A stretch of DNA of 64,000 bases, from the IMG/VR virus record IMGVR_UViG_2595698395_000001, positions 8,370 to 72,369 of that record. One strand, 5' to 3'. The notes under the pieces were generated by a model, which saw nothing but the letters and a program-made list of their open reading frames with translations, did no database searches and was not told where the DNA came from. Numbering within the stretch: the first letter of the stretch is position 1; each line of letters opens with the position of its first letter. Shown piece after piece: positions 1-64,000 of the stretch. The translations under genes were made by a program, and so were the position numbers. The stretch is from a virus (taxonomy: Duplodnaviria > Caudoviricetes).

Positions 1-1725
1 TACTTTATCTTCTATTTGAGATACTTTAGCGATTGTAAAACTCTGAGCAACAAACTCTTGTTTCTCAATATCTGCTATAAGTTGCGCTAATTTCGATTCC
101 TCTTTAGATAGTTCCTCTACTCTTTTTTCAATTTCTGCAATTTGATTTTTCTTTGAAAGTAAATCGTTTACTACTTGCAAATCATTTTGAATAGCTGTTT
201 TTTGAGCTTTCAAATCAGAAATATCTACAGTTTTAGCTTCTTCTAGTGTAGATTCAAGAGTAGCAATAGTCTTAATGTTTGTTTGGTACTCTTTGTGAGT
301 AGAAAGAATTTTTGCTGCATCCGCTTCTGGATTTACAGGATTAACACTTTCTTTTTCACTCTCTTTTTTTAATTCCTCCTTAAGAGATTCTAATTCTTTT
401 TTGGTCTCTGAAATAAGTTTTTCTCCATCTAAAATTCTCTTTGAAGTTTCGGAAACCCTAGATTCTAAAGTTTCTTTTCTTAACTTATTAGCTTGTCCGT
501 TTGTATTTATGCTTAATAATGTATGGTTTTTTTCTTCCTTAAAATCAAGAAGCATCTTTTCTTTTTTAGACTCAGCATCAATTGAGTCTAAAGGCCTTTT
601 ACAGCTAGGGCAGTTAATGTTTTCTTCGTCGAATTTAAGAGACTTAGCGTTTTCTATATCAAAATCTTTTCTTAATTTAGAAAGAGTGTTTTCTATTTCA
701 ATTATAGAGTTTATGTCTTTTTGTTTTTCGTAAATATAATCAGAAACTCCTTTTGCATACTTTTCTAAAGTATTCTCCTTTGCTGAAATTTTTGCATTTA
801 ATAAAGAGATAGGATCCTCTAGTTGCCCTGCTAATGAATTAACCTTTTTCTTAACCTCGAACTCAATGTTCTGATTCTTAGTCTTTAAAGCGAATACTTC
901 GTTAGATACTTCGTTTCTTTTTGCGTTGGCAATCTCTACAGTTTTGTTTTTGTCCTCTATTTTAGAGTCTATTTCTGAAATTTTTGCTTCCAACTCAACT
1001 TTTTTACCTTCTGCTTCTTTAAAATCAATTCCCTCTGGCTTGCTTTTAATCTGCTCGTCAATCCTAGTTGGAATAGATTCTATAGATTTTTTGTGAAGTA
1101 AACGTGTTGCAGCAAGTTCTTTTTTATATTCGTCCAGGTCTTTACCTACTAATTTGGATAGTAAGGCCTCAAATTCTTTGTTTCCTGCAGCAATTTCTAA
1201 ATTAGATACATTACCTGCAATTGAAATTAAAAGTTCTCTCTGCTTCTCCCAGTGAAGTGCGTTAAAAGCTAAAGGATCTGAAATCATCTTGAAAATTAGT
1301 TCATCAAGTATGTTGCTTATTTTTTCTTCATACTCCTTTTTTGACTTCGGAACGTTGTTGTAGAAATACTTTGTAACATTTCCCTCAAAAACAGTTTCTA
1401 ATGCACCCTTCTTTTTGGTCCATTTCTCGGATAAAATTCTGGTAAGTGTAATCTCTTCTCCATCTACATCTAAAATAGCCTTAACGCTGTGATCTAATTT
1501 TGGAATAGCTACATTATTTTCATCTAATGTTTTGATTGTAGATTTAGAGTCCGATTCTCCAATCATATTTTTACCAAAAAATAACCAAGAGAATGCGTCT
1601 CCAATGGTGGATTTTCCAGTACCATTGTCACCAAAAATACTTGTGATGTGGTTGAAGTCGATATTAACTTCTTTTGCTCCTTTAAAGTAACGGAGTTCTA
1701 ATCGCTTTAATTCAATGTGTTTCAT
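1..1725 (-). CDS. SMC/SbcC(Rad50)-like AAA ATPase with coiled coil, runs off the window's left edge
   Basis: Not in the ORF track. Manual translation from ATG at 1725 gives MKHIELKRLELRYFKGAKEVNIDFNHITSIFGDNGTGKST (Walker A), a long coiled coil and a CPSC zinc-hook-like motif near 600. Confidence 0.85.
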   Translation of the reverse strand, partial: MKHIELKRLELRYFKGAKEVNIDFNHITSIFGDNGTGKSTIGDAFSWLFFGKNMIGESDSKSTIKTLDENNVAIPKLDHSVKAILDVDGEEITLTRILSEKWTKKKGALETVFEGNVTKYFYNNVPKSKKEYEEKISNILDELIFKMISDPLAFNALHWEKQRELLISIAGNVSNLEIAAGNKEFEALLSKLVGKDLDEYKKELAATRLLHKKSIESIPTRIDEQIKSKPEGIDFKEAEGKKVELEAKISEIDSKIEDKNKTVEIANAKRNEVSNEVFALKTKNQNIEFEVKKKVNSLAGQLEDPISLLNAKISAKENTLEKYAKGVSDYIYEKQKDINSIIEIENTLSKLRKDFDIENAKSLKFDEENINCPSCKRPLDSIDAESKKEKMLLDFKEEKNHTLLSINTNGQANKLRKETLESRVSETSKRILDGEKLISETKKELESLKEELKKESEKESVNPVNPEADAAKILSTHKEYQTNIKTIATLESTLEEAKTVDISDLKAQKTAIQNDLQVVNDLLSKKNQIAEIEKRVEELSKEESKLAQLIADIEKQEFVAQSFTIAKVSQIEDKV

Positions 1726-1748
1726 TTTTCCCGATGTTTAATTATTTT

Positions 1749-1946
1749 TTAATCTACTATTTTGAATTTCCTGGTTTCGTCAATTAGCTTCTGGACGCTT
1801 TCTAGTGTAAATAAGTTTGTTTTAAGGTCCAATTTATGAACTTCTAATTTAGATTTAAAGTTCTTGTAGAAAGTTGTCCGGCTGCAATTAAGCATTTCAC
1901 AGGCTTTTTTTGTTGTTACTGCTATTGGTTTTTCATCTGATTTCAT
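1749..1946 (-). CDS. Small HTH DNA-binding protein, excisionase/AlpA-like
   Basis: 65 aa, VTTKKACEMLNCSRTTFY HTH signature. Confidence 0.75.
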   Translation of the reverse strand: MKSDEKPIAVTTKKACEMLNCSRTTFYKNFKSKLEVHKLDLKTNLFTLESVQKLIDETRKFKIVD

Positions 1947-1961
1947 AGTTTTGTTATTATT

Positions 1962-1987
1962 TGTAAAGAAGTGTAAAAATATGTAAA
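1962..1987. promoter_or_regulatory. Three TGTAAA direct repeats at 10-bp period upstream of the HTH gene
   Basis: TGTAAA at 1962, 1972 and 1982. Confidence 0.55.
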
Positions 1988-2011
1988 ATTATTGGTATTA
2001 TGAAACTTTAA

Positions 2012-2680
2012 TTAGTTCTTTATTGTGTAAATTATGTTTTGTTCTTTTGCTTGTATTACTGGCATTAAAATTAATTCTGAGGGGCCAATCTTAAATAATA
2101 CAGGGCTAGATGGTTCTAATATTTCTGAAACCTCAATTAAGTCAATGTTTAAAGAATCGCATATAGCTTTAAGTTCTAATATTCTGGAGAAACTCAACCT
2201 AGTTGATTTGATGTCTATATAAGAATTTTCGTCAAAAATTTTGCGTCCTGATTTTGTTCTTTTAGATTTAGGAATATTTCCTTCTCCTTCGCAAACAGGG
2301 CAATCAAAATCTCTACAGTGTCCTTTAAATTCCCATTCAACTTCTCCGCTGCCTTCACATTCTTTGCATTCTCCATCTGTATTTGTCTCTATATATTCAT
2401 CCACAGTAGGTATCATCTTTTCTATGTCTGATAAAACACTGTACTTTATATTAAAAGAACTAATGAATTTTTCTTTAAAAAAAGATGGACACTTACGGAT
2501 AAGAGAATCGTCTTCCTGAACTTTATACCCATCGACCATATACTTGGGAACTCTAAGCATTGCACATGCATTTGTTGAATAAATATAAAGACCTATAGCG
2601 AATGGTTTATGAAATAAAGGTCTATATAAATCTGTTCCAGACACACTTTCAAGCGCTTTTTTGATGTTTTCTGTTTTCAT
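2012..2680 (-). CDS. Phage protein with DnaJ-type CxxCxGxG zinc finger
   Basis: CKECEGSG and CPVCEGEG motifs. Confidence 0.65.
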   Translation of the reverse strand: MKTENIKKALESVSGTDLYRPLFHKPFAIGLYIYSTNACAMLRVPKYMVDGYKVQEDDSLIRKCPSFFKEKFISSFNIKYSVLSDIEKMIPTVDEYIETNTDGECKECEGSGEVEWEFKGHCRDFDCPVCEGEGNIPKSKRTKSGRKIFDENSYIDIKSTRLSFSRILELKAICDSLNIDLIEVSEILEPSSPVLFKIGPSELILMPVIQAKEQNIIYTIKN

Positions 2681-2682
2681 AA

Positions 2683-3072
2683 TTAAATTTGATTTAAAAA
2701 TTTATAAAATGCAGTTAAAAAAGGTTTTACGTTAGTTGAATCACTCCATCCTGCAAAACCTATAAAGCCTTCGCCTTCTTTATCTTGAGTATTAAATGAA
2801 ATAGCCTCTCTTCTTTCAAAGTGAACTTGTTTTCCGTCTATAACACCTTTAACCATAAAGAAGCATTTTTTTAGGGTTCCATCTTCTTTGTACTCAATAT
2901 CCCTTTCTCTTAATCTACACAAAGTCATAGTAAAACCGTCGTTTTCAAAAACAGATAACTCTTCTTTTAAAAGCCTCGTTAATACTCCTATTTCTTTACT
3001 GCCAATATCCGAGTAGGTTAACCCTTTTTTAGATACTTCTTCTCTTAGATCACTTCTTTTCATGTTTTCCAT
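2683..3072 (-). CDS. Hypothetical phage protein
   Basis: 129-aa ORF in the leftward operon. Confidence 0.65.
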   Translation of the reverse strand: MENMKRSDLREEVSKKGLTYSDIGSKEIGVLTRLLKEELSVFENDGFTMTLCRLRERDIEYKEDGTLKKCFFMVKGVIDGKQVHFERREAISFNTQDKEGEGFIGFAGWSDSTNVKPFLTAFYKFLNQI

Positions 3073-3105
3073 AATACGTTTTTTAGATTAAATTATTAAT
3101 GAGTT

Positions 3106-3325
3106 CAAATATATGTAAATATTTGTAAACTTGTGTATTTTATTATGAAAAATAATTGTTGTTCAATGGTTGTTCAAATTTCATTGGACCAATGACGGCA
3201 AGTGCCGCCAGTACTGCATTGACTTCTTTGGCTCCGTGCCCGGAGTTAGAATACGTTTTTTAAAAGAAATACTTGCACAGTATGTTTTTTGGATATATAT
3301 TTACATATCTTTACAAATATGTACA
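3106..3325. promoter_or_regulatory. Divergent control region: minus-strand Bacteroidota -7 box (TATATTTG, 3106-3113), phased TGTAAA/TTTACA repeats and a GC-rich palindromic core
   Basis: TGTAAA at 3114 and 3124; TTTACA at 3300 and 3310, TGTACA at 3320; TCATTGGACCAATGA, CGGCAAGTGCCG and CTCCGTGCCCGGAG between 3181 and 3245. Confidence 0.5.
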
Positions 3326-3346
3326 GAAATTAAAAACAAATAAATT

Positions 3347-3526
3347 ATGGAATTATTTACAGAAGTAGAATTTAATAAAAACGAATTTGATAAGATAGAT
3401 GAAGTCAGATTTAAGTTAGGTGAAGATGGATGGGAGGAAATTAACAAGACTGAACATAGAGTTATCAAATCAAATAAAGATGTAGTTGTTGGAGCAGTTA
3501 AATATAAATGGAGGCGAATAATTTAA
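3347..3526 (+). CDS. Hypothetical 59-aa protein
   Basis: Manual ORF MELFTEVEF...WRRII with an A-rich Bacteroidota-type leader. Confidence 0.55.
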   Translation: MELFTEVEFNKNEFDKIDEVRFKLGEDGWEEINKTEHRVIKSNKDVVVGAVKYKWRRII

Positions 3527-3565
3527 CCTACAAATCAAAAACTAATTTAATTAAATAAATGAATT

Positions 3566-3904
3566 ATGAATAAGCAGAAAGAAAACAAAGAAACAGAAAC
3601 TAAGCATAAACTAAGTAATGTGTTATCTCGTTTGCATGATGTTGGTGCTCATTTCAGGCTTGAAGACTATGAAGATGAATTTGTTTTATCAATAATTGAT
3701 AGAGGCATTTATCCTAGAATTTGGTCGGATAATTTTGCAGATAATCAGGTAGTTATTATTGCTGAAACGGATGATAACTTAATTAACAGAAACACCATTC
3801 ATTCTAAAGATTGGAAGGAAAGGTGGTATGGCGAAACTTTAGATGAAGTACTTTATGAAGCTTATGAATGGTTATCATCTTTAAATATCGAAAAAACAAC
3901 ATAA
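3566..3904 (+). CDS. Hypothetical protein, possible decayed distal cassette
   Basis: ORF track; in-frame GAT-GTT-GGT (LHDVG) at 3641 resembles the cassette junction peptide. Confidence 0.6.
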   Translation: MNKQKENKETETKHKLSNVLSRLHDVGAHFRLEDYEDEFVLSIIDRGIYPRIWSDNFADNQVVIIAETDDNLINRNTIHSKDWKERWYGETLDEVLYEAYEWLSSLNIEKTT

Positions 3905-3917
3905 AAACAAATGAATT

Positions 3918-4259
3918 ATGATAACAGAAAATGATATTAAGATAGTAGAAGCTATTAAAAAGGAAATTGACAAAAAGGCAACGACCAATGAAAATACAAT
4001 AGATTGGGAAGCAGTACAAAAGATTGAAGTACTCGATAGATTAGTAAATAATTTACGTATAGCCAATGTTAGCTACTGTGTCGTTTCTGATGAAGATAAA
4101 GCCAATAATTACTATACTGCAGAATGTGGTAAGTGCGATTGGTGGGGAAGCTCTAAGCTATTAGAGGGCGGTGGATCAATAGCTGATACAGGTGATTATT
4201 TTGACTGCTCTTGCCCTGTGTGTGGAAATGATGATGTAGGTGAAAGGCATTGTAGCTAA
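3918..4259 (+). CDS. Cassette protein: helical N-module plus C-terminal Cys zinc-ribbon
   Basis: Junction peptide LRIANV|SYC at GTT 4068; CGKC...CSCPVC; the stop TAA lies within GTAGCTAAC. Confidence 0.7.
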   Translation: MITENDIKIVEAIKKEIDKKATTNENTIDWEAVQKIEVLDRLVNNLRIANVSYCVVSDEDKANNYYTAECGKCDWWGSSKLLEGGGSIADTGDYFDCSCPVCGNDDVGERHCS

Positions 4260-4319
4260 CGGTTTGTGTATGATTTCGGGCGTGAATTAAGCTAAATATT
4301 AATAGATAAAAACAAAATT

Positions 4320-4487
4320 ATGAGTAAGTATAAACCAGAAATAGACGAAAACAAACCTTTTGATTTTGAAACAAACTTTGTTGTTTGTCAATGTGAGGAA
4401 TCAGACATATCTGATAGACATTTGGGTGATGCAGGGTATGATTGGTGCAAAAATTGCAAAAGGCCATTAGCAGTTATTGATTATTAA
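4320..4487 (+). CDS. Cassette protein, 55 aa, Cys zinc-ribbon
   Basis: Manual ORF MSKYKPEID...CQC...WCKNCKRPLAVIDY. Confidence 0.6.
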   Translation: MSKYKPEIDENKPFDFETNFVVCQCEESDISDRHLGDAGYDWCKNCKRPLAVIDY

Positions 4488-4491
4488 TGAT

Positions 4492-4613
4492 AACGCTTGC
4501 AGGTATGTTTAGTGCCTGATTAAATAGTATAAATTTTTAAAATACAGATAACGATGAAAAAAGAACAGAACTTGAATAATGCAGAAACACAGGCATTAAA
4601 TATACCTGTTGTT
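4492..4613 (+). repeat. attC-like hairpin enclosing the start of ORF 4554
   Basis: AAC-gcttg-CAGGTATGTTTAGTGCCTG ... CAGGCATTAAATATACCTG-tt-GTT. Confidence 0.8.
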
Positions 4614-4859
4614 ATGTCCCGTTTTGATATTGAGCGTAAGGATTTGTATGAATATGACAAACCAAAAGAACGCACAAGAAAACGACTTACTGAAATGTCT
4701 GAATGTGGTATGGAAGAAACAGGTATTGCTTCATTTGGTTATAATGGCATAATGAGTGGTTTGTATATCGAAAAAGTGTGGGGATATTCTGATGAAGATT
4801 TCAAAGATTATATGGATTGGGCGAAAGGTTTAATTGCAGCTTCCTTAAATGGGGCATAA
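4554..4859 (+). CDS. Cassette protein, hypothetical
   Basis: Junction ALNIPVV|MSR; ends GTTATGTCCCGTTT / AAATGGGGCATAAC. Confidence 0.7.
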   Translation: MKKEQNLNNAETQALNIPVVMSRFDIERKDLYEYDKPKERTRKRLTEMSECGMEETGIASFGYNGIMSGLYIEKVWGYSDEDFKDYMDWAKGLIAASLNGA

Positions 4860-4904
4860 CGGTGATAGGTATGGTTAGAAAATTTAACGATTAAATAAAA
4901 CGAA

Positions 4905-5192
4905 ATGAAAACGCCAGAAGAAATATTAAATGAAGTTGCTACTGAAAATATGATAAATATACAGCAAATGGTAACAACTAAACAATTAGCAATAATTGCA
5001 ATGAGAAGATACGCCAAATTATACCACGAAAGTAAGGTTAAAAATTTGGATATACAACGTGTTAGCCAACAACGTGAACTGTTAAAGTTTTTTTCTTCTC
5101 AATTAAGCGAGAACCTTGATATAGATGTAGGAATGAATTATATAACAGAAGAAGATATTGAAGAATGCCTAAAAAACTTTAATTGCGGGTAA
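4905..5192 (+). CDS. Cassette protein, hypothetical
   Basis: Junction LDIQRV|SQQRELL; stop lies within GGGTAAC. Confidence 0.65.
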   Translation: MKTPEEILNEVATENMINIQQMVTTKQLAIIAMRRYAKLYHESKVKNLDIQRVSQQRELLKFFSSQLSENLDIDVGMNYITEEDIEECLKNFNCG

Positions 5193-5242
5193 CAATGCTA
5201 TATAGCTAACTACACAAACTAATTGAATTAAAACAATAAATT

Positions 5243-5467
5243 ATGATTAAAGAAAACAGTAACCAAGAAAGCAAAAGCAATGAACTTTATATATTGTTAC
5301 CTACTGTAGAAAATACGGACAAAGAAGAACTAAACTTAATTAACAGTCTAAAAGAATATATAGATTGGTATGGTTGCAGAGATAGTAAAATGGATAAAAT
5401 ACTGCCAATAGAACAACAAGAAGGAATTGTAGTAACAGCAATGACTTTATTAAAAGAACTAACGTAG
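5243..5467 (+). CDS. Cassette protein, hypothetical
   Basis: Junction LYILL|PT; ends GTTACCTACTGTA / TATTGTTGGTAAC. Confidence 0.6.
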   Translation: MIKENSNQESKSNELYILLPTVENTDKEELNLINSLKEYIDWYGCRDSKMDKILPIEQQEGIVVTAMTLLKELT

Positions 5468-5484
5468 TATTTTATATTGTTGGT

Positions 5485-5607
5485 AACATATTTGGGTATG
5501 GAAAGTACGAGTAAATAAACAGTAATTTTTAGTAAAACACAAAATAAAGTAAATATGAAATTAAATAGAAATAGTAAGATAAGTAAGTATTTTTTATACC
5601 CGTTGTT
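5485..5607 (+). repeat. attC-like hairpin enclosing the start of ORF 5555
   Basis: AAC-atattt-GGGTATGGAAAGTAC ... GTATTTTTTATACCC-gtt-GTT. Confidence 0.8.
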
Positions 5608-5770
5608 ATATGTAGTGCTTACAATACCTTTTGCGCTTTTTGCAATATTGTACTACAGCTCTAAAATAACACGAAGTTTAAGTTATCTATGCGTTTTTAA
5701 AATAGAAAGCGCAAAGCAAGAAATCACAGACTTTTGGAGCATAGAAACAGCTTTGGGAGATGTATTTTAA
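5555..5770 (+). CDS. Cassette protein, small membrane protein
   Basis: Hydrophobic FLYPLLYVVLTIPFALFAILYY; ends GTTATATGTAGTG / CATTACATATAAC. Confidence 0.6.
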   Translation: MKLNRNSKISKYFLYPLLYVVLTIPFALFAILYYSSKITRSLSYLCVFKIESAKQEITDFWSIETALGDVF

Positions 5771-5832
5771 CATTACATATAACGTTAAAATATATGGCTA
5801 GTTGCGGAATTAATAACTTAAAATAACAAGTA

Positions 5833-6177
5833 ATGACAGAATTAGACAAAAAGATTAAGGATTTAAAAGACTTTATTAAACAGAAAACAGACCAAGGAAC
5901 TGCAAACTACTTAGGTAAAGAAATACGAGAAATTTGCGGAATGGTAGAAACTGAGCAATTAAATAAAGAGAAAAACAAACTTACCTCTAAAAATGAAGCA
6001 CTTAACCAGCAATTAATTTTATCTGGTGTTAGCGGTAGTAATTTACTACCTGATGGATGGAAGGTTTATGAATGTACTGACTGCCAAGAGATAAATGTAA
6101 AAAAAGATAATAGACAAATAACCGTTGGATTATGTGATAACTGTGAACATCCATTATGGAATGATGATGTTGATTAG
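5833..6177 (+). CDS. Cassette protein: coiled N-module plus CxxC..CxxC zinc ribbon
   Basis: Junction LILSGV|SGS; CTDC and CDNC; ends GTTAGCGGTAGTA / TATTACCGCTAAC. Confidence 0.7.
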   Translation: MTELDKKIKDLKDFIKQKTDQGTANYLGKEIREICGMVETEQLNKEKNKLTSKNEALNQQLILSGVSGSNLLPDGWKVYECTDCQEINVKKDNRQITVGLCDNCEHPLWNDDVD

Positions 6178-6237
6178 TATTACCGCTAACGGTTAGTTGT
6201 ATGGCTTGTTGCCGAATAATCACAAAACAAAATAAAG

Positions 6238-6549
6238 ATGAACATATACGAATTTAGTTATTCTGGAGGCGAAACCGATTGGGTTTTTGCACCAAACATT
6301 AAAGAGGCAAAAGATTTCTATTTAAAATTTACAGGTTGTGGCGACTTAACATTAACTACGGTTAAAAGAGTGCCTAAAAGTAAATGGAATGAAATGTACT
6401 TATTAGACCCAAATTATAGTGAGCCAGATGAGGACGAAGAAGATTATAATGAAGAAGATTATTCTTGTGGGTTAAAAATTATAGAAACTTTTGCAGAGTA
6501 TGCAGAAAGAAATACTATTACTGATATGATAGCAACAACCGAGTATTAA
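6238..6549 (+). CDS. Cassette protein, acidic hypothetical
   Basis: ORF track; lies between left arms at 6188 and 6554. Confidence 0.7.
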   Translation: MNIYEFSYSGGETDWVFAPNIKEAKDFYLKFTGCGDLTLTTVKRVPKSKWNEMYLLDPNYSEPDEDEEDYNEEDYSCGLKIIETFAEYAERNTITDMIATTEY

Positions 6550-6553
6550 TGGT

Positions 6554-6644
6554 AACGGCTCTGGGCTATGATTTCGTGCCTATATAATGACGGAACATTG
6601 AATTAAGCACCAATCTAACAAGGGTATGAATTATAGCCCTTGTT
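6554..6644 (+). repeat. attC-like hairpin with non-coding loop
   Basis: AAC-ggctct-GGGCTATGATTTCGTGCC ... GGTATGAATTATAGCCC-tt-GTT. Confidence 0.85.
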
Positions 6645-6659
6645 GTAAATAGTAAAATT

Positions 6660-6812
6660 ATGGCAAAGTATAAGATTGAAATTAACCAAACTTGGAGTGA
6701 AGAAGTAATTGTAAATGCAAAGAACGCAACCGAAGCAAAGAAATTAGCTTGGGAAAAGTGGAAAGCTAAAAAAAGTAACTATAATTTATTTGTGGAGAAA
6801 GAACCTGAATAA
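6660..6812 (+). CDS. Cassette protein, 50 aa
   Basis: Manual ORF MAKYKIEINQTWSEEVIVNAKNATEAKKLAW...; flanks GTTGTAAATAGTAAAATTA / TAATTTTATTGTTTACAAC (17/19 complementary). Confidence 0.7.
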   Translation: MAKYKIEINQTWSEEVIVNAKNATEAKKLAWEKWKAKKSNYNLFVEKEPE

Positions 6813-6825
6813 TTTTATTGTTTAC

Positions 6826-7020
6826 AACGAAAATAGATATGAATTGATTTTTAAACGAATAAATAAGATGAAAATAAAAGAAGCAATACAAGTATTAAAA
6901 GACCATAATATATGGCGAAAAGGTGAAAATGAAGAAGTGCAAATGACAGACCCTAAAAAATTAGGAGTTGCCATTGATACAGTAGTAAATAAGTTTGAAA
7001 ATTTGTTTATATCTGATGTT
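6826..7020 (+). repeat. attC-like hairpin with a ~150-nt coding loop
   Basis: AAC-gaaaat-AGATATGAATTGATTTTTAAAC ... GTTTGAAAATTTGTTTATATCT-gat-GTT. Confidence 0.75.
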
Positions 7021-7185
7021 ACCCAATGTGAAGCCACAAAGACAACAAATAAAATCGAAGAAATACAGGTTTCTGTAGATAAAAAACTATTTGTTGAGTT
7101 ATATAACTTTGCTTATAAAAAAGCAGTAAAAACAAATACAGTAGCAGAATTACACGATATTGATAGAAGGCTTCATGGTGGGTAA
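6868..7185 (+). CDS. Cassette protein, two modules (probable start MKIKEAIQ at 6868 rather than 6790)
   Basis: Junction LFISDV|TQCEA; ends GTTACCCAATGTGAAGCC / GGCTTCATGGTGGGTAAC. Confidence 0.7.
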   Translation: MKIKEAIQVLKDHNIWRKGENEEVQMTDPKKLGVAIDTVVNKFENLFISDVTQCEATKTTNKIEEIQVSVDKKLFVELYNFAYKKAVKTNTVAELHDIDRRLHGG

Positions 7186-7230
7186 CGCTAAGTATATGAG
7201 CCGTTTTTTCTATGGCTTATATACATTGTT
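7184..7230 (+). repeat. Minimal 47-bp attC-like hairpin
   Basis: AAC-gctaa-GTATATGAGCCGT-tttttct-ATGGCTTATATAC-att-GTT. Confidence 0.85.
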
Positions 7231-7261
7231 ACCTGTTGTACGGATTAATTAAAAATGGAAT

Positions 7262-7990
7262 ATGAAAAGAAACGAAATATATTTAGGGGATTGTTTAGAA
7301 TTAATGCCTAAACACGTAGAAGATAAAAGTATTGATATGATTTTTTGCGATTTGCCTTATGGAACTACACAATGCAAATGGGATAGTATTATTGATTTAG
7401 ATAAGTTGTGGAACGAATACAGAAGAGTAATAAAAGATAATGGTGTAATAGTTCTTTTTGCTTCTCAGCCATTTACAAGTATATTGACAAGTAGTAATTT
7501 AAAGATGTTTAAATACTCTTACACTTGGGATAAGATAACCAAAACAAACCACTTAAATGCTAAAAAGCAACCATTAAGACAAGTTGAAGATATTTGTGTA
7601 TTCTACAAAAAACAACCGACTTACAAGCCACAAGGATTGATTGAATGTGAAGTTTCTAATTTTAGACCAAATCATTTTAAATATAAAAAAGGTGAAAAGG
7701 TTTATGGAGAGCAAAAAGAACATGGTAACAAAAGCACTTATACAAACTATCCAAGTAACCTAATACAATACAGTAACGGGAATCATAATAGTTTGCACCC
7801 TACACAAAAGCCTTTAGATTTAATTGAGTATATGATAAAGACGTACACCAACGAAGGAGATTTAATACTTGATAATACTTGCGGAAGTGGAACAACGGGA
7901 TTAGGAGCAAAAAATCTTGGACGAAACTTTATTATGATGGAGCAAGACCCTAAATACTATGATGTAGCTTGCAAAAGAGTACTAACGTAG
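7262..7990 (+). CDS. Site-specific DNA methyltransferase (N6-A/N4-C, beta class) carried as a cassette
   Basis: DLPYG catalytic motif, HPTQKP, DNTCGSGTTG SAM-binding motif; flanks GTTACCTGTTGTAC / GTATTGCAGGTAAC. Confidence 0.9.
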   Translation: MKRNEIYLGDCLELMPKHVEDKSIDMIFCDLPYGTTQCKWDSIIDLDKLWNEYRRVIKDNGVIVLFASQPFTSILTSSNLKMFKYSYTWDKITKTNHLNAKKQPLRQVEDICVFYKKQPTYKPQGLIECEVSNFRPNHFKYKKGEKVYGEQKEHGNKSTYTNYPSNLIQYSNGNHNSLHPTQKPLDLIEYMIKTYTNEGDLILDNTCGSGTTGLGAKNLGRNFIMMEQDPKYYDVACKRVLT

Positions 7991-8036
7991 TATTGCAGGT
8001 AACAATGTTATATAACTAATTCAAAAAACTGAATCT

Positions 8037-8273
8037 ATGGAAACTACTGCAAAACAAGTGACTTTAAATATAATAGATGGTAAATTTACATCTTTAGAAT
8101 TGCAAAATTTACTTCAATTAATTGCACAAGAGTTGAAATTACAAACTACATCCAATTATGCTAAAGAAAACAAACTATCTTTTAATGGAGTTAAAAACTT
8201 TAGGCCTCATATTTTAATTGATGGAATCAAATTTCATTCAGACGGAATTATAGAAAATAGCTTACCTTTTTAA
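8037..8273 (+). CDS. Hypothetical protein, possibly DNA-binding
   Basis: 78-aa ORF immediately upstream of the integrase. Confidence 0.55.
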   Translation: METTAKQVTLNIIDGKFTSLELQNLLQLIAQELKLQTTSNYAKENKLSFNGVKNFRPHILIDGIKFHSDGIIENSLPF

Positions 8274-8291
8274 TAAAAAAAACTTCGGGAA

Positions 8292-9578
8292 ATGGCAACA
8301 ATAAGACTAGTAACAAGAAGCAAGAAAAACCCTTGCAATTTAAACATTCGATTTTCTGCAGGAAGGGAGAACAACTTCTACTTGCCTACAAAAGTCTTTG
8401 TTAATCCAAACCATTGGGATAATAAAAAATCGAACTACAAAAACTCTAGCGAAATAGAAGATAGAATGATTAAAGCGGCTAAATTTGAACGCTTAAAATC
8501 TGATATTTTAAACGAGTATAACACTGCTTATATGAATGGCGAAGTTACCGATCCTCAATGGCTAGAAGAAGTTGTTAAGGACCTGTTTGATCGTCCAGAA
8601 AAAGAGAAAGGAAACAAAGTTCGTGAGCATTTTGTGTACTACTTGGATTTTTGTGAGTATTGGTTGAAGGAAATTGCACCGACCTGGAAGACAGAAAAGA
8701 ATAAATTCATGTCAAAAAGAGCAATTCAACAGTACGACACCTTCGTATTGGCCTTTAAAAATTTTCAAAACAGTTCTACAGGAAGGAGATATCGTATAAA
8801 AGATGTAAATAGTGTTGTTTTAAACGATTTCTCGACTTATCTGTGTGACGAATCTAAGTTTGCCCCTACGACATCGAAACGTTTAGTAGGTCGCGTTAAA
8901 TTCTTTTTAAACAGAGCAGAGAAGACCGGAATAAAAACAGATCCAAGCTTTAAAGAACGAGTTTATGTATCTAAAGAGGAAGGAGATATTTTGGTTCCGT
9001 ATCTTAACGAAGAGGAAATTAGTAGAATTTTCAATTTAAACCTGGAGCACGATCATATTTTAGATAACATCCGGGATAGTTTTATAATTAGTTTGTGGTC
9101 GGGTCTTAGAATTTCGGATTTCAATAATAACCTGAAGGCCGATAACATAGAAGGAGATTATATTAGTATAAAAACAAATAAGACTGGTAGTTGGGTGACA
9201 ATTCCACTTCATAACCAAGTTAAATTCGTGCTTAGTAAGCGTTTTGGTAATTTGCCAGCTAAATTTAGTGACAAGCTTTTTAATAAGCACATCAAAACAA
9301 TATGCATGCTTGCCGAAATTGACGAAGATATTAAAGGGAAGTTATTCGATAAAGAAACGAAGCGCAAACTTACGGGTATCTATCCAAAGTATAAATTAAT
9401 TAGTTCGCACTCTGGACGTCGAAGTTTTGCCAGTAACCTCCATGGCTTCGTGCCTAATCACATACTTTCGGATCTTGGTGGTTGGTCCAGTGAAAAAATG
9501 ATGCTTCACTATGTTAAACGAACAAAAAAAGAAAGTGCAGAAATTTTAAAAAACATTTGGGATGAAAAATATAAATAG
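8292..9578 (+). CDS. int: Tyrosine recombinase/integrase of Bacteroidota phage/transposon type (arm-binding N-domain, SAM-like and catalytic domains)
   Basis: SGLRISD (R), KT, SSHSGRRSFA (HxxR), LGGW...HY (catalytic Tyr). Confidence 0.92.
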   Translation: MATIRLVTRSKKNPCNLNIRFSAGRENNFYLPTKVFVNPNHWDNKKSNYKNSSEIEDRMIKAAKFERLKSDILNEYNTAYMNGEVTDPQWLEEVVKDLFDRPEKEKGNKVREHFVYYLDFCEYWLKEIAPTWKTEKNKFMSKRAIQQYDTFVLAFKNFQNSSTGRRYRIKDVNSVVLNDFSTYLCDESKFAPTTSKRLVGRVKFFLNRAEKTGIKTDPSFKERVYVSKEEGDILVPYLNEEEISRIFNLNLEHDHILDNIRDSFIISLWSGLRISDFNNNLKADNIEGDYISIKTNKTGSWVTIPLHNQVKFVLSKRFGNLPAKFSDKLFNKHIKTICMLAEIDEDIKGKLFDKETKRKLTGIYPKYKLISSHSGRRSFASNLHGFVPNHILSDLGGWSSEKMMLHYVKRTKKESAEILKNIWDEKYK

Positions 9579-9828
9579 TATGGAAAATAATAAAAATATT
9601 CCTTGGTACGATAAGTCAAAAAAGGATTTAATGTTGGATCACAGTAAAGGTTGGGATTGTCCTGATTGTGGAATTAATTTACCTAGCGGTATTGTTGGAA
9701 TTTCTAGCCATTGGGCGCAGTGCGGAGGTAAAGAAATGCATGAAAATATTGTTGATTTTTTTGATAGAAAAAGTAATGATTTTAATGAGTTAAAAGATAT
9801 ACTAAAAAATAATACTGATGGAGAATAA
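9562..9828 (+). CDS. Small zinc-finger protein
   Basis: CPDC...H...C; the start may be the second Met. Confidence 0.55.
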   Translation: MKNINSMENNKNIPWYDKSKKDLMLDHSKGWDCPDCGINLPSGIVGISSHWAQCGGKEMHENIVDFFDRKSNDFNELKDILKNNTDGE

Positions 9829-10168
9829 TATAATAGTACACGAAAATTATGCTGTTCATTTTAAAATGAGTGATGGTTGGATTAATTTTACAGCATATTT
9901 TATAATCAAAGGAAGTATAGGTCAAGTTGAAACTTTCTGGTACACAGATAAGGACGACGAGCAAAAAACACTAAAAGATTTTGATGAAAATAAAGCATTC
10001 CATAAATTAAAAGGAAGTTATGTTTGGCGTGGAGTTTGGGAAGGAAGATTATACTTCACTGACGAAGAATATTGGAGTGAAGATTTAAAAGAATTGAGCG
10101 ACTTATTTAGTGACACCATCGAGCCTTTTTGTAAAGAAAAAATCACAGAATATAACGATAAAAAATAA
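9818..10168 (+). CDS. Hypothetical phage protein
   Basis: 116-aa ORF overlapping the previous stop. Confidence 0.65.
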   Translation: MENNIIVHENYAVHFKMSDGWINFTAYFIIKGSIGQVETFWYTDKDDEQKTLKDFDENKAFHKLKGSYVWRGVWEGRLYFTDEEYWSEDLKELSDLFSDTIEPFCKEKITEYNDKK

Positions 10169-10255
10169 TAATGGATGCAATCCTGGCGAAGATCTTTATC
10201 ACAATAATTAAACGATTTTAAAATTGTGGCATCGTAACTTTAAAAACAGGACACA

Positions 10256-10290
10256 AAAAAACCCTTACTAGTAATATAGTAAGGGTTTTT
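10256..10290. terminator. Bidirectional intrinsic terminator between convergent operons
   Basis: AAAAACCCTTACTA-gtaata-TAGTAAGGGTTTTT. Confidence 0.85.
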
Positions 10291-10324
10291 AATTTTATGG
10301 TTCTATTTAAAAAATTTCTATAAC

Positions 10325-10567
10325 TTATCTTTTTGCGTTAAAATTAATTTCTGAGTTTATTGCTTTTAATATTCTTGATGCTGTAACTATAGAGGGTCGT
10401 TTTAGCCCTCTGATTATCTTTGAAATATCGCCCTGACTTATACCCGTTTCGCGAGAAATGAAGCCCTGTGTAATTCCTAAATCTTGCATTCTTTCGCTTA
10501 CGTAGTCCGCAAACTGCATAATAATCTCTTGTTCTGTTTCCGTGTGATCGATATAAGTCTGAGCCAT
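10325..10567 (-). CDS. XRE-family (Cro/CI-like) HTH regulator
   Basis: GITQGFISRETGISQGDISKIIRGLKRPS. Confidence 0.88.
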   Translation of the reverse strand: MAQTYIDHTETEQEIIMQFADYVSERMQDLGITQGFISRETGISQGDISKIIRGLKRPSIVTASRILKAINSEINFNAKR

Positions 10568-11062
10568 AATATTAAAAAGTTTTAATTCGTTCTACTAGTG
10601 CGCCCCTTTCATTTATAGAAAGTTCTTCGAAAGTTCTGTTATTCATATGCCATCGTCCGTTTAAAACTTGATAGTTAGTATTCGGTCTTGGTATTTCTTC
10701 CTTTATTTCTCTGATTGTTTCTAATATTCCAAACATAGTATTTTGTTTAATTTGTTTCTTTTTTAAACTGCTTCTTTTGATCTCTTTTTGGCGGCAAAGT
10801 TCCGCTAATAGTTCCGCCTGTTATTAGGCACTTGTTTTGTTCCCACCAAGCAGGAACTAATTTTTTTTGTGTCGTTTCCATGTTATAACAATAATAAGAT
10901 TGATATTGATAAAATTAAAATAATCGTCCAATAATAGACGTCTTTAAATGTCGGCTTTTTCATAATAGTAAACCGTAAATGTTAATTGATATTCCTATTA
11001 CCCAAAGAATTAGCACGGTTAAAATCACCGTGCTATCTTTAATTTTTATGTCCTTCATACTT

Positions 11063-11356
11063 TTAATTTAAAATTGATACGTGTGTAAAAATTAAATACT
11101 TTTTTTCCTCGTCAATTTCAAGAAAATATTCGTTTTTAAGTGCCCAACCTTTGCAAAATATCTGCATATTTTCAACCATTTTATCTAGTCCTATTTTATC
11201 TTTTAAATTATATAAATCGTTATAAAATTCTGGCATTGGATCTTTTAGCGTTTCGGGTCTGTCAAATTTTACAACGTATTGCCCTTTGTTTTCTACGTGT
11301 TTTTTGTTGTACTCGTTTATTTTCTGTATCATGTCTTTATTTTTTTGGTTCTTCAA
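11063..11356 (-). CDS. Hypothetical early protein
   Basis: ORF track, co-oriented early block. Confidence 0.55.
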   Translation of the reverse strand: MKNQKNKDMIQKINEYNKKHVENKGQYVVKFDRPETLKDPMPEFYNDLYNLKDKIGLDKMVENMQIFCKGWALKNEYFLEIDEEKKYLIFTHVSILN

Positions 11357-11630
11357 TATTAATATACTGCTTATACTCTTTTCCTGTTTTCTTACTGGTC
11401 CGTAAAATGTACAAACTACCGCGCGAACTTTTAAAAACTGGGTAACTAGTTCCTTTAATATCGATAGTAAACTTAGTTTTTACCGCTTCGGTTGCTGTTT
11501 TGGCCGTTTCTACCTTAACGAGCTTGTCACCGTTGACCACATATGTAGGTTTTTTTGATTGAGCGAAGCTACAAGACGATATAAGTATTAAAATTCCCGT
11601 AATTGTGCCTAAAATGTTTCTTTTTTTCAT
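11337..11630 (-). CDS. Small exported basic protein (probable start MKKRNILG)
   Basis: Signal peptide ILILISSCSFA-Q; C-terminal YPVFKSSRGSLYILRTSKKTGKEYKQY. Confidence 0.6.
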   Translation of the reverse strand: MKKRNILGTITGILILISSCSFAQSKKPTYVVNGDKLVKVETAKTATEAVKTKFTIDIKGTSYPVFKSSRGSLYILRTSKKTGKEYKQYINIEEPKK

Positions 11631-11881
11631 GTTGTTTAATTTATTTGATTTTAAAAAAATGGTTGTACCTTCCTTTTGAGGTTTCAAACCTCGTTTTAAT
11701 AAATCCGTTTACCTCTCCAGAATATGAAACCATACTTTTATATTCTCCAAGGTTAAACGCTTTGCAGATTTGCAAAACTTCTTCTTTTACTTCCTTCATA
11801 ATGTTTAATTTAATATTAATTAGTTCCTTAGTTGGTAGCGAACCAATAAAATGCGCTTTGCATCTAAGGAGTGGGTTTGGT

Positions 11882-12448
11882 TTATATACTTCTAAAGTAA
11901 TGGCCGTTACTCTCTGAATAGTCATACATTAAGTCCCTTGCTGCTCTTTCCCAGTCAATACAATTGTGAGGCCATGAATTTGATATTTCAACGCCTGTTT
12001 GTTCTGCTAAATCTTCTGCAAAATCTTCATCGCTATTGTATTGACCTGAATAACTATCCTCTAATGCATCAAAAAATTCGTCTATATCATTAATGTCATA
12101 GCTTCCTAGTTCTGCGAATGCTTCTACAATATCAGCATCATAAAAACAATTATCTAACCTATCAAAGTATTCAAATAATTTTTCAAAATCCATACTTTCA
12201 GAATAAAAAGCCTTTGGGAAATCCTCAAAATCTGTTATCATTGTTTCTTCTCTTGGACTGTCTAACGGACTTTTTTCGTCGCACTCTTGGAAGTGGTTTA
12301 AAATATACTCGTTCAATTCTTCTGCATCGCTAAATTGGTCTAACTCTACCCAGTGCCCAAACTCGAATTGTGTCCCATTGTTATAGCTTGCATAATCAGT
12401 TAAAAATATTCTTCCCTTTGTTGCTGTACTTGTTGTTGCTGTTGTCAT
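11882..12448 (-). CDS. ardA: Antirestriction protein ArdA (DNA mimic)
   Basis: Highly acidic; IFLTDYASYNNG..GHWVEL, ITDFE, YSGQYNSDEDFA, IDWERAARDLMYDY..NGHYF. Confidence 0.88.
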   Translation of the reverse strand: MTTATTSTATKGRIFLTDYASYNNGTQFEFGHWVELDQFSDAEELNEYILNHFQECDEKSPLDSPREETMITDFEDFPKAFYSESMDFEKLFEYFDRLDNCFYDADIVEAFAELGSYDINDIDEFFDALEDSYSGQYNSDEDFAEDLAEQTGVEISNSWPHNCIDWERAARDLMYDYSESNGHYFRSI

Positions 12449-12496
12449 AATCGTATCTTTTAAAATGTTTATTAATTTGTTTTTGTTCTGGTGAGC

Positions 12497-12679
12497 TTAT
12501 TTGGTTAGTTCCATGTCCTTTATGTAACTATCCTTTAAAGAAACTGCTTCTTTCTTTGGGTACTTGTCGGACCATACTAAAAAGCGTTTAAATCCTTCTA
12601 GTGAGTAACCAAGGTATTCAAAATATAGTTTTGAATTTTTTATTGTTCTGGTGTAAGTGGTGTTTACTTCTAATTCCAT
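12497..12679 (-). CDS. Hypothetical early protein
   Basis: ORF track. Confidence 0.5.
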   Translation of the reverse strand: MELEVNTTYTRTIKNSKLYFEYLGYSLEGFKRFLVWSDKYPKKEAVSLKDSYIKDMELTK

Positions 12680-12839
12680 AACCTTATCTTTTATTTGTTA
12701 CCTAATAAATACCTTATAACGGTATTAATTTTGTTCTTCTCGTTTAATTCTTTCAGCTCTTTAGCTGTATAAACGTTTACTCTTGCGCCTGCATGTATAA
12801 TTGTCAAGCCTGTTTTTGTCTGTGCCATTGGTGAGGGGT

Positions 12840-13196
12840 TTAAATTGTTGTTTTATTGTTTGATGTCTCTAGTAATATGTTTATTCTACTTAATTTTATT
12901 TCAAGTTCTTTTTTTTCTAGTAGTAATTTATCCTTTAGTATTTCTTCTTTACTTTTAACCTCTTCAATAGACTCTATTTTTTTAGTAACAAATTCTATTT
13001 CTTGATCTAATTTTAAAGCTTCTTTTAAACTCGTCGGATTAAGTTCTATGTAGTCATCAGTATTTGAGTCATTAAGATCCGACTCACCGTTTAAAGCTTT
13101 TTTTCTTGCTTCCTCTTCATTTTCTGCGATTACTGTGTGATACTCAGTAATAAAACAAAGGTCTATATTTGATATTTCAATTTTAAATGTCTTCAT
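12840..13196 (-). CDS. Hypothetical early protein
   Basis: VIAENEEEARKKA motif typical of small phage proteins. Confidence 0.6.
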   Translation of the reverse strand: MKTFKIEISNIDLCFITEYHTVIAENEEEARKKALNGESDLNDSNTDDYIELNPTSLKEALKLDQEIEFVTKKIESIEEVKSKEEILKDKLLLEKKELEIKLSRINILLETSNNKTTI

Positions 13197-13658
13197 AACT
13201 CTATTATTTTAAGTAATCCGTGTTTAAATCTCCGTTAATTAATCCTATTACTAAACTTCCAATAGTTACCGCAATAACTCCAAGAAATAAAACCTTAATT
13301 AATAACTCTACTTTGTTCGTGTTTTCTAATACTCTGTTTAATGTCTTCATAATATTTATGTTTTAAATGTTTGTTTTTTGGTTTAAACTACTCAGCCATT
13401 CTTTTATTTGAATAGCTTTATATTTATCTTTATTTAATTTTTGTGTTATACTCTTTTGCCAAGTTTCAAAAATTACTTCGTTTGTGTGTTTGTTTACTAT
13501 TACCCAACTCATAGTCTTCTATCTTGTTGAATTAAACCTATCTATTATAATTTTGTCGATGTCTGCTTTTAATAAAATAGCCTCCTCAAATGTGAACTCG
13601 TTTACTGGGCAATCTAAACTTTCCAGGTATTCAGCAAATTTTAAGTAATCGTTCATGT

Positions 13659-13961
13659 CTATTGTGTTTTAGTTATTATAAAATCAAGTTCACCGCTATT
13701 GTTGTAATCTATAATGTAGTTCCCTTTTTTGTACCATCTTGGTAAAAGTTTTTCATCAACCTTATTGAGTGTAGATTTGATACTCCTAATATCTATATTA
13801 TCAATAATTTTATTTAGTTCTTTTTTATTGTCTTCTCTTTTGTTGTGATAGCTTGTAAACTGTCCACCTAACGCCGATAAATTAAAAGGTGTTGTATTAT
13901 ATGTATTTTCCGTTATATGTCTGTAAATAGCTGTTTTTAAAGTTTCAAAGTTTCTTTGCAT
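13659..13961 (-). CDS. Hypothetical early protein
   Basis: First ORF of the leftward early block. Confidence 0.55.
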   Translation of the reverse strand: MQRNFETLKTAIYRHITENTYNTTPFNLSALGGQFTSYHNKREDNKKELNKIIDNIDIRSIKSTLNKVDEKLLPRWYKKGNYIIDYNNSGELDFIITKTQ

Positions 13962-15211
13962 GTCTTTAGTTTTAAATGGTTAATACTCTTTAATTAGCTA
14001 GGCAGTTAGTAGCGAGCTAAATCCAATCTCTTTTATACCTTATATATAGGTATTAGATTCTGCCTAATTTTATGCTTACCAATATGTCAATGAACTTTGC
14101 GCCTCTCGCAACCCCTATAAACGTTGGGCCTACATCCTTACGCATGGCTAAAGTACATATAATTAATGGATATATAAAAAAAAAGATGTCTATTCGTTAT
14201 CACTTGTTTTTATGGCTATTTTAAGATCAATAGATATTTCTTATAGGTCAATGAATCCAGGCCATTAGACGTGTTCTTATTGTGGTTTACATGCACCTAT
14301 ATAATAGGACTATTTAAAGACCTGTATAAATAAAGGGTAATTGTCGTAGTTTTTAAGTATTGTAGATGTGTGGGTTTTGTTTGTCACTAACACGTAAACA
14401 CACGCAGAAAATAAAATTGTGGTCCAGATCCGGAGAACTAAGCGAGATCTGGACGTTTATACCTTATTATAGTACATCATTACTGGAATATAGTTGCCCG
14501 TTGTGCATTGGTTGTTCAAATATTGCACGTATGAAGCGTAACTTTCTGTAAATTAGTAGGTTAATTGCTAAAAGGCGTGCCCATAGTAGGAGTACGCACA
14601 ATTAGTATGATTCAAAACTCACAAATTAGTAGCATGCAAAAAGTCAAAAATCTAACTGGACACATATCGAAATGCACCCCCGTGGGGTAAATATCTCGAG
14701 TTTTCCTTTCGACCGGGATCGCTCGATACTAGTACTCCATCCCCACAACATTATCACGAGAGATTTTTTGGAATAAAAAAAGGCACCGACTATAAATCGA
14801 TACCTTTTAGATGTGGGTCTCCTTTCTTTGGGTTAAACTTCCGTTATGTAAATATAGGTTAATTATTCTTAAAATCAGTAGTTTCTATCTATACTATATA
14901 AAGTAAGATAGGATTTCTCCTTTATATTACTGGTTATTAATAAGTTACGATATTTTCATTGGGCTGAGGGTGTGTCTAACTTTCATTATCTGAGACGTTT
15001 AGACATTCTGTAAAATGCTAACTTTCATCCTGAGTGAAAGTTAGACATTGGAATTACATACGATTTTTATATTAGAATCAAAAGTTTTATTATATATTTG
15101 TCTAGCCGACCTTCACATTAAGGCGAAAGATATTCAAGGACCTATATAATTTGGAATCAGGGTGAAGGCTGAGGAAGGGTTGTACTAGGTCTTTTTTTAA
15201 AGGGGAAAAGT
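13962..15211. other. ~1.25-kb non-coding divergent region (candidate genome terminus, packaging site or origin)
   Basis: No convincing ORF; several palindromes and CTAACTTTCA repeats; separates leftward early from rightward middle genes. Confidence 0.5.
15093..15100 (+). promoter_or_regulatory. Bacteroidota sigma70 -7 element
   Basis: TATATTTG fits TAnnTTTG, upstream of the middle operon. Confidence 0.6.
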
Positions 15212-15661
15212 ATGGGATTACTATCAACACATCATCACAGACATACTAAAAAAGTGTATGAAAAGTCTAATATCAACATTACAGAAAAAAGAGCTCCAAC
15301 GGACGAAAGTGTTAAGTTGTTAAAAGAGTTTCAGGAAAAGGCTATTAAAAACCTAATCGATAGCGTTAGGATTAATACTATGGGAATAGATGTCATGGTG
15401 TTTATTTTTAATCAGGAAATGATTACGGATGAAGTAGAGCTAATGGTATCATTTAATATAAATGGAAACAATTATAGACTAGTCGAAAAGATTTTTCGCG
15501 GAGAATATCAGAACGGAATAAGAAAGAAACTTGGGCACTTAGATTTCAGTCGTGCTGTATCATATACTATACACGAGATTTTATCTAAAGCAATAGCTAG
15601 GGAGATTATGCTTAAGGCTCCGCAGATGAATGAGATACTTAGAAGTTTAAAAAGTCATTAA
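15212..15661 (+). CDS. Hypothetical phage protein
   Basis: EKRAPTDESVKLLKE motif. Confidence 0.65.
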   Translation: MGLLSTHHHRHTKKVYEKSNINITEKRAPTDESVKLLKEFQEKAIKNLIDSVRINTMGIDVMVFIFNQEMITDEVELMVSFNINGNNYRLVEKIFRGEYQNGIRKKLGHLDFSRAVSYTIHEILSKAIAREIMLKAPQMNEILRSLKSH

Positions 15662-15681
15662 CAGTAAAAGGGGGAAAAGTT

Positions 15682-16041
15682 ATGAAAGCAAACGAATTAA
15701 GAAAAGGTGTTTACGTAAGAGACAGGGGTGGTAAAGAACTGTTAATAGATTTTATTGATATGCCTAACAATAAGGTAGGTATGAATATGTTAGTCATGGG
15801 TGTTCCTGTTCACCCTTTAACAGAATTTATTGACTACTTGCAGCCAATACCATTAACAAAAGAGTGGTTGGAACGGTTTGAAGTTTTAAATCCAGAGTAT
15901 CCTTATTCTTTTGAGGTAGCAATAATAGGCGGTGAGTATAGAATTATTTGGAATGGAATTATGAAAGAGGTTAGATACGTAAACCAACTACAAAACCTTT
16001 ATTTCGCACTTATAGGAGAAGAACTAACAATTAAAAACTAA
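15682..16041 (+). CDS. Bacteroidota phage protein (YopX-like)
   Basis: MKANELRKG...PIPLTKEWL...YVNQLQNLYFALIGEEL. Confidence 0.65.
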   Translation: MKANELRKGVYVRDRGGKELLIDFIDMPNNKVGMNMLVMGVPVHPLTEFIDYLQPIPLTKEWLERFEVLNPEYPYSFEVAIIGGEYRIIWNGIMKEVRYVNQLQNLYFALIGEELTIKN

Positions 16042-16051
16042 ATTTAAAACT

Positions 16052-16564
16052 ATGAACCTAAGTATTAAAACAAGTAAATCACAAGTAGTATCACAATACA
16101 ATTGGATAGCCAAGGTTGACAGAGTTAAATATGATGGCTATAAGTTTAGGTATCTAGAAGCAGTTGCATACGGACAAACCGAAGAACATGCATACAACAA
16201 GCTAAAAGATAACTTAGAAAAAATGGGCCATACCGTTATAAAGGAAGAAAACAAAATTACTCCTAGAATAAAAACGGATGAATTAGGTTGGTCGGAGATA
16301 GTCAACTTAATAGGCAACGAAGATATTAGTCCGGCAGAAATACTAACGGAGATCGCGTTAGACAAACAGAGTATTGAGAAGGACATATTGATTGCTGAGA
16401 CAAAGCTACAGCGTTTAAAAACTAAAGAATTACAATTAAAAACTTCGGCATTACATGTTATGAAGTATACAAAGAAGGAGTTTCCGTTGGTGGTAATTAA
16501 CGACGGATTTATTGTTGTTGTAACTAAGGACGAAATAACCATAGAAAGTAACGTAATAAAATAA
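16052..16564 (+). CDS. Hypothetical protein
   Basis: ORF track. Confidence 0.6.
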   Translation: MNLSIKTSKSQVVSQYNWIAKVDRVKYDGYKFRYLEAVAYGQTEEHAYNKLKDNLEKMGHTVIKEENKITPRIKTDELGWSEIVNLIGNEDISPAEILTEIALDKQSIEKDILIAETKLQRLKTKELQLKTSALHVMKYTKKEFPLVVINDGFIVVVTKDEITIESNVIK

Positions 16565-16567
16565 CCA

Positions 16568-16735
16568 ATGGGATATAAAGACGAGAACATCAAGCACAGA
16601 ATGGGGTTTAATACTAGTAAACCTAAATACAAATGCCCTTATTGCAAGGGCGGCATAGGCGTTAAGGCATCTTTTGTGAGTTGTCCTACATGCAAGAAGG
16701 TAGTAGACGGAGACGATTTAATAACAAGTAAATAA
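16568..16735 (+). CDS. Small zinc-ribbon protein, 55 aa
   Basis: Manual ORF with CPYC and CPTC. Confidence 0.55.
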   Translation: MGYKDENIKHRMGFNTSKPKYKCPYCKGGIGVKASFVSCPTCKKVVDGDDLITSK

Positions 16736-16743
16736 AGGGGATT

Positions 16744-16914
16744 ATGGAATACATAAGTGTAAAAGAAAGATTACCAAAAGATAATAGATTCAGACACGTT
16801 ATGTGTACTGATGGAGTTAATATATGTTATTATTGTGAGTTTGGAGAAAACTGGTTTAATAGACAGCATGACTGTATTTACAATGTCGTATCATGGCAAG
16901 AACTACCAGATTAA
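16744..16914 (+). CDS. DUF551-like phage protein, 56 aa
   Basis: Manual ORF MEYISVKERLP...VVSWQELPD. Confidence 0.65.
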   Translation: MEYISVKERLPKDNRFRHVMCTDGVNICYYCEFGENWFNRQHDCIYNVVSWQELPD

Positions 16915-16953
16915 GTAGATGTAAATATATCAATGTAACTAAATAAAACTAAA

Positions 16954-17325
16954 ATGGAATTAACAGGAAAGTGTGAAGAAGAATTTGAAAAGTGGTTAAA
17001 AGATAGCGAATTAAATATAGATGTAGTTCCTTATGTATCTGGAGTTTATTGGAAAGTGGTTGATTTACTTAAAAGAATGCCTAACGAAATGCAATGGGGA
17101 GTTTATCAAAAATACTTTGATAGTGTAGGATTGATATTGGATATGCAGCCCGTTCTTGACTATAATGATATTTGCTATACTAAATTAAATCATTTTTTGG
17201 TAAAAGTATTTGAGTTAAACGAAACAGAACAAACAGAAATTATAATTAAAAAAACAAGAATAGAGTCTCAAAAAATATCTATAGATAAAGCAAACGAACT
17301 AAGAAACAAACAACTAAATAAATAG
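16954..17325 (+). CDS. Hypothetical phage protein
   Basis: MELTGKCEEEFEKW...QWGVY..YFDSVG. Confidence 0.65.
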   Translation: MELTGKCEEEFEKWLKDSELNIDVVPYVSGVYWKVVDLLKRMPNEMQWGVYQKYFDSVGLILDMQPVLDYNDICYTKLNHFLVKVFELNETEQTEIIIKKTRIESQKISIDKANELRNKQLNK

Positions 17326-17328
17326 ATT

Positions 17329-17583
17329 ATGTTTCCAAAAGAAAAAGCGAAAGAGTTGGTTAATAAGTTTAAAAAACATGCAGAAAGTTATTGTTCAATG
17401 AGTTCGGGTTTAGAGAGGCTTTCAATAGCTAATACTATTTTAATGAACTCTAAGCAATGCGCTAAAATTTGTGTAAAAGAAATAATAACAGAATTAAATA
17501 GTATAGAGAGTAAAGATTTAAGTGATTTACAATTTTGGAATGAGGTTGATTACGAAATAGATTCAATTCAAAATATAGATTAA
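17329..17583 (+). CDS. Hypothetical phage protein
   Basis: PKEKAKELV...KQCAKICVKEII...FWNEV. Confidence 0.65.
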   Translation: MFPKEKAKELVNKFKKHAESYCSMSSGLERLSIANTILMNSKQCAKICVKEIITELNSIESKDLSDLQFWNEVDYEIDSIQNID

Positions 17584-17802
17584 ATGAAACTATTATCTAA
17601 CGGAAAAGTAATACTAGATCCGCAAGAATACGCTAATGTATTAGAAACCATTAAAAGCCAAAAGAAGCTATTAGCAAGCAATAACTTTTACATGGAGAAA
17701 TGGACTAAAGAAATTAACGCTCTAAATAAAGAATTAGAGATTAAAGAAACTGAATTAAACGAAAGCCATTGCGGTGGATGTGTTAAAAATAAAAGAGAAT
17801 AA
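17584..17802 (+). CDS. Hypothetical coiled-coil protein
   Basis: ORF track. Confidence 0.55.
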   Translation: MKLLSNGKVILDPQEYANVLETIKSQKKLLASNNFYMEKWTKEINALNKELEIKETELNESHCGGCVKNKRE

Positions 17803-17957
17803 CTAATGAAGGAGTTAAATGAAAAAATGAATTATCATTTTGACAACATTGATAAAGAAAAGTTTAGAAACGATTGGAATAATATTGTAACTGAGTCTAT
17901 TTCTATTGATTTAGATCCTGATGAATTTATTTCTTATCACAGATAAAATATAAGGCC

Positions 17958-18269
17958 ATGAAGATACCAAAAAGCTTTAAGTTATTCGCTACTACAATAA
18001 ACGTTGAGTTCGATAGTGAGACGTTAAGCTACAACTCTACATTGGGAGACTGTAGTTTTTGCGACAACAAAATAAATCTTAGCGATAGTTATAAAGGAAA
18101 TCCTATTCCAGAATCAACAATTGTTGACACGTTTTATCACGAGCGAACACATGTTATACTCGATGCAATGGGAAGACACGAGTTATCTCAGGACGAAGAA
18201 TTTGTTGAGGTATTCTCTAGGCTCCTAAGACAAGCAGACGAGACTGCGGAATTTGATAAAAGAGAGTAA
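17958..18269 (+). CDS. Zincin-like metallopeptidase-fold protein
   Basis: HExxH motif FYHERTH. Confidence 0.65.
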   Translation: MKIPKSFKLFATTINVEFDSETLSYNSTLGDCSFCDNKINLSDSYKGNPIPESTIVDTFYHERTHVILDAMGRHELSQDEEFVEVFSRLLRQADETAEFDKRE

Positions 18270-18275
18270 CCCTTA

Positions 18276-18746
18276 ATGGACGGAAGAAAACTGCTTGCGG
18301 AGATTGATGCGTACGCTTCCAAGTGTTGGAGGCGTATCAATACCCATTACGGTTATTTTACGTACAGCTTTAGTTCCTACAGGCATAAAGTTATGATTGA
18401 CGATCTTAAAATGAAAGAGTTAATCAATGACTGCGAAGAAGGAAAAATTAGTTACCAGGACATTGTATTTTTTATCAAAATAGTAACCATGCTAAAATTT
18501 AGCAGAGAATTTCACGAAGCTGCAGTGGTCCGGATAACCAAAGAAGACATGAAAGGATTCTGTAATAACAACTCATACAAGTCTAGTAAAGAAAAACTTA
18601 TAGAGTATAAGCTATTGATACCTACCATTAGCCGGAACCATTTCATAATCAACCCAAGGTACATCAATAAGTTCTACAAAACTAAGGTTGATATGTCGCC
18701 AGAGGACTTCAAAGAGTATAAGGAAAAACGATTGAATAAAGAGTAA
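18276..18746 (+). CDS. Possible winged-helix DNA-binding protein
   Basis: KLIEYKLL....HFIINP pattern; family uncertain. Confidence 0.4.
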   Translation: MDGRKLLAEIDAYASKCWRRINTHYGYFTYSFSSYRHKVMIDDLKMKELINDCEEGKISYQDIVFFIKIVTMLKFSREFHEAAVVRITKEDMKGFCNNNSYKSSKEKLIEYKLLIPTISRNHFIINPRYINKFYKTKVDMSPEDFKEYKEKRLNKE

Positions 18747-18853
18747 CTATAGAATTTTCAAATAGTTACTCTTTTTTTTGTTCCAAATCCCGTATAAACC
18801 ACTTTTTTGGTTATATTTGCTTTATACTTATTACAAATTAAACGGGAAACAGT

Positions 18854-19111
18854 ATGAATCACGAATTGAAAGTTCAACAAGTAGTATTAAGCGGAGACGA
18901 TTACTTGAATCTACACAGAACTATAACGGCATTAGAAAAACAGAATGCAGATCAGATTAAGATTATCAATAATTTGCAAGACCTACACATTAAAATGCGC
19001 GCGAATGGAATAGGTATTGATGATAGTGCGTATGGAGCAAAAAAAATAGTTGTCTTAAACCAATTTAACGATGAAGCTACTCTTAGTATTCGCGTTCAAT
19101 CTAGAGATTAA
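18854..19111 (+). CDS. Hypothetical protein
   Basis: Preceded by TATATTTG (18812-18819) and a CGGGAAA leader. Confidence 0.55.
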   Translation: MNHELKVQQVVLSGDDYLNLHRTITALEKQNADQIKIINNLQDLHIKMRANGIGIDDSAYGAKKIVVLNQFNDEATLSIRVQSRD

Positions 19112-19129
19112 TCACAAACAATAAATAAA

Positions 19130-19414
19130 ATGGCAAGATCAAAAAAATCGACTCCGGCAAGCGGAGATGAATTAGACTTAACAACAAGTGCTAAGGCTAA
19201 AGAAGAAGTTACTCCAACTAAAGAGATTGAGGTAAAGGAACCGGAAACAGTAGAAACTCCCAAGGAAGAGGTTGTAGCTAAACCTGCAAAGATCGAGTGG
19301 GACATTAAGAAGTTAGCTACTCAGAAAACAATAACAGTTATTACAAACTATATCAACAAAGGAGCAGTAGACTCTACGGAGTTAGAAGCGTTGTTAGATA
19401 GCTGTGTAAAGTAA
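19130..19414 (+). CDS. Hypothetical protein with acidic/Pro-rich linker
   Basis: ORF track. Confidence 0.6.
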   Translation: MARSKKSTPASGDELDLTTSAKAKEEVTPTKEIEVKEPETVETPKEEVVAKPAKIEWDIKKLATQKTITVITNYINKGAVDSTELEALLDSCVK

Positions 19415-19426
19415 TACAGTAGTGTT

Positions 19427-19507
19427 TAGGCAGTATATTATAATGATGAAGTTGGTACATCACCCAGTTTGGTTTATAAGTCGTGGGTTCGAGTCCCACC
19501 TGCCTAT
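19427..19507 (+). ncRNA. tRNA-like element or pseudo-tRNA
   Basis: Acceptor TAGGCAG/CTGCCTA, T-arm GTGGG-TTCGAGT-CCCAC, D-like arm TGATG-AAGTTGGTA-CATCA, but no pairing anticodon stem. Confidence 0.55.
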
Positions 19508-19533
19508 CTAAATAATTAATAAATCGGGAAAAG

Positions 19534-19890
19534 ATGACAAATAGATTTAAAGAGGCTAATTCAAGAGTTATACAGTGGGCGGCAGTAAAAGGAATTTTAG
19601 CCAAGGCAACTCCTTTAACTCAACACTCTAAAACAGAAGAAGAGGTTGCGGAACTTAAAGAGGCTTTATACTTCAAAAACAATGACGTTGTTAGTTATAA
19701 AAACTCGAAAGGAAAATCGGTATATACTGACGAAGAAGTTAAGGATGCTATAGGAGATATATTAGTTACTTTATTAATACAATGTGGACTTCAGGATTTA
19801 GATCCATTAGACTGCCTAGAATCGGCTTTAGATGTGATCGAAAACCGTACAGGCAGAATGGTTAATGGTCAATTCGTTAAAGATGAATAA
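19534..19890 (+). CDS. MazG-like nucleotide pyrophosphohydrolase
   Basis: KTEEEVAEL...VKDAIGDILVTL...RTGRMVNGQFVK. Confidence 0.85.
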   Translation: MTNRFKEANSRVIQWAAVKGILAKATPLTQHSKTEEEVAELKEALYFKNNDVVSYKNSKGKSVYTDEEVKDAIGDILVTLLIQCGLQDLDPLDCLESALDVIENRTGRMVNGQFVKDE

Positions 19891-20185
19891 ATCTAAAGAA
19901 AACTTTACCACTATCATGTCATCTTTGCAGCAGCAGCACGACTCGGACATTCAGTTTGCAAAGGATGCAAGTATACTACTTAAATCAGAAGTTAACCCTT
20001 ACAATAACTCACTACTTGTAAAACTATTGGTAGACGTTATGGCTTCTTGGTTTGGTGCAGAAGATTCCAAAGACCGCATAAACCACTTCATGTACGGAAT
20101 GGATTTTGGAAGATATAAAGAAAAAGAGGTCGTATCAATAAATGACCTATGGGATTCACTAGTAAAAAACAGCCAAAATGAATAA
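19865..20185 (+). CDS. Hypothetical phage protein
   Basis: INHFMYGMDFG motif; true start probably the second Met. Confidence 0.6.
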   Translation: MVNSLKMNKSKENFTTIMSSLQQQHDSDIQFAKDASILLKSEVNPYNNSLLVKLLVDVMASWFGAEDSKDRINHFMYGMDFGRYKEKEVVSINDLWDSLVKNSQNE

Positions 20186-20417
20186 TATAGAATGGATTCC
20201 TGTAAAGAGCTCACAGATTAAAGAGATAGGCCACGACGGGGACTTAACACTTTACATTAAGTTTAAAAGAAAAGATACGGTTTATTCATACTGGCCGATA
20301 GAAAATATACAGTTCATTGAGTTCAAGGATGCGGAAAGCATTGGAAGCTATTTCCATCAAAACTTAAAAATGAACAAGACTCTTGTTATCACCAACGAGA
20401 GTAAGAAAAATACGTAG
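20178..20417 (+). CDS. KTSC domain protein
   Basis: VKSSQIKEIGH...LYIKF....YSY...AESIGSYFHQN. Confidence 0.85.
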   Translation: MNNIEWIPVKSSQIKEIGHDGDLTLYIKFKRKDTVYSYWPIENIQFIEFKDAESIGSYFHQNLKMNKTLVITNESKKNT

Positions 20418-20694
20418 CCTAATTGGAGATTTAAAATTTACCTGTCTGTAGATTGGATTGTCGGTATGGTTGTTTCATAAGTTCGGAGCTAATTAGGTGA
20501 TATATTCATAAACTCCTACAAATATCGATTTGACTGGCTTACCAGTGAAAAGTAACTGGTTTTTTAATTTCAAACAAATGAATTGTACATATTGCGATAA
20601 GCTAATACCACCTGACCAAGAAAGATACTTAGGTGAAAGTGAATTGGCATTTTGCGAAGAGTGCTTTAAGATAATAAATTAAACTAAGGGAAAA

Positions 20695-21276
20695 ATGCAA
20701 AAAGAATTTACAACAGAACAATTATTGGATCAACACATCAAGAATAAAAACGGTGTAATTTTCAATGTGTTCTTACACGAGACTAGAAACGATATTTGTT
20801 ACTTAAGAAGAGCTAATAAATACACTAGGAAAAACATAAGAGAAATTAAGCAAGGAATTGTTGACGGCACCTGGATTAGAATCAATGAACACGAATTAAA
20901 AAAGTTCATGAAAGAGGATAACGATAAAATGATTAGCCTTACTAGAAAAATGGTAAAGAGAACTATCATTACTCAACTTCTATTAGAGGGAGACGACGAA
21001 CTTAAAGTGGATTACGAAGACGATAAGTACTTTAAGAGCACACTAGAGAAGAGTAATCGAGAATGTGAGCGCATAGCATCAAGACAATTCGATAAGGTGT
21101 ATGACGCGGATAATGTGACTTCCCAAAACCTAATGAATGCCGTTGACCGAGTTACAACAAAACTAGCAAGCCTAGATATTTCAGATTATCCATTCTTTGA
21201 GAACTTAATTGACGATTATTTCGCCAATAGAGAAGAGCACTTAAAAAGAGAAACATTTTTTACTAAAGTAGATTAA
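20695..21276 (+). CDS. Hypothetical protein
   Basis: ORF track. Confidence 0.6.
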   Translation: MQKEFTTEQLLDQHIKNKNGVIFNVFLHETRNDICYLRRANKYTRKNIREIKQGIVDGTWIRINEHELKKFMKEDNDKMISLTRKMVKRTIITQLLLEGDDELKVDYEDDKYFKSTLEKSNRECERIASRQFDKVYDADNVTSQNLMNAVDRVTTKLASLDISDYPFFENLIDDYFANREEHLKRETFFTKVD

Positions 21277-21281
21277 CATAA

Positions 21282-21731
21282 ATGCTAACATTAACAATAT
21301 TAGGGACGCCAATACCAAAACAATCTGCTAGGTTTAGAATAGTTAAAGGGAAAGGGAAAGGGAATTGGATTTCATCTTACCAAAAGAAATCTGTTAAAGA
21401 TGCAGCCAAAAGTATAGCCGACCAGATAAGAGAGCAATTGCCAAAAGGATTTGAAATAATTGACAGCCCTATTCAAATGGATATTCTGTTTGTGTTTCCT
21501 CCATTAAAATCTTGGAGTAAGAAAAAAGTAAAACAACTAAAAGACGGAGAAACTATATACAAAGACACTAAACCAGATATAGATAACACTACTAAAAATT
21601 TATTAGATGCAATGGAGAAATTAGTTTTTGCTAATGATTCTAGGATTTGCAGAATAAGGATTCAAAAAATATATGGATTTGAGCCAAGAACCGAAGTTAA
21701 CTTAAAAGAAATTTATCATGAAACCAATTAA
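21282..21731 (+). CDS. rusA: RusA-family Holliday junction resolvase
   Basis: GTPIPKQSAR...KPDIDN..K.LLDA.....ND. Confidence 0.88.
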   Translation: MLTLTILGTPIPKQSARFRIVKGKGKGNWISSYQKKSVKDAAKSIADQIREQLPKGFEIIDSPIQMDILFVFPPLKSWSKKKVKQLKDGETIYKDTKPDIDNTTKNLLDAMEKLVFANDSRICRIRIQKIYGFEPRTEVNLKEIYHETN

Positions 21732-21966
21732 AAAACAAATATTTGCTGAGATAGTAGATAACGAGACTACACAATCTGGAATAATCATTGTTGGAGAATC
21801 TTCTGTTAAAAGAAATATTGCCAAGGTTATAGCTATCGGATCGCAAGTAGAAAATGTGAAAGTTGGTGATACTATCGACTACAACAAATTTGAAGCTACA
21901 GAATACACACACGAAGGTAAAAAGTGTATCTTTGTTAAAGAAGTAGGAACGCTATTTATACACTAA
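21718..21966 (+). CDS. groES: GroES-like co-chaperonin
   Basis: TQSGIII...KVIAIG..V..VKVGD. Confidence 0.8.
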   Translation: MKPIKKQIFAEIVDNETTQSGIIIVGESSVKRNIAKVIAIGSQVENVKVGDTIDYNKFEATEYTHEGKKCIFVKEVGTLFIH

Positions 21967-21969
21967 TGC

Positions 21970-22218
21970 ATGATTACACTAAATGTTTTTATTTATCCGG
22001 AAGATGATATAACTAGAATAGAAAACGACATTGATCCAATAACTCCAATGGACCAATGTGAATACTTAGAGTGCACGTTTTACCAAATAGCATACGTTAG
22101 GAGGTATGATGATAATTTCGCAGAAGTTGGAAGCAACGGAGAATCATTTGTTGTCGCGCACTCTATGGAAGAAGTAAATATGAAAATACAATTAGATGGT
22201 GCAATATACCTAAACTAA
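21970..22218 (+). CDS. Hypothetical acidic protein
   Basis: ORF track. Confidence 0.55.
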   Translation: MITLNVFIYPEDDITRIENDIDPITPMDQCEYLECTFYQIAYVRRYDDNFAEVGSNGESFVVAHSMEEVNMKIQLDGAIYLN

Positions 22219-22841
22219 TAAAGTTTTTCCCTGAACTTATCTGGACTACGCTTAGATTCTGTTTTTAATTTAAGCATAAGTTTTTCTCTAATTCTATCAA
22301 TCCTAGAAACCTTACTACTTCTAAAAGGGTTTAAATCAGATTTGATAGTTATTGTTTTTTCTCCAGAAAGATACTTGTAGAAATCCATTACCGCGTTCAA
22401 AGACCTTTCGGTTAACTTATAAATATTACCTGCGCTATCCACCTTCTTAACACACAACTCAATATATCCTAAATCCTCCATAGTTTTTATATGGAGGTTG
22501 TGTTGTTTTAGTCCTAGTTGCCTAAAATCATCTAATGTAAAAAACTGAATAGGGAACAAATAAAGCAATGCTTCTAGTTCCGAATAATGTTTGATGTTAT
22601 ATAGTTTGCATATAAACGGCCTTACAACAATCAAATGCTGCAGCAGATTATACCCTTCCACAAAATTATAGAGAACAGTCTTATCTTCTCGATTGTATTT
22701 CCTCTTCAATTTTGGATTAGAACTACTGTTTGAAATTTTAGCCTTGTTTGCTATAATAGTTTTTCTGGTACTTTCACTTAAATTCGCAAGTGCTTCTTTA
22801 TCAGATAATTCTCCTTTCTTCAATTTTAAATCTTTTTTCAT
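22215..22841 (-). CDS. Probable winged-helix (MarR-like) transcriptional regulator, divergent from the late promoter
   Basis: ELEALLYL...TMEDLGYIE....IYKLTER; own TATTTTTG box at 22871-22878 on the minus strand. Confidence 0.55.
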   Translation of the reverse strand: MKKDLKLKKGELSDKEALANLSESTRKTIIANKAKISNSSSNPKLKRKYNREDKTVLYNFVEGYNLLQHLIVVRPFICKLYNIKHYSELEALLYLFPIQFFTLDDFRQLGLKQHNLHIKTMEDLGYIELCVKKVDSAGNIYKLTERSLNAVMDFYKYLSGEKTITIKSDLNPFRSSKVSRIDRIREKLMLKLKTESKRSPDKFREKLY

Positions 22842-22903
22842 GAAATTTATGATATAATAGTTTTATATTACAAAAATACACTTATTAATATAAATATATT
22901 TTA

Positions 22904-22911
22904 TACTTTTG
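22904..22911 (+). promoter_or_regulatory. -7 promoter element of the late operon
   Basis: TACTTTTG fits TAnnTTTG. Confidence 0.55.
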
Positions 22912-22939
22912 TAGTATTCAATAGAAAAAACCTATAGCA

Positions 22940-23272
22940 ATGTCATTAATCAACGATGAAGCAATTTACGCTTTAACACAAATGGTCGAAGGAGGCACTG
23001 TTTTAGGCTCTTTACCAAAAACACATCCTACTAATCCAGGAGGTACCGTTCAATATTCTGTTTCAGGAATATTAGACTTCATAACAGGAAAATTAGATTT
23101 CGTACACTACAATAACGCAACAAGAGCAGGGCAGACTGTTTTAATAAACGATCCAGATTTACCAGAAACTTACTTGGCCGCAATAAACGATGGAGCAAAA
23201 TGTATTTGCACACTTAAGGTTTATCCTCCTACTTCAGATTCAGATGTTTCATTCATTGTAAAACTTAGGTAG
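22940..23272 (+). CDS. Hypothetical, possible virion protein
   Basis: First ORF of the late operon. Confidence 0.55.
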   Translation: MSLINDEAIYALTQMVEGGTVLGSLPKTHPTNPGGTVQYSVSGILDFITGKLDFVHYNNATRAGQTVLINDPDLPETYLAAINDGAKCICTLKVYPPTSDSDVSFIVKLR

Positions 23273-23274
23273 AT

Positions 23275-23487
23275 ATGGCAACAACAGTATTAATAATTTC
23301 TTCTGCGGCATTAGCAATAAGCATATACTCAGCATTCTTTAAAAAACCTCACACAAAAATAGATGGTAAAAGAATACTTACAATTTTGGATTCAGAAATG
23401 AATGTATCAACTAAGATTGTTGGAGACAAAAGAGTATTGGTTGACGAGCAAGGAGAAGTTTTAGATAAAAAACGAATCAACATATAA
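23275..23487 (+). CDS. Small membrane-anchored protein
   Basis: N-terminal hydrophobic helix. Confidence 0.55.
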   Translation: MATTVLIISSAALAISIYSAFFKKPHTKIDGKRILTILDSEMNVSTKIVGDKRVLVDEQGEVLDKKRINI

Positions 23488-23494
23488 CGCAACA

Positions 23495-24916
23495 ATGAAA
23501 AATAAAATAACCATAATAATGATTTTGATGTCTATATCTTTCGGATATTCTCAGGTGTTGGTACCAGAGAATACCGGTTACGGATATGACAACTTAACAA
23601 CTGTAGAGCTAAATGCTCTTACCAAAAAGAAGGTAGGGGATATTTATTACAATGCAGATTTAGGGTATCACGTAAAATGGAACGGAGTAATCTTTGAAAG
23701 TTTAGCTAGTGGTATTTCAGGAATAGATCCTGCTGACCAGGATAAGCTTAACAATATTTCAATTACTCAGCCGGTTAATTTAGATACTGTAGAATCTTTA
23801 GCTAATTCAGCATTACAAACAGAAACCGATCCAACAACTACTCCGGACAACATAAAATCAAAATTAGAATCACTTACCGGAACAAATAGATTAGATGCTT
23901 TTGCTATAAAGAACTTATCAGCACAAGAAACGGACCCTAACTTAACTAAATCTAACGTAGAAGGCTTAGGAATTAGCTATACAAGTTTAAGTGATGTTCC
24001 TGCTGTTAGCCCGCCTTTAACTTTTGGAACAGGATTAACGAGGACTGGCGACAACATTGTTTTAGATAACCCATTTACAACAGCAAACGAAACGACATTA
24101 AATAGTGCGTTACAATCAGAAACAGACCCTTTATATTCTGCATGGGATAAGGAGTATACTGATTTAATAAATAGACCTGTAAACTTAATCACATACGACC
24201 CGTTAACCGCACAAGATGTGCAAATAAGCGTTTTAGGTGGTAGCGATTCAGAAAGTTATATTTTAGAGTTCGACCCAAACGGTTATGATTATAGTGGTGA
24301 ACCAAGCGGAACAGGAACAGTGTCTCAAACAATTATAGACGGAGATACTAATGCGGTTAGTGGAAACGCTGTTTTTGATGGATTAAGCAGTAAATTGAAC
24401 TTGTCAGGTGGCACAATGACTGGCGAATTGGATTTAAGTTTATTAATGCCATCTTCTGCTGTTAGTTTTATTGGGTCAAATACAGACCCTTTTTCTTCTG
24501 GATCATTCAAAGACTTTAACGTATCAGATGGTTCTACTTTAATTGATTATCAATTTTCTCCAACTTCTACAGCTCTATCTATAAGAACAAACACACTAGT
24601 GAATCAAACGGCTTATACTGCAAAATACACACTACCGCACACAGGAACACCAGTTAACGATACTGATTTAATTACTAAAGGTTATGCGGATGCTACTTAC
24701 GGTTCTGGTGGAGGTGATAATTTAGGTAATCATTTAGCTACGGAAGATATAGAAATGGATGGTTTTTGGTTAAGAGATGTCGGAAACATTACTAGTCAGA
24801 ATGGATTTATAGGAATAGCCACAATAGAAGGATTAAATTCAACTAGTTTTTTAACTATTACAGGAGATGCAACAGTAAGAAATAGATTTACTTTTTTCCT
24901 AGAAACGAAAGTCTAG
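23495..24916 (+). CDS. Tail-fibre-like protein with Sec signal peptide; likely extends to 25155 via -1 frameshift
   Basis: MKNKITIIMILMSISFGYS-Q; three ETDP repeats, LSGGTMTG, DLITKGYAD, GDNLGNH fibre motifs. Confidence 0.7.
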   Translation: MKNKITIIMILMSISFGYSQVLVPENTGYGYDNLTTVELNALTKKKVGDIYYNADLGYHVKWNGVIFESLASGISGIDPADQDKLNNISITQPVNLDTVESLANSALQTETDPTTTPDNIKSKLESLTGTNRLDAFAIKNLSAQETDPNLTKSNVEGLGISYTSLSDVPAVSPPLTFGTGLTRTGDNIVLDNPFTTANETTLNSALQSETDPLYSAWDKEYTDLINRPVNLITYDPLTAQDVQISVLGGSDSESYILEFDPNGYDYSGEPSGTGTVSQTIIDGDTNAVSGNAVFDGLSSKLNLSGGTMTGELDLSLLMPSSAVSFIGSNTDPFSSGSFKDFNVSDGSTLIDYQFSPTSTALSIRTNTLVNQTAYTAKYTLPHTGTPVNDTDLITKGYADATYGSGGGDNLGNHLATEDIEMDGFWLRDVGNITSQNGFIGIATIEGLNSTSFLTITGDATVRNRFTFFLETKV

Positions 24917-24939
24917 ATAATGGAGTTCCTAGTGAAGGA

Positions 24940-25155
24940 ATGGTGTATTGGAATAGTTTAGAAAACAGGTTAAAGGCTTATGACGGAACAAGTTATAAAA
25001 ACTTTTTACTAGACGGAGACGAAAGAACAAGCGGAACAACGGCTAACAGACCAAGTTCACCAGCTACGGGAAAATTCTACTTAGATACTACTCTTAATTT
25101 ACCAATATGGTATAACGGCACAAACTGGATAGACGCAACAGGAACAACAAGATAA
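24940..25155 (+). CDS. Fibre C-terminal segment (probably the frameshifted continuation of 23495)
   Basis: SGTTANRPS...G.FYLDTTL..PIWYNGTNWIDATG. Confidence 0.6.
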   Translation: MVYWNSLENRLKAYDGTSYKNFLLDGDERTSGTTANRPSSPATGKFYLDTTLNLPIWYNGTNWIDATGTTR

Positions 25156-25159
25156 GAAA

Positions 25160-27493
25160 ATGAAAAAAACAATTTACATATTATCGATTTTATTGCTCAC
25201 TATTTCAGGAGTAAGCGCACAGACTGTTATTAAAATAAAACAGCCTAATCCGCAACAGATAACAATAGCAGACGATTCAATAAAACTGAATGGTTCAACT
25301 TCTGTTCCTTTGTCTGATATAATTAAGCCTATCACATTAGCGGAGTACAACGCAATGGATGCGGCTACTAAATTAAAGAATGCAGGACGTCAAATTATAG
25401 ACCCTACAGGAGTTCCTACAGCTATAAGTATTGTTGATGGTAGTGTTAGTACTGCTAAGATTGCAAATAGCGCTGTGAGTGGAATTAAAATACTTGATGA
25501 AGCGATAACAGAAAGTAAAATAGCTGATGCAAGTATAACGGATGCAAAAATAAACGCTGATACATATAATAAATTATATTATGCTGTTCCTGATGGATAC
25601 ATTTCGCCAAGAGATTACGGAGCAGTTTTAGATGGAGTAACCGATGACCGTGCGGCTTTTGTTGCTACATTAGCGGCTGCTAATACTTTAGGTAAGAGAA
25701 TTAGGATTGATGCTGATAAAATGTTTTTAGATGTTGAAGAAACTGGAACTAAATCGATATTCATACCAGATAACACATGGATAGAAGGTAGCAATAAGGA
25801 TGTTCAAATCGTAGTTAACAACATATTAAGTCCTGCTTTTTACTTGGCTCTAGTTGATAATGTAACTATAAAAGATATCACTTTCACTTATGACCAAACA
25901 TATGATCCTACATATGGAGAAGACGCAACTAATTTTGCGGCAGACTTTACTATTAATCAGCAACAAGTAAGAGACTACTTAAGAGATAATAAAGCGATTG
26001 ATTTTTCAGGTGTTTTTCCTGTAGATAACGGCTTTGTTAGTTACTATTATATGTTTTTATTAGAGGCTGCCGAAAACGTAACTTTTGATAATGTAACATT
26101 TAAGTCTAAAGGTGAAACGGCTGATACTTTCATTACCGGAGTTATAAAAATGAAAGAACAATACCAACCAAGTCAAACAGTTTCAAATACTTCGGCTCCA
26201 AGAACTCAATGTAAAAACATATCATTAAGCAATATAGTTATAGATGGTGCTTTAATGGGAATACAAGGATTAGTTGATGGTTTTACTGTTAACAATCTAA
26301 AATCATATCGTTATTCAGATATGCAAGATGCAAGCGGCAACTATCTAGGTGGTTTTGATGGTGTTGATTATGATTTTCCTCCACCTCATTTATTCTATTT
26401 AAACAATAGCTCATCATCTACATTCAACACAAAAAACGTTAACATAAATGATGTTTACGATTATGGTAAGTATGTAGGAACAGCAAGTGTGAGAGGAACA
26501 AGCGGTATCAATATAGGATATTGTAATTCTCTTAAATTAGTTGAGACACAAGATAACGTTCATGTTAGCAATTATAAATCTTTTCGCAGGGATGGAATGG
26601 CGGATATAGGAATACTTTCTAATAGCTCTTTTTCTAATATGTATTCAGAGTCTACTACGGATATTTTTAGTTCAACATCTAGTTATCCTGCTTTAAGGTT
26701 TTTAGGGAACTTAACAAATGTTGTTTTTGATAATATCATAATAAAAGACAACTCAACTACATCGGCAATATACCCAATAGATTACGGTGAGGGTAATTTC
26801 GTCACATGGAACAATGTACATGTATTTGTAAAGACACTTAACACTATAGACGTAGGTACTTTTGGAATTTGGGGTTCAAATAACAAGATAACAAACTCTA
26901 GCTTTAATATAGAAAATCATACGTCTACACAAACTTTAAGAGGTATAGTTTTAAATAATTCAACAACTAGAGACTCTGGAGCAAACAATTACTACGATGT
27001 AACATTAAACGGTTGGAGAGATATATCTAGTGATCCTTTAAATAGGAAATCAAGAATGCTTTTTGCTACGGCTGTTAATACAAATAACAACTATGCTAGA
27101 GTTCATGACACTAGAAATAATTTTGTAATTGAGCAAGTAAACGAGATAGAAACAGATACATGGACTAGAACAGAAACAGTATCACTAGGTAGCGGAACAC
27201 AGCAAGCGTTGACAATGACAATACCTAGTGGATTTGCCGTAAAAAAAGCAACTGCAATAGTGACAAGTGCTTTAGATGCAGGTGTTACAGCTTCAATAGG
27301 AACAGTTTCGGGTGTTGCGACTAACTTAATAGCGTCAATATCTAACACAGCGAACTCAATAAACTCTAATGATTTAAACGAGATTTCTAATGGTAGTTTG
27401 AGGCAGATATTTATAAGAACAAGTACAGGAACTTTCGCAAGTACAGGAACGGTTAAGGTGACTTTAGTATTAACACGTACATCATTAAATTAA
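25160..27493 (+). CDS. Tailspike-like right-handed beta-helix depolymerase with Sec signal peptide
   Basis: Signal ...GVSA-Q; I.D.SVT.AKI repeats; SPRDYGAVLDGVTDDRAAF (pectate_lyase_3-like start). Confidence 0.8.
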   Translation: MKKTIYILSILLLTISGVSAQTVIKIKQPNPQQITIADDSIKLNGSTSVPLSDIIKPITLAEYNAMDAATKLKNAGRQIIDPTGVPTAISIVDGSVSTAKIANSAVSGIKILDEAITESKIADASITDAKINADTYNKLYYAVPDGYISPRDYGAVLDGVTDDRAAFVATLAAANTLGKRIRIDADKMFLDVEETGTKSIFIPDNTWIEGSNKDVQIVVNNILSPAFYLALVDNVTIKDITFTYDQTYDPTYGEDATNFAADFTINQQQVRDYLRDNKAIDFSGVFPVDNGFVSYYYMFLLEAAENVTFDNVTFKSKGETADTFITGVIKMKEQYQPSQTVSNTSAPRTQCKNISLSNIVIDGALMGIQGLVDGFTVNNLKSYRYSDMQDASGNYLGGFDGVDYDFPPPHLFYLNNSSSSTFNTKNVNINDVYDYGKYVGTASVRGTSGINIGYCNSLKLVETQDNVHVSNYKSFRRDGMADIGILSNSSFSNMYSESTTDIFSSTSSYPALRFLGNLTNVVFDNIIIKDNSTTSAIYPIDYGEGNFVTWNNVHVFVKTLNTIDVGTFGIWGSNNKITNSSFNIENHTSTQTLRGIVLNNSTTRDSGANNYYDVTLNGWRDISSDPLNRKSRMLFATAVNTNNNYARVHDTRNNFVIEQVNEIETDTWTRTETVSLGSGTQQALTMTIPSGFAVKKATAIVTSALDAGVTASIGTVSGVATNLIASISNTANSINSNDLNEISNGSLRQIFIRTSTGTFASTGTVKVTLVLTRTSLN

Positions 27494-27497
27494 TAAG

Positions 27498-29474
27498 ATG
27501 AAACACACAATTAGCATAGTATTATTTTTCATCCTTTCACTGGGATTAAACGCTCAAACGGTTGAGGGTACTGTAGGTAGTGATGGTAGTTTAATTCCTT
27601 ATAATGTTTCCGCTAGTGCGGATGTGCAAGACGGAACTATAACAAAGGCTAAATTAGATGCTAGTTTAGCTGCTGAAATTGACTCTAAAACAAATTATAG
27701 TGAGGTTTTAAATTTACATAGAACGTCAGACCCTACTAGCAATGTAAAAGAATCAAATATCATTAATGCATGGGTTAAAGCTACTTTGGTAGATTTAGAA
27801 TCCGTATCGACTGATAGCTATATTGGTGATTTGTCTCTAAAAGCAACTAAGAATGCTTCTGGATCGGGTGTTATTTATTCGCCTAATTATTCTGTAGAAA
27901 TAGGTAAAGAATATGTTTTTAGCTGTAGAATTAAAGTAGGAGGTGGATTTATAACTGGTAGTAATTTATACTTAGCTGATAAGTCCGGAGCGTTCACACA
28001 AACACCTATAGACCACACTAATTCAGATTGGCAATTAGTAACGGTAACACTTGGATTCACTAAAACAAGAACTAGAGTTAATTTCTCAATGTCAGCACAA
28101 CCATCAGGAGCTTTTATGCTTATTGATGACATGAAGCTTTACGAGAATGAAGAATCTATAAAGGCGTTTCCTAACGCTTACGGTTTTGGCGCAGTATCTA
28201 CAGGGGGAAGAGGTGGAACAGTTAGAAAGGTGACAAACTTAAACGATAGTGGTTCAGGAAGCTTAAGAGAAGCGGCTGGAATAGCTAATACATATGTAGT
28301 TTTTGATGTTGCAGGAAACATAGAGTTGAGCAGTCCTATTTCTGTAGCTGACAATGTGACTATTTTTGGTCAAACAGCATTTAGAAATGGAGGGCAAGGA
28401 ATAACATTAAAAGCAAACTCTACAAACGAATCTAGTTTAATGACTGTAAGCGGAAAGGAAAACTTTACAGTTCAATACATAAGATTTAGAAGAGGTGTAA
28501 CTCCTTTTGCTACGGCTTCTACAGGAGGTCAAAACTTAGCCTTAGCTAATGCAGCGAACAAAGCAATAATTGACCATTGCTCTTTTGGTTGGGATGAAGA
28601 CGAAAGTTTAACTATTTGGGATGCGCAACAAGTTACAGTTTCAAATTCAATAATCAACCACTCTTTAAAAGTAAATGCCTATGGTCGTGTAAAAACAGGC
28701 AAGGGAGTTATTATTGGAAACAATGCAGAAGAGGTTTCATTGTATTGTAATTTAATAGGCAATGCAGACCAAAGAAACGCATTATTTGGTGGTTCCACAC
28801 CGCCACTAGGAAACTTTGAGTTTAAAAATAACTTAATACATAATTGGGGTACAGCAGGAACATACTTTACGGAGGGAACAAATGACTTTAAAGTTAATAT
28901 TATTGGAAACAAATGGAAGCTTGGAAATAACTCTATACTAAATAGACACGCTTTACAGGCTACTGGTAATACTGGAGATTTGTTTTACCTAGAAGGTAAC
29001 ATTTCAGCGGAAAGACCTACAGACGATTTAGACGAATGGTTAGCTATAGGAGACACAGCAACGCCTTCTATTAACCTATCTACTTCATTTCAACAGTTAA
29101 CACCTTTTGACTACCCTTTACAGGATTCTCCTACATATACTATAGATGAATTAGAAAGTACAGTTATAAAACAAATGGGGGTTAGTTTGTATGAAGATAA
29201 ACCAGACTATGGAGCTAAACAAGATTACTTAAACGGAACAGGTTCGCATATAAATATACCTAGTGACGATGGTGGTTATCCTGTTTTAAGTAACTTTACA
29301 ACATCAATAGTAGATTCTAATAGCGACGGCATAGAAGATAGTTTTGCAACTACTCATGGAATAACATCGCCAAATCAAATAATAGGCTCTTACGACTTTG
29401 GAGATTGGATATTTGACAACTCTATAGGGTACGAAGCAATAGAGGTTTACGCTTACTGGTTAACAAAACAATAA
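27498..29474 (+). CDS. PL1-type pectate-lyase-like protein with CBM-like domain and Sec signal peptide
   Basis: Signal ...LGLNA-Q; AFPNAYGFGAVSTGGRGG.V.KVTNLNDSGSGSLREA, VVFDVAG.I, IIDHCSFGW..DE. Confidence 0.85.
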   Translation: MKHTISIVLFFILSLGLNAQTVEGTVGSDGSLIPYNVSASADVQDGTITKAKLDASLAAEIDSKTNYSEVLNLHRTSDPTSNVKESNIINAWVKATLVDLESVSTDSYIGDLSLKATKNASGSGVIYSPNYSVEIGKEYVFSCRIKVGGGFITGSNLYLADKSGAFTQTPIDHTNSDWQLVTVTLGFTKTRTRVNFSMSAQPSGAFMLIDDMKLYENEESIKAFPNAYGFGAVSTGGRGGTVRKVTNLNDSGSGSLREAAGIANTYVVFDVAGNIELSSPISVADNVTIFGQTAFRNGGQGITLKANSTNESSLMTVSGKENFTVQYIRFRRGVTPFATASTGGQNLALANAANKAIIDHCSFGWDEDESLTIWDAQQVTVSNSIINHSLKVNAYGRVKTGKGVIIGNNAEEVSLYCNLIGNADQRNALFGGSTPPLGNFEFKNNLIHNWGTAGTYFTEGTNDFKVNIIGNKWKLGNNSILNRHALQATGNTGDLFYLEGNISAERPTDDLDEWLAIGDTATPSINLSTSFQQLTPFDYPLQDSPTYTIDELESTVIKQMGVSLYEDKPDYGAKQDYLNGTGSHINIPSDDGGYPVLSNFTTSIVDSNSDGIEDSFATTHGITSPNQIIGSYDFGDWIFDNSIGYEAIEVYAYWLTKQ

Positions 29475-29490
29475 AACACGTATAGAAATT

Positions 29491-29766
29491 ATGACAAAAT
29501 TAATAGAAAAAACACAATCAAAAGCAGAGAACTATTGGATATTATTCTTTAGAATACCTGGACTATTTTTATTCTTTCTTCCGTTTATTCCTGTAACTAT
29601 GGGGTATATTAATTCTAACGTTGATAAGGTTAGATTAGACGGTGGAGATTGGCAATTACTTGGATTAGGATTTTTCCTAGTTTGGGGAAGTTCTTATTTT
29701 GGTATTTTAGGAAACAAATTAGGAATGTTCTTATCTAGCAAGTTTGGATTAAACAATAAAGAGTAA
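29491..29766 (+). CDS. Two-TM holin-like protein
   Basis: Two hydrophobic segments; upstream of the endolysin. Confidence 0.5.
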   Translation: MTKLIEKTQSKAENYWILFFRIPGLFLFFLPFIPVTMGYINSNVDKVRLDGGDWQLLGLGFFLVWGSSYFGILGNKLGMFLSSKFGLNNKE

Positions 29767-29873
29767 GGATATGAAAACATTAATAGCAATATCTATTATA
29801 TGCTTGATTATTCAATACTTCCTAGAAGACACTAAATCAAGCAGAGATAATACACCGAAAACAGATCCATAGA

Positions 29874-30521
29874 ATGTACAATAAAATCCCCCCTTTTTTT
29901 TTGGGAACAACAAAATTTGTAAGTAGATACAACTATAAAAGGAGGATTTTAGCTTTCAGGTTGCGTTGCGCAAAAAAAAGATTGAGACAGAAAGCTTGGG
30001 TAAGAAGAATAATACGTAGCAAAGTATTGGTTTATATTCCTGTAGCCATGCTTTCTATTAAGCTTTACATAGAGAGAGAGGCTAGAGTTACTGCAGAAGT
30101 AAAGGCGGCCCTATACGAAAGCCAGGCAAAGAGCACTATTAAAACCTTTGACGATATGAAGGTTAGTTATTTCGAGAAGCTTTTAAGAAAGAACTACTTC
30201 ATAATGCTAGGCACTAATGATTATTACGACGAGCAGTTTACAAGTAGACTTGGTTTTGAAGGAATAGATTATTTAGGTAAAAAAGATTCAGATTTACAAG
30301 ACACTACAAGCGCGTATGGATATTCTAAAAGCGATATGAAGGTTGTGTACTCTTTAGATCGAGAATGGTTCAGAGAATACTTTATAGTAAAGAAAGATAC
30401 TCAGGAATTAGCTGTATTCAAATTTTGTAGAATAGAACTAAATAAAGATACAGTGGTAGGAGGACTTCCTTTTGATATGGAAAAACTAAAAAAAGAATTA
30501 AAACTTAAAGACATAGAATGA
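29874..30521 (+). CDS. Membrane-anchored protein with a degenerate PAS-like domain
   Basis: Hydrophobic segment, then ML.TNDYY...F......DYLGKKD.DL....A..Y.KSD.KV resembling PAS_4. Confidence 0.45.
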   Translation: MYNKIPPFFLGTTKFVSRYNYKRRILAFRLRCAKKRLRQKAWVRRIIRSKVLVYIPVAMLSIKLYIEREARVTAEVKAALYESQAKSTIKTFDDMKVSYFEKLLRKNYFIMLGTNDYYDEQFTSRLGFEGIDYLGKKDSDLQDTTSAYGYSKSDMKVVYSLDREWFREYFIVKKDTQELAVFKFCRIELNKDTVVGGLPFDMEKLKKELKLKDIE

Positions 30522-31024
30522 AAGTTTCAGGAATAATTGCATTTATCTTAGCTATAGTGATGACCATTATAAGCAAGGCTCCTAGTTTTTCACAACTAGC
30601 GTTAACATTATACACACCATTATTGGACGGTTTTTTGTTTTGTATTGCATTATCGTTTTTAATACGCTCTAAGGATGCTTTAAATAGAAACGATGTGATA
30701 CTATGGAAGTGCGAAACTAAGTACTTTGACATACTTAGCTGCGTGTTTTTTGGACTTATATTGATTACTCCGGTAACACATACAGAAGAGTTTATTCAAA
30801 TAGCGCACATGATAGCTACCGGAATGGCAATATTGATAAGCTACACAGCTTTAGTTGCTCAACAAACTGATAGAATGATGAAAGCCGGAAGTATTCTAGG
30901 TGTTGTTGTTGGAGGTGTTGGATTTTTGATTGGATTCTTAACTCCATATTACAGCACGGGAGAAGGCGAATTAATAGCTTCATTGCCGTTGGCAGTTCAC
31001 ATGTTCTTTACCAAAACAAAATAG
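30518..31024 (+). CDS. Polytopic membrane protein
   Basis: About 5 hydrophobic segments. Confidence 0.65.
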   Translation: MKVSGIIAFILAIVMTIISKAPSFSQLALTLYTPLLDGFLFCIALSFLIRSKDALNRNDVILWKCETKYFDILSCVFFGLILITPVTHTEEFIQIAHMIATGMAILISYTALVAQQTDRMMKAGSILGVVVGGVGFLIGFLTPYYSTGEGELIASLPLAVHMFFTKTK

Positions 31025-31069
31025 TATACATAAAGCTATATTTTAAAATATAAAAACATACATATTACT

Positions 31070-31615
31070 ATGAACTTAGATTATTACAAAAATATAGTGA
31101 GAAATCACCCAGAGGAATTTGAGCTATTCAAGAATAAGTTCTTTCCTATTGTGATGAAGTGGGAAGGTGGAGGTAAACTACACAACGTTAAAGGTGATTC
31201 TGGAGGATGGACTGTTTGGGGAATAGCATACAACTATAACAAAGCTCTATTCGATGATTTTAATGACTTTAAAGACACAACATTAGAAGAAGCTGCGTAT
31301 ATTGCATTTGTAAAGTATTACTTGGCGGCCAACGCAGAATTGGTACCAATGGATGCGAAGCTATACTATTTTGATATGTGCTATAACATGGGCGTATCAA
31401 GAGGTATTAAGATACTTCAAAAATGTATAGGTGTTAATGCCGATGGTAGAATTGGAAACATTACCAAGTCAAAAATACACAATGTAACAGAGTGCTGTTT
31501 GATGATCGAAAGAAATAAGTTCTATAATAGGCTAGTTGAAAACAACTATAAAATGGGGAAATTCATTAAAGGTTGGTTAAATAGAAGTAAGGGAATATTT
31601 GATTTTAAATACTAA
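31070..31615 (+). CDS. Endolysin, glycoside hydrolase family 108 with PG-binding C-terminus
   Basis: WEGG...DSGG.T.WGI, FD..YNMG, ADG.IG..T, F.KGWLNR. Confidence 0.9.
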   Translation: MNLDYYKNIVRNHPEEFELFKNKFFPIVMKWEGGGKLHNVKGDSGGWTVWGIAYNYNKALFDDFNDFKDTTLEEAAYIAFVKYYLAANAELVPMDAKLYYFDMCYNMGVSRGIKILQKCIGVNADGRIGNITKSKIHNVTECCLMIERNKFYNRLVENNYKMGKFIKGWLNRSKGIFDFKY

Positions 31616-31780
31616 TGCTATGACAGACGATGAATGGTATGGTGAAGTATTCAAAACAGGAACAATGCAAGATGTGATGGACTTGAAAAGCATCCTAATA
31701 AAAGAAGGAGACTTTTTATTGGCCGCAGCTTGTGATGGAAGATTAAAAGAATTACGAATTAAAAATTCAGACTGTTAGTT

Positions 31781-32062
31781 ATGACAAAAACGATAGCAAT
31801 AATAGCAATTACAATACTAATTACATCCTTAATTTGGTGGTTTGGAATAAATCCAGTATCAGATAAATCGTACATTAATGTAATAAAAGAGAAAGATAGT
31901 ATAATTTTGGTGCAAAAAAATATTATCTTAGACGCGTATAAGGATATTAACGACTCAATACAATATGGAAAAGACATCCAACACATCAAAAAACTTCATG
32001 ATCGTTATCCTGATGATGCTATTCTCGATAGCTTGCTTCGCGCAGGACAAGAATTACGTTAG
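31781..32062 (+). CDS. Putative inner-membrane spanin
   Basis: N-terminal TM helix plus helical tail, downstream of the endolysin. Confidence 0.5.
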   Translation: MTKTIAIIAITILITSLIWWFGINPVSDKSYINVIKEKDSIILVQKNIILDAYKDINDSIQYGKDIQHIKKLHDRYPDDAILDSLLRAGQELR

Positions 32063-32333
32063 TGTTCATAGAGATAGTTTGTATAACGCTTTACTTAATA
32101 TCTCTGAACTAAAGGTTGAGAATGCATTTTTAAGGAAAAAGAACGATAATCAAAAAGTAATCATAACTGCTCAAGAAATAATCATTTCCGAAACAGAATT
32201 TAAAACTGAAATACTGACTAAGCAAATAAGCATAGAACAAAGTACCGGCACTAAAAAATGGTGGAATGGTTTTGGAAAAGGAGTTGCTACAGGAGGTGTA
32301 ATAGTTTTAGGGTTATTCTTAGGGTTAAAATAA
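31965..32333 (+). CDS. Putative second spanin component (probable start 31998)
   Basis: Overlaps the previous gene; signal MIVILMMLFSIAC-FAQ, coiled coil, C-terminal TM. Confidence 0.5.
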   Translation: MEKTSNTSKNFMIVILMMLFSIACFAQDKNYVSVHRDSLYNALLNISELKVENAFLRKKNDNQKVIITAQEIIISETEFKTEILTKQISIEQSTGTKKWWNGFGKGVATGGVIVLGLFLGLK

Positions 32334-32338
32334 GTTTT

Positions 32339-32941
32339 ATGAAGGGATTAAATCATTTTATAGTACACATACCGGAAAAGTGGAGTCAAACATATAAGAC
32401 CGAAAGCGGACTTGAATTGCATGCAGATAGAAGGTTTTCTTTAAGACAAGTAGGTAATACCATTGTGAAGGTAATTGAAACTCCATACAACTACGATGGC
32501 CCTGTTAAGATTGGAGATACACTATTTATCGATGTAAATGCATTGTCTCAACAATCGTATGTTATTGGAGGTGAATTAGAAAACCAACATCTAATTGATA
32601 GGGAGAAAAAATTATACAAAATTGATTCTTCTTTGATATTCGCGTATAAAGAAACTGATGATTCTGAATGGATAGGTTTTGAAGAGAGTATTTTATGTAA
32701 AAGCATAAAGGAGGTTAAGGCAGAAAAAAAACCTAGCCTTATCTATATTCCAGAAGATAACAGGGAAAAAACTATTGAAGGTAAGTACATTGTAGATGTT
32801 CTAAATCCTATAGCGGAATCAATGGGAATAAAAAAAGGAGATACTATTTATGTTGAGAAACATTTATTTTTAGATGTTAGGTTAGAAGATAAAGAGTATG
32901 TAAGAATTAGAGTTAGAGATATTTTGGGATTAGCAATTTAA
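32339..32941 (+). CDS. Tandem GroES-like fold protein
   Basis: TESGL..., VKIGDTL, PSLIYIP, GIKKGDTI...YVRIRVRDIL; start reassigned to MKGLNHF. Confidence 0.6.
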   Translation: MKGLNHFIVHIPEKWSQTYKTESGLELHADRRFSLRQVGNTIVKVIETPYNYDGPVKIGDTLFIDVNALSQQSYVIGGELENQHLIDREKKLYKIDSSLIFAYKETDDSEWIGFEESILCKSIKEVKAEKKPSLIYIPEDNREKTIEGKYIVDVLNPIAESMGIKKGDTIYVEKHLFLDVRLEDKEYVRIRVRDILGLAI

Positions 32942-32952
32942 AACACAGAAAA

Positions 32953-33252
32953 ATGAGTACGGAAAAGGAGTTATCAAAATACTACAAAGAAAACATTCCT
33001 GATTTAATATTAGATTTGAAGGTAGCGGTTAAAAACAATAGAAGTGTTATTACACAATCTGTGGATAGCGATTTAAGTGAGGACAAGTATGTAAATGTAC
33101 TTAAGGCAAGAAGAATGGCGGCTGATGATACTATACACTTTTTAAAAGAAATAGATCGTCTTGAAAACGAATTAAACGAAGTAGAAGAAGTGGGTGTTTC
33201 TACTAAAAAGAAAATTACAAACCCTGCTAAAAAATACGCAAGTAAAGAATGA
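32953..33252 (+). CDS. Putative terminase small subunit
   Basis: Helical 99-aa ORF overlapping the terL start. Confidence 0.5.
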   Translation: MSTEKELSKYYKENIPDLILDLKVAVKNNRSVITQSVDSDLSEDKYVNVLKARRMAADDTIHFLKEIDRLENELNEVEEVGVSTKKKITNPAKKYASKE

Positions 33253-35576
33253 TATTTTATCTAGGAGAAAAAGTTAAGGGTGTTGTCGATAATAAGACAA
33301 GATTAACCAAGAACAAATTACGTTCTTGGGAGTACGGCTATAATCCTGATTTAGACATTGTTATAATTTCAAGAGACGGAACATTAGGAGAAGTATTCAA
33401 TATCCAAGGACTAAAAATTGGACTACCTCAACAGCCTGATTCTGAAGAAATAATCAACCACGGCAAAAATACATTCAGCCAAAAATGGAAACGAATAGAT
33501 TTACCAACGGCATTAACCGACAAATCTATAGATAAAAGAGTTTCTGAAATATATTCTAGCGGTATTCCTAAAGACAAGGCTGAAGAAGAGGTTAACGAAT
33601 ACATGATAAATCTATTCGACGAACACGAAGATTTTATTGCTACTGAGTACAAAAAAAGACACGAAGGCATTTGGATATACGTAAACGGGAATCCTGTTTA
33701 TGTTCCAGGAACCTATTACTTCGGAGTTCAATGGGTTAAGGAAACAACTGATTTTCCTAACTTTAGAATAATACAAAACGAGTTAATGATATTTTGGGAG
33801 GCTTGCAAGGCCGATTCAAGATGTTATGGAATGCAGTACGTTAAGAATAGACGTATGGGAGCAACGCTACTTGGGATATTTGAGTTCTTAGAATCAGGAA
33901 CTATTACCGAAGACAAGATTTTAGGTATGATTTCTAAAAAAGGGGATGATGCAAAGAAGATATTTAGAAGACTTGTAACCGCTTTTAAGAGATTGCCGGC
34001 ATTCTTTAAACCTGTTACCGATGGTACCAACACTCCAAAGAAAGAACTAGTCTTTGAAGAACCAACGAAAAGAAGAGGCCGCGGAGACGTAAGCACTAAC
34101 GAAGGGTTAAGCACTTATATTTCTTGGCATAATACTGATATGAACTCGATGGATGGGGATGCGATATTCAGATCCATACTAGATGAAAGCGGTAAGTACC
34201 CGCCAGATGTAAAATTTAGCGAATATTGGTCAATTGTAAAAACTTCTCACCGTAAAGGAGTTAAGATTACCGGAAAATCTATGGTAGTTTCTACTGTAAA
34301 CTCCCTAAAAAAAGGTGGTGGAGAATACAAAAAAGTATGGGACACTAGTGATTTACTTGATAGAAACCCTAACGGACAAACAAAATCTGGACTATACAGA
34401 ATATTTATACCTGCAAAATTCTGTTTAGAAGGAATGTTTGACGAGTATGGATTTAGTATTATTAAAGATCCAGAGAAGCCAATTAAAACAGACGAAGGAA
34501 CCATTGTATCTATTGGTTCAGAATCTTGGTTAAGAAACGAAGAAGAAGCATTAAAAGGTGATCCTGAAAAGTATAACGAACAAAGAAGACAGTTTCCCGA
34601 CACTATAAAAGATGCGTTCAGGGATGCAAGTAACGATTGTGAATTTAATCTACCTAAGATTTTAGAGCAAATGGAATACTGTGAATTTGAGTTAAATGAC
34701 AGATGGACTATTGAAAGAGATTTTTTAGGCAACGATGACTTAGAGCGCGGAAACTTTACTTGGAAAGACGGTATTAAAGACACAGAAGTTGTATGGCGTC
34801 CAGACAAAGAGAATGGAAGATTCTTTATAAAAAAAGGATGTCACCCACCAATAGAGTACAGAAACAAACATGAAGAAAAGTATAAAAACGGATCCCTTGG
34901 CAAAGCTCCTTTAGCAGAACATATAGGTGGTTTCGGAGTCGATCCATATAACAGAAGTATTAATGCCGATGGTAGAGGCTCTAAGGGTAGTATTATTGGT
35001 ACCACTAAAACAAATACAGCAGATAACTTCCCTAACGACTTAATGTTTTTAGAATACATAGACAGACCAAAGAAAGTTAAGCTATTCTTTGAGGACGTAA
35101 TTATGTGCTCAGTTTATTTCTCAATGCCATTTTTAGCAGAGCAATCTAACGACCAGTTTTTGGCATACGTAAAAGACCGAGGGTATAGACACTATAGCGC
35201 GAACAATCCATTTAAAGTTTATAATGATTTAACTCCACAAGAAAAAGAATTTGGTGGAGCTCCGCAACAAGATTCTAAAATTGGTGAAGGACAGTTTTAT
35301 GCCACGGAAGCATTTGTAGAAGACCAACTAGGAGTTGCTAGGGACGCAAGCAATAGAGCTGTAGGTAAGATAGGAGATATGCCATTCACTAGGACGCTTA
35401 TTCAAATAAAAGACGTAGAAACATCAAACAGAACGAAATACGATGCATATATTGCATTCTCACTTTCAAGGTTGCTTAACCAAAAAAGAGTAAAAAAAGA
35501 AACAACAAAACCTCAACCAGTATTTATTCCATTCCAGAAATATGACAATTCAGGTGGAATGTCAAAAAGATTATAA
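33249..35576 (+). CDS. terL: Terminase large subunit
   Basis: KNRRMGAT (Walker A), ILDESGK (Walker B), RQFP, GVDPY nuclease motif. Confidence 0.9.
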   Translation: MIFYLGEKVKGVVDNKTRLTKNKLRSWEYGYNPDLDIVIISRDGTLGEVFNIQGLKIGLPQQPDSEEIINHGKNTFSQKWKRIDLPTALTDKSIDKRVSEIYSSGIPKDKAEEEVNEYMINLFDEHEDFIATEYKKRHEGIWIYVNGNPVYVPGTYYFGVQWVKETTDFPNFRIIQNELMIFWEACKADSRCYGMQYVKNRRMGATLLGIFEFLESGTITEDKILGMISKKGDDAKKIFRRLVTAFKRLPAFFKPVTDGTNTPKKELVFEEPTKRRGRGDVSTNEGLSTYISWHNTDMNSMDGDAIFRSILDESGKYPPDVKFSEYWSIVKTSHRKGVKITGKSMVVSTVNSLKKGGGEYKKVWDTSDLLDRNPNGQTKSGLYRIFIPAKFCLEGMFDEYGFSIIKDPEKPIKTDEGTIVSIGSESWLRNEEEALKGDPEKYNEQRRQFPDTIKDAFRDASNDCEFNLPKILEQMEYCEFELNDRWTIERDFLGNDDLERGNFTWKDGIKDTEVVWRPDKENGRFFIKKGCHPPIEYRNKHEEKYKNGSLGKAPLAEHIGGFGVDPYNRSINADGRGSKGSIIGTTKTNTADNFPNDLMFLEYIDRPKKVKLFFEDVIMCSVYFSMPFLAEQSNDQFLAYVKDRGYRHYSANNPFKVYNDLTPQEKEFGGAPQQDSKIGEGQFYATEAFVEDQLGVARDASNRAVGKIGDMPFTRTLIQIKDVETSNRTKYDAYIAFSLSRLLNQKRVKKETTKPQPVFIPFQKYDNSGGMSKRL

Positions 35577-35579
35577 GCC

Positions 35580-38018
35580 ATGAACACAACAGAAATAAAA
35601 TTTAGCCTTGCTTCTGGAATTACTCCGGATCCGTTAGCCTCTTATGCCGAAAAACTAGATCCTCAATACGGATTAAAATACGCCATGACTATTCAACAAG
35701 AATGGTTTAATGGAGGTATGATTACTAAAGACTGCGATTTTATGTCTAGGCACAATTGGGTTAGAGAAATGCGTCTTTACAATAGAGGTGAACAAGGAAT
35801 ACAACCATACAAGGATATTGCTGCGAGACAGAATGAAGACCTGGAATGGATGAACATGGATTGGACTATCATAAATGTTCTTAACAAGTTCAACAATGTT
35901 GTTCGCAATGGTATTTCTGATGAAAACTACAACCTAGACATTCGTTCTGCAGATAGATTTTCTTTATTACAAAGAGAAAAGAACATTTTACGCCACAAAA
36001 AAAACATGGCTAACAAGGAAATGTTTGAAAAAGCGAAAGCAATGGGACTTCCTGACCTTATGCCACAAGGATTTATACCAGAAGACGAGGAAGAAATGAC
36101 TCTTTATTCTGAAATAAAAGAACGTCCAAAGCAAGAAATAGCGGAAGAAATACTAATTAAGTTCGTTAAAAATGTAAGCGGATGGAACCATATCAAAAAA
36201 GAAACTGATAAGGATGCTGTATTGGTTGATTTACAAGTAGCAAGAGTTTACACTGACCCTAACAACGGTGTTATGGCAACTTATGTTGATCCAGAAAACT
36301 TCGTACATAGCTATACTGAAAAGAATGATTTTTCTGATACATACTATTTCGGTGTTGTAGATACTATAACTATCAACGATATACGAAGAGAAAGCGGATA
36401 TTCTGATACGGTATGTAGAGAAATTGCTAAAACTTACTCCGGTGATAATTCTCAAAGTGGAATAGCAAATTTTGATGAATGCGATATGGACCAATTACTT
36501 GATTTTAAAATTCAAGTCCTACGATTCACTTTCAAATCTGATAAAAAACAAGTATACAAAGCATACTACGATAGAAAAGGAAAACTTAAAAAAGTATCTA
36601 AAAGAGACGAGAACTATGAAGTTCCTGAAGGATCTGAAAAAAGTAAACTAGAACAAGGATTAGATACTTGGTACGAAGGAAACTATATAGTTGGAAGTGA
36701 TAAGTATGTTTACGGATATAAAGAGTCTGAGAACACTACATTCGATGATATGGATCGCGTATTACCTCCATTCATAGCACAAGCTTCTGAATTATATAAA
36801 AACAAATTAAGGTCATTCCAGAGTAATGTTATTCCTATAGCTAATCAAATGCAGTATGTTCACTTGAAAATGCAACATTTAATGTCTGAGTTAAAGCCTG
36901 ACTTGATTGAATTAGATATTGACCAACTAGCACAGTTAACTACTGACATGAAAGATGGTGATTCTAAACAAGAGAATTGGAAAATGGCTTTATCCATATT
37001 AAACGCTAAGGGTGTTGTTCTTAAGAAAAGAATACAGATGGGTGACGAAGGTATTAAAGACGGTGCTAGTGCAAGGCCAATGGGTAACCAACAAGGTTCT
37101 GCATTAACTATCCTATTAAATCTTTGGGCACACTACTACAATTTAATAAGAGAGACAACAGGAATTAACCCTGCTATGGACGGTTCTTTATCTGAGGATG
37201 CTCTTGTAGGTGTAAACCAATTAATGAAGTTAGCAGGTAACTCCGCAACAAAACACATAGCAGATGCAGCCGTTTCATTCGATAAAAGAGTATCAGAAAC
37301 TATAAGTTCTAGGCTTAAATCTATCTTCACTTTAAAGAAGGAAGCATCCCATTTAATTAAGATGTATGAGCAAGCTGTAGGTAAGCATAATGTGGATGCA
37401 TTAGAAACTTTGAAAAATAGAAGCAATTTTGAGTTCGGATTTACCGTAGAATTAGTACCTTCGAAAGAAGAACTAGCAGAACTTAGAGAAGATTTAGGAA
37501 TTGCACTAAACGAAGGGACTATAGATGTGTCTGAAAAATCTGATATTATGCGCATTGCCAGAGGTAATATGAAGCAAGCTGTAGAGTATATGAGGTTTGT
37601 AAGGACTCGTAAGATTAAAGAGCGAATGAAAGAAAATGCATACAATCAAAAATTGCAATCTCAATCTAATGCGGAAGCAGCACAGGTTAAAATGCAGGGA
37701 GATTTAGAATTATTGCAAATGAAAGCTCGAATAGAACTTCAAAAAGAAGGAAACTTATCAACATTAAGGGTAAAAGAGCATTTCCAAAAACTACAAGTTG
37801 AAGCACCTATAAGACAAGAATCTTTCCAACAAGACGTTTATATAGAGCAAATCAAAAATTTACAAACAATAAACTTAACAAAATACAAAGAAGACGCTAA
37901 ATCGGATAGAGAAATCGAGAATAGTACTCGACAAAGTAAAATGATAGACCAAAGATTAAAAGATAAAGGTCCTATCGATTTTTCTAAAAAATTCAGCCTA
38001 GAAAGTTTAATCGGTTAA
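35580..38018 (+). CDS. Portal protein
   Basis: 812 aa directly after terL; RLYNRGEQ.I..YK, LNKF.NVV.NG, IRETTGIN.A.DGS, coiled-coil C-terminus. Confidence 0.8.
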   Translation: MNTTEIKFSLASGITPDPLASYAEKLDPQYGLKYAMTIQQEWFNGGMITKDCDFMSRHNWVREMRLYNRGEQGIQPYKDIAARQNEDLEWMNMDWTIINVLNKFNNVVRNGISDENYNLDIRSADRFSLLQREKNILRHKKNMANKEMFEKAKAMGLPDLMPQGFIPEDEEEMTLYSEIKERPKQEIAEEILIKFVKNVSGWNHIKKETDKDAVLVDLQVARVYTDPNNGVMATYVDPENFVHSYTEKNDFSDTYYFGVVDTITINDIRRESGYSDTVCREIAKTYSGDNSQSGIANFDECDMDQLLDFKIQVLRFTFKSDKKQVYKAYYDRKGKLKKVSKRDENYEVPEGSEKSKLEQGLDTWYEGNYIVGSDKYVYGYKESENTTFDDMDRVLPPFIAQASELYKNKLRSFQSNVIPIANQMQYVHLKMQHLMSELKPDLIELDIDQLAQLTTDMKDGDSKQENWKMALSILNAKGVVLKKRIQMGDEGIKDGASARPMGNQQGSALTILLNLWAHYYNLIRETTGINPAMDGSLSEDALVGVNQLMKLAGNSATKHIADAAVSFDKRVSETISSRLKSIFTLKKEASHLIKMYEQAVGKHNVDALETLKNRSNFEFGFTVELVPSKEELAELREDLGIALNEGTIDVSEKSDIMRIARGNMKQAVEYMRFVRTRKIKERMKENAYNQKLQSQSNAEAAQVKMQGDLELLQMKARIELQKEGNLSTLRVKEHFQKLQVEAPIRQESFQQDVYIEQIKNLQTINLTKYKEDAKSDREIENSTRQSKMIDQRLKDKGPIDFSKKFSLESLIG

Positions 38019-38040
38019 AACAAAAACTAAACATTACATT

Positions 38041-39534
38041 ATGAAAATTCGGAAAAAGCTGTACAAGGAAGAGGCAGAACTATTAGGGTTAGATCCAAAG
38101 CCAAACATGAAAAACAGAAATCAAGCGGAGTATTACATCGAGGAAGATGATTGGGATAAAATCCTAAAAATTAGAGAAGGTGGAATTATTGACACTAAAG
38201 AAAAAGCTAAACCAAAGAAAAATAGCTTAAAACAAAAAGAACAAAGAAAAGGATTAGAGTCAAGGGGCGAAAATGTTGTTATTAATTGGAGTAATAGAAC
38301 AATTATAACTGACCTAGGGGAGTACGGGAACTATGTTTGTGGATTTGATAGACATAGTTTGATTCAAAGAAAGTATGTGTATTCACATGGTAATGAAACA
38401 GCAGCAATTGTCGCTATGGAGTTTGACTTCATACACACTAAAGCAGTTTATATCTATGCTAGAATACATGGATTTAGTAAATCTTCTCCTGGTCAAACCG
38501 ATTTAGAATTTGAATTAGGACTAGATGTTGACCTAGCGGTAGAAGAAAACATTCAGACCCTAAAAAGAAGGGTGTATAAAAAAACCCAAAAGAGGGAATG
38601 GGAGGAAACAGTAAAAGCCGCTTCTAATTGGTGGAACTTCGAGAACACATCATTGGAATCTATAAGAGCTATGATTTCTGAGTTCCAAATAGAAAAGCCA
38701 GAAAAGGTTAAGATTCAGAAAATAAGTGATTTAGATTACGCTTTTTCAGCAATAATTGGAATATCTGATGCTCACTACTTAAAACTTTGTTATGACCATT
38801 TAGGAAGAGTTGTTTACGACAGGGAAATTGCCAAGAAAAGGATAAAGGATCACATAAAGAGTTTAGCTAACGAGGTGGCTAGATATGGTAATCCTGAAAA
38901 CTTCTTTGTATTTGTTGGAAACGACAACATTCATGTAGATGGAATGCACCAATCAACTACAAAATTAACAGGTCAACACCAAGCAACTGACGGACTTTGG
39001 AGACTAGAATTTAAAAACTACCTTAAACTTCAAATAGAAATAATAAATTTCTATAAGCAATTAGCAAAAGTAGTATTAATACCAGTAAAGGGCAATCACG
39101 ACTACGAAACATCTATAGCTATACAATCATTCCTGGAAATTTACTACGAAGATGATGAAGATGTTGAAGTCGTTGTATGTCACGACGCAAGAGCTTATTA
39201 CCAATACGGTAAGGTTTGTATTGTGGCAACACATGGAGACGAATTAGGATCGGTAGCAACGCTAGAAAGAGAATCACACAAAATGATATTAGGAGAAGCA
39301 AAACTTCAAGGAATAAACATCCAAGAGGTAGAGCACTTTCTTTTAATACACGGCCATGAGCATGTAGGAAGTTATAGGGACTTAAACGGTAACGTTCAAA
39401 GAATAGGTTTACCTTCTCTAAGCGGAACAGATGATTGGTGGCATAAAGAAAAAGGCTACGTCGGGAGACAACCAGAAAGCAACACAATAATTGTGGACCC
39501 AGATAAAGGGAGAAAATCAATTTTATACGCATAA
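38041..39534 (+). CDS. Calcineurin-like metallophosphoesterase
   Basis: SDAH, GND, GNHD, HGD, GHEH motifs. Confidence 0.85.
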   Translation: MKIRKKLYKEEAELLGLDPKPNMKNRNQAEYYIEEDDWDKILKIREGGIIDTKEKAKPKKNSLKQKEQRKGLESRGENVVINWSNRTIITDLGEYGNYVCGFDRHSLIQRKYVYSHGNETAAIVAMEFDFIHTKAVYIYARIHGFSKSSPGQTDLEFELGLDVDLAVEENIQTLKRRVYKKTQKREWEETVKAASNWWNFENTSLESIRAMISEFQIEKPEKVKIQKISDLDYAFSAIIGISDAHYLKLCYDHLGRVVYDREIAKKRIKDHIKSLANEVARYGNPENFFVFVGNDNIHVDGMHQSTTKLTGQHQATDGLWRLEFKNYLKLQIEIINFYKQLAKVVLIPVKGNHDYETSIAIQSFLEIYYEDDEDVEVVVCHDARAYYQYGKVCIVATHGDELGSVATLERESHKMILGEAKLQGINIQEVEHFLLIHGHEHVGSYRDLNGNVQRIGLPSLSGTDDWWHKEKGYVGRQPESNTIIVDPDKGRKSILYA

Positions 39535-39546
39535 AAACTAGAAACT

Positions 39547-39903
39547 ATGGAAACATTTGGATTATTATTAGCATTAGCAGTCATTTCTTTTATTCAGAAC
39601 ATGGCATTTACATTCACAAGTAGATCACGTAACAGCGGTGACCCTCAATACCACAGATTTGCTTCATGGGCGAGCAATGGTGTATGGATGGTTAATCAAA
39701 TATTTTTGGTGAAAATTGTATGGGAACCGGTAATGTCAGGAGAATGGATGTACGTATTCTTGGCTTGTATCGTTTATATAATATTTACAACAGAAGGTAG
39801 CGTTTACATGATGAATCTTATGCTAGGAAAAGTAAAGGATAGTAAGTTATCGAGAATTTTTAAAGAAACAGGTAACAGAAAGGTTGGTAGTTTAGGTAAA
39901 TAA
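39547..39903 (+). CDS. Three-TM membrane protein
   Basis: Hydrophobic segments; SRSRNS motif. Confidence 0.65.
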   Translation: METFGLLLALAVISFIQNMAFTFTSRSRNSGDPQYHRFASWASNGVWMVNQIFLVKIVWEPVMSGEWMYVFLACIVYIIFTTEGSVYMMNLMLGKVKDSKLSRIFKETGNRKVGSLGK

Positions 39904-39970
39904 GCAAATCAGCTTATTTTAAATAAAATTACTTTTTTGGCTTATATAACGGATATTTATATTATCTTTG

Positions 39971-40041
39971 GTACTAGCTTTTTTAGTCCAACATACCCCC
40001 CGTAATGTTTAAAACCCTTCCTAATCTGGAAGGGTTTTTTT
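39971..40041 (+). ncRNA. Candidate ~70-nt small RNA with C6 loop
   Basis: TATCTTTG promoter at 39963-39970, hairpin AACATAC-CCCCC-GTAATGTT, terminator 40011-40041. Confidence 0.4.
40011..40041. terminator. Bidirectional intrinsic terminator
   Basis: AAAACCCTTCC-taatct-GGAAGGGTTTTTTT. Confidence 0.85.
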
Positions 40042-40467
40042 GTTTAACTTATAAGAAGCATAATCAACAGCTATTTCTATAGTACTCAATGAAACTCCTG
40101 ATAATTTTTCTTTATATGGATAATACCCTCTTTCATAAACTCTAGTACTATAATGCCATACAGGTTGAAATATAAAAAAATAAGGATTCTCAACAGAATC
40201 AAGCCAAGAGAATAACTTATTAGAATATTCATTAAATTCATTTTCACTAACTTTTAGACAATGTAACTTACCCATTATATAATGATTCTGCATTAAGTTC
40301 TTTATTAAGTAGATGGAGTTGTAATCGTTTTTTCTGTATAATTCACGTAAAATTTCATTTCTATTCTTGTTTTTTAAATAATTAAACGCCAAATCATTTC
40401 TATACACAGATAACAAATTCCAATAATCAACTCCCATTGAGTCACACTTCATCTTAACCAATTCCAT
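40021..40467 (-). CDS. Hypothetical protein (antisense moron)
   Basis: ORF track. Confidence 0.55.
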   Translation of the reverse strand: MELVKMKCDSMGVDYWNLLSVYRNDLAFNYLKNKNRNEILRELYRKNDYNSIYLIKNLMQNHYIMGKLHCLKVSENEFNEYSNKLFSWLDSVENPYFFIFQPVWHYSTRVYERGYYPYKEKLSGVSLSTIEIAVDYASYKLNKKTLPD

Positions 40468-40512
40468 TTCTGAATCAATTTCATGAACTCTTTTTTTTCT
40501 AAATTATATGAT

Positions 40513-40809
40513 CTATTCATTTAAAATATATTTTAATCTTGATTCTGTTTTAGAGTATTCTAACTTCAATTTCATTGCTCCTTCAATCAAGTCTGCTTTT
40601 TTTATTTGAATTAAAATATTAAAGGCTTTATCTAAATTACCATCTTCTAGGTCTATAAAACATCTAAACTCATCTTTAAATCTTTTAAACTTATAATCTA
40701 TTTCTTCTAATTCATATTCTTTATAATGTATTTGTCTTTTTAAGCCATTAAGCATATGTATGCATTGCTCCTTATTTAATGAATTGTAGTAAGAATCCGA
40801 GTTATCCAT
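40513..40809 (-). CDS. Hypothetical coiled-coil protein (antisense moron)
   Basis: ORF track. Confidence 0.55.
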   Translation of the reverse strand: MDNSDSYYNSLNKEQCIHMLNGLKRQIHYKEYELEEIDYKFKRFKDEFRCFIDLEDGNLDKAFNILIQIKKADLIEGAMKLKLEYSKTESRLKYILNE

Positions 40810-40916
40810 GTGTGTTTATTTATTAATTACAAGCAAATTAAGCAATAATTTACAACAAAACACATACTTAATATAAAAATATTGATATTTTATATCTACT
40901 ATAAGGAAAATTTATA

Positions 40917-40924
40917 TAACTTTG
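40917..40924 (+). promoter_or_regulatory. -7 promoter element for the scaffold/capsid operon
   Basis: TAACTTTG; the identical box recurs at 47333 and 55503. Confidence 0.65.
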
Positions 40925-40949
40925 TATTAATATAAGAAAAATTTATAGT

Positions 40950-42161
40950 ATGGAATCTATCGGGAAAAACTTTTTAAATGACTTTGATTTTACAGATGAC
41001 AACGCGGCAACCCAACCAGAGGCGGCAGTTCCTGAAGTGAAAGCTGAGGAAGAAACTACAGGAGAGGTAGTTGAAACACCAGAAGTTGTTACAGAAGAAG
41101 TAGTTGAAGAAACTACTACAGAAGTAAAAGCTGATACTGAGGTTAAAGAAAAACCAGAAGTAGAAGTTAAGAAGGAAGAAAAAGTTGTAGAAGAGGTTAA
41201 GTATATTGAATTAGACGACGATGCTATAAAAGCTTATTTTAAGGAGAAAAAAGGAAAAGACATTGAATCAATAGATGATTTGTTTAAAACTCCTGAAAAA
41301 GCAGTAGATCCATTAGAGGGATTATCTGATGAAGCTATTCAGTTCATAAACTATTCAAAGGAAACCGGTAGAGGTTTTAGTGATTTTGCAGAATTGAATA
41401 AAGACTTTACTAAAATGACTCCGCTAGAAATAGCACAGAAGAAAGCAATAGATTTTTCTGATGGTGAGTTTACATCTAGTGAAGCAATAGAGTTCATTGA
41501 AAAAGAATTGAATATCGATTTATCTGAGGATTTAGATAAGTTTGATTTAATAAAATTAAAAGGTTATGGTAAAGATTGGTTAAACAATAAAATCCAAGAC
41601 CAAAAAAAATATAAGCAACCTATTGAGAGATCAGCTTCGCAAGAAGGACCAGAAATGGTAACACTTGAAAACGGAGTTAATATCCCAAAAGAGCAATACG
41701 AAAATTTGACTCGTCAAAGAGAACAATACTTAGAAGGACTACAGAAGTCGCAGGATAATATCACGGCATCTACTTTCCAAGTTACAATTGACGAGAACGG
41801 AGAAGAAATTAAGATGGATATATCTTATGACTTTAGCCAAAAAGATAAGCATAATATGTTATCGGCAGCTTCAGACACGGATAAGTTTATTCAAGAATCA
41901 TTCTCAAAAGACGGTGTAGTAGACTACGCTAAACTTCAAAAGGCAATGTTCTTTGCTCAAGAAGAAAACATGGGAAAAGTAATCAGTTCCGCAGTGAATA
42001 AGGCTAGGGCAGAATGGATTGAAGAATCTGTGAAGAACAAAACCAATGCGAACTTTAGTACAAAATCTAAAATGCCTTCCGAACAACAGAAAGGTAGAAT
42101 TGTTCCAATACCAGGAGCATCTTCAACAAGTGCGATACCATTTTCAGTTAACGATTTTTAA
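40950..42161 (+). CDS. Putative capsid scaffolding protein
   Basis: Very acidic N-terminus, helical, directly upstream of the capsid gene. Confidence 0.65.
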   Translation: MESIGKNFLNDFDFTDDNAATQPEAAVPEVKAEEETTGEVVETPEVVTEEVVEETTTEVKADTEVKEKPEVEVKKEEKVVEEVKYIELDDDAIKAYFKEKKGKDIESIDDLFKTPEKAVDPLEGLSDEAIQFINYSKETGRGFSDFAELNKDFTKMTPLEIAQKKAIDFSDGEFTSSEAIEFIEKELNIDLSEDLDKFDLIKLKGYGKDWLNNKIQDQKKYKQPIERSASQEGPEMVTLENGVNIPKEQYENLTRQREQYLEGLQKSQDNITASTFQVTIDENGEEIKMDISYDFSQKDKHNMLSAASDTDKFIQESFSKDGVVDYAKLQKAMFFAQEENMGKVISSAVNKARAEWIEESVKNKTNANFSTKSKMPSEQQKGRIVPIPGASSTSAIPFSVNDF

Positions 42162-42170
42162 TAGACAATC

Positions 42171-43502
42171 ATGGCATTCGATTTACAAACCAATAACCTT
42201 AGCGGAATTTCCGTTATCGACAAACCTGCAGGAGCAATTGCAGATGCTTCAACATTCATTACTTTAAGCTCTTATGCTGATAAGTATGTACCAAAGTTGA
42301 AGCCAAAATTACACATGGCTAATGGTCGTGGAAAGATCACTAAGCTTATTAGCTTAATGGGTCAAGAAGAACTTTACGCAAATGATCGCGTACAATGGGC
42401 TGAGGAAGGTCAGTTAAACACTATCATTAAAGGCGTAACTTATGCGCTTGCTTCTGGATTTACTTCAACTTCAGATCACAATTTAAGAGTTGGTGATATT
42501 GTTTTGATTTCTGATGGTGAAATCAACAAGCAAGCTACAGTTACCGTTATCACTTCTTCTAAAATATTTGTTGCCACTCCGGATGACGGTGTTGCTTTTT
42601 CTTTCGCAGGTACAGTTTCTGTTATTTGTGATTTCTCTAACTCTTTTGCTAAAGGGACAGGAAACTTTGAAAAAGGTAAAAGATGGAATCCAGATGTTAA
42701 GGAGAACTTTTCTCACATTATCAAAGAAACTTATTCTATCGAAGGATCAGATATGTTTCACGATACTTGGATTGATACTCCTGATGGACCAAAATGGTAC
42801 AACCATGAAGTAGAAAACACTGGTATCTTATTTGATAACAAGGTTGAAATGACTTTCACATTATTTGAAAGAAAAGCTTCTGGTGACGCAGCAGGTATGA
42901 AAGGTTTTGTTCCTCAAATCGAACAAGGCGGTAACATTGCTAACGAGTATATCACTGATATCGAAGAGTTATCTAAGGTAGCTTTAAGAATCAAGCAACA
43001 AGGAACTGGATGTACTGAGTACACTATCTGGCATAACCACGAACAAGGAGCTTACCTAAGACAAATGATGTCAGGTTTAAATGCGCATTACGCAGCAGGA
43101 AGCAACTACGGTATGTTCAACAACAGCAAAGACATGGCTATTAAATTAGGTTTTGCTTCTGTTTACATCGATGGTATCACTTTCCACTTTACTCCTTGGG
43201 ATTTATTGGATAAACCGACATTACTTGGTAACCTTCAATTTAAAGCTTCAGGTATTGCTTGTTTAATCATTCCTTCTGGAACGACTTCAGTAATGCGTGA
43301 CGGTAACACAGTAAGCAAGCCTTACTTATCTATCCTTTACAGAAACGCTGCTCGTAAGAGAGAAGTTAAAGTATTTGGACCAGGTGGAACTCAGCACAGA
43401 ACCGATAATCAAATTACTGATTTTATGTCAGAATGTACTAACATGTTAGTTGGTGCCAATGCATATTTCGTAGTTAGAACAGGCGCAGATTACTACGCAT
43501 AA
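42171..43502 (+). CDS. Major capsid protein
   Basis: 443 aa after the scaffold, VQWAEEG.L, IIKETYSIEGSD, strong codon bias, followed by a strong terminator. Confidence 0.8.
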   Translation: MAFDLQTNNLSGISVIDKPAGAIADASTFITLSSYADKYVPKLKPKLHMANGRGKITKLISLMGQEELYANDRVQWAEEGQLNTIIKGVTYALASGFTSTSDHNLRVGDIVLISDGEINKQATVTVITSSKIFVATPDDGVAFSFAGTVSVICDFSNSFAKGTGNFEKGKRWNPDVKENFSHIIKETYSIEGSDMFHDTWIDTPDGPKWYNHEVENTGILFDNKVEMTFTLFERKASGDAAGMKGFVPQIEQGGNIANEYITDIEELSKVALRIKQQGTGCTEYTIWHNHEQGAYLRQMMSGLNAHYAAGSNYGMFNNSKDMAIKLGFASVYIDGITFHFTPWDLLDKPTLLGNLQFKASGIACLIIPSGTTSVMRDGNTVSKPYLSILYRNAARKREVKVFGPGGTQHRTDNQITDFMSECTNMLVGANAYFVVRTGADYYA

Positions 43503-43519
43503 TCAAATAGTAACATATA

Positions 43520-43549
43520 GGCAGGAGATTAATTTCTCCTGCTTTTTTT
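43520..43549 (+). terminator. Intrinsic terminator after the capsid gene
   Basis: GCAGGAGA-ttaatt-TCTCCTGC-TTTTTTT. Confidence 0.88.
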
Positions 43550-43565
43550 AATACAAAGAGGAAAA

Positions 43566-44498
43566 ATGGCAAACAAAAACATCGTAACATTCAGGTTAAC
43601 TAAAGGGAGATCTCCAGTGAGTTTTTCCATTCCAACAAAAACAATGATGTTGGAAAAAAAGAATGAATCAGGTTTAAAAACTTTAAAGAGGGTTCATTAT
43701 ATTAAAGGAGTAGATAGTATTTGGGTAGAAGACTACAAAGGAGATCAAAAACCTAACCCAATTGTATTTGAAGATGGTATTTTAGAGGTTGAAGCACATA
43801 ACAGACCTTTGCTAGAATTACTTAAGAAGCACAAGTGGTATAATAAAGAGTATGAAGTAATCGACGAAGACCTTCAATCGATTAAAGAACTAGAGCAATT
43901 TGAGTTAGAGGAAGCTGCTTTATCTCGCATCAATATTTCTGGTGAAGACGAATTAATGGCCAATGCTTTAATTTTGATTGGTGAACACGCTATTTCAATG
44001 TCGGAAGCTAAAGTTAAATTAGAACTTAAGAGAAAGGCTAAGGCAACTCCACAAGCTTTAATTGACGAAATGAATAGTAGTGATTACAAAGTTAAGTATG
44101 TGGGTGCACTTGGTATTCAAAAAGGAGTGTTGAAGATTGATCCATCAAGGACCCAGGTTCAATGGGCAGACGGTAAAACGATTATCACTGTTCCAGTAGG
44201 TCAAAGTCCTATCAAAAAATTAAGTGATTTCTTAAGCGAGAACACTGAAGCTTCGCAAATTACACTTCAAGAAATTGGAATACAAAACACTAGGATGTAC
44301 AATAAAAAGAAGGAAGCTGATTTAGGCGCAGCAGTAAACGAAGTAATTGCTTCAAAAGATGTAACTTTGTCAGACGAAGAGAAACATCAAAACGATCTTG
44401 AAGAGGCAAGACAAATGTATAAGGAACTAAATAATGGGAAAGAAGTTCCTAATGTAAAGAAAAACGATTTAGATTGGATTATGTCTAAGCTAGATTAA
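43566..44498 (+). CDS. Probable morphogenesis protein following the capsid gene
   Basis: IVFEDGILEV, LL..H.WYN; position. Confidence 0.6.
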   Translation: MANKNIVTFRLTKGRSPVSFSIPTKTMMLEKKNESGLKTLKRVHYIKGVDSIWVEDYKGDQKPNPIVFEDGILEVEAHNRPLLELLKKHKWYNKEYEVIDEDLQSIKELEQFELEEAALSRINISGEDELMANALILIGEHAISMSEAKVKLELKRKAKATPQALIDEMNSSDYKVKYVGALGIQKGVLKIDPSRTQVQWADGKTIITVPVGQSPIKKLSDFLSENTEASQITLQEIGIQNTRMYNKKKEADLGAAVNEVIASKDVTLSDEEKHQNDLEEARQMYKELNNGKEVPNVKKNDLDWIMSKLD

Positions 44499-44548
44499 CA
44501 ATAAACCGCATAGTTTTTTAGATGTGTGTTTGCTTTTTCCCGAAAGCG

Positions 44549-44579
44549 CAAAGCCCCTTAGTTGGGGCTTTGTTTTTTT
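44549..44579. terminator. Intrinsic terminator
   Basis: CAAAGCCCC-ttagtt-GGGGCTTTG-TTTTTTT. Confidence 0.85.
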
Positions 44580-44956
44580 ATACCATCCAATCATTTTCCT
44601 CTACTTTATCTCTATAGTCTGGAGACTTTACGAGTTTACACTTACCACATACTATTACCGCTAAAATCAATCCTACCCAAAATAATGTTGTTGTCATAAT
44701 CTTTAATTATTTATATCTTTTCTTTTTCGAATTTTAGTCTATATCTATGACCATCACTTATAGATGTCATTTCAATATGTGTTTTTAAATTCAAAACATT
44801 CATTGTTGAAATTAATGTCTTTGATATTGTCTCAATTAATTCGCTAAACTCTTTCTCTTGTTCTTTAGTCATAACTCATTTTTTTTAATTGTAAACTCAT
44901 ACATTTACCTTATTCGATGTAATGTAAATGTAACTATACACATTTATTAGGCACAA

Positions 44957-45160
44957 TTAAGCGAACTCCCATTCGTCAACTACACAAACCTCCAAAGAAC
45001 CACTTTCGTGTTTAATGAAGAATCCGTCTCCGTGCATTTGGTCATCCATGTATTCTGCTATTCCGATAACTTTATTATCTCTACTCACTTTGTACTCTTT
45101 TCCGTATATTAGAAAATCCTGTTTTAATCCTTCTTGTCCTTGTTTTAATATCAATTCCAT
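44957..45160 (-). CDS. Hypothetical protein
   Basis: ORF track, antisense block. Confidence 0.55.
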   Translation of the reverse strand: MELILKQGQEGLKQDFLIYGKEYKVSRDNKVIGIAEYMDDQMHGDGFFIKHESGSLEVCVVDEWEFA

Positions 45161-45334
45161 AATTAAATATTTTCTATTTGTTTTTTAAATTGTAAATTGG
45201 TGATTCTTGTTGTTGATATATATTATCTTCTTGCTCCTTTTCCATTGCTTCCAGGTAGTCATGATCAGCATTAACACTATCTTCCCAATGTTGTTCACTA
45301 TCTATGTAATTTTTCATATTCCTTTGTTTTAAAC

Positions 45335-45727
45335 CTATAAACATATTACAGCTACTCCCACACCTATTTTAGTATATCTTAATACCCTCATTGGATTTCT
45401 TTCATTAATCAAATCAAATCGGTATCTATCCATATATCCTACTGCGGTGTACAATTCTGTTCCTTGTTCGTCTATTAATACTAGTTTTGTAATTATACTT
45501 TTTCCTTCTTCCACTAATATACCATCCATTTTCCAACCTCCTGCGATCACATTTAATTTAGATTGATGCAATACACCGTTAATAACTAATATAGCTTCTG
45601 TAGGCTCTCCACACTTATCTAAGAACGCAGGAACTGTAAAAGACATGTTTAGTTCTTCGTATTGTGTTTCGCGCTTACCGCAGGATAATAGCGTTAAAAT
45701 GGTTAGTATGGTTAGTAGTGTTTTCAT
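45335..45727 (-). CDS. Lipoprotein (possible superinfection exclusion)
   Basis: MKTLLTILTILTLLS-C lipobox; start reassigned. Confidence 0.65.
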   Translation of the reverse strand: MKTLLTILTILTLLSCGKRETQYEELNMSFTVPAFLDKCGEPTEAILVINGVLHQSKLNVIAGGWKMDGILVEEGKSIITKLVLIDEQGTELYTAVGYMDRYRFDLINERNPMRVLRYTKIGVGVAVICL

Positions 45728-45871
45728 TATTTTATTTTTTATTTCCATTAGATCCAATCATCCATCCAAAAACAATAGGACCGTATCTTCCAAGTCCAAA
45801 TTCAAAGTATTCACTTAAATTCCATATACAACTAGCAAATAGTCGTTTTGGAGTTTTAATATTCCAATATA

Positions 45872-46060
45872 TCATATTAAATTATTTTCTTCCAAGTATT
45901 TTTTGAAATCTCTTTTCATGTTATCTTGTGGTATTTCTTGCCAAGTCCAATGCATCGAGTGGTTATTAATAGTGTTTCCAAAAGCTCTAGCAAATACTTT
46001 TCCGTTCTCTATCTTAATTGGTGTTCCGCTATAATTTATTGTAGTGCTTATCACATTCAT
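45872..46060 (-). CDS. Hypothetical protein
   Basis: ORF track. Confidence 0.5.
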   Translation of the reverse strand: MNVISTTINYSGTPIKIENGKVFARAFGNTINNHSMHWTWQEIPQDNMKRDFKKYLEENNLI

Positions 46061-46062
46061 GA

Positions 46063-46545
46063 TTATATCTCTTTAGTTAAATTTAGTTTATAAGGTATTA
46101 AGTCCTCTATTTTATTTATTTCGTCATTAAAACAATCAATCCTATCTTTTAATTTATAGAATATTAAATCTGTAGAAGTTGAATGCTCTGTAATCCAATA
46201 AGAATACTCGCTATCATCACAAATCATAAAACCTGCAAACAAAACCTTTTCTTTTGCTTCCTCATATTCTCTTAAATCTTCCTCGTAACATTCTTGCGGA
46301 TATTTTTGCATTCCGAACTCTGGATTATAATCTGTACTTATAACTAAGTTTAAAGGAACTCCATCTTTACAAGGCACAAACATTTCTAGTTCTATTTCTT
46401 GTGATAGAAACTTAGCGTATTTGGCTATATCAAAATATCTTTTAGCTCTATTTGAGTTTTGGTGAGATAAAGATTGAACTTCGTAACCTTTTTGGTTTTC
46501 CATTTCAATAACATATTCAACCATTGTTTTATCTAGTACTTTCAT
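46063..46545 (-). CDS. Bacteroidota phage protein
   Basis: YAKFLSQ...L.MFVPC.DG...Y..AKEKVLF.GF. Confidence 0.65.
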   Translation of the reverse strand: MKVLDKTMVEYVIEMENQKGYEVQSLSHQNSNRAKRYFDIAKYAKFLSQEIELEMFVPCKDGVPLNLVISTDYNPEFGMQKYPQECYEEDLREYEEAKEKVLFAGFMICDDSEYSYWITEHSTSTDLIFYKLKDRIDCFNDEINKIEDLIPYKLNLTKEI

Positions 46546-46547
46546 AA

Positions 46548-46847
46548 CTATATATCTTGCTCGTTTAAATAACCAGATTCAATCCAAGAATTAATTTTAT
46601 CAATTATCCTTTGTTGTTTTAACTTTCCTTTTTTACTGTTACCAGATAATATAATCTTGTAATCTTCAATCGTTTTTAAAACACCGTCATCATCCTTAAA
46701 ATCTTTTAATTTATAATCTATTAATAATTCCTTTTTAGGTCTTATTATTTCTCTTCTAGATGAAGTAGGTCTTGCGTCACTAATTCCAAAAGACTCACTC
46801 ATTGCTGCCAATGCTATTAATGCATGAATTGACTTACTGTTTCTCAT
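46548..46847 (-). CDS. Hypothetical protein
   Basis: ORF track. Confidence 0.55.
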   Translation of the reverse strand: MRNSKSIHALIALAAMSESFGISDARPTSSRREIIRPKKELLIDYKLKDFKDDDGVLKTIEDYKIILSGNSKKGKLKQQRIIDKINSWIESGYLNEQDI

Positions 46848-46858
46848 AATTTATTTTT

Positions 46859-47059
46859 TTATTGATTATTAATTTCTTCTACTATATTTCTAACTAAATC
46901 TCTTGGGCTGCAGGTTTTTATCCAGAAGTCGAACGATTTTAATTTTGACATTGTACAACCTAGTCTAATTTCTTCTACAGGACCTTTTTTTAAGGTCATA
47001 GTTTGCTGCATTTTATTTAGCAGATTGAATGTTTTTGTTTCTTTTATTTGTTTTGTCAT
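46859..47059 (-). CDS. Hypothetical protein
   Basis: ORF track. Confidence 0.5.
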   Translation of the reverse strand: MTKQIKETKTFNLLNKMQQTMTLKKGPVEEIRLGCTMSKLKSFDFWIKTCSPRDLVRNIVEEINNQ

Positions 47060-47280
47060 GGCTTAAATAATAAATAACTGTTATTTCCTTCTCTTACTTT
47101 GATCAATTTATTTTCGTATAAATGATTCAATATGTCACGTAAAGAAGAAAAATCAATGTTCAACTGCATAGAAACTTGAACCGGAGTAATACCTGATTTG
47201 CCACCTGACTTTTCATGGTTAGCACCTATAGACTCTAATACCTTAGCAATTAATTCTTTATCCATAATACATATTAACAA
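47056..47280 (-). CDS. Small winged-helix protein
   Basis: LRDILNHLYENKLIKVREGNN; start probably MDKE; TAAGTTTG box at 47278-47285 on the minus strand. Confidence 0.55.
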   Translation of the reverse strand: MLICIMDKELIAKVLESIGANHEKSGGKSGITPVQVSMQLNIDFSSLRDILNHLYENKLIKVREGNNSYLLFKP

Positions 47281-47371
47281 ACTTATACTAAAATTTGATA
47301 CAATATAGTAAAAATGTATTGATTGTTTTTATTAACTTTGTTTTTAATATAAGTTTTATCTATACTACAAC

Positions 47372-48076
47372 ATGGCCTATTTAATTGACAGGATATATTC
47401 CACAGTAAAATTCTTTGTAAACACTGATGTTAGGGGCAATGTGAAGCCTTCTGATTTCGATAAAGCATTATTTGATGCTATACAAGGACGAAATGAAGAG
47501 TACTTTTCTGACATAAGTAGATTCATAAATAAGCAGAATAGAGGTTTAATGCCTAACTTTTTAGAGAATCTAGCAGATAGATTTAGAGAAAAAGTAAACC
47601 ATTACCTGGTTGACGAGGAAGATTTAGTGCTTGCATCAGAATCAACTAACAAATATGTGCTACCTGAAAACTATAGATACATAGACGAAATTTCCATTGC
47701 TGGCACAACTTCTTTTGAAGAATGCAAGAGCTCAAAGGAATTTAATATTGTAAAAACATTAGCAACAACACAATATCCTGCATTGCTTAAAGTAGGTAAC
47801 ACAATTAAAGTTTATCCAGAAACAACGGAAACCGTATCGATAACATACCTAAGAACAGTAAACTATCCTAAATGGACTAACGTTGTTGTTAACGGAACCG
47901 CATTGTTCAATCCTTCTGCTTCGGATTTTTCGGATGCAGACATACATCCAAGCGAAGAATTTGAAATTACAAGAAGAGTTTTGTTGGCGTTTGGAATAAA
48001 CCTTAAAGAGCAAGATATTCAACAAGTAGCAATGGCTCAGGAAAATACAGATTTCAATCAAGATAACGCTTCATAA
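47372..48076 (+). CDS. Tail ring/adaptor (tubular) protein
   Basis: IDRIYSTV....N...RG.V.P.DF, YLR....PKW, HPSEE; position. Confidence 0.65.
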   Translation: MAYLIDRIYSTVKFFVNTDVRGNVKPSDFDKALFDAIQGRNEEYFSDISRFINKQNRGLMPNFLENLADRFREKVNHYLVDEEDLVLASESTNKYVLPENYRYIDEISIAGTTSFEECKSSKEFNIVKTLATTQYPALLKVGNTIKVYPETTETVSITYLRTVNYPKWTNVVVNGTALFNPSASDFSDADIHPSEEFEITRRVLLAFGINLKEQDIQQVAMAQENTDFNQDNAS

Positions 48077-48078
48077 TT

Positions 48079-48888
48079 ATGCCGATCCAAACAGCACAAA
48101 CATATCACGAAAACGAAGACCTTCACGGAGGCTACCAATTTATAACGCTAAAAAGTGTTGTGGATCAAATGCTATTAAGAACTACAGACTCAGAAAACTA
48201 CTTAGCGAACACTAAGCGAAGTCTAATCGTAATGCAACTTAAGGATGTTCTGCAAGAGCTAACTCATGAAGTACAGAAAAACATAAAAGCTGTAGAAAGA
48301 ACCGTTGGCCCTTCTTTGAGATTTCCTTTAGAACAAGATTATGTTGATTGGGTTTCGGTTTCATTGGTTGGAGAGGATTTCAAATTATATCCTTTAAATA
48401 TAAACAACGATATACCGACAGCTATAAGCCACTTACAAGACAGTAACTACAACTTACTATTCGATAGCGAAGGAAACACGCTTAACGCTAATGGTATAAA
48501 CGCATACGGCAAACCTTATAAGAAGTATTCTTTTTGTTTTCATGGCAGCCAAGGAAACTTAGACACTTCTAAGTTGTCAATGTATGGAGAATTTGTAATA
48601 GACAAAAAGAACATACTTTTTTCTTCGGACTTACTAGATAAAGAGGTTGTTATTCATTATTTATCTGATGGATTAGAATTGTATAATTTAAAAGAAGAGG
48701 AAATTGAGATTCCAAAAATGCTTAAAACAGTATTAACTCAATGGGCTTACTTCAATATTATATCTGAAAGGAGAACTGTTCCTGCTAATGAAAAAGAAAG
48801 GGCAAAAAAAGCATACCAATCATCATTACATAAAGCTAAAATACAGAAATCTAATTTCAGCTTAAGAGAAATATTTAGACTAGCGTAG
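48079..48888 (+). CDS. Second tail ring/tubular protein
   Basis: GGYQFITL..VV, L.QDYVDWV, V.IHYLSDGL, VPANEK.R. Confidence 0.65.
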   Translation: MPIQTAQTYHENEDLHGGYQFITLKSVVDQMLLRTTDSENYLANTKRSLIVMQLKDVLQELTHEVQKNIKAVERTVGPSLRFPLEQDYVDWVSVSLVGEDFKLYPLNINNDIPTAISHLQDSNYNLLFDSEGNTLNANGINAYGKPYKKYSFCFHGSQGNLDTSKLSMYGEFVIDKKNILFSSDLLDKEVVIHYLSDGLELYNLKEEEIEIPKMLKTVLTQWAYFNIISERRTVPANEKERAKKAYQSSLHKAKIQKSNFSLREIFRLA

Positions 48889-48907
48889 TCAACCAAAATT
48901 ATATAAA

Positions 48908-51900
48908 ATGAAGAAGTCTTTCGTAAATGGTAGAATGAATTTAGACATCGACAACAGATTGTTGGAGGATGGAGACTACCGCGAAGCAACCAATATAGAA
49001 GTTGTTAACTCAGAGGGATCGGATGTTGGGGCTATAGAAAACTCCTTGTCTAACAAAAAGTTGACTTCTATTGATTTTGGTGCCAATCCTATTGAGATAG
49101 GTAAATACGAAGATGAATTTAGAGACAATCTGTATTGGTTCGTAAAATCTGATACAGGAACATTTTTAATTGAATGGGATGAAACCAACAAAGTTTCGAG
49201 TACTGTACTTAAAGATACTAGAACCGAAGATGTTGATAGGGTTTTAAACATAAAAGAAGATTTTTTAATAACCGGCATTGTTAAAGTACTAAGCGAAGAT
49301 CCAGAAAAGGATTTATTGATGTGGACTGACAACAATATGAATATTTGTTGCATTAATATTTCCAGAGCAAAAACATGGGGCGAGAACAATTTTGAAGAAG
49401 AAGATATTTTCTTAATCAAAAAGCAACCAAAATTCGCCCCAAAAATTACACCTACATACTCTTCTGAGGAAAGCAATTACTTGGAAGAGATATTTATGTC
49501 TTTTGGTTACAGATACAAATACTTAGACGGTGAAAGAAGTGCTGTTTCTACATACTCCAACTATAACTTTAATCCAGGTAAATTCAAAATGGATTACCAG
49601 TCTATGGAAAACATAGGCATGGTGAACGCTTTTAACGCGGCTAGAATCACTTTTGATACGGGACCAAAACAAGTTACTGATATTGAGATTATATCAAAGC
49701 AGAGCAACTCTAATAACCTATACCTTATAACTTCATTCAATAAAGAAGAAGAGGGATGGGCTGACGACGTAGATAAGAATTATGTATTCTCTAACAATAA
49801 AATCTACCAAATTTTGGCAGAGAAAGAGCTATACAGAACTTTTGACAATGTGCCTAGAAAAGCTAAGGCATTAACCTTAACAGAAAACATACCGACAATA
49901 GGAAACTACGTAGAAGGATATGATATTGTAGACGAAGACGACAACTCAATTAAAATGGACTACACTATAGATGTGAAGTCAAATGATGTAAGTGGTGAGG
50001 AATTATCAAACTCTATAGGAGCAACGGAAACTACTTTTACATTTACAATACCAACAACAATAGAATTAAACCAAAATACGCGTCTTATTTTTAACTTAGA
50101 CCTTGGTAATTCATTATACGATGGTGAATACTTAGACACACTAGAGTATATTCTTACAGAAGATTTTGATAACGCAGCAGGATTGGCCGCTAACGATGAT
50201 TTTAAGTTTTTTATAGGAACCATATTGACAGCTAAATTCATAACTGAATACGATATTGATGTTGATGACGCATGGACTTTATCTAGTAACATTCCTTTTT
50301 CTGTATCTGGAAGCACAACAACTACAATAACTATAAAGGCGATAACCTTAGTTTATACCGTAGATGATACTCCTAATGATCCTGGAGATAACCCTACTAA
50401 TACACATACAGAAAACCTATTGTTTAAATTCAATAGCGGATCAAGTGCATTTTTTAGCAATGTAGAGACAGTATCAAGTTGTAAAACGAATAGAGAATAT
50501 GAAGTAGGTATAATTTATCAAGATAAATGGGGTAGAAAATCTACAGTTCTAACATCTTTGAATAATACTATTTATATTCCTCAAGAACTAAGCACTTTAC
50601 AAAACAAGCTTCTAATAAACATAAATCACAATGCTCCTTATTGGGCAGACTCTTATAAATTAGTAGTAAAATCAGATGCATTACAGTATCAGACCATCTA
50701 TGCTACAGTTTACTATCCAGATGGTGTTTATAGATGGGTTAAGCTAGAAGGAGCCAACAGAGACAAGGTTAAAGAAGGAGATACTTTAATTGTTAAATCT
50801 GATCTTAATGGACCTATAACCTCTTTAATTAAAACAAGAGTGTTAGAAGTTGTAAATAAGGAGAAAGATTTTATAGAAGGAAATACCGATTCCGAAGACA
50901 ACGATATTATTGAAGAATCTGGACTTCACATGAAAATAAAGCCTAGTGGATATGATATGTCTTATTCTGAAAATGCTATTATAAATATTGACCAAGTAAG
51001 ATCAGCAGGGAAAAACAGGCAAGAAAAATTTATTAACGAAAACATACTAGAAGCATTTTTCGGTGACGAAGCAAAAAGAACAGCCTGGAAAAACTCTACT
51101 GGTAATAACGATTTAAAGAAACCTGCAGTAGTAATAAAAGACTTCAATAGCTATAGCGAAGACGGTACTTTTGAAAATGCTATTGAAATTGTGGCAGGAA
51201 GTAAAATAAACATATTCCTTAAGGTAGCAGAAGACGGTAATGGCCCAGAATTCAATAAAGAATACATTGTTGCGTCTACTTATGACAACATAAAAGATTG
51301 GTGGGAAGAAGAAGTTGTAGACTTAGGATCTGTAGATGATGAATTTGACCTTAATTTTGAGGAAGTAGGAGGTGAGGTAAGAATACTTATTCAAGGAGAT
51401 AATACCGGAAGTCCTGCAAGCAAAAAACAATCTGTATTAACTGTAGTTATAGATGCGATACTAGTTGAAGGACTTGTTGTTTTTGAAACAGAAACAAAAC
51501 AATCAGAAGACTTTAAGTTTTACGAGACCGAACAAACTTTTGAAATAATAGACGGTAAGCATCAAGGTAATTCTCAAAACCAAACTAGCTCACTACCTGC
51601 GATTATAGACTTAGATTTCTTTAATTGCTATGTACAAGGAAATGGCGTTGAAAGTTTTAGGATTAAAGATGCAGCAAACTCAAACTTCCTAAACATTGAT
51701 TTAAAGCCTACTGCAACATCTATAGAAAAATACAAAGAAACTAGAAGGTTCGCAGATTTAACATACGGAGAAGGATATGTTGAAGAAACTAATATGAATG
51801 GATTGAATGTATTTAATACGTCTCAATTAAACTTTAAATTATTAGAAAAACAGAACGGACCTATACAATTCTTATTTACAAGAGATAGAAATATAGTTGT

Positions 51901-53749
51901 TTGGCAGGGAGATAAAGCCGGATATGTTTTATTTGGAAGAGATTTACTTACAATGGCTAACGGAGATACTGTTCTTTCTGGAACCCCTGAAATATTAGGT
52001 GAATATGTTCCATACCAAGGCGAAAACGGATGTGGAGAAAATCCAGAAAGTATTGCATGGGATTCTTATAGATTCTACTATGTAAATCCAAAAATGGGAA
52101 CACCAATTAGACTATCTATTGACGGTACCAGTGAGATAAACTATGGAATGGTAAATTTCTTTAGAGAGTTATTCATTAATAACCCTAGTTCTAAAAAATT
52201 AGGTGGATATGATCCATACCACAAAAAATATGTTTTATCAACAGAAGATGAAGACTTAACAGTATTCAATGCTTATTGCGGAAATACAATAACAAAAGAT
52301 ATTACTGAGGCTTTTACATACATATTGAATTTAAACAATTTATCAGGAGAAGTTTCCTTAAACTACAATATTACTTCGGGCAACGCGACGATACAGGCTG
52401 TGTTTGACAATGACATATCAGTATTAAGTAATGTAACTGGCTCCGGAGTATTAACGTTCGATAGAGATAACCTAAATGTAGATACAGCAACAATCACAGT
52501 TACTCCAATAACGGATAGCGCGACTATACAATTAACAAACAATTGTCCGGTTGGCTCCGCTATGAAATTAATAACAATCGTTACTAATGACGAAGGAGAT
52601 ATTGGAGATACAATAATAAACAGATTCAAAAAAGCTTCTGGAACATACTATGGAGGTACACATTATTTTGAATTAGCTCCGGTTAGCGAGTTTACGGTAG
52701 AATCAGGAACAGAAGGAGTTGGAAAATTCCCTTCAAGTGGTGAGACAATAACATTACAATCATTTAAAGATACCCTAAGTACTGCATTTTTTAATGAAGC
52801 ACAATTAAATAGACTTGGATATTTAGTATCTAGCACACTTTATACTCAAGCGCAAATAAATACCATTTTAGCGGCAGCAAGCTACTTATCAATAACCAAA
52901 AATATTGTATCTGCTAATTCAGAAACCAACACAGGAAGTTTTGTTTTTAATAGACCTAATTCAAACGAAAACCTTTATTTGATTTTTGATTATGAAGATA
53001 AAAACGAGGCTCCAATAGCGGTTGCCGATTCAGTTAGTGTAAACAAAGGAGATTCTGTTATAATTAACGTACTAGATAACGATTCAGATCCAGATGGAGA
53101 CGATTTAACAGTTATAATTGTTACACAGCCTTTATATGGAACAGCAGTTTTAAATGCTAACGGAACCATAACATATAGTCACAACGGAAGTGATAACCTA
53201 ACTGATATTATTACATACAAAGTAAACGATGGTAACGAAGACAGTAACACCGTTTCAGTAGATATATCAGTAGGAGTTGATTGTAGCGCAGGAATAACAG
53301 CTAGTGGAGGTATTGGTATATACGAGGCTATTATTGTACTAGGAACAGGATTAGGTTCTTCTGGAATATCATATAATGCATATTCTATTCCTGATAGATT
53401 CCAAATAGAGTATGATGGAGTTATAGTAGCTGATTCTAAATTTGTCGGAAGTGGAATTACAGGTGATCCATCTACATATAATGTTAATGGGAACAACATA
53501 ATTGGAACACATGAGGATTTGCCTGTATATGGTTTTAACGGAGTTAGTTTTGATGCGACAGGAGAAAACAGAACTGTTACGGTTGTTCAGAATGATATTG
53601 CTAATGGAACAACAGAGCCTAGAGGTGGAGTAGGTTCTATCACTTTTAATAAAACAACAGCAACTCCAACAACAATGAAAATAATAATAACTGCTCCTAT
53701 TGGTTCTACATCTTGGAACTTATCAGGAATTTGCCCATCAAACGTATAA
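48908..53749 (+). CDS. Tail nozzle/stabilisation protein (P22 gp10-like position) with C-terminal Ig/cadherin-like domain
   Basis: SFVNGRMNLD.D.RL...G.YREA.NI, FGYRYKY.DGE.S, GC..NPES, GGYDPY; APIAVADS...NVLDNDSDPDGD. Confidence 0.75.
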   Translation: MKKSFVNGRMNLDIDNRLLEDGDYREATNIEVVNSEGSDVGAIENSLSNKKLTSIDFGANPIEIGKYEDEFRDNLYWFVKSDTGTFLIEWDETNKVSSTVLKDTRTEDVDRVLNIKEDFLITGIVKVLSEDPEKDLLMWTDNNMNICCINISRAKTWGENNFEEEDIFLIKKQPKFAPKITPTYSSEESNYLEEIFMSFGYRYKYLDGERSAVSTYSNYNFNPGKFKMDYQSMENIGMVNAFNAARITFDTGPKQVTDIEIISKQSNSNNLYLITSFNKEEEGWADDVDKNYVFSNNKIYQILAEKELYRTFDNVPRKAKALTLTENIPTIGNYVEGYDIVDEDDNSIKMDYTIDVKSNDVSGEELSNSIGATETTFTFTIPTTIELNQNTRLIFNLDLGNSLYDGEYLDTLEYILTEDFDNAAGLAANDDFKFFIGTILTAKFITEYDIDVDDAWTLSSNIPFSVSGSTTTTITIKAITLVYTVDDTPNDPGDNPTNTHTENLLFKFNSGSSAFFSNVETVSSCKTNREYEVGIIYQDKWGRKSTVLTSLNNTIYIPQELSTLQNKLLININHNAPYWADSYKLVVKSDALQYQTIYATVYYPDGVYRWVKLEGANRDKVKEGDTLIVKSDLNGPITSLIKTRVLEVVNKEKDFIEGNTDSEDNDIIEESGLHMKIKPSGYDMSYSENAIINIDQVRSAGKNRQEKFINENILEAFFGDEAKRTAWKNSTGNNDLKKPAVVIKDFNSYSEDGTFENAIEIVAGSKINIFLKVAEDGNGPEFNKEYIVASTYDNIKDWWEEEVVDLGSVDDEFDLNFEEVGGEVRILIQGDNTGSPASKKQSVLTVVIDAILVEGLVVFETETKQSEDFKFYETEQTFEIIDGKHQGNSQNQTSSLPAIIDLDFFNCYVQGNGVESFRIKDAANSNFLNIDLKPTATSIEKYKETRRFADLTYGEGYVEETNMNGLNVFNTSQLNFKLLEKQNGPIQFLFTRDRNIVVWQGDKAGYVLFGRDLLTMANGDTVLSGTPEILGEYVPYQGENGCGENPESIAWDSYRFYYVNPKMGTPIRLSIDGTSEINYGMVNFFRELFINNPSSKKLGGYDPYHKKYVLSTEDEDLTVFNAYCGNTITKDITEAFTYILNLNNLSGEVSLNYNITSGNATIQAVFDNDISVLSNVTGSGVLTFDRDNLNVDTATITVTPITDSATIQLTNNCPVGSAMKLITIVTNDEGDIGDTIINRFKKASGTYYGGTHYFELAPVSEFTVESGTEGVGKFPSSGETITLQSFKDTLSTAFFNEAQLNRLGYLVSSTLYTQAQINTILAAASYLSITKNIVSANSETNTGSFVFNRPNSNENLYLIFDYEDKNEAPIAVADSVSVNKGDSVIINVLDNDSDPDGDDLTVIIVTQPLYGTAVLNANGTITYSHNGSDNLTDIITYKVNDGNEDSNTVSVDISVGVDCSAGITASGGIGIYEAIIVLGTGLGSSGISYNAYSIPDRFQIEYDGVIVADSKFVGSGITGDPSTYNVNGNNIIGTHEDLPVYGFNGVSFDATGENRTVTVVQNDIANGTTEPRGGVGSITFNKTTATPTTMKIIITAPIGSTSWNLSGICPSNV

Positions 53750-53752
53750 ACC

Positions 53753-54478
53753 ATGCCAAAGACAATAACATATTCAGAAAAAAATAAAGGATGGACTAGT
53801 TTCTTTGACTTCTATCCTGGTTTGTTGTGCAATCTAAACAACCGATTCTTTAGTGTAAAGGAAGGCCAACTTTATTTACACAATGACAAGGATAATTCTA
53901 CTAGAAACAATTTCTATGGGGAGCAATTTAATTCCAAGATAAAAACTGTTTTAAACGAGGCCCCAAGTCAAGATAAGGTTTTTAAAAACTTAATACTAGA
54001 AGGAGATCATTCATGGAGCGCGGATTTAAAAACTAATTATTCAGGATCAACAATTGAAAAGTCGGAGTTTAACGCAATAGAATCAAGACACTTTGCTTAT
54101 TTGCGTAAAAACGAAGACGAAACCGATTTAAACGGAGGTTCTGCGGTGGGCGTAGGTGTTATACAAAGTATAACTGGAAGCAATATAACTTTTACGGGAA
54201 TATCTAACGCTATAAACATCGGAGACAACTTATATCAGATAAACGGCAGTGAAAACGAACTGATTGGTGAAATAATAGATAATGCAAACGGGATATTAAC
54301 AATAGACACATTCACCACTACCCCTGTTAACGGATATTTTTGTTTCGCTAAAAAAGATTCAAGAATTGAAGGCGGTGAAATACGCGGTTACTACATGGAG
54401 GTTGAATTAGAAAACACAGATACCGAAGCTGTAGAGTTATTCGCAATTGAAAGTACTGCAATTAAAAGCTACGTGTAA
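53753..54478 (+). CDS. Tail protein, probable nozzle C-terminal part encoded separately
   Basis: TITYSE..KGWTSF, RNNFYG.Q, KVFK.L.LEG, IRGYYMEV.L. Confidence 0.6.
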   Translation: MPKTITYSEKNKGWTSFFDFYPGLLCNLNNRFFSVKEGQLYLHNDKDNSTRNNFYGEQFNSKIKTVLNEAPSQDKVFKNLILEGDHSWSADLKTNYSGSTIEKSEFNAIESRHFAYLRKNEDETDLNGGSAVGVGVIQSITGSNITFTGISNAINIGDNLYQINGSENELIGEIIDNANGILTIDTFTTTPVNGYFCFAKKDSRIEGGEIRGYYMEVELENTDTEAVELFAIESTAIKSYV

Positions 54479-54888
54479 TGAAAACAAGATTATTAGAAAA
54501 TTCGGATTACGAAACTTTAGTTACTTGGTGGGGTCAAAATAGATTTCCTTCCCCTAACTTTGATGATTTACCAACAGTAAACGGAGAACTTCAAGGAGTA
54601 ATGGTTTACTTTGAAGATGTTGAAATATGCGCAGGTTTTATCATAAATACCACCGTAAAAAATGGGGCAATGATTGAATATATTGTTGCAAATTTCAATG
54701 TAAAAGACAAACAACTTAGAAAGGATGCCATAAAATTACTTACAGATACATTGTGTGACTTAGGCAGAAATATGGGAAAAAAGTATTTATTTACCAGTGT
54801 TAAGAATAAAGGACTGGTAGATAAGTTGTTATATTCTGGATTTTCTAAAGGAAGTACAGGAACAATTGAAATGATTAAGATAATTTAA
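54478..54888 (+). CDS. GNAT-fold acetyltransferase-like protein
   Basis: DYETLV.WW, ICAGFI, R..AIKLL, LGF-like end; position typical of podovirus tail assembly genes. Confidence 0.6.
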   Translation: MKTRLLENSDYETLVTWWGQNRFPSPNFDDLPTVNGELQGVMVYFEDVEICAGFIINTTVKNGAMIEYIVANFNVKDKQLRKDAIKLLTDTLCDLGRNMGKKYLFTSVKNKGLVDKLLYSGFSKGSTGTIEMIKII

Positions 54889-55016
54889 AATTAGCTAGTC
54901 TTTCCTAGCAGTCATATTGACCTATCCCTTAAGCTATTAATCTCGACTAGCGAGGGGGATTCGAACCCCATTTAGATACCAATTCTCAATAAACGAGCAG
55001 AATCGAACTGCATTAG

Positions 55017-55088
55017 AGTTGTTGGTGAGATTCGAACTCACGATATTAGTTTTGCAGACTAACCTCTTAACCACTTGAGTACAACAAC
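55017..55088 (-). tRNA. trnC: tRNA-Cys (GCA), CCA not encoded
   Basis: GTTGTTG/CAACAAC acceptor, TTAGT-CTGCAAA-ACTAA anticodon arm, GTGAG-TTCGAAT-CTCAC T-arm, U discriminator; TAAATTTG promoter at 55149-55156 on the minus strand. Confidence 0.9.
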
Positions 55089-55156
55089 ATAAAATATCCA
55101 AAAAACAATATTTTACACTTCTCTGTTATTTTAATTATTTATTTTTATCAAATTTA

Positions 55157-55190
55157 AAAGCTAGTCTAAATTAATAGACTAGCTTTTTTT
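55157..55190. terminator. Bidirectional intrinsic terminator
   Basis: AAAGCTAGTCTA-aattaa-TAGACTAGCTTTTTTT. Confidence 0.8.
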
Positions 55191-55193
55191 GTT

Positions 55194-55397
55194 TTAGTTC
55201 TCTTCGTAAGTATATTGATGAGAACATCTAGTCTCATAGCTAGTATAAGAAAATACGTATAAAAAGGTTTTCTCTACTTTGTAAACTTTACAAACTCTAT
55301 TTGTGTCTGGATCCTTCGCTTGAGCATCTACGCTTGTAGGTGTTACTGTAAATAACAAGACGAACAAAGCTCCTAATAATAAAATTGATTTCTTCAT
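55194..55397 (-). CDS. Small secreted peptide (moron with own promoter and terminator)
   Basis: Signal ...SVDA-Q; two Cys; TATGTTTG box at 55424-55431 on the minus strand. Confidence 0.65.
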   Translation of the reverse strand: MKKSILLLGALFVLLFTVTPTSVDAQAKDPDTNRVCKVYKVEKTFLYVFSYTSYETRCSHQYTYEEN

Positions 55398-55538
55398 GAT
55401 AACTGATTGTTTTTAGTTTGACACAAACATACAATATTAAAATTAATATAACAATACTAAATATCTATTACATAATACATTAGTATAATTAAAATTTATA
55501 CTTAACTTTGTACTAAGTACATTTAAAATACAAAAATC

Positions 55539-56216
55539 ATGGCCGCAGCAACAGCTTTAGCAATCGCAGGAGCAGCACAAGGAGGATTCCAATTGTTCCA
55601 AGGGATAAAACAAACCAAAGAAGCAAAAGAAGCATTAGCTAATTTTGAAAGGCAAGAATTAGAAAACGTATATGAAGACCAAGGTATTTCTACCATTGGA
55701 TCTAATTTAATGCGCGAAGAATCTGGAAGAACTTCCGCTTCATTAGTCGATGCTTCAAGAAACGCAGGAATAAGAGGTGTTTTCGGATCGATTCCAAAGA
55801 TAGCCTCCCAAACAAATTCTCAAAATAGAGAATCACAATTATACCTAGACAACCAAGTTCAAAACAGAAACAGATTAGTCGCTCAGGATAATCAACGTAT
55901 TCAGGGAATGCAAGAAGCTAGAGATAATCAAGAACTTCAGGGCATAGGTCAACTTAGACAAACTGGTCAAGAAAACACATTTAGCGGAATAAGAGGTGTT
56001 GGTAATTCCGCAATGTCTATTGCTAACATAATAAGTGAAATAACTCCGAAAATTGACTCAGCTGTAGTTTCAGATACGGCACAAGCGCAAGCTAATACAT
56101 TGGCTCCTACTGGAAACACAAACATTACTGGAGACTTATCTGGTCTTCAAAGGTACCAACAAATGAAACAGGAAGAAGAAGTTTATAAATCACACTTAAC
56201 AAGAGGCATATTTTAA
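55539..56216 (+). CDS. Internal virion/ejection protein (Ala/Gly/Gln-rich)
   Basis: MAAATALAIAGAAQGG N-terminus; position. Confidence 0.7.
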   Translation: MAAATALAIAGAAQGGFQLFQGIKQTKEAKEALANFERQELENVYEDQGISTIGSNLMREESGRTSASLVDASRNAGIRGVFGSIPKIASQTNSQNRESQLYLDNQVQNRNRLVAQDNQRIQGMQEARDNQELQGIGQLRQTGQENTFSGIRGVGNSAMSIANIISEITPKIDSAVVSDTAQAQANTLAPTGNTNITGDLSGLQRYQQMKQEEEVYKSHLTRGIF

Positions 56217-56217
56217 A

Positions 56218-57747
56218 ATGGCAGCACAAGGAAATAACGCAGCACACATTCAATCAAGAGGTCTTGGTGACGGAGTTTCCGAAGACATTAAGTATTGGAA
56301 CCAAGATGCAGCACGCAGAAGAGAAGAAGGTCGTTTAAAAGATAACGAGGCTTATAATAGAGCACAAAAAAAACGAGAAGAAGATAAGGCTTTTTACGAA
56401 AAAAATATTAAACCTTTAAACAATTGGGAAACAGGGGTTAAAAGCTTAACCGAACTACAAGCAAGGACTTTACAGCAAGCAGCAGACGAAAGGTTTAATG
56501 TTATGGAGAAATTGAAAACAGAATCTCCAGGAAGTGAAAACTATATTAAACTATCCACAAAACTTAGTGGATTAAATAGCGTTGTAGGCAAAATAAAGCC
56601 TTTTTCAGATAAAATAGCAGAACTAGTTCAAGAAGTAGAGGCAAATGTTAAGTCTGGAACAATAAAAGACAACGACAAGGTTGCTAAATTCAGAAGTACA
56701 GTTCAAGATAGTTATGATTCTTATCAAACTGGATTTGATGATAACGGAGATTTAGTTATTGCTTATAGAGACGTAAATGGTGATGGAGAAAACGACATTA
56801 TAGGAACCGAATCATTTAACAACATTATGAATGGTGTTACAAGTTGGAAATTCGACCCTAACTTTGACATTGATGCATTAGCAAAAGGAGCAGCAGGAGA
56901 ATTAGGTAAAAACGAAGATGTTTCTGAATCTGGATATGTCAAAAATACTACAATAGGTCCACTAGAAGGAACACTTAGCGAAAAAGCAAAATCCATTATG
57001 GTTTCTCCAGATGGAGGATTAACAAGTGAAGGAAAATCTTTTGCGCAAGATTTAGGATTAGATCCGGATAAAGAAGAAACTATTACTGCGGTATTAGATG
57101 GTTTCAAACAAAAAATGGAAACATACGTAAGTAGAACTAGGAAAAAAGAAGTAGACTATATCGCGATAAATTCAGCAGGAAGATTAAATTTAGATAGACA
57201 AAAAGAAGGTAATAAGCAACCAAAAATTACAGAACCGGTTACACCTACTAACGAGACTTGGAACCTTTCTGAAAACAAGATTGATCCAAACAAAGTTAAT
57301 AGCCTTGGAGTGTCAGGCGTGTCTTTAGATGCAATAAGAGACGGATCAGAAGTATTAAGTAACGCAGAAGTTCAAAATGCGACATACAACAAGGATGGTA
57401 ACATGGTTTTAGATGTTGTTGTTCCTAAGTACAAGTCAATGACTAGTCAGGATTATTCTGCATTAGAAGCTAGAGCTTCAAGCGGAGACGCGGACGCTAC
57501 AAGAGAATTAAGGTCAGCGAAAAGAGACGGAAAAGGTGGAGCACGAGTTGTTATACCAGGTCAAAATGAAAGAAAAGCAGTAGTAGTACCTAAAGAAGAT
57601 GAAGCAAAAGTAGCTTCGGAAATGGGAGAAACCATAGAATCTCTTAAAGGTAAGATTTACAAAGAAGAAGTTCCTAAAAATACTTCTACAACAGAAAGTA
57701 AAGAAGATAGATTGGCTAGGATGAAAGCTAAACTTAATAATAAATAA
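56218..57747 (+). CDS. Internal virion/ejection protein
   Basis: Position between small and giant ejection genes. Confidence 0.6.
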   Translation: MAAQGNNAAHIQSRGLGDGVSEDIKYWNQDAARRREEGRLKDNEAYNRAQKKREEDKAFYEKNIKPLNNWETGVKSLTELQARTLQQAADERFNVMEKLKTESPGSENYIKLSTKLSGLNSVVGKIKPFSDKIAELVQEVEANVKSGTIKDNDKVAKFRSTVQDSYDSYQTGFDDNGDLVIAYRDVNGDGENDIIGTESFNNIMNGVTSWKFDPNFDIDALAKGAAGELGKNEDVSESGYVKNTTIGPLEGTLSEKAKSIMVSPDGGLTSEGKSFAQDLGLDPDKEETITAVLDGFKQKMETYVSRTRKKEVDYIAINSAGRLNLDRQKEGNKQPKITEPVTPTNETWNLSENKIDPNKVNSLGVSGVSLDAIRDGSEVLSNAEVQNATYNKDGNMVLDVVVPKYKSMTSQDYSALEARASSGDADATRELRSAKRDGKGGARVVIPGQNERKAVVVPKEDEAKVASEMGETIESLKGKIYKEEVPKNTSTTESKEDRLARMKAKLNNK

Positions 57748-57748
57748 A

Positions 57749-60700
57749 ATGGGTAAACAAATAAACTCGCCTACATATTTAGAAGAATCTGAGTATAATT
57801 CAAAGTTTGATAAAGATGTATCAAAACTTATTGATGAAGGGTTTAGCGATGAGGATATTGAATTGTATGTACAAGATTTTAAAAAGTCTTATGCCTTAAA
57901 AAAAAAGACGTTTCAGAATCTACTTCTCAAAATCAGCAATCGGTTTCGGGACCAGTTCCAGAAGTTGGTTCTTCGGATGGTGCACAAAGCAATGATCCAT
58001 TTGAGTTATTAAGAACAGAGCCATTGAATCCTGAGAAACAGGAAAAAAATGACTTGTACGATAGATACACCAAAGCGTCTGAATTAAGAGACGACCAATT
58101 ATCTGAAATAGACAACTCTTTAAAAACACAAGAACGAACTAATAAGTTTAAAAATTCTTTTGCCGCAAAACTATTTGGTATTAGCGGCTCTTCTGCATTT
58201 GAAACAGGCAAATCAAAAGAAGACCTAGAAAAAGAAGCTATAAACAGAAATAAAGAAGAGTTTTTTGAAACATTATCAAAAGAAGAACTTACTGATTTAC
58301 AAAGACAAGAATACAGTAAGATAGAAAAATTAAATACTGAAAACAAGTCCAGAATATGGGACAATAATAAGTACGACGAGCAACGTAATGCTATTGACCA
58401 AGAAATGAATGCTATTTCTCAAGGAATATGGTCGGCATTAGAAAAAGGAGAGCAGCCAAATGTTCAGGCTTACGCAAAATTAGACGAACTAAAGTACCAA
58501 AAAGATAGTCTAGGAGCTAAGATGAATCTAAATATTTCTGATTATGAAAAATCACAAGAAGACTTACAAGGATTCAACGAAGAATTGGATTTATTCAAAA
58601 CTAATTGGGGGCTATGGGAGAGCACTAAAAAATCAATAGGACTTCAGGGAACTAAAGGACTTTTAGGTGTGACCAAAACAGCAACAAACTTATTTCCGGA
58701 CGCACTTAAACCGGTAGCTCAAACAATAGATGATAAAATTAATGAAACTCTTGATATTGTAGACGAAGAGCAATCTGGTATTAGAAAATCTAAATCAATA
58801 AACGATGTAAAGTCTTACGAGGATTTTGGAGAATTTTTCGTGGAGACATTAGGAGAACAATCTATCCCATTGGTTGCTGCAGCAAGTGGAACAGGCGGTA
58901 TTATGTATTTAGGATCATCTTCTTTTGGAGGTAAGCAATCAGAACTAGAGCGAGAGATAACTAAAGACGGCAAAAACTACTCACAAACTCAAATACTAGC
59001 TGCTAGTGCTTCAAGTGCTTTATTCGATACCGCAGGAGCTTTAGTAGATAGATATGCCATGATGAAGGGAGCTAGAGCGTTGAAGGCTGGAATAAGTTCA
59101 GGAGGAAGGAAAGCAATTGAAAGCGGAGTTTCAAAATATTTAAAACCGGTAGCAGCAGAGTTAACGGAAGAAACTAGCGCGTTATTAGGTAGTCAAATAG
59201 TAGATTATTACGGATTAGATAAAAAAGACACAAAAATTGGTGCCGATTTAGCGAACACGATAGCTAAAACGGGTATAACTGTGGGGTTAATGAATACAAT
59301 TCCTACAGTCATTGGAGACGCAATGGGCGCATACCATACAAGACAAAAAAAGTCAAGGATAAAAGAAAACTTAGAAACTGTATCTAAAATGCAAAAGCAA
59401 TTAGATAGCGGTAGTGATTTCACTGAGTTGGAAAAAAACTCTATCTTGTCTGCAATAGATAAAGCTACAAAAGAAAATTTTGAGCTACTTAAGAATACTT
59501 CTGAAGCTGTAGTTAAATTATCTGATAAGGATAGGGAAAAAGTTTCTGCACTAGATGGTGAAATAAATGATTCAAAAAAATCTATTGTAGAGATAAATGA
59601 ATCTGAAAAGATAGACGCAGAAGCTAAAGAAAAACTTATTGAAGATTTTACAGAAAAAATTGAGGTTAAAGAAACTCAAAAAGAAGAAATACTAAATAAA
59701 GATACGGATGCCGAAACAGAGACGAACGCCACAGAAACAGAAAAGCCAACGGTGGAAGAAACAACACCTGAAAGTAAAAAACAAAAGAAAGGAGTATTAA
59801 AAGACGACGTATTTACAGATAATTCAGGAAGTAAATTTAAAATAGAGATTTACGATGGAATGAATGGTAAAGTAAACAAATTATCTGACAGAAAAAACAC
59901 AGATAAAGTTGGAGGTAACATCACCAATGAAAATGGTGATGTTGTTGGCAGATTTGGATTTATAGAGCAGAAGGATGGTTCATTCGTAGCTAATATCATA
60001 AATATAAATGAAGATTATAGAAGAAAAGGATTAGCATCTTCTGTGTATGAATTTATGGATAATGCAGGATTAAAAACTAAAGATTCTAGTATTCAAACTG
60101 AAATGGGAGTTAAATTAAAAAACTCTATAAATCCTAACGGAGAAAAAAACACAAGTACTCCAAAAGGAGAAATGATTGATTTTGAAACAGGAAAATCAAA
60201 TAAAAATGAAACAACACAGGAACAAAATACTGCTACTGATGGAGATATTCAGCCTGGAACTGATACAAACACACAACAAGAGCAAGAAAGTTCAGCACAA
60301 CCCGCCGTTGAACCTACAGCAAGTGAAACAGAGGTTAAGCAACCAACAACAAAAAGAGTAAACCCTAAAGGAGTAAAGGGTGAATTTGATGTTGAATTAG
60401 ACGCAAATGGAACAGTTACAAGTATAAAAACAAACGACGGCAGAGAGGTTCCTAAATTTGTAAATAGAAAGGTTAAGGTATCTAAACAAAATCCAAAAGG
60501 ATTAAAGCCGGTTAAGAATGCAAACTATTCCAGAATAGAAGCAGAAGCTATTGGTTCTAAAACTGAAAACGCCATAAGAGATGAAAACAATGCTGCAACA
60601 AACGAAGCTGTTTCTACATTTGAACCTACAACTCCTTATGAAGCGGCATTAAAATACATGGCCGACGGAGGAAGAGTTAAATTAAATGACGCTAAATCAC

Positions 60701-63700
60701 AAGGACAAGGATCTAAAGGAGGTAAATGGGCAGCAGGATTTAATAAAGAATCAGATTTACCAACTATTGAACGAGCTTCAGAAATAATTGCCGAAAGTTC
60801 TGGATTAAGCGATATAGACCAACAAGAAATAAGAGACGCATTAGAATCTATCGTTAGAGAAAACGGTAGTATTGACGATGTGCGTCAAAAAATAGTTGAA
60901 TTAAGAAATGAAAAAGAAGTAGAAGCGCAACAAGCGGAGTTGGACGCGTTTAAAAACTCACTTAGCCAAGAAGATTTCGCTGTTTTAGAATCTATTGAAG
61001 CTGAGGACGATTTTTTAAGTGAGTTATCAGATAAAGAAGCAATTGAATATTTAGAAGAGCAATATGGAAAACAAGAAGGACAACAAGATGTCGAGATCAG
61101 AGAGGCTGAGGCTGCAAGCGTTCAAGAACTTTCAGGAAAAAAAGAAACAGAATCAAAGTCAGAAACCCAAGAAGAAGTAGATAATGAGATTCAGGCGCAA
61201 GGTATAACTTCAAAATCTAAAGACAACAGAGATTTAGCACTAAGTAAAGGTGGACCGGTAAGACAATTAAATGAATTTAGAGCCAAGTTTAAAAGATTAT
61301 GGAACCAATCATTTAAAAGTAATGCCGGAGCAACAAAAGAAGTTGCAAATATCATGCGATCTCTAGGAAGAGAAACTAGCGCAATAACAACTGCTTTAGA
61401 ATACGAGATAGGTGTATTAAATAAAATAGGCAAAGATGTACTTAAGAAGTCAAAAAAAGACTTTAAAGAGAACATAAAATCTATTAACGAATACATGTCT
61501 GGTAATAAAGATGCGGATATTTCTTTTTTAAATGACGAACAAATTAATAGTTTAGATGCGTTAAGAACAAGAGTAGATACATTATCCGAACAACTAAACA
61601 CTAGATTGGCTGATAAAATAACAGCATTAGAAGCTAAAAAGAAAAGCTATAAATCAAGTTCTATTGCCCAAACAAGCATTGATAATTCTATAGAGAGAAT
61701 ACAAAACCTTATAGATACTATAGAAGCTAACAAGGGAGTTTACTTGTATCGATCATACCAAGCTTTTAAAGATAAAAAATACCTTAACAATCTTACGAGT
61801 AAAAACGTAAATGCAGAAGGTAGAAACAGAATTAAAAAGGCTGTAGATTTTATTGTAGAAGAAAGCGAAGGAAAATTAGACGAGAAAGCTGCTAGAAGAC
61901 AACTGTTTGAATACCTAGACGATTTAAAAGTTAAAGGAGACTTCGCTACACAAGCAACAAGTGGACGCGCAGATTCTCCATTCTTAAAAAAGAGAAAAGA
62001 TATTCCAGAACCAATACGTGAACTATTAGGAGAGTCTAAAGATCCTGTGGCAAATTATGTAAATACTGTTTTTAAAATAAGCAGTTATATTGCTAGTTTG
62101 GAATATCAAGAAACAATGGCCACCGAATTGCTAGATTCTGGACTAGGGACATACGAAGCTCAAGAAGGATATACAAAACTAACTTCTGATTCAGAAGGAT
62201 GGCAAGGTTTAAGCGGTATATATGTTTCTAATGAACTATATAACTCAATACAGGATTTACAGCCATTAGATGCCGTTACAAACGATGTATACAAAGCTTT
62301 AATTGTGTTTTCTGGATTCACTAAGCTAGGAAAGACTGTTTTAAGTCCAACTACTGCGGCTAGAAACTTTTATAGCGGTGTTTTCTTAGGGATAAATGCA
62401 GGATTTATGCCAGGAGCCAATCCAAAACTTGCGGCCAAGGCTTTAAAGTTAGCATGGGGAACTAAAAAGACTAGAAAAGAACTAAAGGCCGAACTTTATA
62501 AATTACACCAACTAGGTATTTTAGGTGACGGAGGTATGTCGCAAGAAGTAATAGAAACTATCAATGATTTCAGTAATGAAATTGATAGGATGGTTAGTAA
62601 AAATGTATTCACTAAAAGTTTTGATGTTGTTAAAAAAATATATGCTCTTGGTGATGATTACTATAAAGTGATAGGATTTTACACATACAAACAAAGGTAC
62701 ATGAGTAGTGGAATGACTGAAATGCAATCAGAAGCTAAGGCAGCAGAAAGAATGACAAGCACATTTCCTACATACAGTATGCTTCCTAAAAATGTTCAAA
62801 GGTTGAGAAGAGTTCCTTTTGTTGGAACATTCGTTTCATTTCCATACGAGGTTTTAAGAACTACGGCAAATACTTTAAGGTTCATTAAAGAAGATATAGA
62901 TTCTGGTAGAAATAAAATGGCAATGCAGCAAGCAGCAGGATTATTTGTAGCTAGTGCTACACTTGGAGGAATAGGATTAATGTCTAGAAACATGATTGGA
63001 TTCGATGATGATGATGATGATACATTTAGAAATATGCTTCCTGATTGGCAAAAAAACTCAAAGCTAATATATACAGGAAAAAATGAATTTAATCAACCTA
63101 CATTCATAGATGGTACAGCGTTATTCCCTGCGGAGGTTTGGTTGAAGCCACTAAGAGCACTATTAGAAGATAGGGCAGGAAGAAGCTTTAATGATAAGAT
63201 GAAAATTTCTGCAGATGAATTATTTACACCTTATATTGGATTGGATATTTCATACAAAACAGTTAATGAGTTAATATCAAACAAAGACCAATACAGTAAG
63301 AAGATATATGAAGGAGAAAGTTTAGGAACCGGATTATTTAATGACCCTGAAAAAATAAGTCAACACTACCTTAAGAATGCAGGTCCAGGTGTTTATGCAA
63401 ACATAACTGAGTTTATGCGCGCTAATGAAATCAATCCTGATTTCTTTGGGGATAAATATACTTCTTACGGAAGGGAGTATAACAACTTAGATGCATTAAT
63501 GGGTGTATTAGGATTTCGTTTCTCTACAGTTAATTACGCCACTGGTATGAGTTCTGTGGGATTTGATTTAAAGGAGAAATACAATGATGTAAGAACAAAT
63601 ATATCCAGAAAGATAAAATCTACAAAGGAGTTAGATGAAGAACAAATTGGAAAGCTTATTGAAAAGTATAATGAGGTCAATGAAAAAGTTTCGGATCAAG

Positions 63701-63996
63701 TCTTATTAAACATAAAAGGAGCCAGAAAACTAGGTGTTAGTGATACTGATATTGAGAATGCATTAAATCAAAGTGGATTTTCTATTGGAGATATAGACTA
63801 CTTCTTAACAGGAGATAAGCCGCCATTGAAGGAAATTTCTAAAACTACTGAGGCAAACCAAGTAGATAAAATTGACCTAAACTACAAAGACAAAAACAAG
63901 GCCAATAAAATTATTGATAGTTACTATAAAAATGTAGACTTATTCAATACCCTTATTTACGAATATCCAGACAAAGAAAAAACCAACCCTAAATAA
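57749..63996 (+). CDS. Giant internal virion/polyvalent protein (~2082 aa if 57749 and 58024 ORFs are joined by a -1 frameshift at 57901-57907)
   Basis: The 58024 frame is open from 57883 with no ATG before the TTG start; A-AAA-AAG slippery site; embedded GNAT motif EDYRRKGLAS; LPDWQKN in the C-terminal region. Confidence 0.7.
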
Positions 63997-64000
63997 CGGG

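Follow-up and report, generated by a model that had tools for sequence, protein, structure and literature searches.

The window analysed here is a stretch of 64,000 nucleotides from a marine Cellulophaga phage, in which the region from 3.9 to 8.0 kb is occupied by an array of small genes divided by 11 AAC junctions (4260, 4494, 4860, 5193, 5487, 5783, 6190, 6556, 6828, 7186 and 8003), together with nine GTT sites (4068, 4611, 5061, 5296, 5605, 6028, 6642, 7018 and 7228). On the sense strand each junction presents the same order of elements, i.e. a cassette-specific x′ ending in YAAC, a 5–6 nt spacer, a stem arm of 11–20 bp, a loop of 5–235 nt, the second arm, a 2–3 nt spacer and finally GTTR followed by x. 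A loose half-site pattern gave 23 matches in the window, 17 of which fell within 4272–8014, as compared with 15 ± 4 per 64 kb in shuffled sequence, and the half-sites are confined to the array. All of the features described below lie on the plus strand, and the array ORFs run toward a conserved flank that follows the last AAC (8004–8036), is present in all four related phages and is a candidate entry site by analogy with attI. Beyond it lie a 78-aa ORF (8037–8273; phrog_18952), which is 100% identical in the four phages and whose product has a fold model of three helices and a hairpin, and the gene for a 428-aa tyrosine recombinase with Phage_integrase and Phage_int_SAM_5 domains (8292–9578), which begins 289 nt past the last AAC.

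At the left of the array, the cassette body 4068–4260 has its GTT at codon 51 of ORF 3918–4259, which stops at the TAA of TAAC, as do four of the 11 units in all. The unit at 4261–4494 (ORF 4320–4487, 55 aa) ends in TGATAAC; it lacks a good partner arm upstream and has just a local palindrome of 22 nt. The AAC-to-AAC cassette at 4495–4860 opens with a hairpin of 20 pairs and −32 kcal/mol (4495–4610), whose loop contains the start of ORF 4554–4859, and continues as a body at 4611–4860. The GTT at 5061 within the next unit (4861–5193; ORF 4905–5192) has the usual flank but an arm that mismatches the end at AAC, and the stem of this junction is weak (−4.7); the unit is possibly a hybrid or decayed. 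The unit at 5194–5487 (ORF 5243–5467) has arms at 5296 and 5487, and the cassette at 5488–5783 consists of a hairpin (5488–5604; 16 pairs, −20.1) with the start of ORF 5555–5770 in its loop, followed by the body 5605–5783. A weak junction stem precedes ORF 5833–6177 of the unit at 5784–6190, in which the GTT at 6028 is codon 66, and the unit at 6191–6556 (ORF 6238–6549) ends in TGGTAAC, with no GTT partner found. The cassette at 6557–6828 has a compact hairpin without a gene start (6557–6641; 18 pairs, −26.7) and a body (6642–6828) in which the whole of ORF 6660–6812 is enclosed by 20-nt arms. This is followed by a cassette at 6829–7186, in which the hairpin and leader (6829–7017) supply the first 50 codons of ORF 6868–7185 and the body spans 7018–7186. 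The last cassette (7187–8003) has a compact 41-nt hairpin (7187–7227; 13 pairs, spacers of 5 and 3 nt) and a body (7228–8003) carrying an N6/N4 DNA methyltransferase gene (7262–7990) between CATTGTTACCTG and CAGGTAACAATG.

A gene start lies between AAC and GTT in six of the eight gaps of the window, and where such a gap forms a strong stem the start of the next gene is inside the loop, so that 14–65 codons precede GTT. Among 14 ORFs, GTT is read in frame 0 in 11 and in frame 2 in three; being read in two different frames, the motif is a nucleic-acid signal and not a protein motif.

The earlier note on this DNA had described tandem units from GTT to AAC with complementary ends, and the four arm pairs that it quoted are all present in the sequence. 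Thus GTTAGCTAC (4068) pairs with GTAGCTAAC (ending 4260) at 9 of 9 positions; GTTAGCGGTAGTA (6028) and TATTACCGCTAAC (ending 6190) form 12 Watson–Crick pairs and one G·T among 13; the 19–20-nt arms at 6642 and 6828 form 18 Watson–Crick pairs and two G·T among 20; and GTTACCTG (7228) matches CAGGTAAC (ending 8003) at 8 of 8 positions, or 12 of 12 when read outward. The description holds for eight of the 11 units, in which 9–20 nt 3′ of GTT pair with those 5′ of the unit's closing AAC, but not for those ending at 4494, 5193 and 6556, which have no good partner arm. A GTT-anchored partner scoring at least 8 was found 100–300 nt upstream of seven of the 11 AAC ends, and the GTT partner of the methyltransferase unit lies 775 nt away. 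None of 314 control TAAC sites from 12–64 kb of the window scored 8 (top score 7), and the summed end-complementarity score of 82 was reached in none of 1000 shuffles (40.7 ± 4.5), so that neither the shuffled nor the positional controls give equal complementarity. Cassettes with complementary starts and ends are also present in phi46:3, phi18:3, phi19:3, Freya, P12002L and the chromosomal arrays described below. These data clearly confirm the array as real and far beyond chance.

We also examined the hairpins between AAC and GTT. A hairpin had been proposed for every gap; strong ones are present in five of eight gaps in the window and in 19 of 23 across five phages, with 11–20 pairs in those 19, but the remainder are weak. 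The asymmetry of the spacers that had been pointed out was borne out by median lengths of 5 nt on the AAC side and 2 nt on the GTT side, as was the use of the TAA of TAAC as a stop codon by several units. In the 23 gaps the arms of the same junction gave a mean duplex energy of −15.5 kcal/mol, as compared with −6.0 ± 2.6 for arms of different junctions, and none of 20000 permutations did as well; 17 gaps were better than every non-own pairing and four were weak. The hairpin arms therefore covary within each junction. The stems contain 17 G·T mismatches, 13 of them at one conserved position, and no A·C mismatch, and of 19 hairpins, picked by their sense-strand energy, 18 are more stable when folded from the sense strand. 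Better folding of the sense strand fits recognition of a folded single strand, and fits an RNA structure equally well.

The window phage was then compared with its close relatives phi19:3, phi46:3 and phi18:3. In these four phages four different cassettes are joined to one and the same flank exactly after AAC. Cassette 4495–4860 is 99% identical to a segment of phi19:3 (L002 7251–7621) that has AAC at both bounds and occupies another array position. Unit 5194–5487 is likewise common to phi19:3, and is found at 84% identity in the unrelated phage phi10:1, where homology stops at AAC. Wherever a cassette is common to several phages its orientation is identical. A second comparison is provided by five isolates of Polaribacter phage Freya that are 99.9–100% identical elsewhere and differ solely by AAC-to-AAC blocks: exactly one such block is missing from Freya_8, and four different cassettes abut the flank beside the integrase in a nested pattern, which is consistent with serial insertion at the integrase-side flank. 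The hairpin and leader at 6829–7017 are 91.5% identical to Freya up to GTT, and one change in the stem is compensatory, whereas the body past GTT (7018–7186) differs from the gene body in Freya, so that the proteins are chimeric. The tally of breakpoints comprised 14 junction ends at AAC, from three phage families, one at GTT, three or four at ATG (an ORF common to phi19:3 and phi18:3 and, in each of the four phages, the left boundary of the array) and one that is blurred, after 5783; partners at the breakpoints have only AAC in common. Gene order is not kept among relatives and the breakpoints lie at AAC or GTT, as the earlier note had anticipated. These genome comparisons show that cassettes come and go and change their order from one phage to another with breaks precisely at AAC, and that exchange at GTT has at least once joined a common leader to a different gene body. 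We infer recombination at the sites from this comparison. Logan contigs from two DNA and two RNA runs on a phi18:3-like locus, which are blind to rare forms, did not reveal a joint at any site, nor were excised circles, deletion joints or inversions observed; contigs from the RNA libraries span the whole phi18:3 array.

Sites of the same type are found outside this group of phages. Polaribacter phage P12002L has them with the same arm words, GTTACCTG, GTTAGGCAC and GTTGGCAGT, and with a methyltransferase cassette that is homologous and likewise spans 775 nt. The main text of Qi et al. (2023, PMC9892861) reports P12002L as an attC cluster without an integrase and describes six attC sites that were predicted in three virulent phages; five of these sites, P12002L_attC2 among them, were recombined into attI1 by IntI1. 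It also points to a supplementary list of 17 CALINs. Cellulophaga phages occur nowhere in that main text, and its section 3.4 and related passages are silent on adjacency to recombinases, on natural polymorphism of the cassettes, on gene starts within sites and on chromosomal counterparts in Bacteroidota. Such counterparts were found in eight of the 14 Bacteroidota loci that we fetched around homologues of the Freya integrase, as rows of approx. 118-nt AAC–GTT hairpins with the same arm words, and these chromosomal rows adjoin Xer-like recombinases.

The enzyme responsible is less clearly indicated. It had been noted that the window encodes no IntI, which is correct, but the tyrosine recombinase gene 289 nt downstream of the array had been missed. 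Its 428-aa product is the only PF00589 protein of the genome and is not an integron integrase: it matched no integron-integrase model at E up to 0.1 (weak XerD only, 29.5 bits) and no PDB sequence. Nor is it related to the Freya integrase (BLASTP E = 0.59), which itself scores 96.5 bits on TIGR02249 (cut-off 265). A 44%-identical homologue in a metagenome-assembled genome adjoins a tRNA-Leu gene, like an ordinary integrase, and the 428-aa protein may simply be the phage integrase. P12002L, phi10:1, phi19:1 and Gundel have no PF00589 gene at all. Action of the phage's own recombinase on the sites is conceivable but somewhat doubtful; alternatively, the activity may be supplied in trans by a short Xer-like recombinase from the host or from a co-infecting phage.

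Taken together, we consider the array, with a probability of roughly 80%, to be a row of about eleven mobile gene cassettes belonging to an integron-like system common to Bacteroidota and their phages. Integron-like shuffling, as first proposed, is supported by the breakpoints, the controls and the covariation of the arms, and recombination would proceed on a single strand. In such a system the folded sense strand would be the substrate of a tyrosine recombinase, much as folded attC is for IntI, with strand exchange within or beside AAC, and the conserved flank adjoining the recombinase gene would be the place of entry for new cassettes. A broader reading, to which we give slightly less than even odds, is that Bacteroidota and their phages share a route of gene capture independent of IntI, in which short Xer-like (or other) tyrosine recombinases act on folded sense-strand sites. 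As gene starts lie in the sites and GTT usually serves as a codon, in-frame chimeras of a leader domain and a swappable body would arise from exchange at this triplet, and by means of their own arrays phages would trade anti-defence genes, e.g. that of the methyltransferase cassette, between viral families and between host genera.

The hairpins might instead be RNA elements of early transcripts, serving RNase III-type processing, stabilization or translational control, with the swaps only apparent since selection keeps whole expression units. The better folding of the mRNA strand (18 of 19), the mismatches being all of G·U type with none of A·C and the complete coverage of the phi18:3 array by RNA-library contigs would all suit this explanation, and RNase III sites of phage T7 similarly have an asymmetric internal loop between two helices. 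However, selection on expression units would blur the breakpoints, which fall at the same triplet in 14 junction ends from three phage families, and between Freya isolates with 100% identity elsewhere the differences are exact AAC-to-AAC blocks. Rows of the same sites stand beside recombinase genes in chromosomes, the hairpins match no Rfam family at E up to 1, and five of six phage sites tested, one from P12002L, served IntI1 as DNA substrates according to the main text of PMC9892861. We therefore regard an RNA origin of the whole pattern as improbable, although an additional RNA role for the hairpins is possible.

It is a little less probable still that the junctions are repeated regulatory modules of promoter and stem–loop, between which genes are moved by general homologous recombination. 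Arbiol et al. (2010, PMC2839356) showed shuffling and mini-circles by this PeSL (promoter-early stem-loop) route in T4-type phages, and the array, which lies in a hypervariable early region of phages that encode RecT, likewise has a structured intergenic module ahead of each small ORF, the ORFs being of unknown function; the ATG breakpoints would also fit short-homology exchange. Nevertheless, the junctions have only YAAC, GTTR and a few further bases in common and the breakpoint partners only AAC, and with non-own duplexes at −6.0 vs −15.5 for own arms, the arms of different junctions are unmatched and leave almost no homology to recombine. Inverted arm pairs with a pair-specific core do flank the 3′ parts of genes beside a tyrosine recombinase gene, as would be expected if the bodies were flipped, as in a shufflon, to give alternative C-termini, yet inversion in silico kept the frame open through the body in only two of 11 ORFs, with products that look like nonsense, and cassettes common to several phages all have the same orientation. 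This last explanation is very improbable indeed.

If the integron-like reading is true, it would explain the small accessory genes common to unrelated families (Pachyviridae, Forsetiviridae, Assiduviridae, Incheonvirus) and provide a natural mechanism for the shuffling of protein halves. Such a system would largely escape surveys of the IntegronFinder type that require IntI. Tractable models are at hand in ten Freya isolates differing by cassettes only and in phi18:3, which is cultured and has published transcriptomes.

Among known systems, shufflons (Rci acting on sfx sites) resemble the array in that sites for a tyrosine recombinase within coding sequence could give one constant N-terminus a choice of C-termini, but shufflons invert, whereas the units here are deleted, inserted and reordered. 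PeSLs (PMC2839356) also flank small accessory genes with structured intergenic modules in a hyperplastic early region and mark the differences between relatives; they are, however, sequence repeats recombining by homology, whereas the present junctions are sequence-variable, retain only their structure and a few bases, and break at one triplet. The CALIN of P12002L, a cluster of attC sites lacking an integrase (PMC9892861), is of the same site type, and we found in it the same arm words and methyltransferase cassette span. The integron is the textbook device of bacterial gene capture and is defined by IntI, which recombines the bottom strand relative to the cassette ORFs, these being read away from attI. 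Its attC sites combine an R box, an unpaired spacer, an L box and a variable loop. Sedentary chromosomal integrons are the form closest to the present array. [quoted passage not shown] Like an integron, the array is a one-directional row of mostly single-gene cassettes whose starts are complementary to a box near their own end (eight of 11 units), its junctions combine an AAC/GTT box, an unpaired spacer and a second stem in an imperfect hairpin of conserved structure and variable sequence, gain and loss occur exactly at a conserved triplet, and the variation adjoins a tyrosine recombinase gene. Unlike an integron, it has neither IntI nor the IntI-specific insertion; of the R-box consensus of attC, RYYYAAC fits none of the 11 AAC sites and GTTRRRY none of the nine GTT sites, only YAAC and GTTR being kept; the spacers are of 5–6 vs 2–3 nt; the genes point to the recombinase end; the coding strand is the better folded (18 of 19 hairpins); and the loop, of up to 235 nt, can contain a gene start, which places GTT inside ORFs. 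The system is thus set apart by its site consensus, by the folding of the coding strand and by the gene starts inside sites. As several defining features are lacking, 'integron' is the wrong term and 'integron-like' the right one, and our findings suggest that integron logic, with folded-strand sites, cassette-specific ends and entry beside a recombinase, runs without IntI in marine Flavobacteria and their phages.

The stretch between approximately 3.9 and 8.0 kb of the window works like an integron array, and the cassette structure proposed for it in the earlier note was confirmed by arm pairs, controls and hairpins. It contains 11 junctions ending in YAAC and nine sites starting with GTTR, and every one of the quoted arm pairs, i.e. 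the complementary ends that follow GTT and precede AAC in the same unit, is present in the window. A GTT-anchored complementary partner lies 160-250 nt upstream of seven of the 11 AAC ends, the partner arm of the methyltransferase unit lies at 775 nt and three units have no partner. None of the 314 other TAAC sites of the window reached the partner score of the array, and the summed score of 82 for end complementarity was reached by none of 1000 shuffles (40.7 +/- 4.5). With a loose half-site pattern, 17 of the 23 matches in the window fall within 4272-8014, which together with the control scores indicates that the sites belong to the array and are not a genome-wide signal. The simple motif TAAC-N9-TATG, with five matches against 3.35 expected, proved too rigid and anchored tests were used instead. 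Folds of whole units were kept out of the evidence, as their terminal stems close by construction and the z-scores were modest.

The window comprises bases 8370-72369 of a 72.4-kb virus record, and the phage is a close relative of the Cellulophaga phages phi19:3, phi18:3 and phi46:3 (family Pachyviridae), with flanks that are 88-99% identical. The array itself is a row of small sense-strand ORFs bounded on one side by a divergent control region and on the other by the gene of a tyrosine recombinase. Its only ORF with a clear family is an N6/N4 DNA methylase (7262-7990, sense strand, E = 1.7e-32); the remaining ORFs are of unknown function or match only PHROGs of unknown function. An ArdA anti-restriction protein is encoded in the leftward early region (11882-12448, minus strand, Pfam E = 6e-20) and, together with the methyltransferase cassette, points to anti-defence cargo. 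Also on the minus strand are an AAA_23 (SbcC-like) ATPase (1-1725), which lies upstream of RecT in relatives, a 222-aa protein (2012-2680) whose match to an Anti-TRAP/DnaJ-type zinc finger stays under the Pfam cut-off, and, among the late genes, a tRNA-Cys(gca) gene (55016-55088). Between the array and the recombinase gene lies a 78-aa ORF (8037-8273) that is 100% identical in the four phages, although adjoining genes diverge by up to 12%. Its homologues in metagenomes show 59-74% identity on contigs of up to 72 kb, and an alignment-based scan of IMG/VR found none. The fold model of this protein (pLDDT 85.3) has three helices and a beta hairpin; a Foldseek comparison with the PDB gave no significant match (best E = 1.1), with winged-helix repressors among the weak ones.

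In an alignment of sites from four phages, the GTT consensus is (T)TATA(C/T), 5-6 nt, GTT(A/G), five variable bases and (A/T)GT, and the AAC consensus is ATT, five variable bases, (T/C)AAC, 7-8 nt and TAT(G/A); when reverse-complemented, the latter has the same layout as the former. Two sets of pairings are formed around these sites. The first joins the 9-20 nt after GTT with the nucleotides before the AAC that closes the same unit, and its 16 stems contain 218 Watson-Crick pairs, 17 G.T pairs, no A.C pairs and 11 other mismatches, with 13 of the 17 G.T pairs at position 11 of the stem. The second joins approximately 22 nt after AAC with approximately 22 nt before the next GTT, and was assessed over 23 gaps in the window, phi46:3, phi18:3, phi19:3, the Polaribacter phage Freya and the Polaribacter phage P12002L. 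Duplexes between a gap's own arms have a mean energy of -15.5 kcal/mol, compared with -6.0 +/- 2.6 across different junctions, a mean reached by none of 20000 permutations; ranked against non-own pairings, 17 gaps beat all, two beat 98% and four are weak. The 19 good gaps have stems of 11-20 pairs and loops of 5-235 nt. Their unpaired spacer measures 2-7 nt on the AAC side and 0-4 nt on the GTT side (medians 5 and 2), bearing out the asymmetric-spacer hairpin described previously. Hairpin units of 60 nt with no ORF between GTT and AAC occur in phi46:3 (L003 4510-4569 and 5252-5314), in Freya (L010 5236-5296) and in the sequence L013 (3733-3793), and may be empty cassettes or bare sites.

Genes begin within these sites. 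An ORF start falls between AAC and GTT in six of eight window gaps, sitting in the loop of the stem where the gap has a strong one, and such ORFs reach the GTT site after 14-65 codons. Across the phages, GTT falls in frame 0 in 11 of 14 ORFs and in frame 2 in three, for which a test against one third overstates the effect, since the TAG or TAA inside GTTAG and GTTAA disfavours frame 1 and the ratio of frame 0 to frame 2 alone is 11:3. As GTT is read in two frames, the conserved bases are a signal at the nucleic-acid level, tolerated by the proteins; read in frame 0, they yield the recurring peptide L-x-I-x-x-V-S. The TAA of TAAC serves as the stop codon in six of the 20 units counted.

Comparison of the phage sequences shows exchange at AAC and GTT. 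The four Cellulophaga phages have almost no cassettes in common despite flanks of 88-99% identity, and in all four the right flank (8004-8036 in the window) starts directly after AAC, behind four different cassettes. Cassette 4495-4860 has a 99% identical copy in phi19:3, bounded by AAC at both ends, which stands after, and not before, the cassettes that phi19:3 has in common with window 5230-5869. The junction after 5783 is blurred. At the left end the flank is conserved in all four phages up to the ATG of the first array ORF (window 3349; phi19:3, L002 6016; phi46:3, L003 3969; phi18:3, L004 5318), a breakpoint at a start codon and not at AAC or GTT that the hairpin model leaves unexplained; in an ORF common to phi19:3 and phi18:3, homology likewise begins at the ATG. 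In scans for further relatives, metagenomes yielded a copy of phi18:3 (L005, 99.985%) and two distant integrases without arrays, and genomes one 3.7-kb contig; an IMG/VR search with the window recombinase gave no relative and a search with a 31-nt flank pattern no match.

Exchange also appears to cross family boundaries. The window ORF 5243-5467 occurs at 84% identity, with both sites, in phi10:1 (Assiduviridae), where homology stops at AAC. Window 6833-7020, which comprises a junction hairpin and the first 50 codons of ORF 6868-7185, is 91.5% identical in Freya (Forsetiviridae), with one compensatory double change in a stem pair of this leader hairpin, and the two phages differ upstream of AAC and downstream of GTT. 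With a common leader and differing sequence past GTT, ORF 6868-7185 and its Freya counterpart, L010 4036-4437, are chimeras joined at GTT. Five Freya isolates, 99.9-100% identical outside the array, differ within it. The array lies just upstream of a 271-aa integrase gene, and four different cassettes precede the integrase-side flank, which each time follows directly after AAC. Freya_1, Freya_2, Freya_5 and Freya_10 form a nested cassette series, as expected from serial entry at the integrase flank or from deletions anchored there, and a single 902-nt block, running exactly from AAC to AAC, is missing from Freya_8. The arm word GTTACCTG surrounds the methyltransferase in the window (7228/8003) and a small ORF in P12002L (L022 2465/2681), and GTTAGGCAC surrounds a 60-aa ORF in phi18:3 (L004 8086/8283) and the methyltransferase in P12002L (L022 4948/5722). 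AAC-type half-sites are found in the Assiduviridae phages phi19:1 (L012 3437-6292, seven pattern matches) and phi10:1 (L009 2623-6270, five), so that these two phages, which lack a tyrosine recombinase, may also carry cassettes.

The sense strand is the more stable in 18 of 19 hairpins (-20.9 against -12.8 kcal/mol), hairpins that were preselected on sense-strand energy, and this stability and the excess of G.T pairs point to a folded single strand with the mRNA sequence, which fits ssDNA and RNA alike. Contigs of RNA libraries cover the phi18:3 array, and Rfam gave no match at E values up to 1. The exact breakpoints are an argument for DNA rather than RNA. Read-run contigs on L005 contained no joints at sites, where a missing joint or missing cover is uninformative; one DNA run there is phi18:3 itself, and no read run contains more than 0.17 of the words found in the window stretch. 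Inversion of units, as in a shufflon, was rejected, as bodies inverted in silico keep the frame open in only two of 11 ORFs. For the integron-like array, we infer a folded-strand mechanism, in which a tyrosine recombinase would be the enzyme.

The window recombinase (8292-9578, 428 aa), with Phage_integrase and Phage_int_SAM_5 domains, is the only PF00589 gene of the phage genome; it gave no integron-integrase match and, by sequence, no solved relative. Its closest cellular homologue (44%) belongs to a metagenome-assembled Bacteroidetes genome, where a tRNA-Leu(gag) gene is 133 nt away (L008 1-216), a position that is usual for an integrase that terminates an integrated element. The window recombinase and the Freya integrase are unrelated. 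The latter is a Xer/XerA-like protein with a Phage_int_SAM_4 domain; VchIntIA is one of its solved relatives, and the IntI insertion is absent from it. No tyrosine recombinase gene was found in P12002L, phi10:1, phi19:1 or Gundel. Of 401 Bacteroidota genomes sampled, 62 encode homologues of the Freya integrase (E up to 1e-30). Among the 14 chromosomal loci examined, eight have at least two strong AAC..GTT hairpins 3' of the recombinase gene; these hairpins measure approximately 118 nt, and their spacers 5 and 1 nt. At L045 (863-8567), 8 kb contain eleven sites, and other rows are found at L038, L039, L040, L043, L046, L048 and L050; the same filter (-18 kcal/mol) applied to the window gave matches only inside the array. 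The chromosomal sites retain cassette-specific end complementarity, and arm words common to chromosomes and phages include GTTGGCAGTAGT and GTTAGCGGTAGT. On the integron-integrase model (cut-off 265), the array-linked chromosomal recombinases reach 203-212 bits, with two aligned stretches that leave the central part of the model unmatched; on NF040815 (cut-off 220) they reach 216-228 bits.

A literature search of main texts found no description of this Bacteroidota variant or its features. In its main text, the Freya paper (PMC8776804) nowhere uses the terms hairpin, cassette, inverted repeat or variable region, and it leaves array variation between isolates unmentioned; Cury et al. 2016 (PMC4889954) contains no occurrence of Bacteroid-. 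The available text of Qi et al. 2023 (PMC9892861) yielded nothing on Cellulophaga arrays, natural cassette polymorphism, gene starts inside sites, chimeras, sense-strand bias or chromosomal counterparts with non-IntI recombinases. According to the same text, a screen of 10,705 phage genomes gave 17 attC clusters without an integrase, among them that of P12002L with two methyltransferase cassettes, and five of six tested phage sites, including P12002L_attC2, were recombined into attI1 by IntI1. The window array resembles the P12002L attC cluster in its type of site, its arm words and a homologous methyltransferase cassette with the same 775-nt span, so that an array of this kind was already in print. 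By the definition through IntI and the attC consensus, the window array falls outside the integron family.

Follow-up and report, generated by a model that had tools for sequence, protein, structure and literature searches.

Bases 4257 to 8003 of the DNA stretch that we analysed (64,000 nucleotides, the window) probably form an integron-like array that is carried by a phage and made up of 11 gene cassettes. All cassettes lie on the + strand with a YAAC box at each boundary, and the array is followed on the same strand by a conserved non-palindromic site, a 78-residue ORF (ORF78) and a tyrosine integrase gene (Table 1). The source is a marine flavobacterial phage, an uncultured relative of the Cellulophaga phages phi18:3, phi19:3 and phi46:3, which match the window in blocks with 90 to 98% identity. 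The array leader is 95.6 to 96.6% identical in the three relatives, with homology stopping at the ATG at 3347, and is likely the promoter region. A printed description of this design was not found in the literature.

In the mechanism that we propose, each cassette would start just 3' of a YAAC box and end with the next YAAC box, and exchange would be site-specific, within or at the edge of AAC. On the coding strand, the attC-like site would run from YAAC/ (the slash marks the crossover) across a ~7-nt spacer to a GTAT(R) arm, then through the loop to an ..ATAC arm and, after a ~3-nt spacer, to a GTTR box. The predicted loop ranges from 7 to >250 nt and often includes the leader, start codon and first codons of the cassette gene. 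The coding strand would be the better folder through its G-T pairs, and the array would terminate at a docking site, 8000-8036, which precedes ORF78 and the integrase. The strand order of array, attI-like site and integrase (sense) is that of the bottom strand of a canonical integron, whereas every cassette gene lies on the site strand, unlike in canonical integrons. Because all cassette genes share the site strand, the site heads its gene and transcription would run from the distal leader toward the integrase. The preliminary description spoke of an inverted integron, a term that suits the genes but not the platform, in which array, attI and integrase follow the canonical order on the site strand.

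Table 1. Features of the array region (window coordinates; fold values are minimum-energy folds in kcal/mol with z against shuffles)
Feature	Position	Strand	Details
Array leader, conserved	3054..3349	+	First ORF 3170-3343; adjoins divergent intergenic region 3073-3169
YAAC crossover box 1	4257..4260	+	TAA is stop of ORF 3918-4259; then GG-N6-GTATG; arms weak; HMM E 1.3; fold z +0.27
Complete long site	4490..4615	+	Box ATAAC/ 4490-4494; 5' arm 4499-4518; 3' arm and GTT box 4590-4615; loop contains leader, ATG and first codons of ORF 4554-4859; fold + −13.6, z −2.10; − −9.5, z −0.74; cognate duplex + −20.4 vs − −15.3, 4 G-T pairs; homology to phi19:3 starts at 4492
Cassette	4495..4860	+	ORF 4554-4859, PHROG match phrog_33482
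YAAC box 3	4857..4860	+	TAA is stop of ORF 4554-4859
Site, box GGTAAC/, crossover 5193	5188..5301	+	Outer stem GGGTAACAAT pairs with ATTGTTACC at 5293-5301; fold z −0.58, not significant
Site, box TAAC/, crossover 5487	5484..5614	+	Arms 5494-5508 and 5586-5600; 3' box GTTATATGTA 5605-5614, a 10-nt complement to own cassette end TACATATAAC/ at 5783; ATG of ORF 5555 in loop
YAAC box	5780..5783	+	Continues GTTAAAATATATGGCTAGTTGCGGAATTAA; HMM E 0.0048; no significant partner arm
YAAC box	6187..6190	+	Continues GGTTAGTTGTATGGCTTGTTGCCGAATAA; best HMM hit, E 4.9e-4; no significant partner arm
Empty cassette, 63 nt, without ORF	6553..6619	+	Between boxes 6553-6556 and 6616-6619 (HMM E 7.1 and 7.4)
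Compact hairpin site	6617..6644	+	TAAC/AAGGG-loop-CCCTTGTT(G); fold z −2.83 on +, −3.16 on −
CAAC box	6825..6828	+	Closes cassette 6620-6828 (ORF 6660-6812); HMM E 0.82
Complete compact attC-like site	7181..7233	+	GGTAAC/ - GCTAA - GTATATGAGCCGT - loop - ATGGCTTATATAC - ATT - GTTACC; fold + −13.5, z −2.03; − −11.4, z −1.90; 2 G-T and 0 A-C pairs (partly direct reading)
Cassette, N6/N4 DNA methyltransferase	7187..8003	+	ORF 7262-7990; PF01555, E 1.7e-32; 3' box GTTACCTG complements own end CAGGTAAC/ (8-nt cognate complement)
Terminal site, attI-like	8000..8036	+	TAAC/AATGTTATATAACTAATTCAAAAAACTGAATCT; non-palindromic
78-aa ORF (ORF78), conserved	8037..8273	+	phrog_18952, E 2.5e-56
Tyrosine integrase, 428 aa	8292..9578	+	Phage_int_SAM_5 and Phage_integrase
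Intrinsic-terminator-like hairpin	10257..10290	+	14-bp stem, then T tract; closes + strand unit

A repeated intergenic element on one strand

A repeated, strand-specific intergenic element exists in the window. The pattern TAACG-N8-TATG with at most one mismatch gave 28 matches compared to 15.5 expected, and its four exact matches, at 4491, 4857, 5780 and 6187, were all on the + strand. An HMM trained on 28 sites from other phages and none from the window gave 10 matches with E < 10 across the 64 kb, eight of them on the + strand at 4249-6851. It found 8 of the 12 window sites and missed those at 4860, 5193, 7186 and 8003. The pattern search and the HMM both gave no hit at two distal sites listed in the preliminary description (3641 and 3898).

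A conserved stretch of ~35 nt (G-N7-GTATG..TTGCG.GAATTAA) and an A-rich leader lie upstream of the gene of each unit, as would be expected if the repeats were regulatory cassettes like the PeSLs of T4-type phages, exchanged by ordinary homologous recombination without a dedicated recombinase. PeSLs are likewise intergenic repeats that flank orphan ORFs in a hyperplastic region, mediate modular shuffling and form circular intermediates (mini-circles), according to the passages of Arbiol et al. 2010 (PMC2839356) cited here. However, the same passages describe a sigma-70 promoter and a terminator in each PeSL, and homology-driven crossovers, without a recombinase, at points that vary between phages. 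Our scan of the window found no such signals at the repeats: sigma-70-like promoters numbered 30 compared to 35.9 expected, with none at a repeat (the scan was not modelled on Bacteroidota promoters), and terminator-like sites numbered 3 compared to 2.5 expected, also with none at a repeat.

Junctions in related phages

Comparison with the relatives of the phage (Pachyviridae) located the crossover. The single cassette common to the window and phi19:3 (4495-4860) lies in a segment, 4492-4862, that is 99.2% identical to 4530-4900 of the phi19:3 locus (L001), and the homology begins and ends at AAC(G). This cassette precedes block 5230-5869 in the window and follows it in phi19:3, indicating modular exchange and reordering. 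The sequence to the right of AAC/ at 4494 was kept with ORF 4554 in phi19:3, and that to the left differed, in agreement with the earlier proposal that the site moves at the 5' end of its gene. At the other end of the array, the window, phi19:3, phi46:3 and phi18:3 had four different cassettes, each joined to the identical AAC/AATGTTATATAAC. The shared integrase block started at the AAC of 8003 in all six pairwise comparisons (within 2 nt in five of them), and its left flanks were different in all four phages. Joining of four cassettes at AAC/ supports the suggestion of the preliminary description that the site at 8001-8022 may act as attI. The left end differs as well between the window and phi19:3, by a different route, between two copies of AATAAATTATG. 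Of seven ends of homology blocks >300 nt in the Pachyviridae arrays, only three coincided with AAC; the others fell on start codons, on GAATTAAA or within ORF 5833. Breakpoints at conserved start regions are of the kind that PeSL-type recombination would give.

The Polaribacter phages Freya_1 to Freya_10 provided a natural series of rearrangements. All seven junctions read ...YAAC/, the integrase-proximal site differed in six of seven isolates, and the equivalent terminal site took part in six of the seven junctions. The arrays of Freya_1, 2, 5 and 9 each consisted of a prefix of the Freya_10 array, with 100% identity, joined to the integrase-proximal site, Freya_8 was missing one internal unit, and Freya_6 had 472 nt of its own. 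Differences in Freya genome length (842 to 4942 nt) matched the differences in array length. Serial deletion fits this nested series equally well as serial gain. Danklef_3 and Danklef_5 differed by gain or loss of a methyltransferase cassette, again with the junction at YAAC/.

The junction partners in Freya and Danklef have just 3 to 4 nt in common, and longer identical runs just to the left of the Freya junctions (e.g., TAGTTTTTA) were unused. All eight junctions fall where the similarity ends on its 3' side, at a shared triplet, unlike the variable crossovers of PeSLs, and we regard a PeSL-type origin as very improbable. A crossover in AAC, as originally suggested, or at the border of this triplet is well supported by these sequence comparisons.

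Cognate arms and strand asymmetry

The 12 window sites were folded as 149-nt DNA on both strands and compared with shuffled sequences. The + strand was more stable at 9 of 12 sites, by 0.9 to 4.1 kcal/mol, and the − strand at 3 of 12, by 0.1 to 0.6 kcal/mol. Only three sites (4494, 6619 and 7186) had z ≤ −2 on the + strand and one had it on the − strand, and six showed no significant partner arm. Two arm pairs singled out in the preliminary description, GTATATGAGCCGT/ATGGCTTATATAC at 7193-7225 and GGGTATGGAAAGTAC/GTATTTTTTATACCC at 5494-5600, were indeed present in the minimum-energy folds, and both non-Watson-Crick pairs of the first stem read directly as G-T on the + strand. The fold of the site carrying the second pair nevertheless did not outperform shuffles (z +1.67). 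The reported gradient from crisp sites near the integrase to decayed distal ones was not confirmed; the strongest hairpin belongs to the distal site 4494.

Family-wide, cognate arms paired at −11.33 kcal/mol compared to −9.08 kcal/mol for non-cognate arms (p = 7e-6), and the own arm ranked in the top 3 of 44 at 19 of 44 sites. Cognate arms were more stable on the + strand at 32 of 44 distinct sites (p = 4e-5), with a strand difference of −1.35 kcal/mol compared to −0.50 kcal/mol for non-cognate arms. Counted over the 18 best duplexes, G-T accounted for 48 of 420 pairs on the + strand and 4 of 316 on the − strand. Cognate long-range arms, with G-T pairs favouring the coding strand, are thus present in the family. 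In short windows, the sites folded no better than shuffles on either strand (z about −0.3 to −0.4), so the asymmetry is partly compositional, and the non-cognate −0.50 kcal/mol is its baseline. The earlier statement that hairpins fold on the sense strand is partly right: it is supported across the family, but in the window only 3 of 12 sites clearly beat shuffles. These arms may act by folding as single-stranded DNA.

The GTT box in the 5' part of a cassette complements the YAAC box at its own 3' end. Complementary runs of ≥6 nt were present in 14 of 37 cognate pairs compared to 96 of 1332 non-cognate pairs; the run reached ≥8 nt in ten of the 37 cognate pairs (p = 0.0035). In the window, GTTGTAAATAG..., just after the hairpin at 6617-6644, complements its own cassette end ...TTTACAAC/ at 6828, within an inverted repeat (I15; 6642-6661 and 6809-6828, 90% over 20 nt). 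Such pairing of a cassette's two ends has no role in PeSL-type exchange and may be the signature of a circular cassette intermediate.

The sense-strand hairpins might instead act mainly in mRNA (processing, stability or control of translation start), the G-T pairs being G-U pairs of folded RNA. The strand that folds is also the sense strand of transcription, loops enclose the start codons at 4554, 5243 and 5555, and RNA parameters favour the + strand by 2.6 kcal/mol on average. However, this leaves unexplained the invariant AAC junctions, the complementarity of the GTT box with its own distal YAAC box across a whole gene, and the arm-less terminal site. We consider it unlikely as the main function, and an mRNA role could coexist with one in DNA.

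Terminal site, recombinase and comparison with known systems

The terminal site at 8003 has no partner arm (fold z +0.93; rank 35 of 43), as had been noticed before. The sequence comparisons support 8000-8036 as a non-palindromic docking site with attI-like behaviour. AATGCTATATAGCTAA, 3' of the crossover at 5193, is a second attI-like copy (14 of 16 positions identical to 8004-8019), lying in a direct repeat (D3) of 5182-5234 and 7992-8044 with 75% identity. ORF78 may be an excisionase-type helix-turn-helix protein, a lead given by Atlas matches to HTH_17 and DUF3853 that were all below the tool's bar.

Within the genome record of 72,369 nt, only the 428-residue integrase matches PF00589. It was rejected as an integron integrase, with no TIGR02249 match and XerD as the best hit (29 bits compared to a cut-off of 330). 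The related Freya arrays carry a small Xer-like integrase of 271 residues, to which BLASTP showed no relation of the window enzyme (E 0.59). The occurrence of two unrelated integrases beside one kind of site weakens the case for the neighbouring gene, and catalysis by the adjacent 428-residue enzyme is doubtful. A small Xer/IntI-like recombinase acting in trans, from the host or a co-infecting phage, has close to an even chance of being the catalyst. At IMG/VR loci with upstream sequence and an Xer-like integrase, 14 of 16 HMM hits were upstream on the integrase strand, and all four loci shared a layout with a TAAC/TATAT... site directly before the integrase gene.

These observations also bear on whether the array is an orphan, CALIN-like cluster of sites, moved entirely in trans by an Xer/IntI-like recombinase that the host or a co-infecting phage would supply, next to an ordinary lysogeny module of the 428-residue integrase and ORF78. 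The distant relatives of this Phage_int_SAM_5 integrase are prophage integrases of Porphyromonas and Bacteroides phages, and the weak ORF78 leads are of the excisionase type. The same sites, with shared cassette parts, stand beside small Xer-like integrases in Freya and IMG/VR contigs, the Danklef array was retained despite a truncated integrase, and the Xer-like enzyme has >508 relatives in bacterial genomes, many of them Flavobacteriia. However, terminal site, ORF78 and integrase are syntenic in four phages with a different cassette joined in each, which indicates that the terminal site has been used repeatedly, and this in genomes whose only tyrosine recombinase is the 428-residue type. Furthermore, a search of 185,579 species genomes gave no prophage copy of that integrase. 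A CALIN-like cluster is a serious possibility, if short of probable.

As in class 1 and Vibrio chromosomal integrons, the array comprises promoter-poor single-gene units. Its sites, too, are imperfect palindromes in which unequal spacers lie between the outer YAAC/GTT boxes and the inner arms and the loop varies in length. The crossover falls at a single conserved triplet (AA/C, equivalent to G/TT), a non-palindromic terminal site where variation is concentrated lies beside a tyrosine recombinase gene, and the strand order of array, attI and integrase is canonical. Unlike in integrons, the cassette genes are all on the recombinogenic strand with the site heading the gene, often with its start codon, and transcription runs toward the integrase rather than away from a Pc promoter. 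In addition, G-T pairs apparently mark which strand is chosen, the IntI hallmark is absent (the enzymes being SAM_5-type here and Xer-like in Freya), and the host element is a phage.

Qi et al. 2023 (PMC9892861) report IntI1-dependent recombination between attI1 and a predicted attC site of Polaribacter phage P12002L. Sites of the family described here lie next to the methyltransferase genes of P12002L, and the assayed attC need not be one of them. The phage attC sites and CALINs of that study also cluster around accessory genes, including DNA methyltransferases in P12002L, where 'divergent directions' were remarked. However, its passages cited here describe no reversed gene polarity, terminal attI-like site, non-IntI recombinase or natural gain and loss series. 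The rAID-1 arrays of Bacteroidales, also in Bacteroidota, have intergenic repeats 'reminiscent of integrons', a tie to an XerD-family tyrosine recombinase and a structure suggesting active gene acquisition (Ross et al. 2019, 10.1101/471110). In the parts of that report cited here, the recombinase lies 5' of co-directional immunity genes on a bacterial chromosome, whereas in the present array the integrase is 3' and in a phage. Among 80 bacterial loci with relatives of the Freya integrase, the HMM gave six hits, each downstream of the recombinase gene and on the strand opposite to it. The bacterial gene/site relation is canonical, unlike the phage one. As an integron-like array, the region would let a phage maintain roughly twelve small accessory genes in exchangeable form, with the genes reversed compared to bacterial integrons.

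Layout of the array and anatomy of its sites

The source record of the window is an IMG/VR virus of 72,369 nt. Blocks of the window were 90-98% identical to the Cellulophaga phages phi19:3, phi46:3 and phi18:3 (Pachyviridae), and the coverage by these relatives was mosaic (43%, 34% and 29%). The main features of the array are listed in the table, in which, as in the text, a slash within a motif marks the crossover point. All ten cassette ORFs (10/10) lay on the site (bottom-like) strand and pointed to the integrase. An HTH_3 repressor-like gene (10325-10567, -) and an ArdA anti-restriction gene (11882-12448, -) were found on the opposite strand 3' of the array. The ORF at 2012-2680 (-), 5' of it, gave a zinc-ribbon-like match under the cut-off (Anti-TRAP, DnaJ CXXCXGXG), and a tRNA-Cys (GCA) gene was located at 55016-55088 (-).

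Features of the cassette array and its flanks, in window coordinates
Feature	Position	Strand	Remarks
Conserved leader	3054-3349		Start of a row of small + strand ORFs running to ORF78 and the integrase
YAAC boxes (coordinate of C)	4260, 4494, 4860, 5193, 5487, 5783, 6190, 6556, 6619, 6828, 7186, 8003	+	
Long site	4490-4615	+	Loop spans leader, start codon (4554) and first codons of ORF 4554
Compact site	7181-7233	+	GGTAAC/GCTAA-GTATATGAGCCGT-loop-ATGGCTTATATAC-ATT-GTTACC
ORF78, 78 aa	8037-8273	+	
Tyrosine integrase, 428 aa	8292-9578	+	Phage_int_SAM_5 and Phage_integrase domains
Terminator-like hairpin	10257-10290		Sole one of the unit, after the integrase unit

A repeat element was present at nearly all stop codons of 4257-8003, directly 3' of the stop or overlapping it. 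Its consensus was (stop) TATT.. ATTG-N-YAAC/G-N7-GTATG-N6-TTGCG-(T)GAATTAA, followed by an A-rich leader and the next ATG. The element was strand-specific and confined to the array: a simple sequence pattern gave 28 matches versus 15.5 expected, and the four exact matches were all in the array on the + strand. With a site HMM built from 28 sites of other phages and none from the window, 8 of the 10 matches (E<10) fell at 4249-6851 on the + strand, and 8 of the 12 placed sites were recovered.

On the + strand, the full site begins with YAAC/, from which a GTAT(R) arm is separated by a spacer of ~7 nt; beyond the loop, an ..ATAC arm is followed after another ~3 nt of spacer by a GTTR box. The partner arm lay mostly 95-135 nt downstream, sometimes 27-50 nt or more than 160 nt. 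This attC-like architecture of boxes, arms and loop was clear at 4490-4615, 6617-6644 and 7181-7233 and in 19 of 44 family sites, and six of the 12 window sites had no significant partner arm. Pairing of the 5' part of a site with its own downstream region gave -11.33 kcal/mol, as opposed to -9.08 kcal/mol with the regions of other cassettes (p = 7e-6; 44 distinct sites, eight arrays), and the own region ranked in the top three for 19/44 sites. The GTT box of a cassette was also complementary to the YAAC box at its own far end, and complementary runs of 6 nt or more were seen in 14 of 37 cognate versus 96 of 1332 non-cognate pairs (p = 0.0035). For example, GTTACCTG near 7228 in the methyltransferase cassette of the window matches CAGGTAAC/ at 8003. 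Such complementarity would be a requirement for a circular cassette closed at AAC/.

Two further ideas were rejected. Pairing of whole cassette ends as a stem (first 42 nt with last 45 nt) gave -6.55 for own and -6.71 for other ends (p = 0.66); cognate pairing was confined to the short GTT and YAAC boxes. By direct count, the GTT box is an in-frame valine codon at 4611 and is not one at 5605 and about 5296, so this property is not general.

A second attI-like copy was observed in the middle of the array, where 5194-5209 (AATGCTATATAGCTAA) is identical at 14 of 16 positions to 8004-8019 of the terminal site. The finding suggests that 3347-5193, the left part of the array, either used to be an array end in its own right or came in as a block. 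Hairpins of 60-70 nt with reversed outer boxes, GTT...AAC/, ending exactly at the crossover point, were found in locus L002 (3826-3886 and 4560-4631) and in the Freya_10 array (1598-1661 and 5391-5454). In each of them, a T-T mismatch beside a G-T pair recurred at the same position of the stem. Their inner stems had compensatory changes, and their role is unaccounted for by the array model. A BLAST search with the long hairpin of phi46:3 gave matches in phi46:3 and Freya phages only. Furthermore, a conserved noncoding element, AAGGGCGTGGTTTTG-N2-AAAAACCAAAT, which forms a small hairpin, was common to phi18:3 (L003, about 4440-4475) and the g7-g8 spacer of the Freya_10 array, inside long cassette leaders.

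Crossover points and cassette exchange

The cassette at 4492-4862 was 99% identical to phi19:3, and the homology began and ended at AAC (2/2 ends). The cassette lay on opposite sides of the block 5230-5869 in the window and in phi19:3, indicating that cassettes had been reordered. The shared block containing the integrase started at the AAC of 8003 in all six pairs of the four phages (5/6 within 2 nt), and the cassette to the left of the terminal site was different in all four Pachyviridae phages. The preliminary description had proposed 8001-8022 as attI; four phages with four different cassettes joined at this AAC favor that proposal, and the layout together with the comparative behavior fits a terminal site that would act as an attI-like preferred partner. 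The exact pattern of the terminal site was found in one metagenome contig, 99.98% identical to phi18:3, and in none of the viral contigs searched. A search for sequencing runs and RNA data sets containing 4200-8100 listed none.

Of the seven endpoints of long homology blocks (>300 nt) inside the Pachyviridae arrays, three were at AAC and four were elsewhere, namely at a start codon, at GAATTAAA, at the leader-like AATAAATTATG and 36 nt into ORF 5833. The phi19:3 homologue of ORF 5243 was located directly after the leader. At the left end, the window and phi19:3 differed by a segment flanked by a direct repeat of AATAAATTATG (3339-3349 and 5235-5245 in the window), a change not made at AAC. Window 4490-4626, which extends from the site through the leader and the start codon to codon 24 of ORF 4554, was 81% identical to positions 5077-5213 of L026, a 327-kb IMG/VR contig among the loci with relatives of the Freya integrase. 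This homology stopped just past the GTT box, and the remainders of the two genes were unrelated. Window 5783-5869 and phi19:3 likewise had a site and 12 codons in common, ahead of different genes. Sites may move together with gene "front ends" as modules.

Among the window cassettes, one matched a gene of the Polaribacter phages Freya_1-10 (Forsetiviridae) with 92% identity, and another matched a gene of Cellulophaga phage phi10:1 with 89%. The repeat element of the window was also present in Freya, between small genes of one direction, and the Freya array stopped 57 nt short of an integrase gene (271 aa) in that direction. We compared seven Freya isolates. In Freya_1, 2, 5 and 9, the array was a prefix of that of Freya_10 (100% identity) and was followed immediately by the integrase-proximal site; Freya_8 was without one internal unit, and Freya_6 had a private unit of 472 nt beside the integrase. 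All seven junctions read ...YAAC/. In one of them, the left partner TTATTGTTTACAAC/GGATATGG and the right partner TAATTGTTGCTAAC/ACCCCTAT gave the product TTATTGTTTACAAC/ACCCCTAT. The partners had only AAC in common at the switch point, and longer identical runs directly to the left were unused, which argues for site-specific and against homologous exchange. The differences in genome length among the seven isolates (842, 1744, 2216, 4040, 4635 and 4942 nt) equaled the array differences exactly, and, judging by these lengths, Freya_1-10 appear to differ in the array only.

Danklef_3 and Danklef_5, also Polaribacter phages, differed by one methyltransferase cassette gained or lost, cut at YAAC/ (1/1 junction). 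The crossover in AAC that had been proposed for the window is borne out by the comparative junctions in these phages and in Pachyviridae: it falls at the conserved outer-box triplet, with a resolution of the triplet plus or minus one bond. The integrase of Danklef_1, _5 and _3 (L021-L023) was truncated, since tblastn covered residues 96-271 only and the annotated "integrase" was a 43-aa fragment. The array was kept despite this truncation, with one methyltransferase cassette still variable among the isolates. Beside the cassette shared with the window, phi10:1 (Assiduviridae; L004, 2690-2730) contained TAGTATTTTATATTGGCGGTAAC/AATAGTGTATAGTTAC, a YAAC box followed by a sequence resembling the Pachyviridae terminal site.

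Strand preference in folding

Folding of short windows (-5 to +32, -45 to +3 and -45 to +55; 36-37 sites) gave z values, the fold energy relative to shuffles, of about -0.3 to -0.4 on both strands, part of them scored against mononucleotide shuffles. These folds were null because the 3' arms, at +95 to +135, fell outside the windows. The preliminary description of 4258-8003 as an array of folding sites stood in part: the energy was lower on the + strand at 9 of the 12 window sites, and only 3/12 on the + strand and 1/12 on the - strand reached z<=-2. Its claim that the coding strand is the better folder held across the family, where the + strand was better in 32 of 44 sites with each strand optimized separately (Wilcoxon p = 4e-5). 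The mean gain of the + strand was 1.35 kcal/mol for cognate arms versus 0.50 for non-cognate pairs, and the strand asymmetry is therefore partly compositional and partly specific. When the sites significant on either strand were pooled, 18 of 20 favored the + strand. Among the 18 best duplexes, a set picked by + strand energy, G-T pairs made up 48/420 on the + strand versus 4/316 on the - strand, and direct reading placed G-T pairs at the same two stem positions in the stem 7193-7225 and two Danklef sites. Overall, the earlier observation is partly confirmed, and the four inferences drawn from it are supported.

Candidate recombinases and relation to integrons

Neither of the two integrases is an IntI, the integron integrase with its specific extra domain. 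The window integrase had no match to TIGR02249 or NF011946 at E<=0.01, and its best profile match was XerD, with 29.5 bits against a cut-off of 329.6. The Freya integrase is Xer-like; it scored 96.5 bits with TIGR02249 (cut-off of 265) and 146 bits with XerA/integron-integrase, also under the cut-off. Its closest solved relatives were archaeal XerA and VchIntIA (2a3v), the alignment with the latter stopping at residue 171 of that chain. The two integrases were unrelated in BLASTP, and no further relatives of the window integrase were found in viral contigs or in species genomes.

The genome of the window has a single tyrosine recombinase, and the terminal site was linked to a different cassette in each of four phages, all of them with ORF78 and the 428-aa integrase. 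In Bacteroidota, integrases of the IntDOT type are tolerant of heterology within the overlap, which could be the reason for junctions with only 3-nt identity. We consider it rather unlikely that the adjacent 428-aa integrase is the catalyst. For a Xer-like enzyme acting in trans, we would put the chances at slightly under even. Four IMG/VR loci with upstream sequence encode relatives of the Freya integrase that are 36-39% identical to it. Of their 16 HMM matches, 14 were upstream on the integrase strand (4/4 loci), and a TAAC/TATAT... site lay just before the integrase gene in all four. Relatives of the Freya-type recombinase (31-40% identity) numbered more than 508 in bacterial and some archaeal assemblies, many from Flavobacterium and Algoriphagus. 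In 80 bacterial loci (L033-L112), the six site-HMM matches were all downstream of the recombinase on the opposite strand, the canonical gene/site polarity. For ORF78, the leads to excisionase-type HTH and DUF3853 families were all sub-threshold, and BLASTP showed no similarity to a Xer-like integrase from which it might derive as a remnant.

On the site strand, array, arm-less terminal site and integrase in sense follow one another as they do on the bottom strand of a canonical integron, and the 5' box contains the crossover, at AAC (G/TT is equivalent to AA/C). However, all phage cassette genes are on the site strand, whereas those of integrons are on the top strand and expressed from Pc near attI. 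The site thus precedes its gene, in agreement with the earlier suggestion that the hairpin sits at the 5' end of its own gene, and transcription runs to the integrase. The integrases of the window and Freya arrays also differ from integrons in not being IntI. CALINs are clusters of two or more attC sites without an integron integrase nearby, and a profile search found no IntI in the window. Qi et al. (2023; PMC9892861) found CALINs in phages, including Polaribacter phage P12002L, one attC of which recombined in an IntI1-dependent manner. We found that P12002L carries sites of the same type as the window array, on its own gene strand. In rAID-1 arrays (Ross et al., bioRxiv 10.1101/471110), a XerD-like recombinase lies 5' of co-directional genes that have repeats between them, as opposed to the SAM_5-type integrase 3' of the array in the window. 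PeSLs (described by Arbiol et al., PMC2839356), in which every repeat combines a consensus early promoter with a terminator stem-loop, differ as well, since no terminators or sigma-70 promoters coincided with the repeats here in a scan with the sigma-70, not the Bacteroidota, consensus. The terms "variable region" and "indel" do not occur in Bartlau et al. (PMC8776804), and the passages there on Freya and the integrase are silent on the array. The literature search found no account of phage arrays with reversed polarity, and none of the Freya series.

The array is probably a variant of the integron principle. A wider scenario, which we think unlikely, is that flavobacterial phages run their own integron-equivalent and have recruited more than one unrelated tyrosine recombinase as its engine (a small Xer-like enzyme and, in Pachyviridae, a heterology-tolerant IntDOT-type enzyme with a Xis-like partner), drawing on one inter-family cassette pool with coding-strand-folding sites. 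Since genes start inside site loops, the same reaction would also swap N-terminal coding parts of genes. Integrons are generally seen as belonging to bacteria, with a single, fixed polarity and an integrase family of their own. In the case described here, integron logic occurs in marine phages in culture that represent four lineages or more (Pachyviridae, Forsetiviridae, Incheonvirus and, with one site, Assiduviridae), with gene polarity reversed and integrases that are not IntI. As Freya_1-10 exist as cultures together with their host, cassette gain and loss, the choice of strand and the identity of the enzyme are open to direct bench testing. The cassettes include DNA methyltransferases, and the system therefore probably trades anti-restriction and other accessory genes among phages of different host genera.

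Follow-up and report, generated by a model that had tools for sequence, protein, structure and literature searches.

Between 3.9 and 8.0 kb of the window, by which we mean the whole stretch of 64,000 nucleotides that was analysed, lies the variable early-gene array of a marine Cellulophaga siphophage whose kin include phi19:3, phi18:3 and phi46:3 (Pachyviridae). All ORFs of the array and the joints described below are given on the + strand, the antisense ORFs being short and overlapping sense genes, and the array ends with the gene for a tyrosine recombinase (8292..9578, +, 428 aa).

Genes and mirror-image joints of the array

The small genes of the array would be built from separately exchangeable coding modules, with two mirror-image joints as their boundaries. 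The left joint begins at the stop codon of the preceding gene and consists of TAAC, G, 5-8 nt and GTATG; downstream of it follow GAATTAA and then an A-rich leader carrying the ATG. The right joint, located inside the next ORF, consists of TATAC, 1-5 nt and TGTT followed by A or G, and is complementary to the left joint, itself situated outside ORFs; the spacers measure 4-8 nt in the left arm and 1-5 nt in the right. AAC comes next after 10 of the 11 stop regions, with GTT and then A or G downstream, so that inverted cores are present, and of the attC core consensus RYYYAAC (R'')/GTTRRRY (R') only the AAC/GTT part is well kept. On its + strand, the 4.15-kb array holds 10 sites that match the right-joint pattern, 13 times in all, where 0.73 matches would be expected (Poisson P about 1e-12), compared with 24 matches in the other 136 kb, both strands, and the left-joint pattern has 7 matches in the array versus 8 elsewhere; because both patterns were written after the array had been seen, these counts measure clustering and are not an independent discovery.

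The original prediction that most ORFs begin within a hairpin loop is not confirmed as it stands: among the 12 ORFs from 3918 to 8273, seven have their start flanked by a left and a right joint, the start codons of ORFs 6660, 7262 and 8037 lie downstream of the joint, and ORF 3918 has no left joint or left arm upstream. The eight predicted junction peptides are all present, with GTT an in-frame Val in six ORFs (3918, 4320, 4554, 4905, 5833 and 6868, at codons 51, 21, 19/20, 53, 66 and 51, respectively) and in another frame in two. The N-parts encoded ahead of the junction range from 17 to 66 aa, in agreement with the ~17-65 aa that had been claimed, and the coding loops between the joints reach about 70-140 nt. 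Close to the joint, the C-parts of ORFs 3918, 4320, 5833 and 6868 lack an in-frame start codon (ATG, GTG or TTG).

The first gene, ORF 3918..4259 (113 aa), carries Val51 (GTT 4068-4070; LRIANV/SYC) and a CxxC...CxxC zinc-ribbon C-part, the Cys pattern of which is invariant in its homologues. At its end lies left joint 1 (4251..4275), with the stop TAA within TAAC, then GG, 6 nt and GTATG. ORF 4320..4487 (55 aa; Val21, GTT 4380-4382; FETNFV/VC) has a Cys-rich C-part without a start codon of its own, and a match to phrog_5259 extends across its junction. The best hairpin of the window (4489..4613) is made up of a left joint (4489-4518), a 71-nt loop with ATG 4554 and a right joint (4590-4613), which form a 26-bp stem including two G.T pairs; its sense strand folds with -32.2 kcal/mol (z -4.6) and its antisense strand with -20.6 (z -1.1). 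ORF 4554..4859 (101 aa; LNIPVV/MSR), which starts in this loop, has Val19-Val20 at the junction and Met21 directly past the joint. It is followed by ORF 4905..5192 (95 aa; Val53, GTT 5061-5063; LDIQRV/SQQ), with a C-part beginning SQQRELL, and by a short joint without a loop (5187..5216) that consists of GGTAAC and then a 10-bp palindrome (5197-5206); a second copy of this joint, its palindrome altered on both sides, lies at 7998-8016. In ORF 5243..5467 (74 aa; LYILL/PT) the right-joint GTT (5296-5298) is out of frame, as is the right joint of ORF 5555..5770 (71 aa, hydrophobic; LYPLL/YV), whose ATG is located in the loop of the joint pair 5482..5607 (left joint 5482-5508, right joint 5587-5607; 15-bp L stem including three G.T pairs).

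ORF 5833..6177 (114 aa; Val66, GTT 6028-6030; LILSGV/SGS) combines a helical N-part with a zinc-ribbon C-part, and its predicted fold (helix 3-65, pLDDT <50 at 66-70, beta strands 76-109) confirms the claim that it is bipartite and split at the junction; for ORF 3918, the other protein so described, the invariant Cys pattern is what was found. ORF 6238..6549 (103 aa), without a clear internal joint, represents a whole-length family, with a phrog_5459 match over residues 6-103. At 6551..6661, a left joint (6551-6575) is accompanied by a compact AAC...GTT hairpin (6613-6648), and the start of ORF 6660-6812 lies past the GTT, which is the classical cassette layout. The joint pair 6821..7035 comprises a left joint (6821-6856), a loop with ATG 6868 and the N-part, and a right joint (6993-7020) whose extension continues to 7035; the N-part of the corresponding ORF 6868..7185 (105 aa; Val51, GTT 7018-7020; LFISDV/TQC) is an HNxWRRG-type domain that other phages encode as a separate protein of 47 aa. 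A complete short hairpin of ~55 nt (7181..7235; R box, spacer, L box, short loop), which together with 6613-6648 makes up the only compact sites, has no ORF inside and lies just upstream of the gene for an N6/N4 DNA methyltransferase (7262..7990), which has its own start codon.

Pairing of the joints

Two stems would form on the sense strand. In stem A, the L boxes of the two joints would pair and thereby enclose the start codon and the N-part; in stem B, the GTT with its extension would pair with the extension and AAC of the next left joint, enclosing the C-part. Pairing of the stem A type exceeds chance at about 4 of the 11 joints, as judged from the ungapped pairing of 11 left arms against 400 control windows each and from one short hairpin scored by itself. 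Pairing beat the controls at left arms 4492 and 6826 (0/400) and at left arm 5485 (6/400), and was weak at left arm 6553 (40/400); the hairpins of the original prediction are thus borne out at some joints but not at left arms 4258, 4858, 5191, 5781, 6188 and 8001, where pairing stayed at chance level (87 to 380 of 400). The value for left arm 7184 (9/400) comes from an unrelated stretch, since the test begins 45 nt downstream and skips the true partner; the complete short hairpin 7181-7235, when scored separately, gave 4/300. Stem B, anchored at GTT/AAC, scores 10.5-19 in 8 of the 11 units, whereas a random GTT/AAC pair scores at least 10 with P = 0.002. These stems include the one in which the 5' part of left joint 1 pairs back to 4068-4085 (12.5), those of the ORF 4554 unit (4611/4858) and the ORF 5243 unit (5296/5485), each scoring 13, that of the ORF 5833 unit (6028/6188; 12.5), 6642/6826 (19) and 7228/8001 (10.5), which encloses the methyltransferase gene.

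Across 13 non-redundant L stems from six phages, 201 Watson-Crick and 30 G.T pairs were counted alongside 3 mismatches, and the stems covary, with 3-4 types of pair at each distal position. The G.T pairs occupy two fixed offsets, with the G on the left arm in 28 cases versus 2 on the opposite one, and a wider, unfiltered set contains 46 G.T pairs versus 5 A.C mismatches. The sense (coding) strand of the joints folds better than the antisense strand, and such sense-strand folding with G.T pairs would be no less compatible with a role in RNA than with one in DNA. A search of Rfam 15 over 3000-10500 returned no match.

N-part and C-part combinations and breakpoints between phages

When N- and C-parts were searched separately, ORFs 6868, 5833 and 4905 proved to have many partners, with all breaks in their homologues falling at the junction Val, as had been anticipated, whereas ORF 3918, one of the two proteins named as looking bipartite, is mostly a fixed N+C pair (full length in 22 of 25 homologues) with the junction motif conserved inside the family. 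The N-part of ORF 6868 was found on 15 other proteins of 58-158 aa with about 14 different C-parts, which are mutually unrelated except for one pair and diverge past ...FISGV. The 105 matches of ORF 5833 comprise 68 to the N-part only (58 C-part clusters), 34 to the C-part only (28 N-part clusters), 2 in neither class and 1 that is full length by BLAST only, with no true full-length homologue among them; for ORF 4905, 33 of 52 representatives share only the N-part (27 clusters among 28 tails) and 16 only the C-part. These shuffled proteins come mostly from metagenome assemblies, many on short contigs. N-parts also cross families, both the ORF 4554 leader (...AETQALNIPVV) and an HxxWRxG-type N-part being found on zinc ribbons of the 5833 type. 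N-parts that are 98-100% identical bear different C-parts, implying that exchange is frequent. Many C-parts have a further 7-aa stretch past the Val in common (VGRSEQL, SQQRELL), which amounts to about 39 nt of homology, and the break at GTT is sharp even where these seven residues are not common to the proteins.

Isolate genomes or complete viral contigs were compared, and the stretches in which close relatives differ have the repeated joint motif at both ends. Identity with Freya_10 (91%) and L008 (90%) over 6828/6833-7020 stops exactly at ...TGTT, this N-part block being present in Freya and L008 without the C-part in front, and a block common to Freya and Gundel also stops at GTT. Blocks that the window has in common with phi19:3, phi18:3 and phi46:3 start at (T)AAC and end at AACGG. 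One such unit, 4492-4862, comprises the N-part and C-part of one gene with its own GTT junction inside and is 99% identical to phi19:3 from AAC to AACGG; past it, the loops of the two phages differ. ORFs 5243 and 5555 also occur whole in phi19:3, and 5243 in phi10:1 as well. Not all block ends lie at these cores, some being located past GAATTAAA and others in the leader immediately ahead of the ATG. Since the N/C test held for three ORFs and breaks are seen between isolate genomes, we regard in-frame N/C shuffling as real on the strength of these sequence comparisons. Whole genes move as units as well, with breakpoints running from AAC to AAC of the left joints, and this is at odds with the idea that a C-part is always passed on together with the following N-part.

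Candidate mechanisms and known systems

By what route would such modules change hands? From the joints themselves, their pairing in some of the cases, the positions of the breakpoints and the large number of N/C combinations, all of them observed here, we infer either integron-attC-like recombination on a folded sense strand or exchange at RNA elements that are conserved. The reading that we favour, with a probability of roughly 0.45, is that of modules whose folded mirror-image joints undergo attC-like exchange between phages at the AAC and GTT cores. The right joint reads ...L-x-I-x-x-V, and exchange there would thus fuse any N-part with any C-part, the N-part bringing the start codon that the C-part would often lack. 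The folded joint would direct exchange like an integron attC site, with the crossover at AA|C on the folded strand, or at G|TT when the other strand folds, and a putative tyrosine recombinase, of phage or host, as the enzyme; exchange at the 'recombination core' of the original prediction would then be site-specific. Somewhat less probably, though at not much under even odds, marine flavobacterial phages would follow a natural in-frame assembly standard, a folded-strand attC-like system with its crossover on a Val codon. If so, each exchange would join a start-supplying N-module to a start-less C-module, often a zinc ribbon, and the combinations would make up a very large repertoire of small early proteins, which would probably serve host takeover or anti-defence.

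The recombinase gene closes the array in four related phages and occupies the same place in phi19:3, phi18:3 and phi46:3. Its 428-aa product, which is not an integron integrase, matches only XerD and general integrase models, far below their cut-offs (XerD 29.5 bits, where 329.6 would be required), and the same search yielded no integron-integrase model. In phi10:1, phi19:1 and Gundel_1, joints are present and no match to PF00589 (tyrosine recombinase) was found. Adjoining the array in relatives are genes for RecT, an SbcC-like ATPase, which is present in the window too, and a metallo-beta-lactamase-fold nuclease.

A possible alternative, though one to which we would not give even odds, takes the joints foremost as RNA elements of a polycistronic early transcript that double as homology patches. 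Stems with two conserved G.U pairs would bracket the start regions, insulating translation starts, stabilising the RNA or acting as processing sites; being conserved and repeated, they would make portable patches of homology at which RecT-type annealing or replication copy-choice recombines co-infecting genomes. This would resemble the PeSL system of T4-like phages, with the difference that one of the patches is situated within an ORF, and the PeSL precedent (PMC2839356, PMC4122927) speaks for it. So do the clearly better folding of the sense strand, the 30 G.T pairs at two fixed positions against 3 mismatches, the joints in phages without a tyrosine recombinase, the block ends at further motifs that are conserved (GAATTAAA, the leader), the RecT, SbcC-like ATPase and nuclease genes adjoining the array in relatives, and the ~39 nt of homology past the Val of many C-parts. 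Yet RNA elements would leave stem B unexplained, which spans up to 770 translated nt (7228/8001) and is anchored exactly at GTT/AAC; the right joints of different genes are roughly alike over only ~18 nt, a short length for exchange by homology; and neither the frequent exchange implied by near-identical N-parts with different C-parts nor the sharp breaks at GTT in cases where the next seven residues differ would be expected.

The arrangement of R and L boxes, the complementarity between the start and the end of one cassette, seen in 8 of 11 units, and the great number of N/C combinations would all suit a classical integron array, the picture behind the original prediction, in which cassettes run from G|TT to G|TT, new fusions arise only by insertion at G|TT and a C-part consequently always travels with the following N-part. 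We consider this improbable. The block 4492-4862 also present in phi19:3 is the N- and C-part of one gene, which moves with its own GTT and is followed by different loops, and the N-part block 6828-7020 occurs in Freya and L008 without the preceding C-part; both contradict a C(n)+N(n+1) cassette, and no IntI-type integrase was found. Even less credit is due to the idea that there is no special DNA feature, L-x-I-x-x-V being a selected peptide linker amid rare illegitimate shuffling. A hydrophobic helix end followed by a flexible linker is indeed predicted at the junction, and the motif is conserved in the fixed-pair family of ORF 3918, but two of the eight ORFs carry the same DNA motif out of frame, it recurs in non-coding short hairpins (7181-7235; Gundel L006 127-215), and the right joint is the complement of a left joint outside ORFs and pairs with covarying partners.

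In integrons, the cassette start is characteristically complementary to its own R'', and the classical attC site measures about 57-141 bp. The array shares with them inverted AAC/GTT cores, at some of its sites a second inverted box pair with unequal spacers, a variable loop, a first core that often holds the stop codon, unit starts complementary to the unit's own end, small promoterless genes in one direction, and a methyltransferase among the cargo. Unlike in integrons, seven ORFs begin in the site and continue across its right half, making the crossover point a codon; the loops are coding (~70-140 nt), so the sites exceed the generally quoted attC range; breakpoints occur at both cores; the coding strand is the better-folding one; and an IntI-type integrase is lacking, three carriers having no tyrosine recombinase at all. 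Polaribacter phage P12002L is reported to have attC-like sites, one of them recombined by IntI1, and to be among the phages with CALINs (attC clusters without an integrase), and the published P12002L_attC1 oligo starts with GCTAACGG and ends with TGTTAGGC, as do the array joints (PMC9892861). The PeSLs (promoter-early stem-loops) of T4-like phages are short conserved stem-loop motifs repeated between the small non-essential genes of a variable region, where they act as exchange points between phages; they are intergenic promoter-terminator units that mediate whole-ORF swaps by homologous recombination (PMC2839356, PMC4122927). In the array, by contrast, one joint lies inside an ORF and yields protein fusions, and the stems are long-range and without a T-run.

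Shufflons (Rci/sfx) and invertible tail-fibre segments (Gin, Cin) carry the recombination site within coding sequence and, like the array, join different C-parts in frame to an N-part, with a recombinase gene adjoining. Theirs, however, are programmed inversions that take place within a single genome and involve a constant N-part and C-segments in either orientation, whereas here a single strand is used, both parts vary and exchange is between genomes. Polymorphic toxins swap C-terminal domains at conserved motifs such as VENN and thus also exchange unrelated C-terminal domains behind a short conserved peptide-coding stretch, but they are large and secreted, come with immunity genes and, to our knowledge, have no hairpin joints, and in the array the N-parts are exchanged too. 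Start-less integron cassettes may be translated from upstream, as with ORF-11 in attI1 and the N-terminal variants of AAC(6')-Ib, and are expressed, as the C-parts here would be, as fusions with codons from in front of G|TT. Fused integron cassettes have been described (PMC4670013). Such cases are occasional and bacterial, whereas fusion is the regular build of the present array, where the N-parts supplied measure 17-66 aa and some are real domains.

Joints and block ends in the early-gene array

The window, bases 8370–72369 of one phage contig 72,369 bp long, is 95–99% identical between 3300 and 8300 to the related Cellulophaga phages phi19:3, phi18:3 and phi46:3 (Pachyviridae), over just 27%, 8% and 6% of the length of this region, respectively. 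The matched parts are the flanks, i.e. the divergent control region at 3054–3349 and everything from 8000 on, which includes an ORF of 78 aa and a 428-aa tyrosine recombinase; between them each phage carries its own set of ~8–12 small ORFs on the + strand. Since the flanks are conserved and the ORF set that they enclose is phage-specific, sequence comparison identifies the intervening region as a hypervariable early-gene array. Pfam provides only three names here: a DpnD/PcfM-like protein (6660–6812), an N6/N4 DNA methyltransferase (7262–7990, +) and the recombinase.

Most stop codons of the array are followed by a left joint, reading TAAC, G, 5–8 nt, GTATG, GAATTAA, an A-rich leader and ATG, and the next ORF contains a right joint (TATAC, 1–5 nt, TGTT, then A or G), which is the inverted complement of the left joint with a shorter spacer. 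On the + strand of the array, the right and left patterns, both composed after inspection of the array, yielded 13 matches against 0.73 expected and seven against 0.24, respectively. A first left-joint pattern with fixed spacing performed at chance level, a loose regular expression was poorly selective, and a permissive structural scan covering the entire genome was unselective (142 matches versus 157–184 in five shuffles), just its top scores (18.5 and 18.0) falling in the array. An Rfam scan of 3000–10500 with E up to 1 returned no match. The joints are recognisable in at least three flavobacterial phage families (Pachyviridae, Forsetiviridae and Assiduviridae). Two perfect 10-bp palindromes, at 5197–5206 and 8007–8016 (+), lie immediately 3' of GGTAACAAT and differ from each other at one position per side with the palindrome preserved; they look like loop-less joints or a protein-binding site.

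Where does similarity to other phages begin and end? Positions 6833–7020 are 91% identical to Polaribacter phage Freya_10, and 6828–7020 are 90% identical to the 70-kb viral contig L008; both blocks end at ...TGTT and start at, or a few bases past, the C preceded by AA or AG in the left joint. A block shared between Freya and Gundel likewise ends at GTT. The segment 4492–4862 is 99% identical to phi19:3, from AACGC to just past CATAACGG, and therefore ORF 4554 as a whole (ORFs are named by their start coordinates) travelled en bloc, including the joint upstream of it and the GTT junction within it. The conserved right flank starts at the (T)AAC at 8000 in three phages, and other block ends lie after GAATTAAA or within the leader ahead of the ATG. 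These block ends thus place the exchange points at both cores, AAC and GTT, and at times at other shared motifs.

Partner exchange among homologous proteins

The eight junction peptides listed in the original prediction were all borne out by the window sequence, each in its stated frame. Its larger proposal, that exchange at GTT shuffles the protein parts before and after this triplet (N- and C-parts) in frame, was upheld by homologues, mostly from metagenome assemblies, for ORFs 6868, 5833 and 4905, each of which occurs with varied partners, but not for ORF 3918, where a fixed N/C pairing nearly holds.

Residues 1–51 of ORF 6868 recur in 15 other proteins of 58–158 aa (N-part identity 65–84%), which diverge immediately after ...F(I/L)S(G/S/D)V and whose C-parts, several of them zinc ribbons, are mutually unrelated except in P0006 and P0009. 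In many IMG/VR contigs the HNxWRRG domain of this N-part makes up a ~47-aa protein by itself, so that elsewhere the N-part exists as a gene of its own. Among three phages its dN/dS is 0.5–1.1 on 14–16 differences, too few to tell protein from nucleic-acid constraint. Across viral contigs the stand-alone family, with the motif HNKWRRGDD...P..LG.AI, is widespread (IMG/VR loci L013–L023 and others); it has no Pfam name here and occurs in flavobacterial phages as the N-part of fusions.

None of the 105 matches to ORF 5833 is truly full-length, P0023 appearing 'full' merely through BLAST extension (56% identity with gaps). As many as 68 share only residues 1 to ~43, with C-parts in 58 clusters, and 34 share only the zinc ribbon, with N-parts in 28 clusters that include the leader of ORF 4554 (...AETQALNIPVV) and an HxxWRxG-type domain; two fall into neither class. 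The AlphaFold model of ORF 5833 (pTM 0.31) has a helix at 3–65, pLDDT below 50 at 66–70 and beta strands at 76–109, and thereby predicts two parts whose flexible connection coincides exactly with the joint. ORF 4905 has 52 representatives: 33 are N-only, the 28 tails of at least 12 aa forming 27 clusters; 16 are C-only with 15 different heads, one (P0191) being a 2304-aa chance match; two are weakly full-length (38–41%) and one is in neither class.

Both parts of ORF 3918 are kept in 22 of 25 homologues; P0144 and P0145 carry a different N-part before a retained ...LRIxxV, and in P0146 the N-part is short. Two homologues, P0135 and P0140 (188 aa, precomputed Pfam domain PF27001), extend beyond the usual stop into an additional part, suggesting that read-through fusions form at the left joint too. 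The homologue sets yield the junction consensus L-x-(I/L)-x-x-V, after which VGRSEQL or SQQRELL is frequent. Scans of IMG/VR and metagenomes with the 5833 N-part found just three and two loci, with the joint absent from their alignment; a bacterial and archaeal genome scan with a protein bearing the 5833-type C-part gave three weak partial matches and no integron context; tblastn against phage isolates retrieved Gundel_1 only for ORF 5833 and nothing for ORF 4905; and a sequencing-run search returned one seawater DNA run with 0.05 of the sequence words and listed no RNA run.

Folding of the joints and possible routes of exchange

Pairing of the L boxes of the left and right joints forms stem A, enclosing the start codon and the N-part. 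The predicted enclosure of start codons in hairpins held at some joints and not at others: against 400 control windows, stem A is clear at 4492 and 6826 (0/400 each) and 5485 (6/400), weak at 6553 (40/400), and at chance level at 4258, 4858, 5191, 5781, 6188 and 8001. A compact hairpin at 7181–7235, which this test skips, was reached by 4/300 in separate scoring, and no left joint precedes ORF 3918. The C-part is enclosed by stem B, in which GTT and its extension pair with the extension and AAC belonging to the following left joint; with GTT/AAC as anchor, eight of 11 units reach stem B scores of 10.5–19, a random pair reaching 10 with P = 0.002.

Thirteen non-redundant L stems (from the window, phi19:3, phi18:3, phi46:3, phi19:1, Gundel_1 and L008) comprise 201 Watson-Crick pairs, 30 G.T pairs and three mismatches, and their distal positions show covariation, with 3–4 pair types apiece. 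The G.T pairs occupy two fixed offsets, the G of TATG and the G five bases further, with G on the left arm in 28 and on the right in two. In a wider set of 32 stems from an ungapped search, which includes duplicates and some chance matches, the non-Watson-Crick positions are 46 G.T, five A.C and 23 other. Folding favours the sense strand, at −32.2 kcal/mol (z −4.6) versus −20.6 (z −1.1) antisense for 4486–4622, and −33.7 (z −2.8) versus −26.2 (z −1.5) for 6818–7040. Read by eye, L008 2404–2912 has one left joint able to pair with two right partners, its L box with 2558–2574 and its spacer with 2750–2761 (an exact 12-nt match), and an N-part flanked by a pair of similar GTTAGCGATA copies, which looks like the outcome of a module insertion at the core.

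What, then, might drive the exchange? We rank first a joint-directed, attC-like process, to which we assign a probability of roughly 0.45: the joint strand would fold and be cut at AA|C, with crossover at the joint core, and if either strand can do so, both kinds of breakpoint, AAC and GTT, would follow. Somewhat less probable, though a serious contender, is that the joints are RNA elements and that homologous exchange takes place at these conserved elements, as described for PeSLs (PMC2839356, PMC4122927). An RNA role would account equally well for the preference for sense-strand folding and for the fixed offsets of the G.T pairs; stem B, however, is left unexplained by it, and the attC-like process is for this reason placed higher. 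Bypassing of the loop by ribosomes, or its removal by splicing, was rejected, because adjoining ORFs share a frame for the first four genes only and take-off and landing codons differ, as was a single-strand promoter of the plasmid leading-region type, since the coding strand is the folding strand. An element of the IS200/IS605 type was weighed as well.

The array resembles integron cassettes in joint geometry, in the complementarity between a unit's start and its own end and in sharp ends at AAC and GTT. Four observations speak against its being an integron: the sites are traversed by ORFs, folding favours the coding strand, the 428-aa recombinase is no integron integrase, and phi10:1, phi19:1 and Gundel_1 possess joints with no PF00589 match. 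Polaribacter phage P12002L is reported to have attC-like sites, of which two were tested; IntI1 recombined one but not the other, whose ends match those of the joints described here (PMC9892861). The reported attC cluster of P12002L has as its cargo methylase genes related to 7262–7990 of the window (PMC9892861).

Phage early regions are rich in small proteins of unknown function whose origin is an open question. The exchange unit here is half a protein rather than a gene, with a short, recognisable DNA joint as the point of exchange. Should the joint direct recombination, the array would represent an integron-like system for building fusion proteins and would add to the scarce reports of attC-like sites from phages. 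The joints provide a rule for dividing these ORFs into modules for functional tests and a means of finding such arrays in viromes, and Cellulophaga baltica phages in culture make experiments tractable. Our literature search found no description of such in-frame module-exchange joints, and a paper on North Sea flavobacterial phages mentions neither integrons, hairpins and inverted repeats nor mosaicism.

Genes and elements around the array

The orphan methyltransferase (7262–7990, +) forms a unit between the complete short hairpin at 7181–7235 and the joint at 7998. The control region at 3073–3346, lying between two gene blocks, contains a direct repeat, AATACGTTTTTTA, at 3073 and 3250 and an inverted repeat at 3107–3122/3297–3312, and is kept at ~96% in three relatives. 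An SbcC/AAA_23-type ATPase is encoded at 1–1725 (−); in relatives it adjoins RecT and a metallo-beta-lactamase-fold protein, the three constituting a recombination module directly beside the variable array. Past the recombinase, a divergently read block of small genes holds an ArdA anti-restriction gene (11882–12448, −; PF07275, E 6e-20) that is also found in phi18:3. A 222-aa protein at 2012–2680 (−) has a DnaJ/Anti-TRAP-like CxxCxGxG zinc-finger stretch that scores under the Pfam cut-offs. Finally, the structural scan picked up a strong local hairpin followed by a T-run at 18727–18775 (+), which bears no relation to the joints and looks like an intrinsic terminator.
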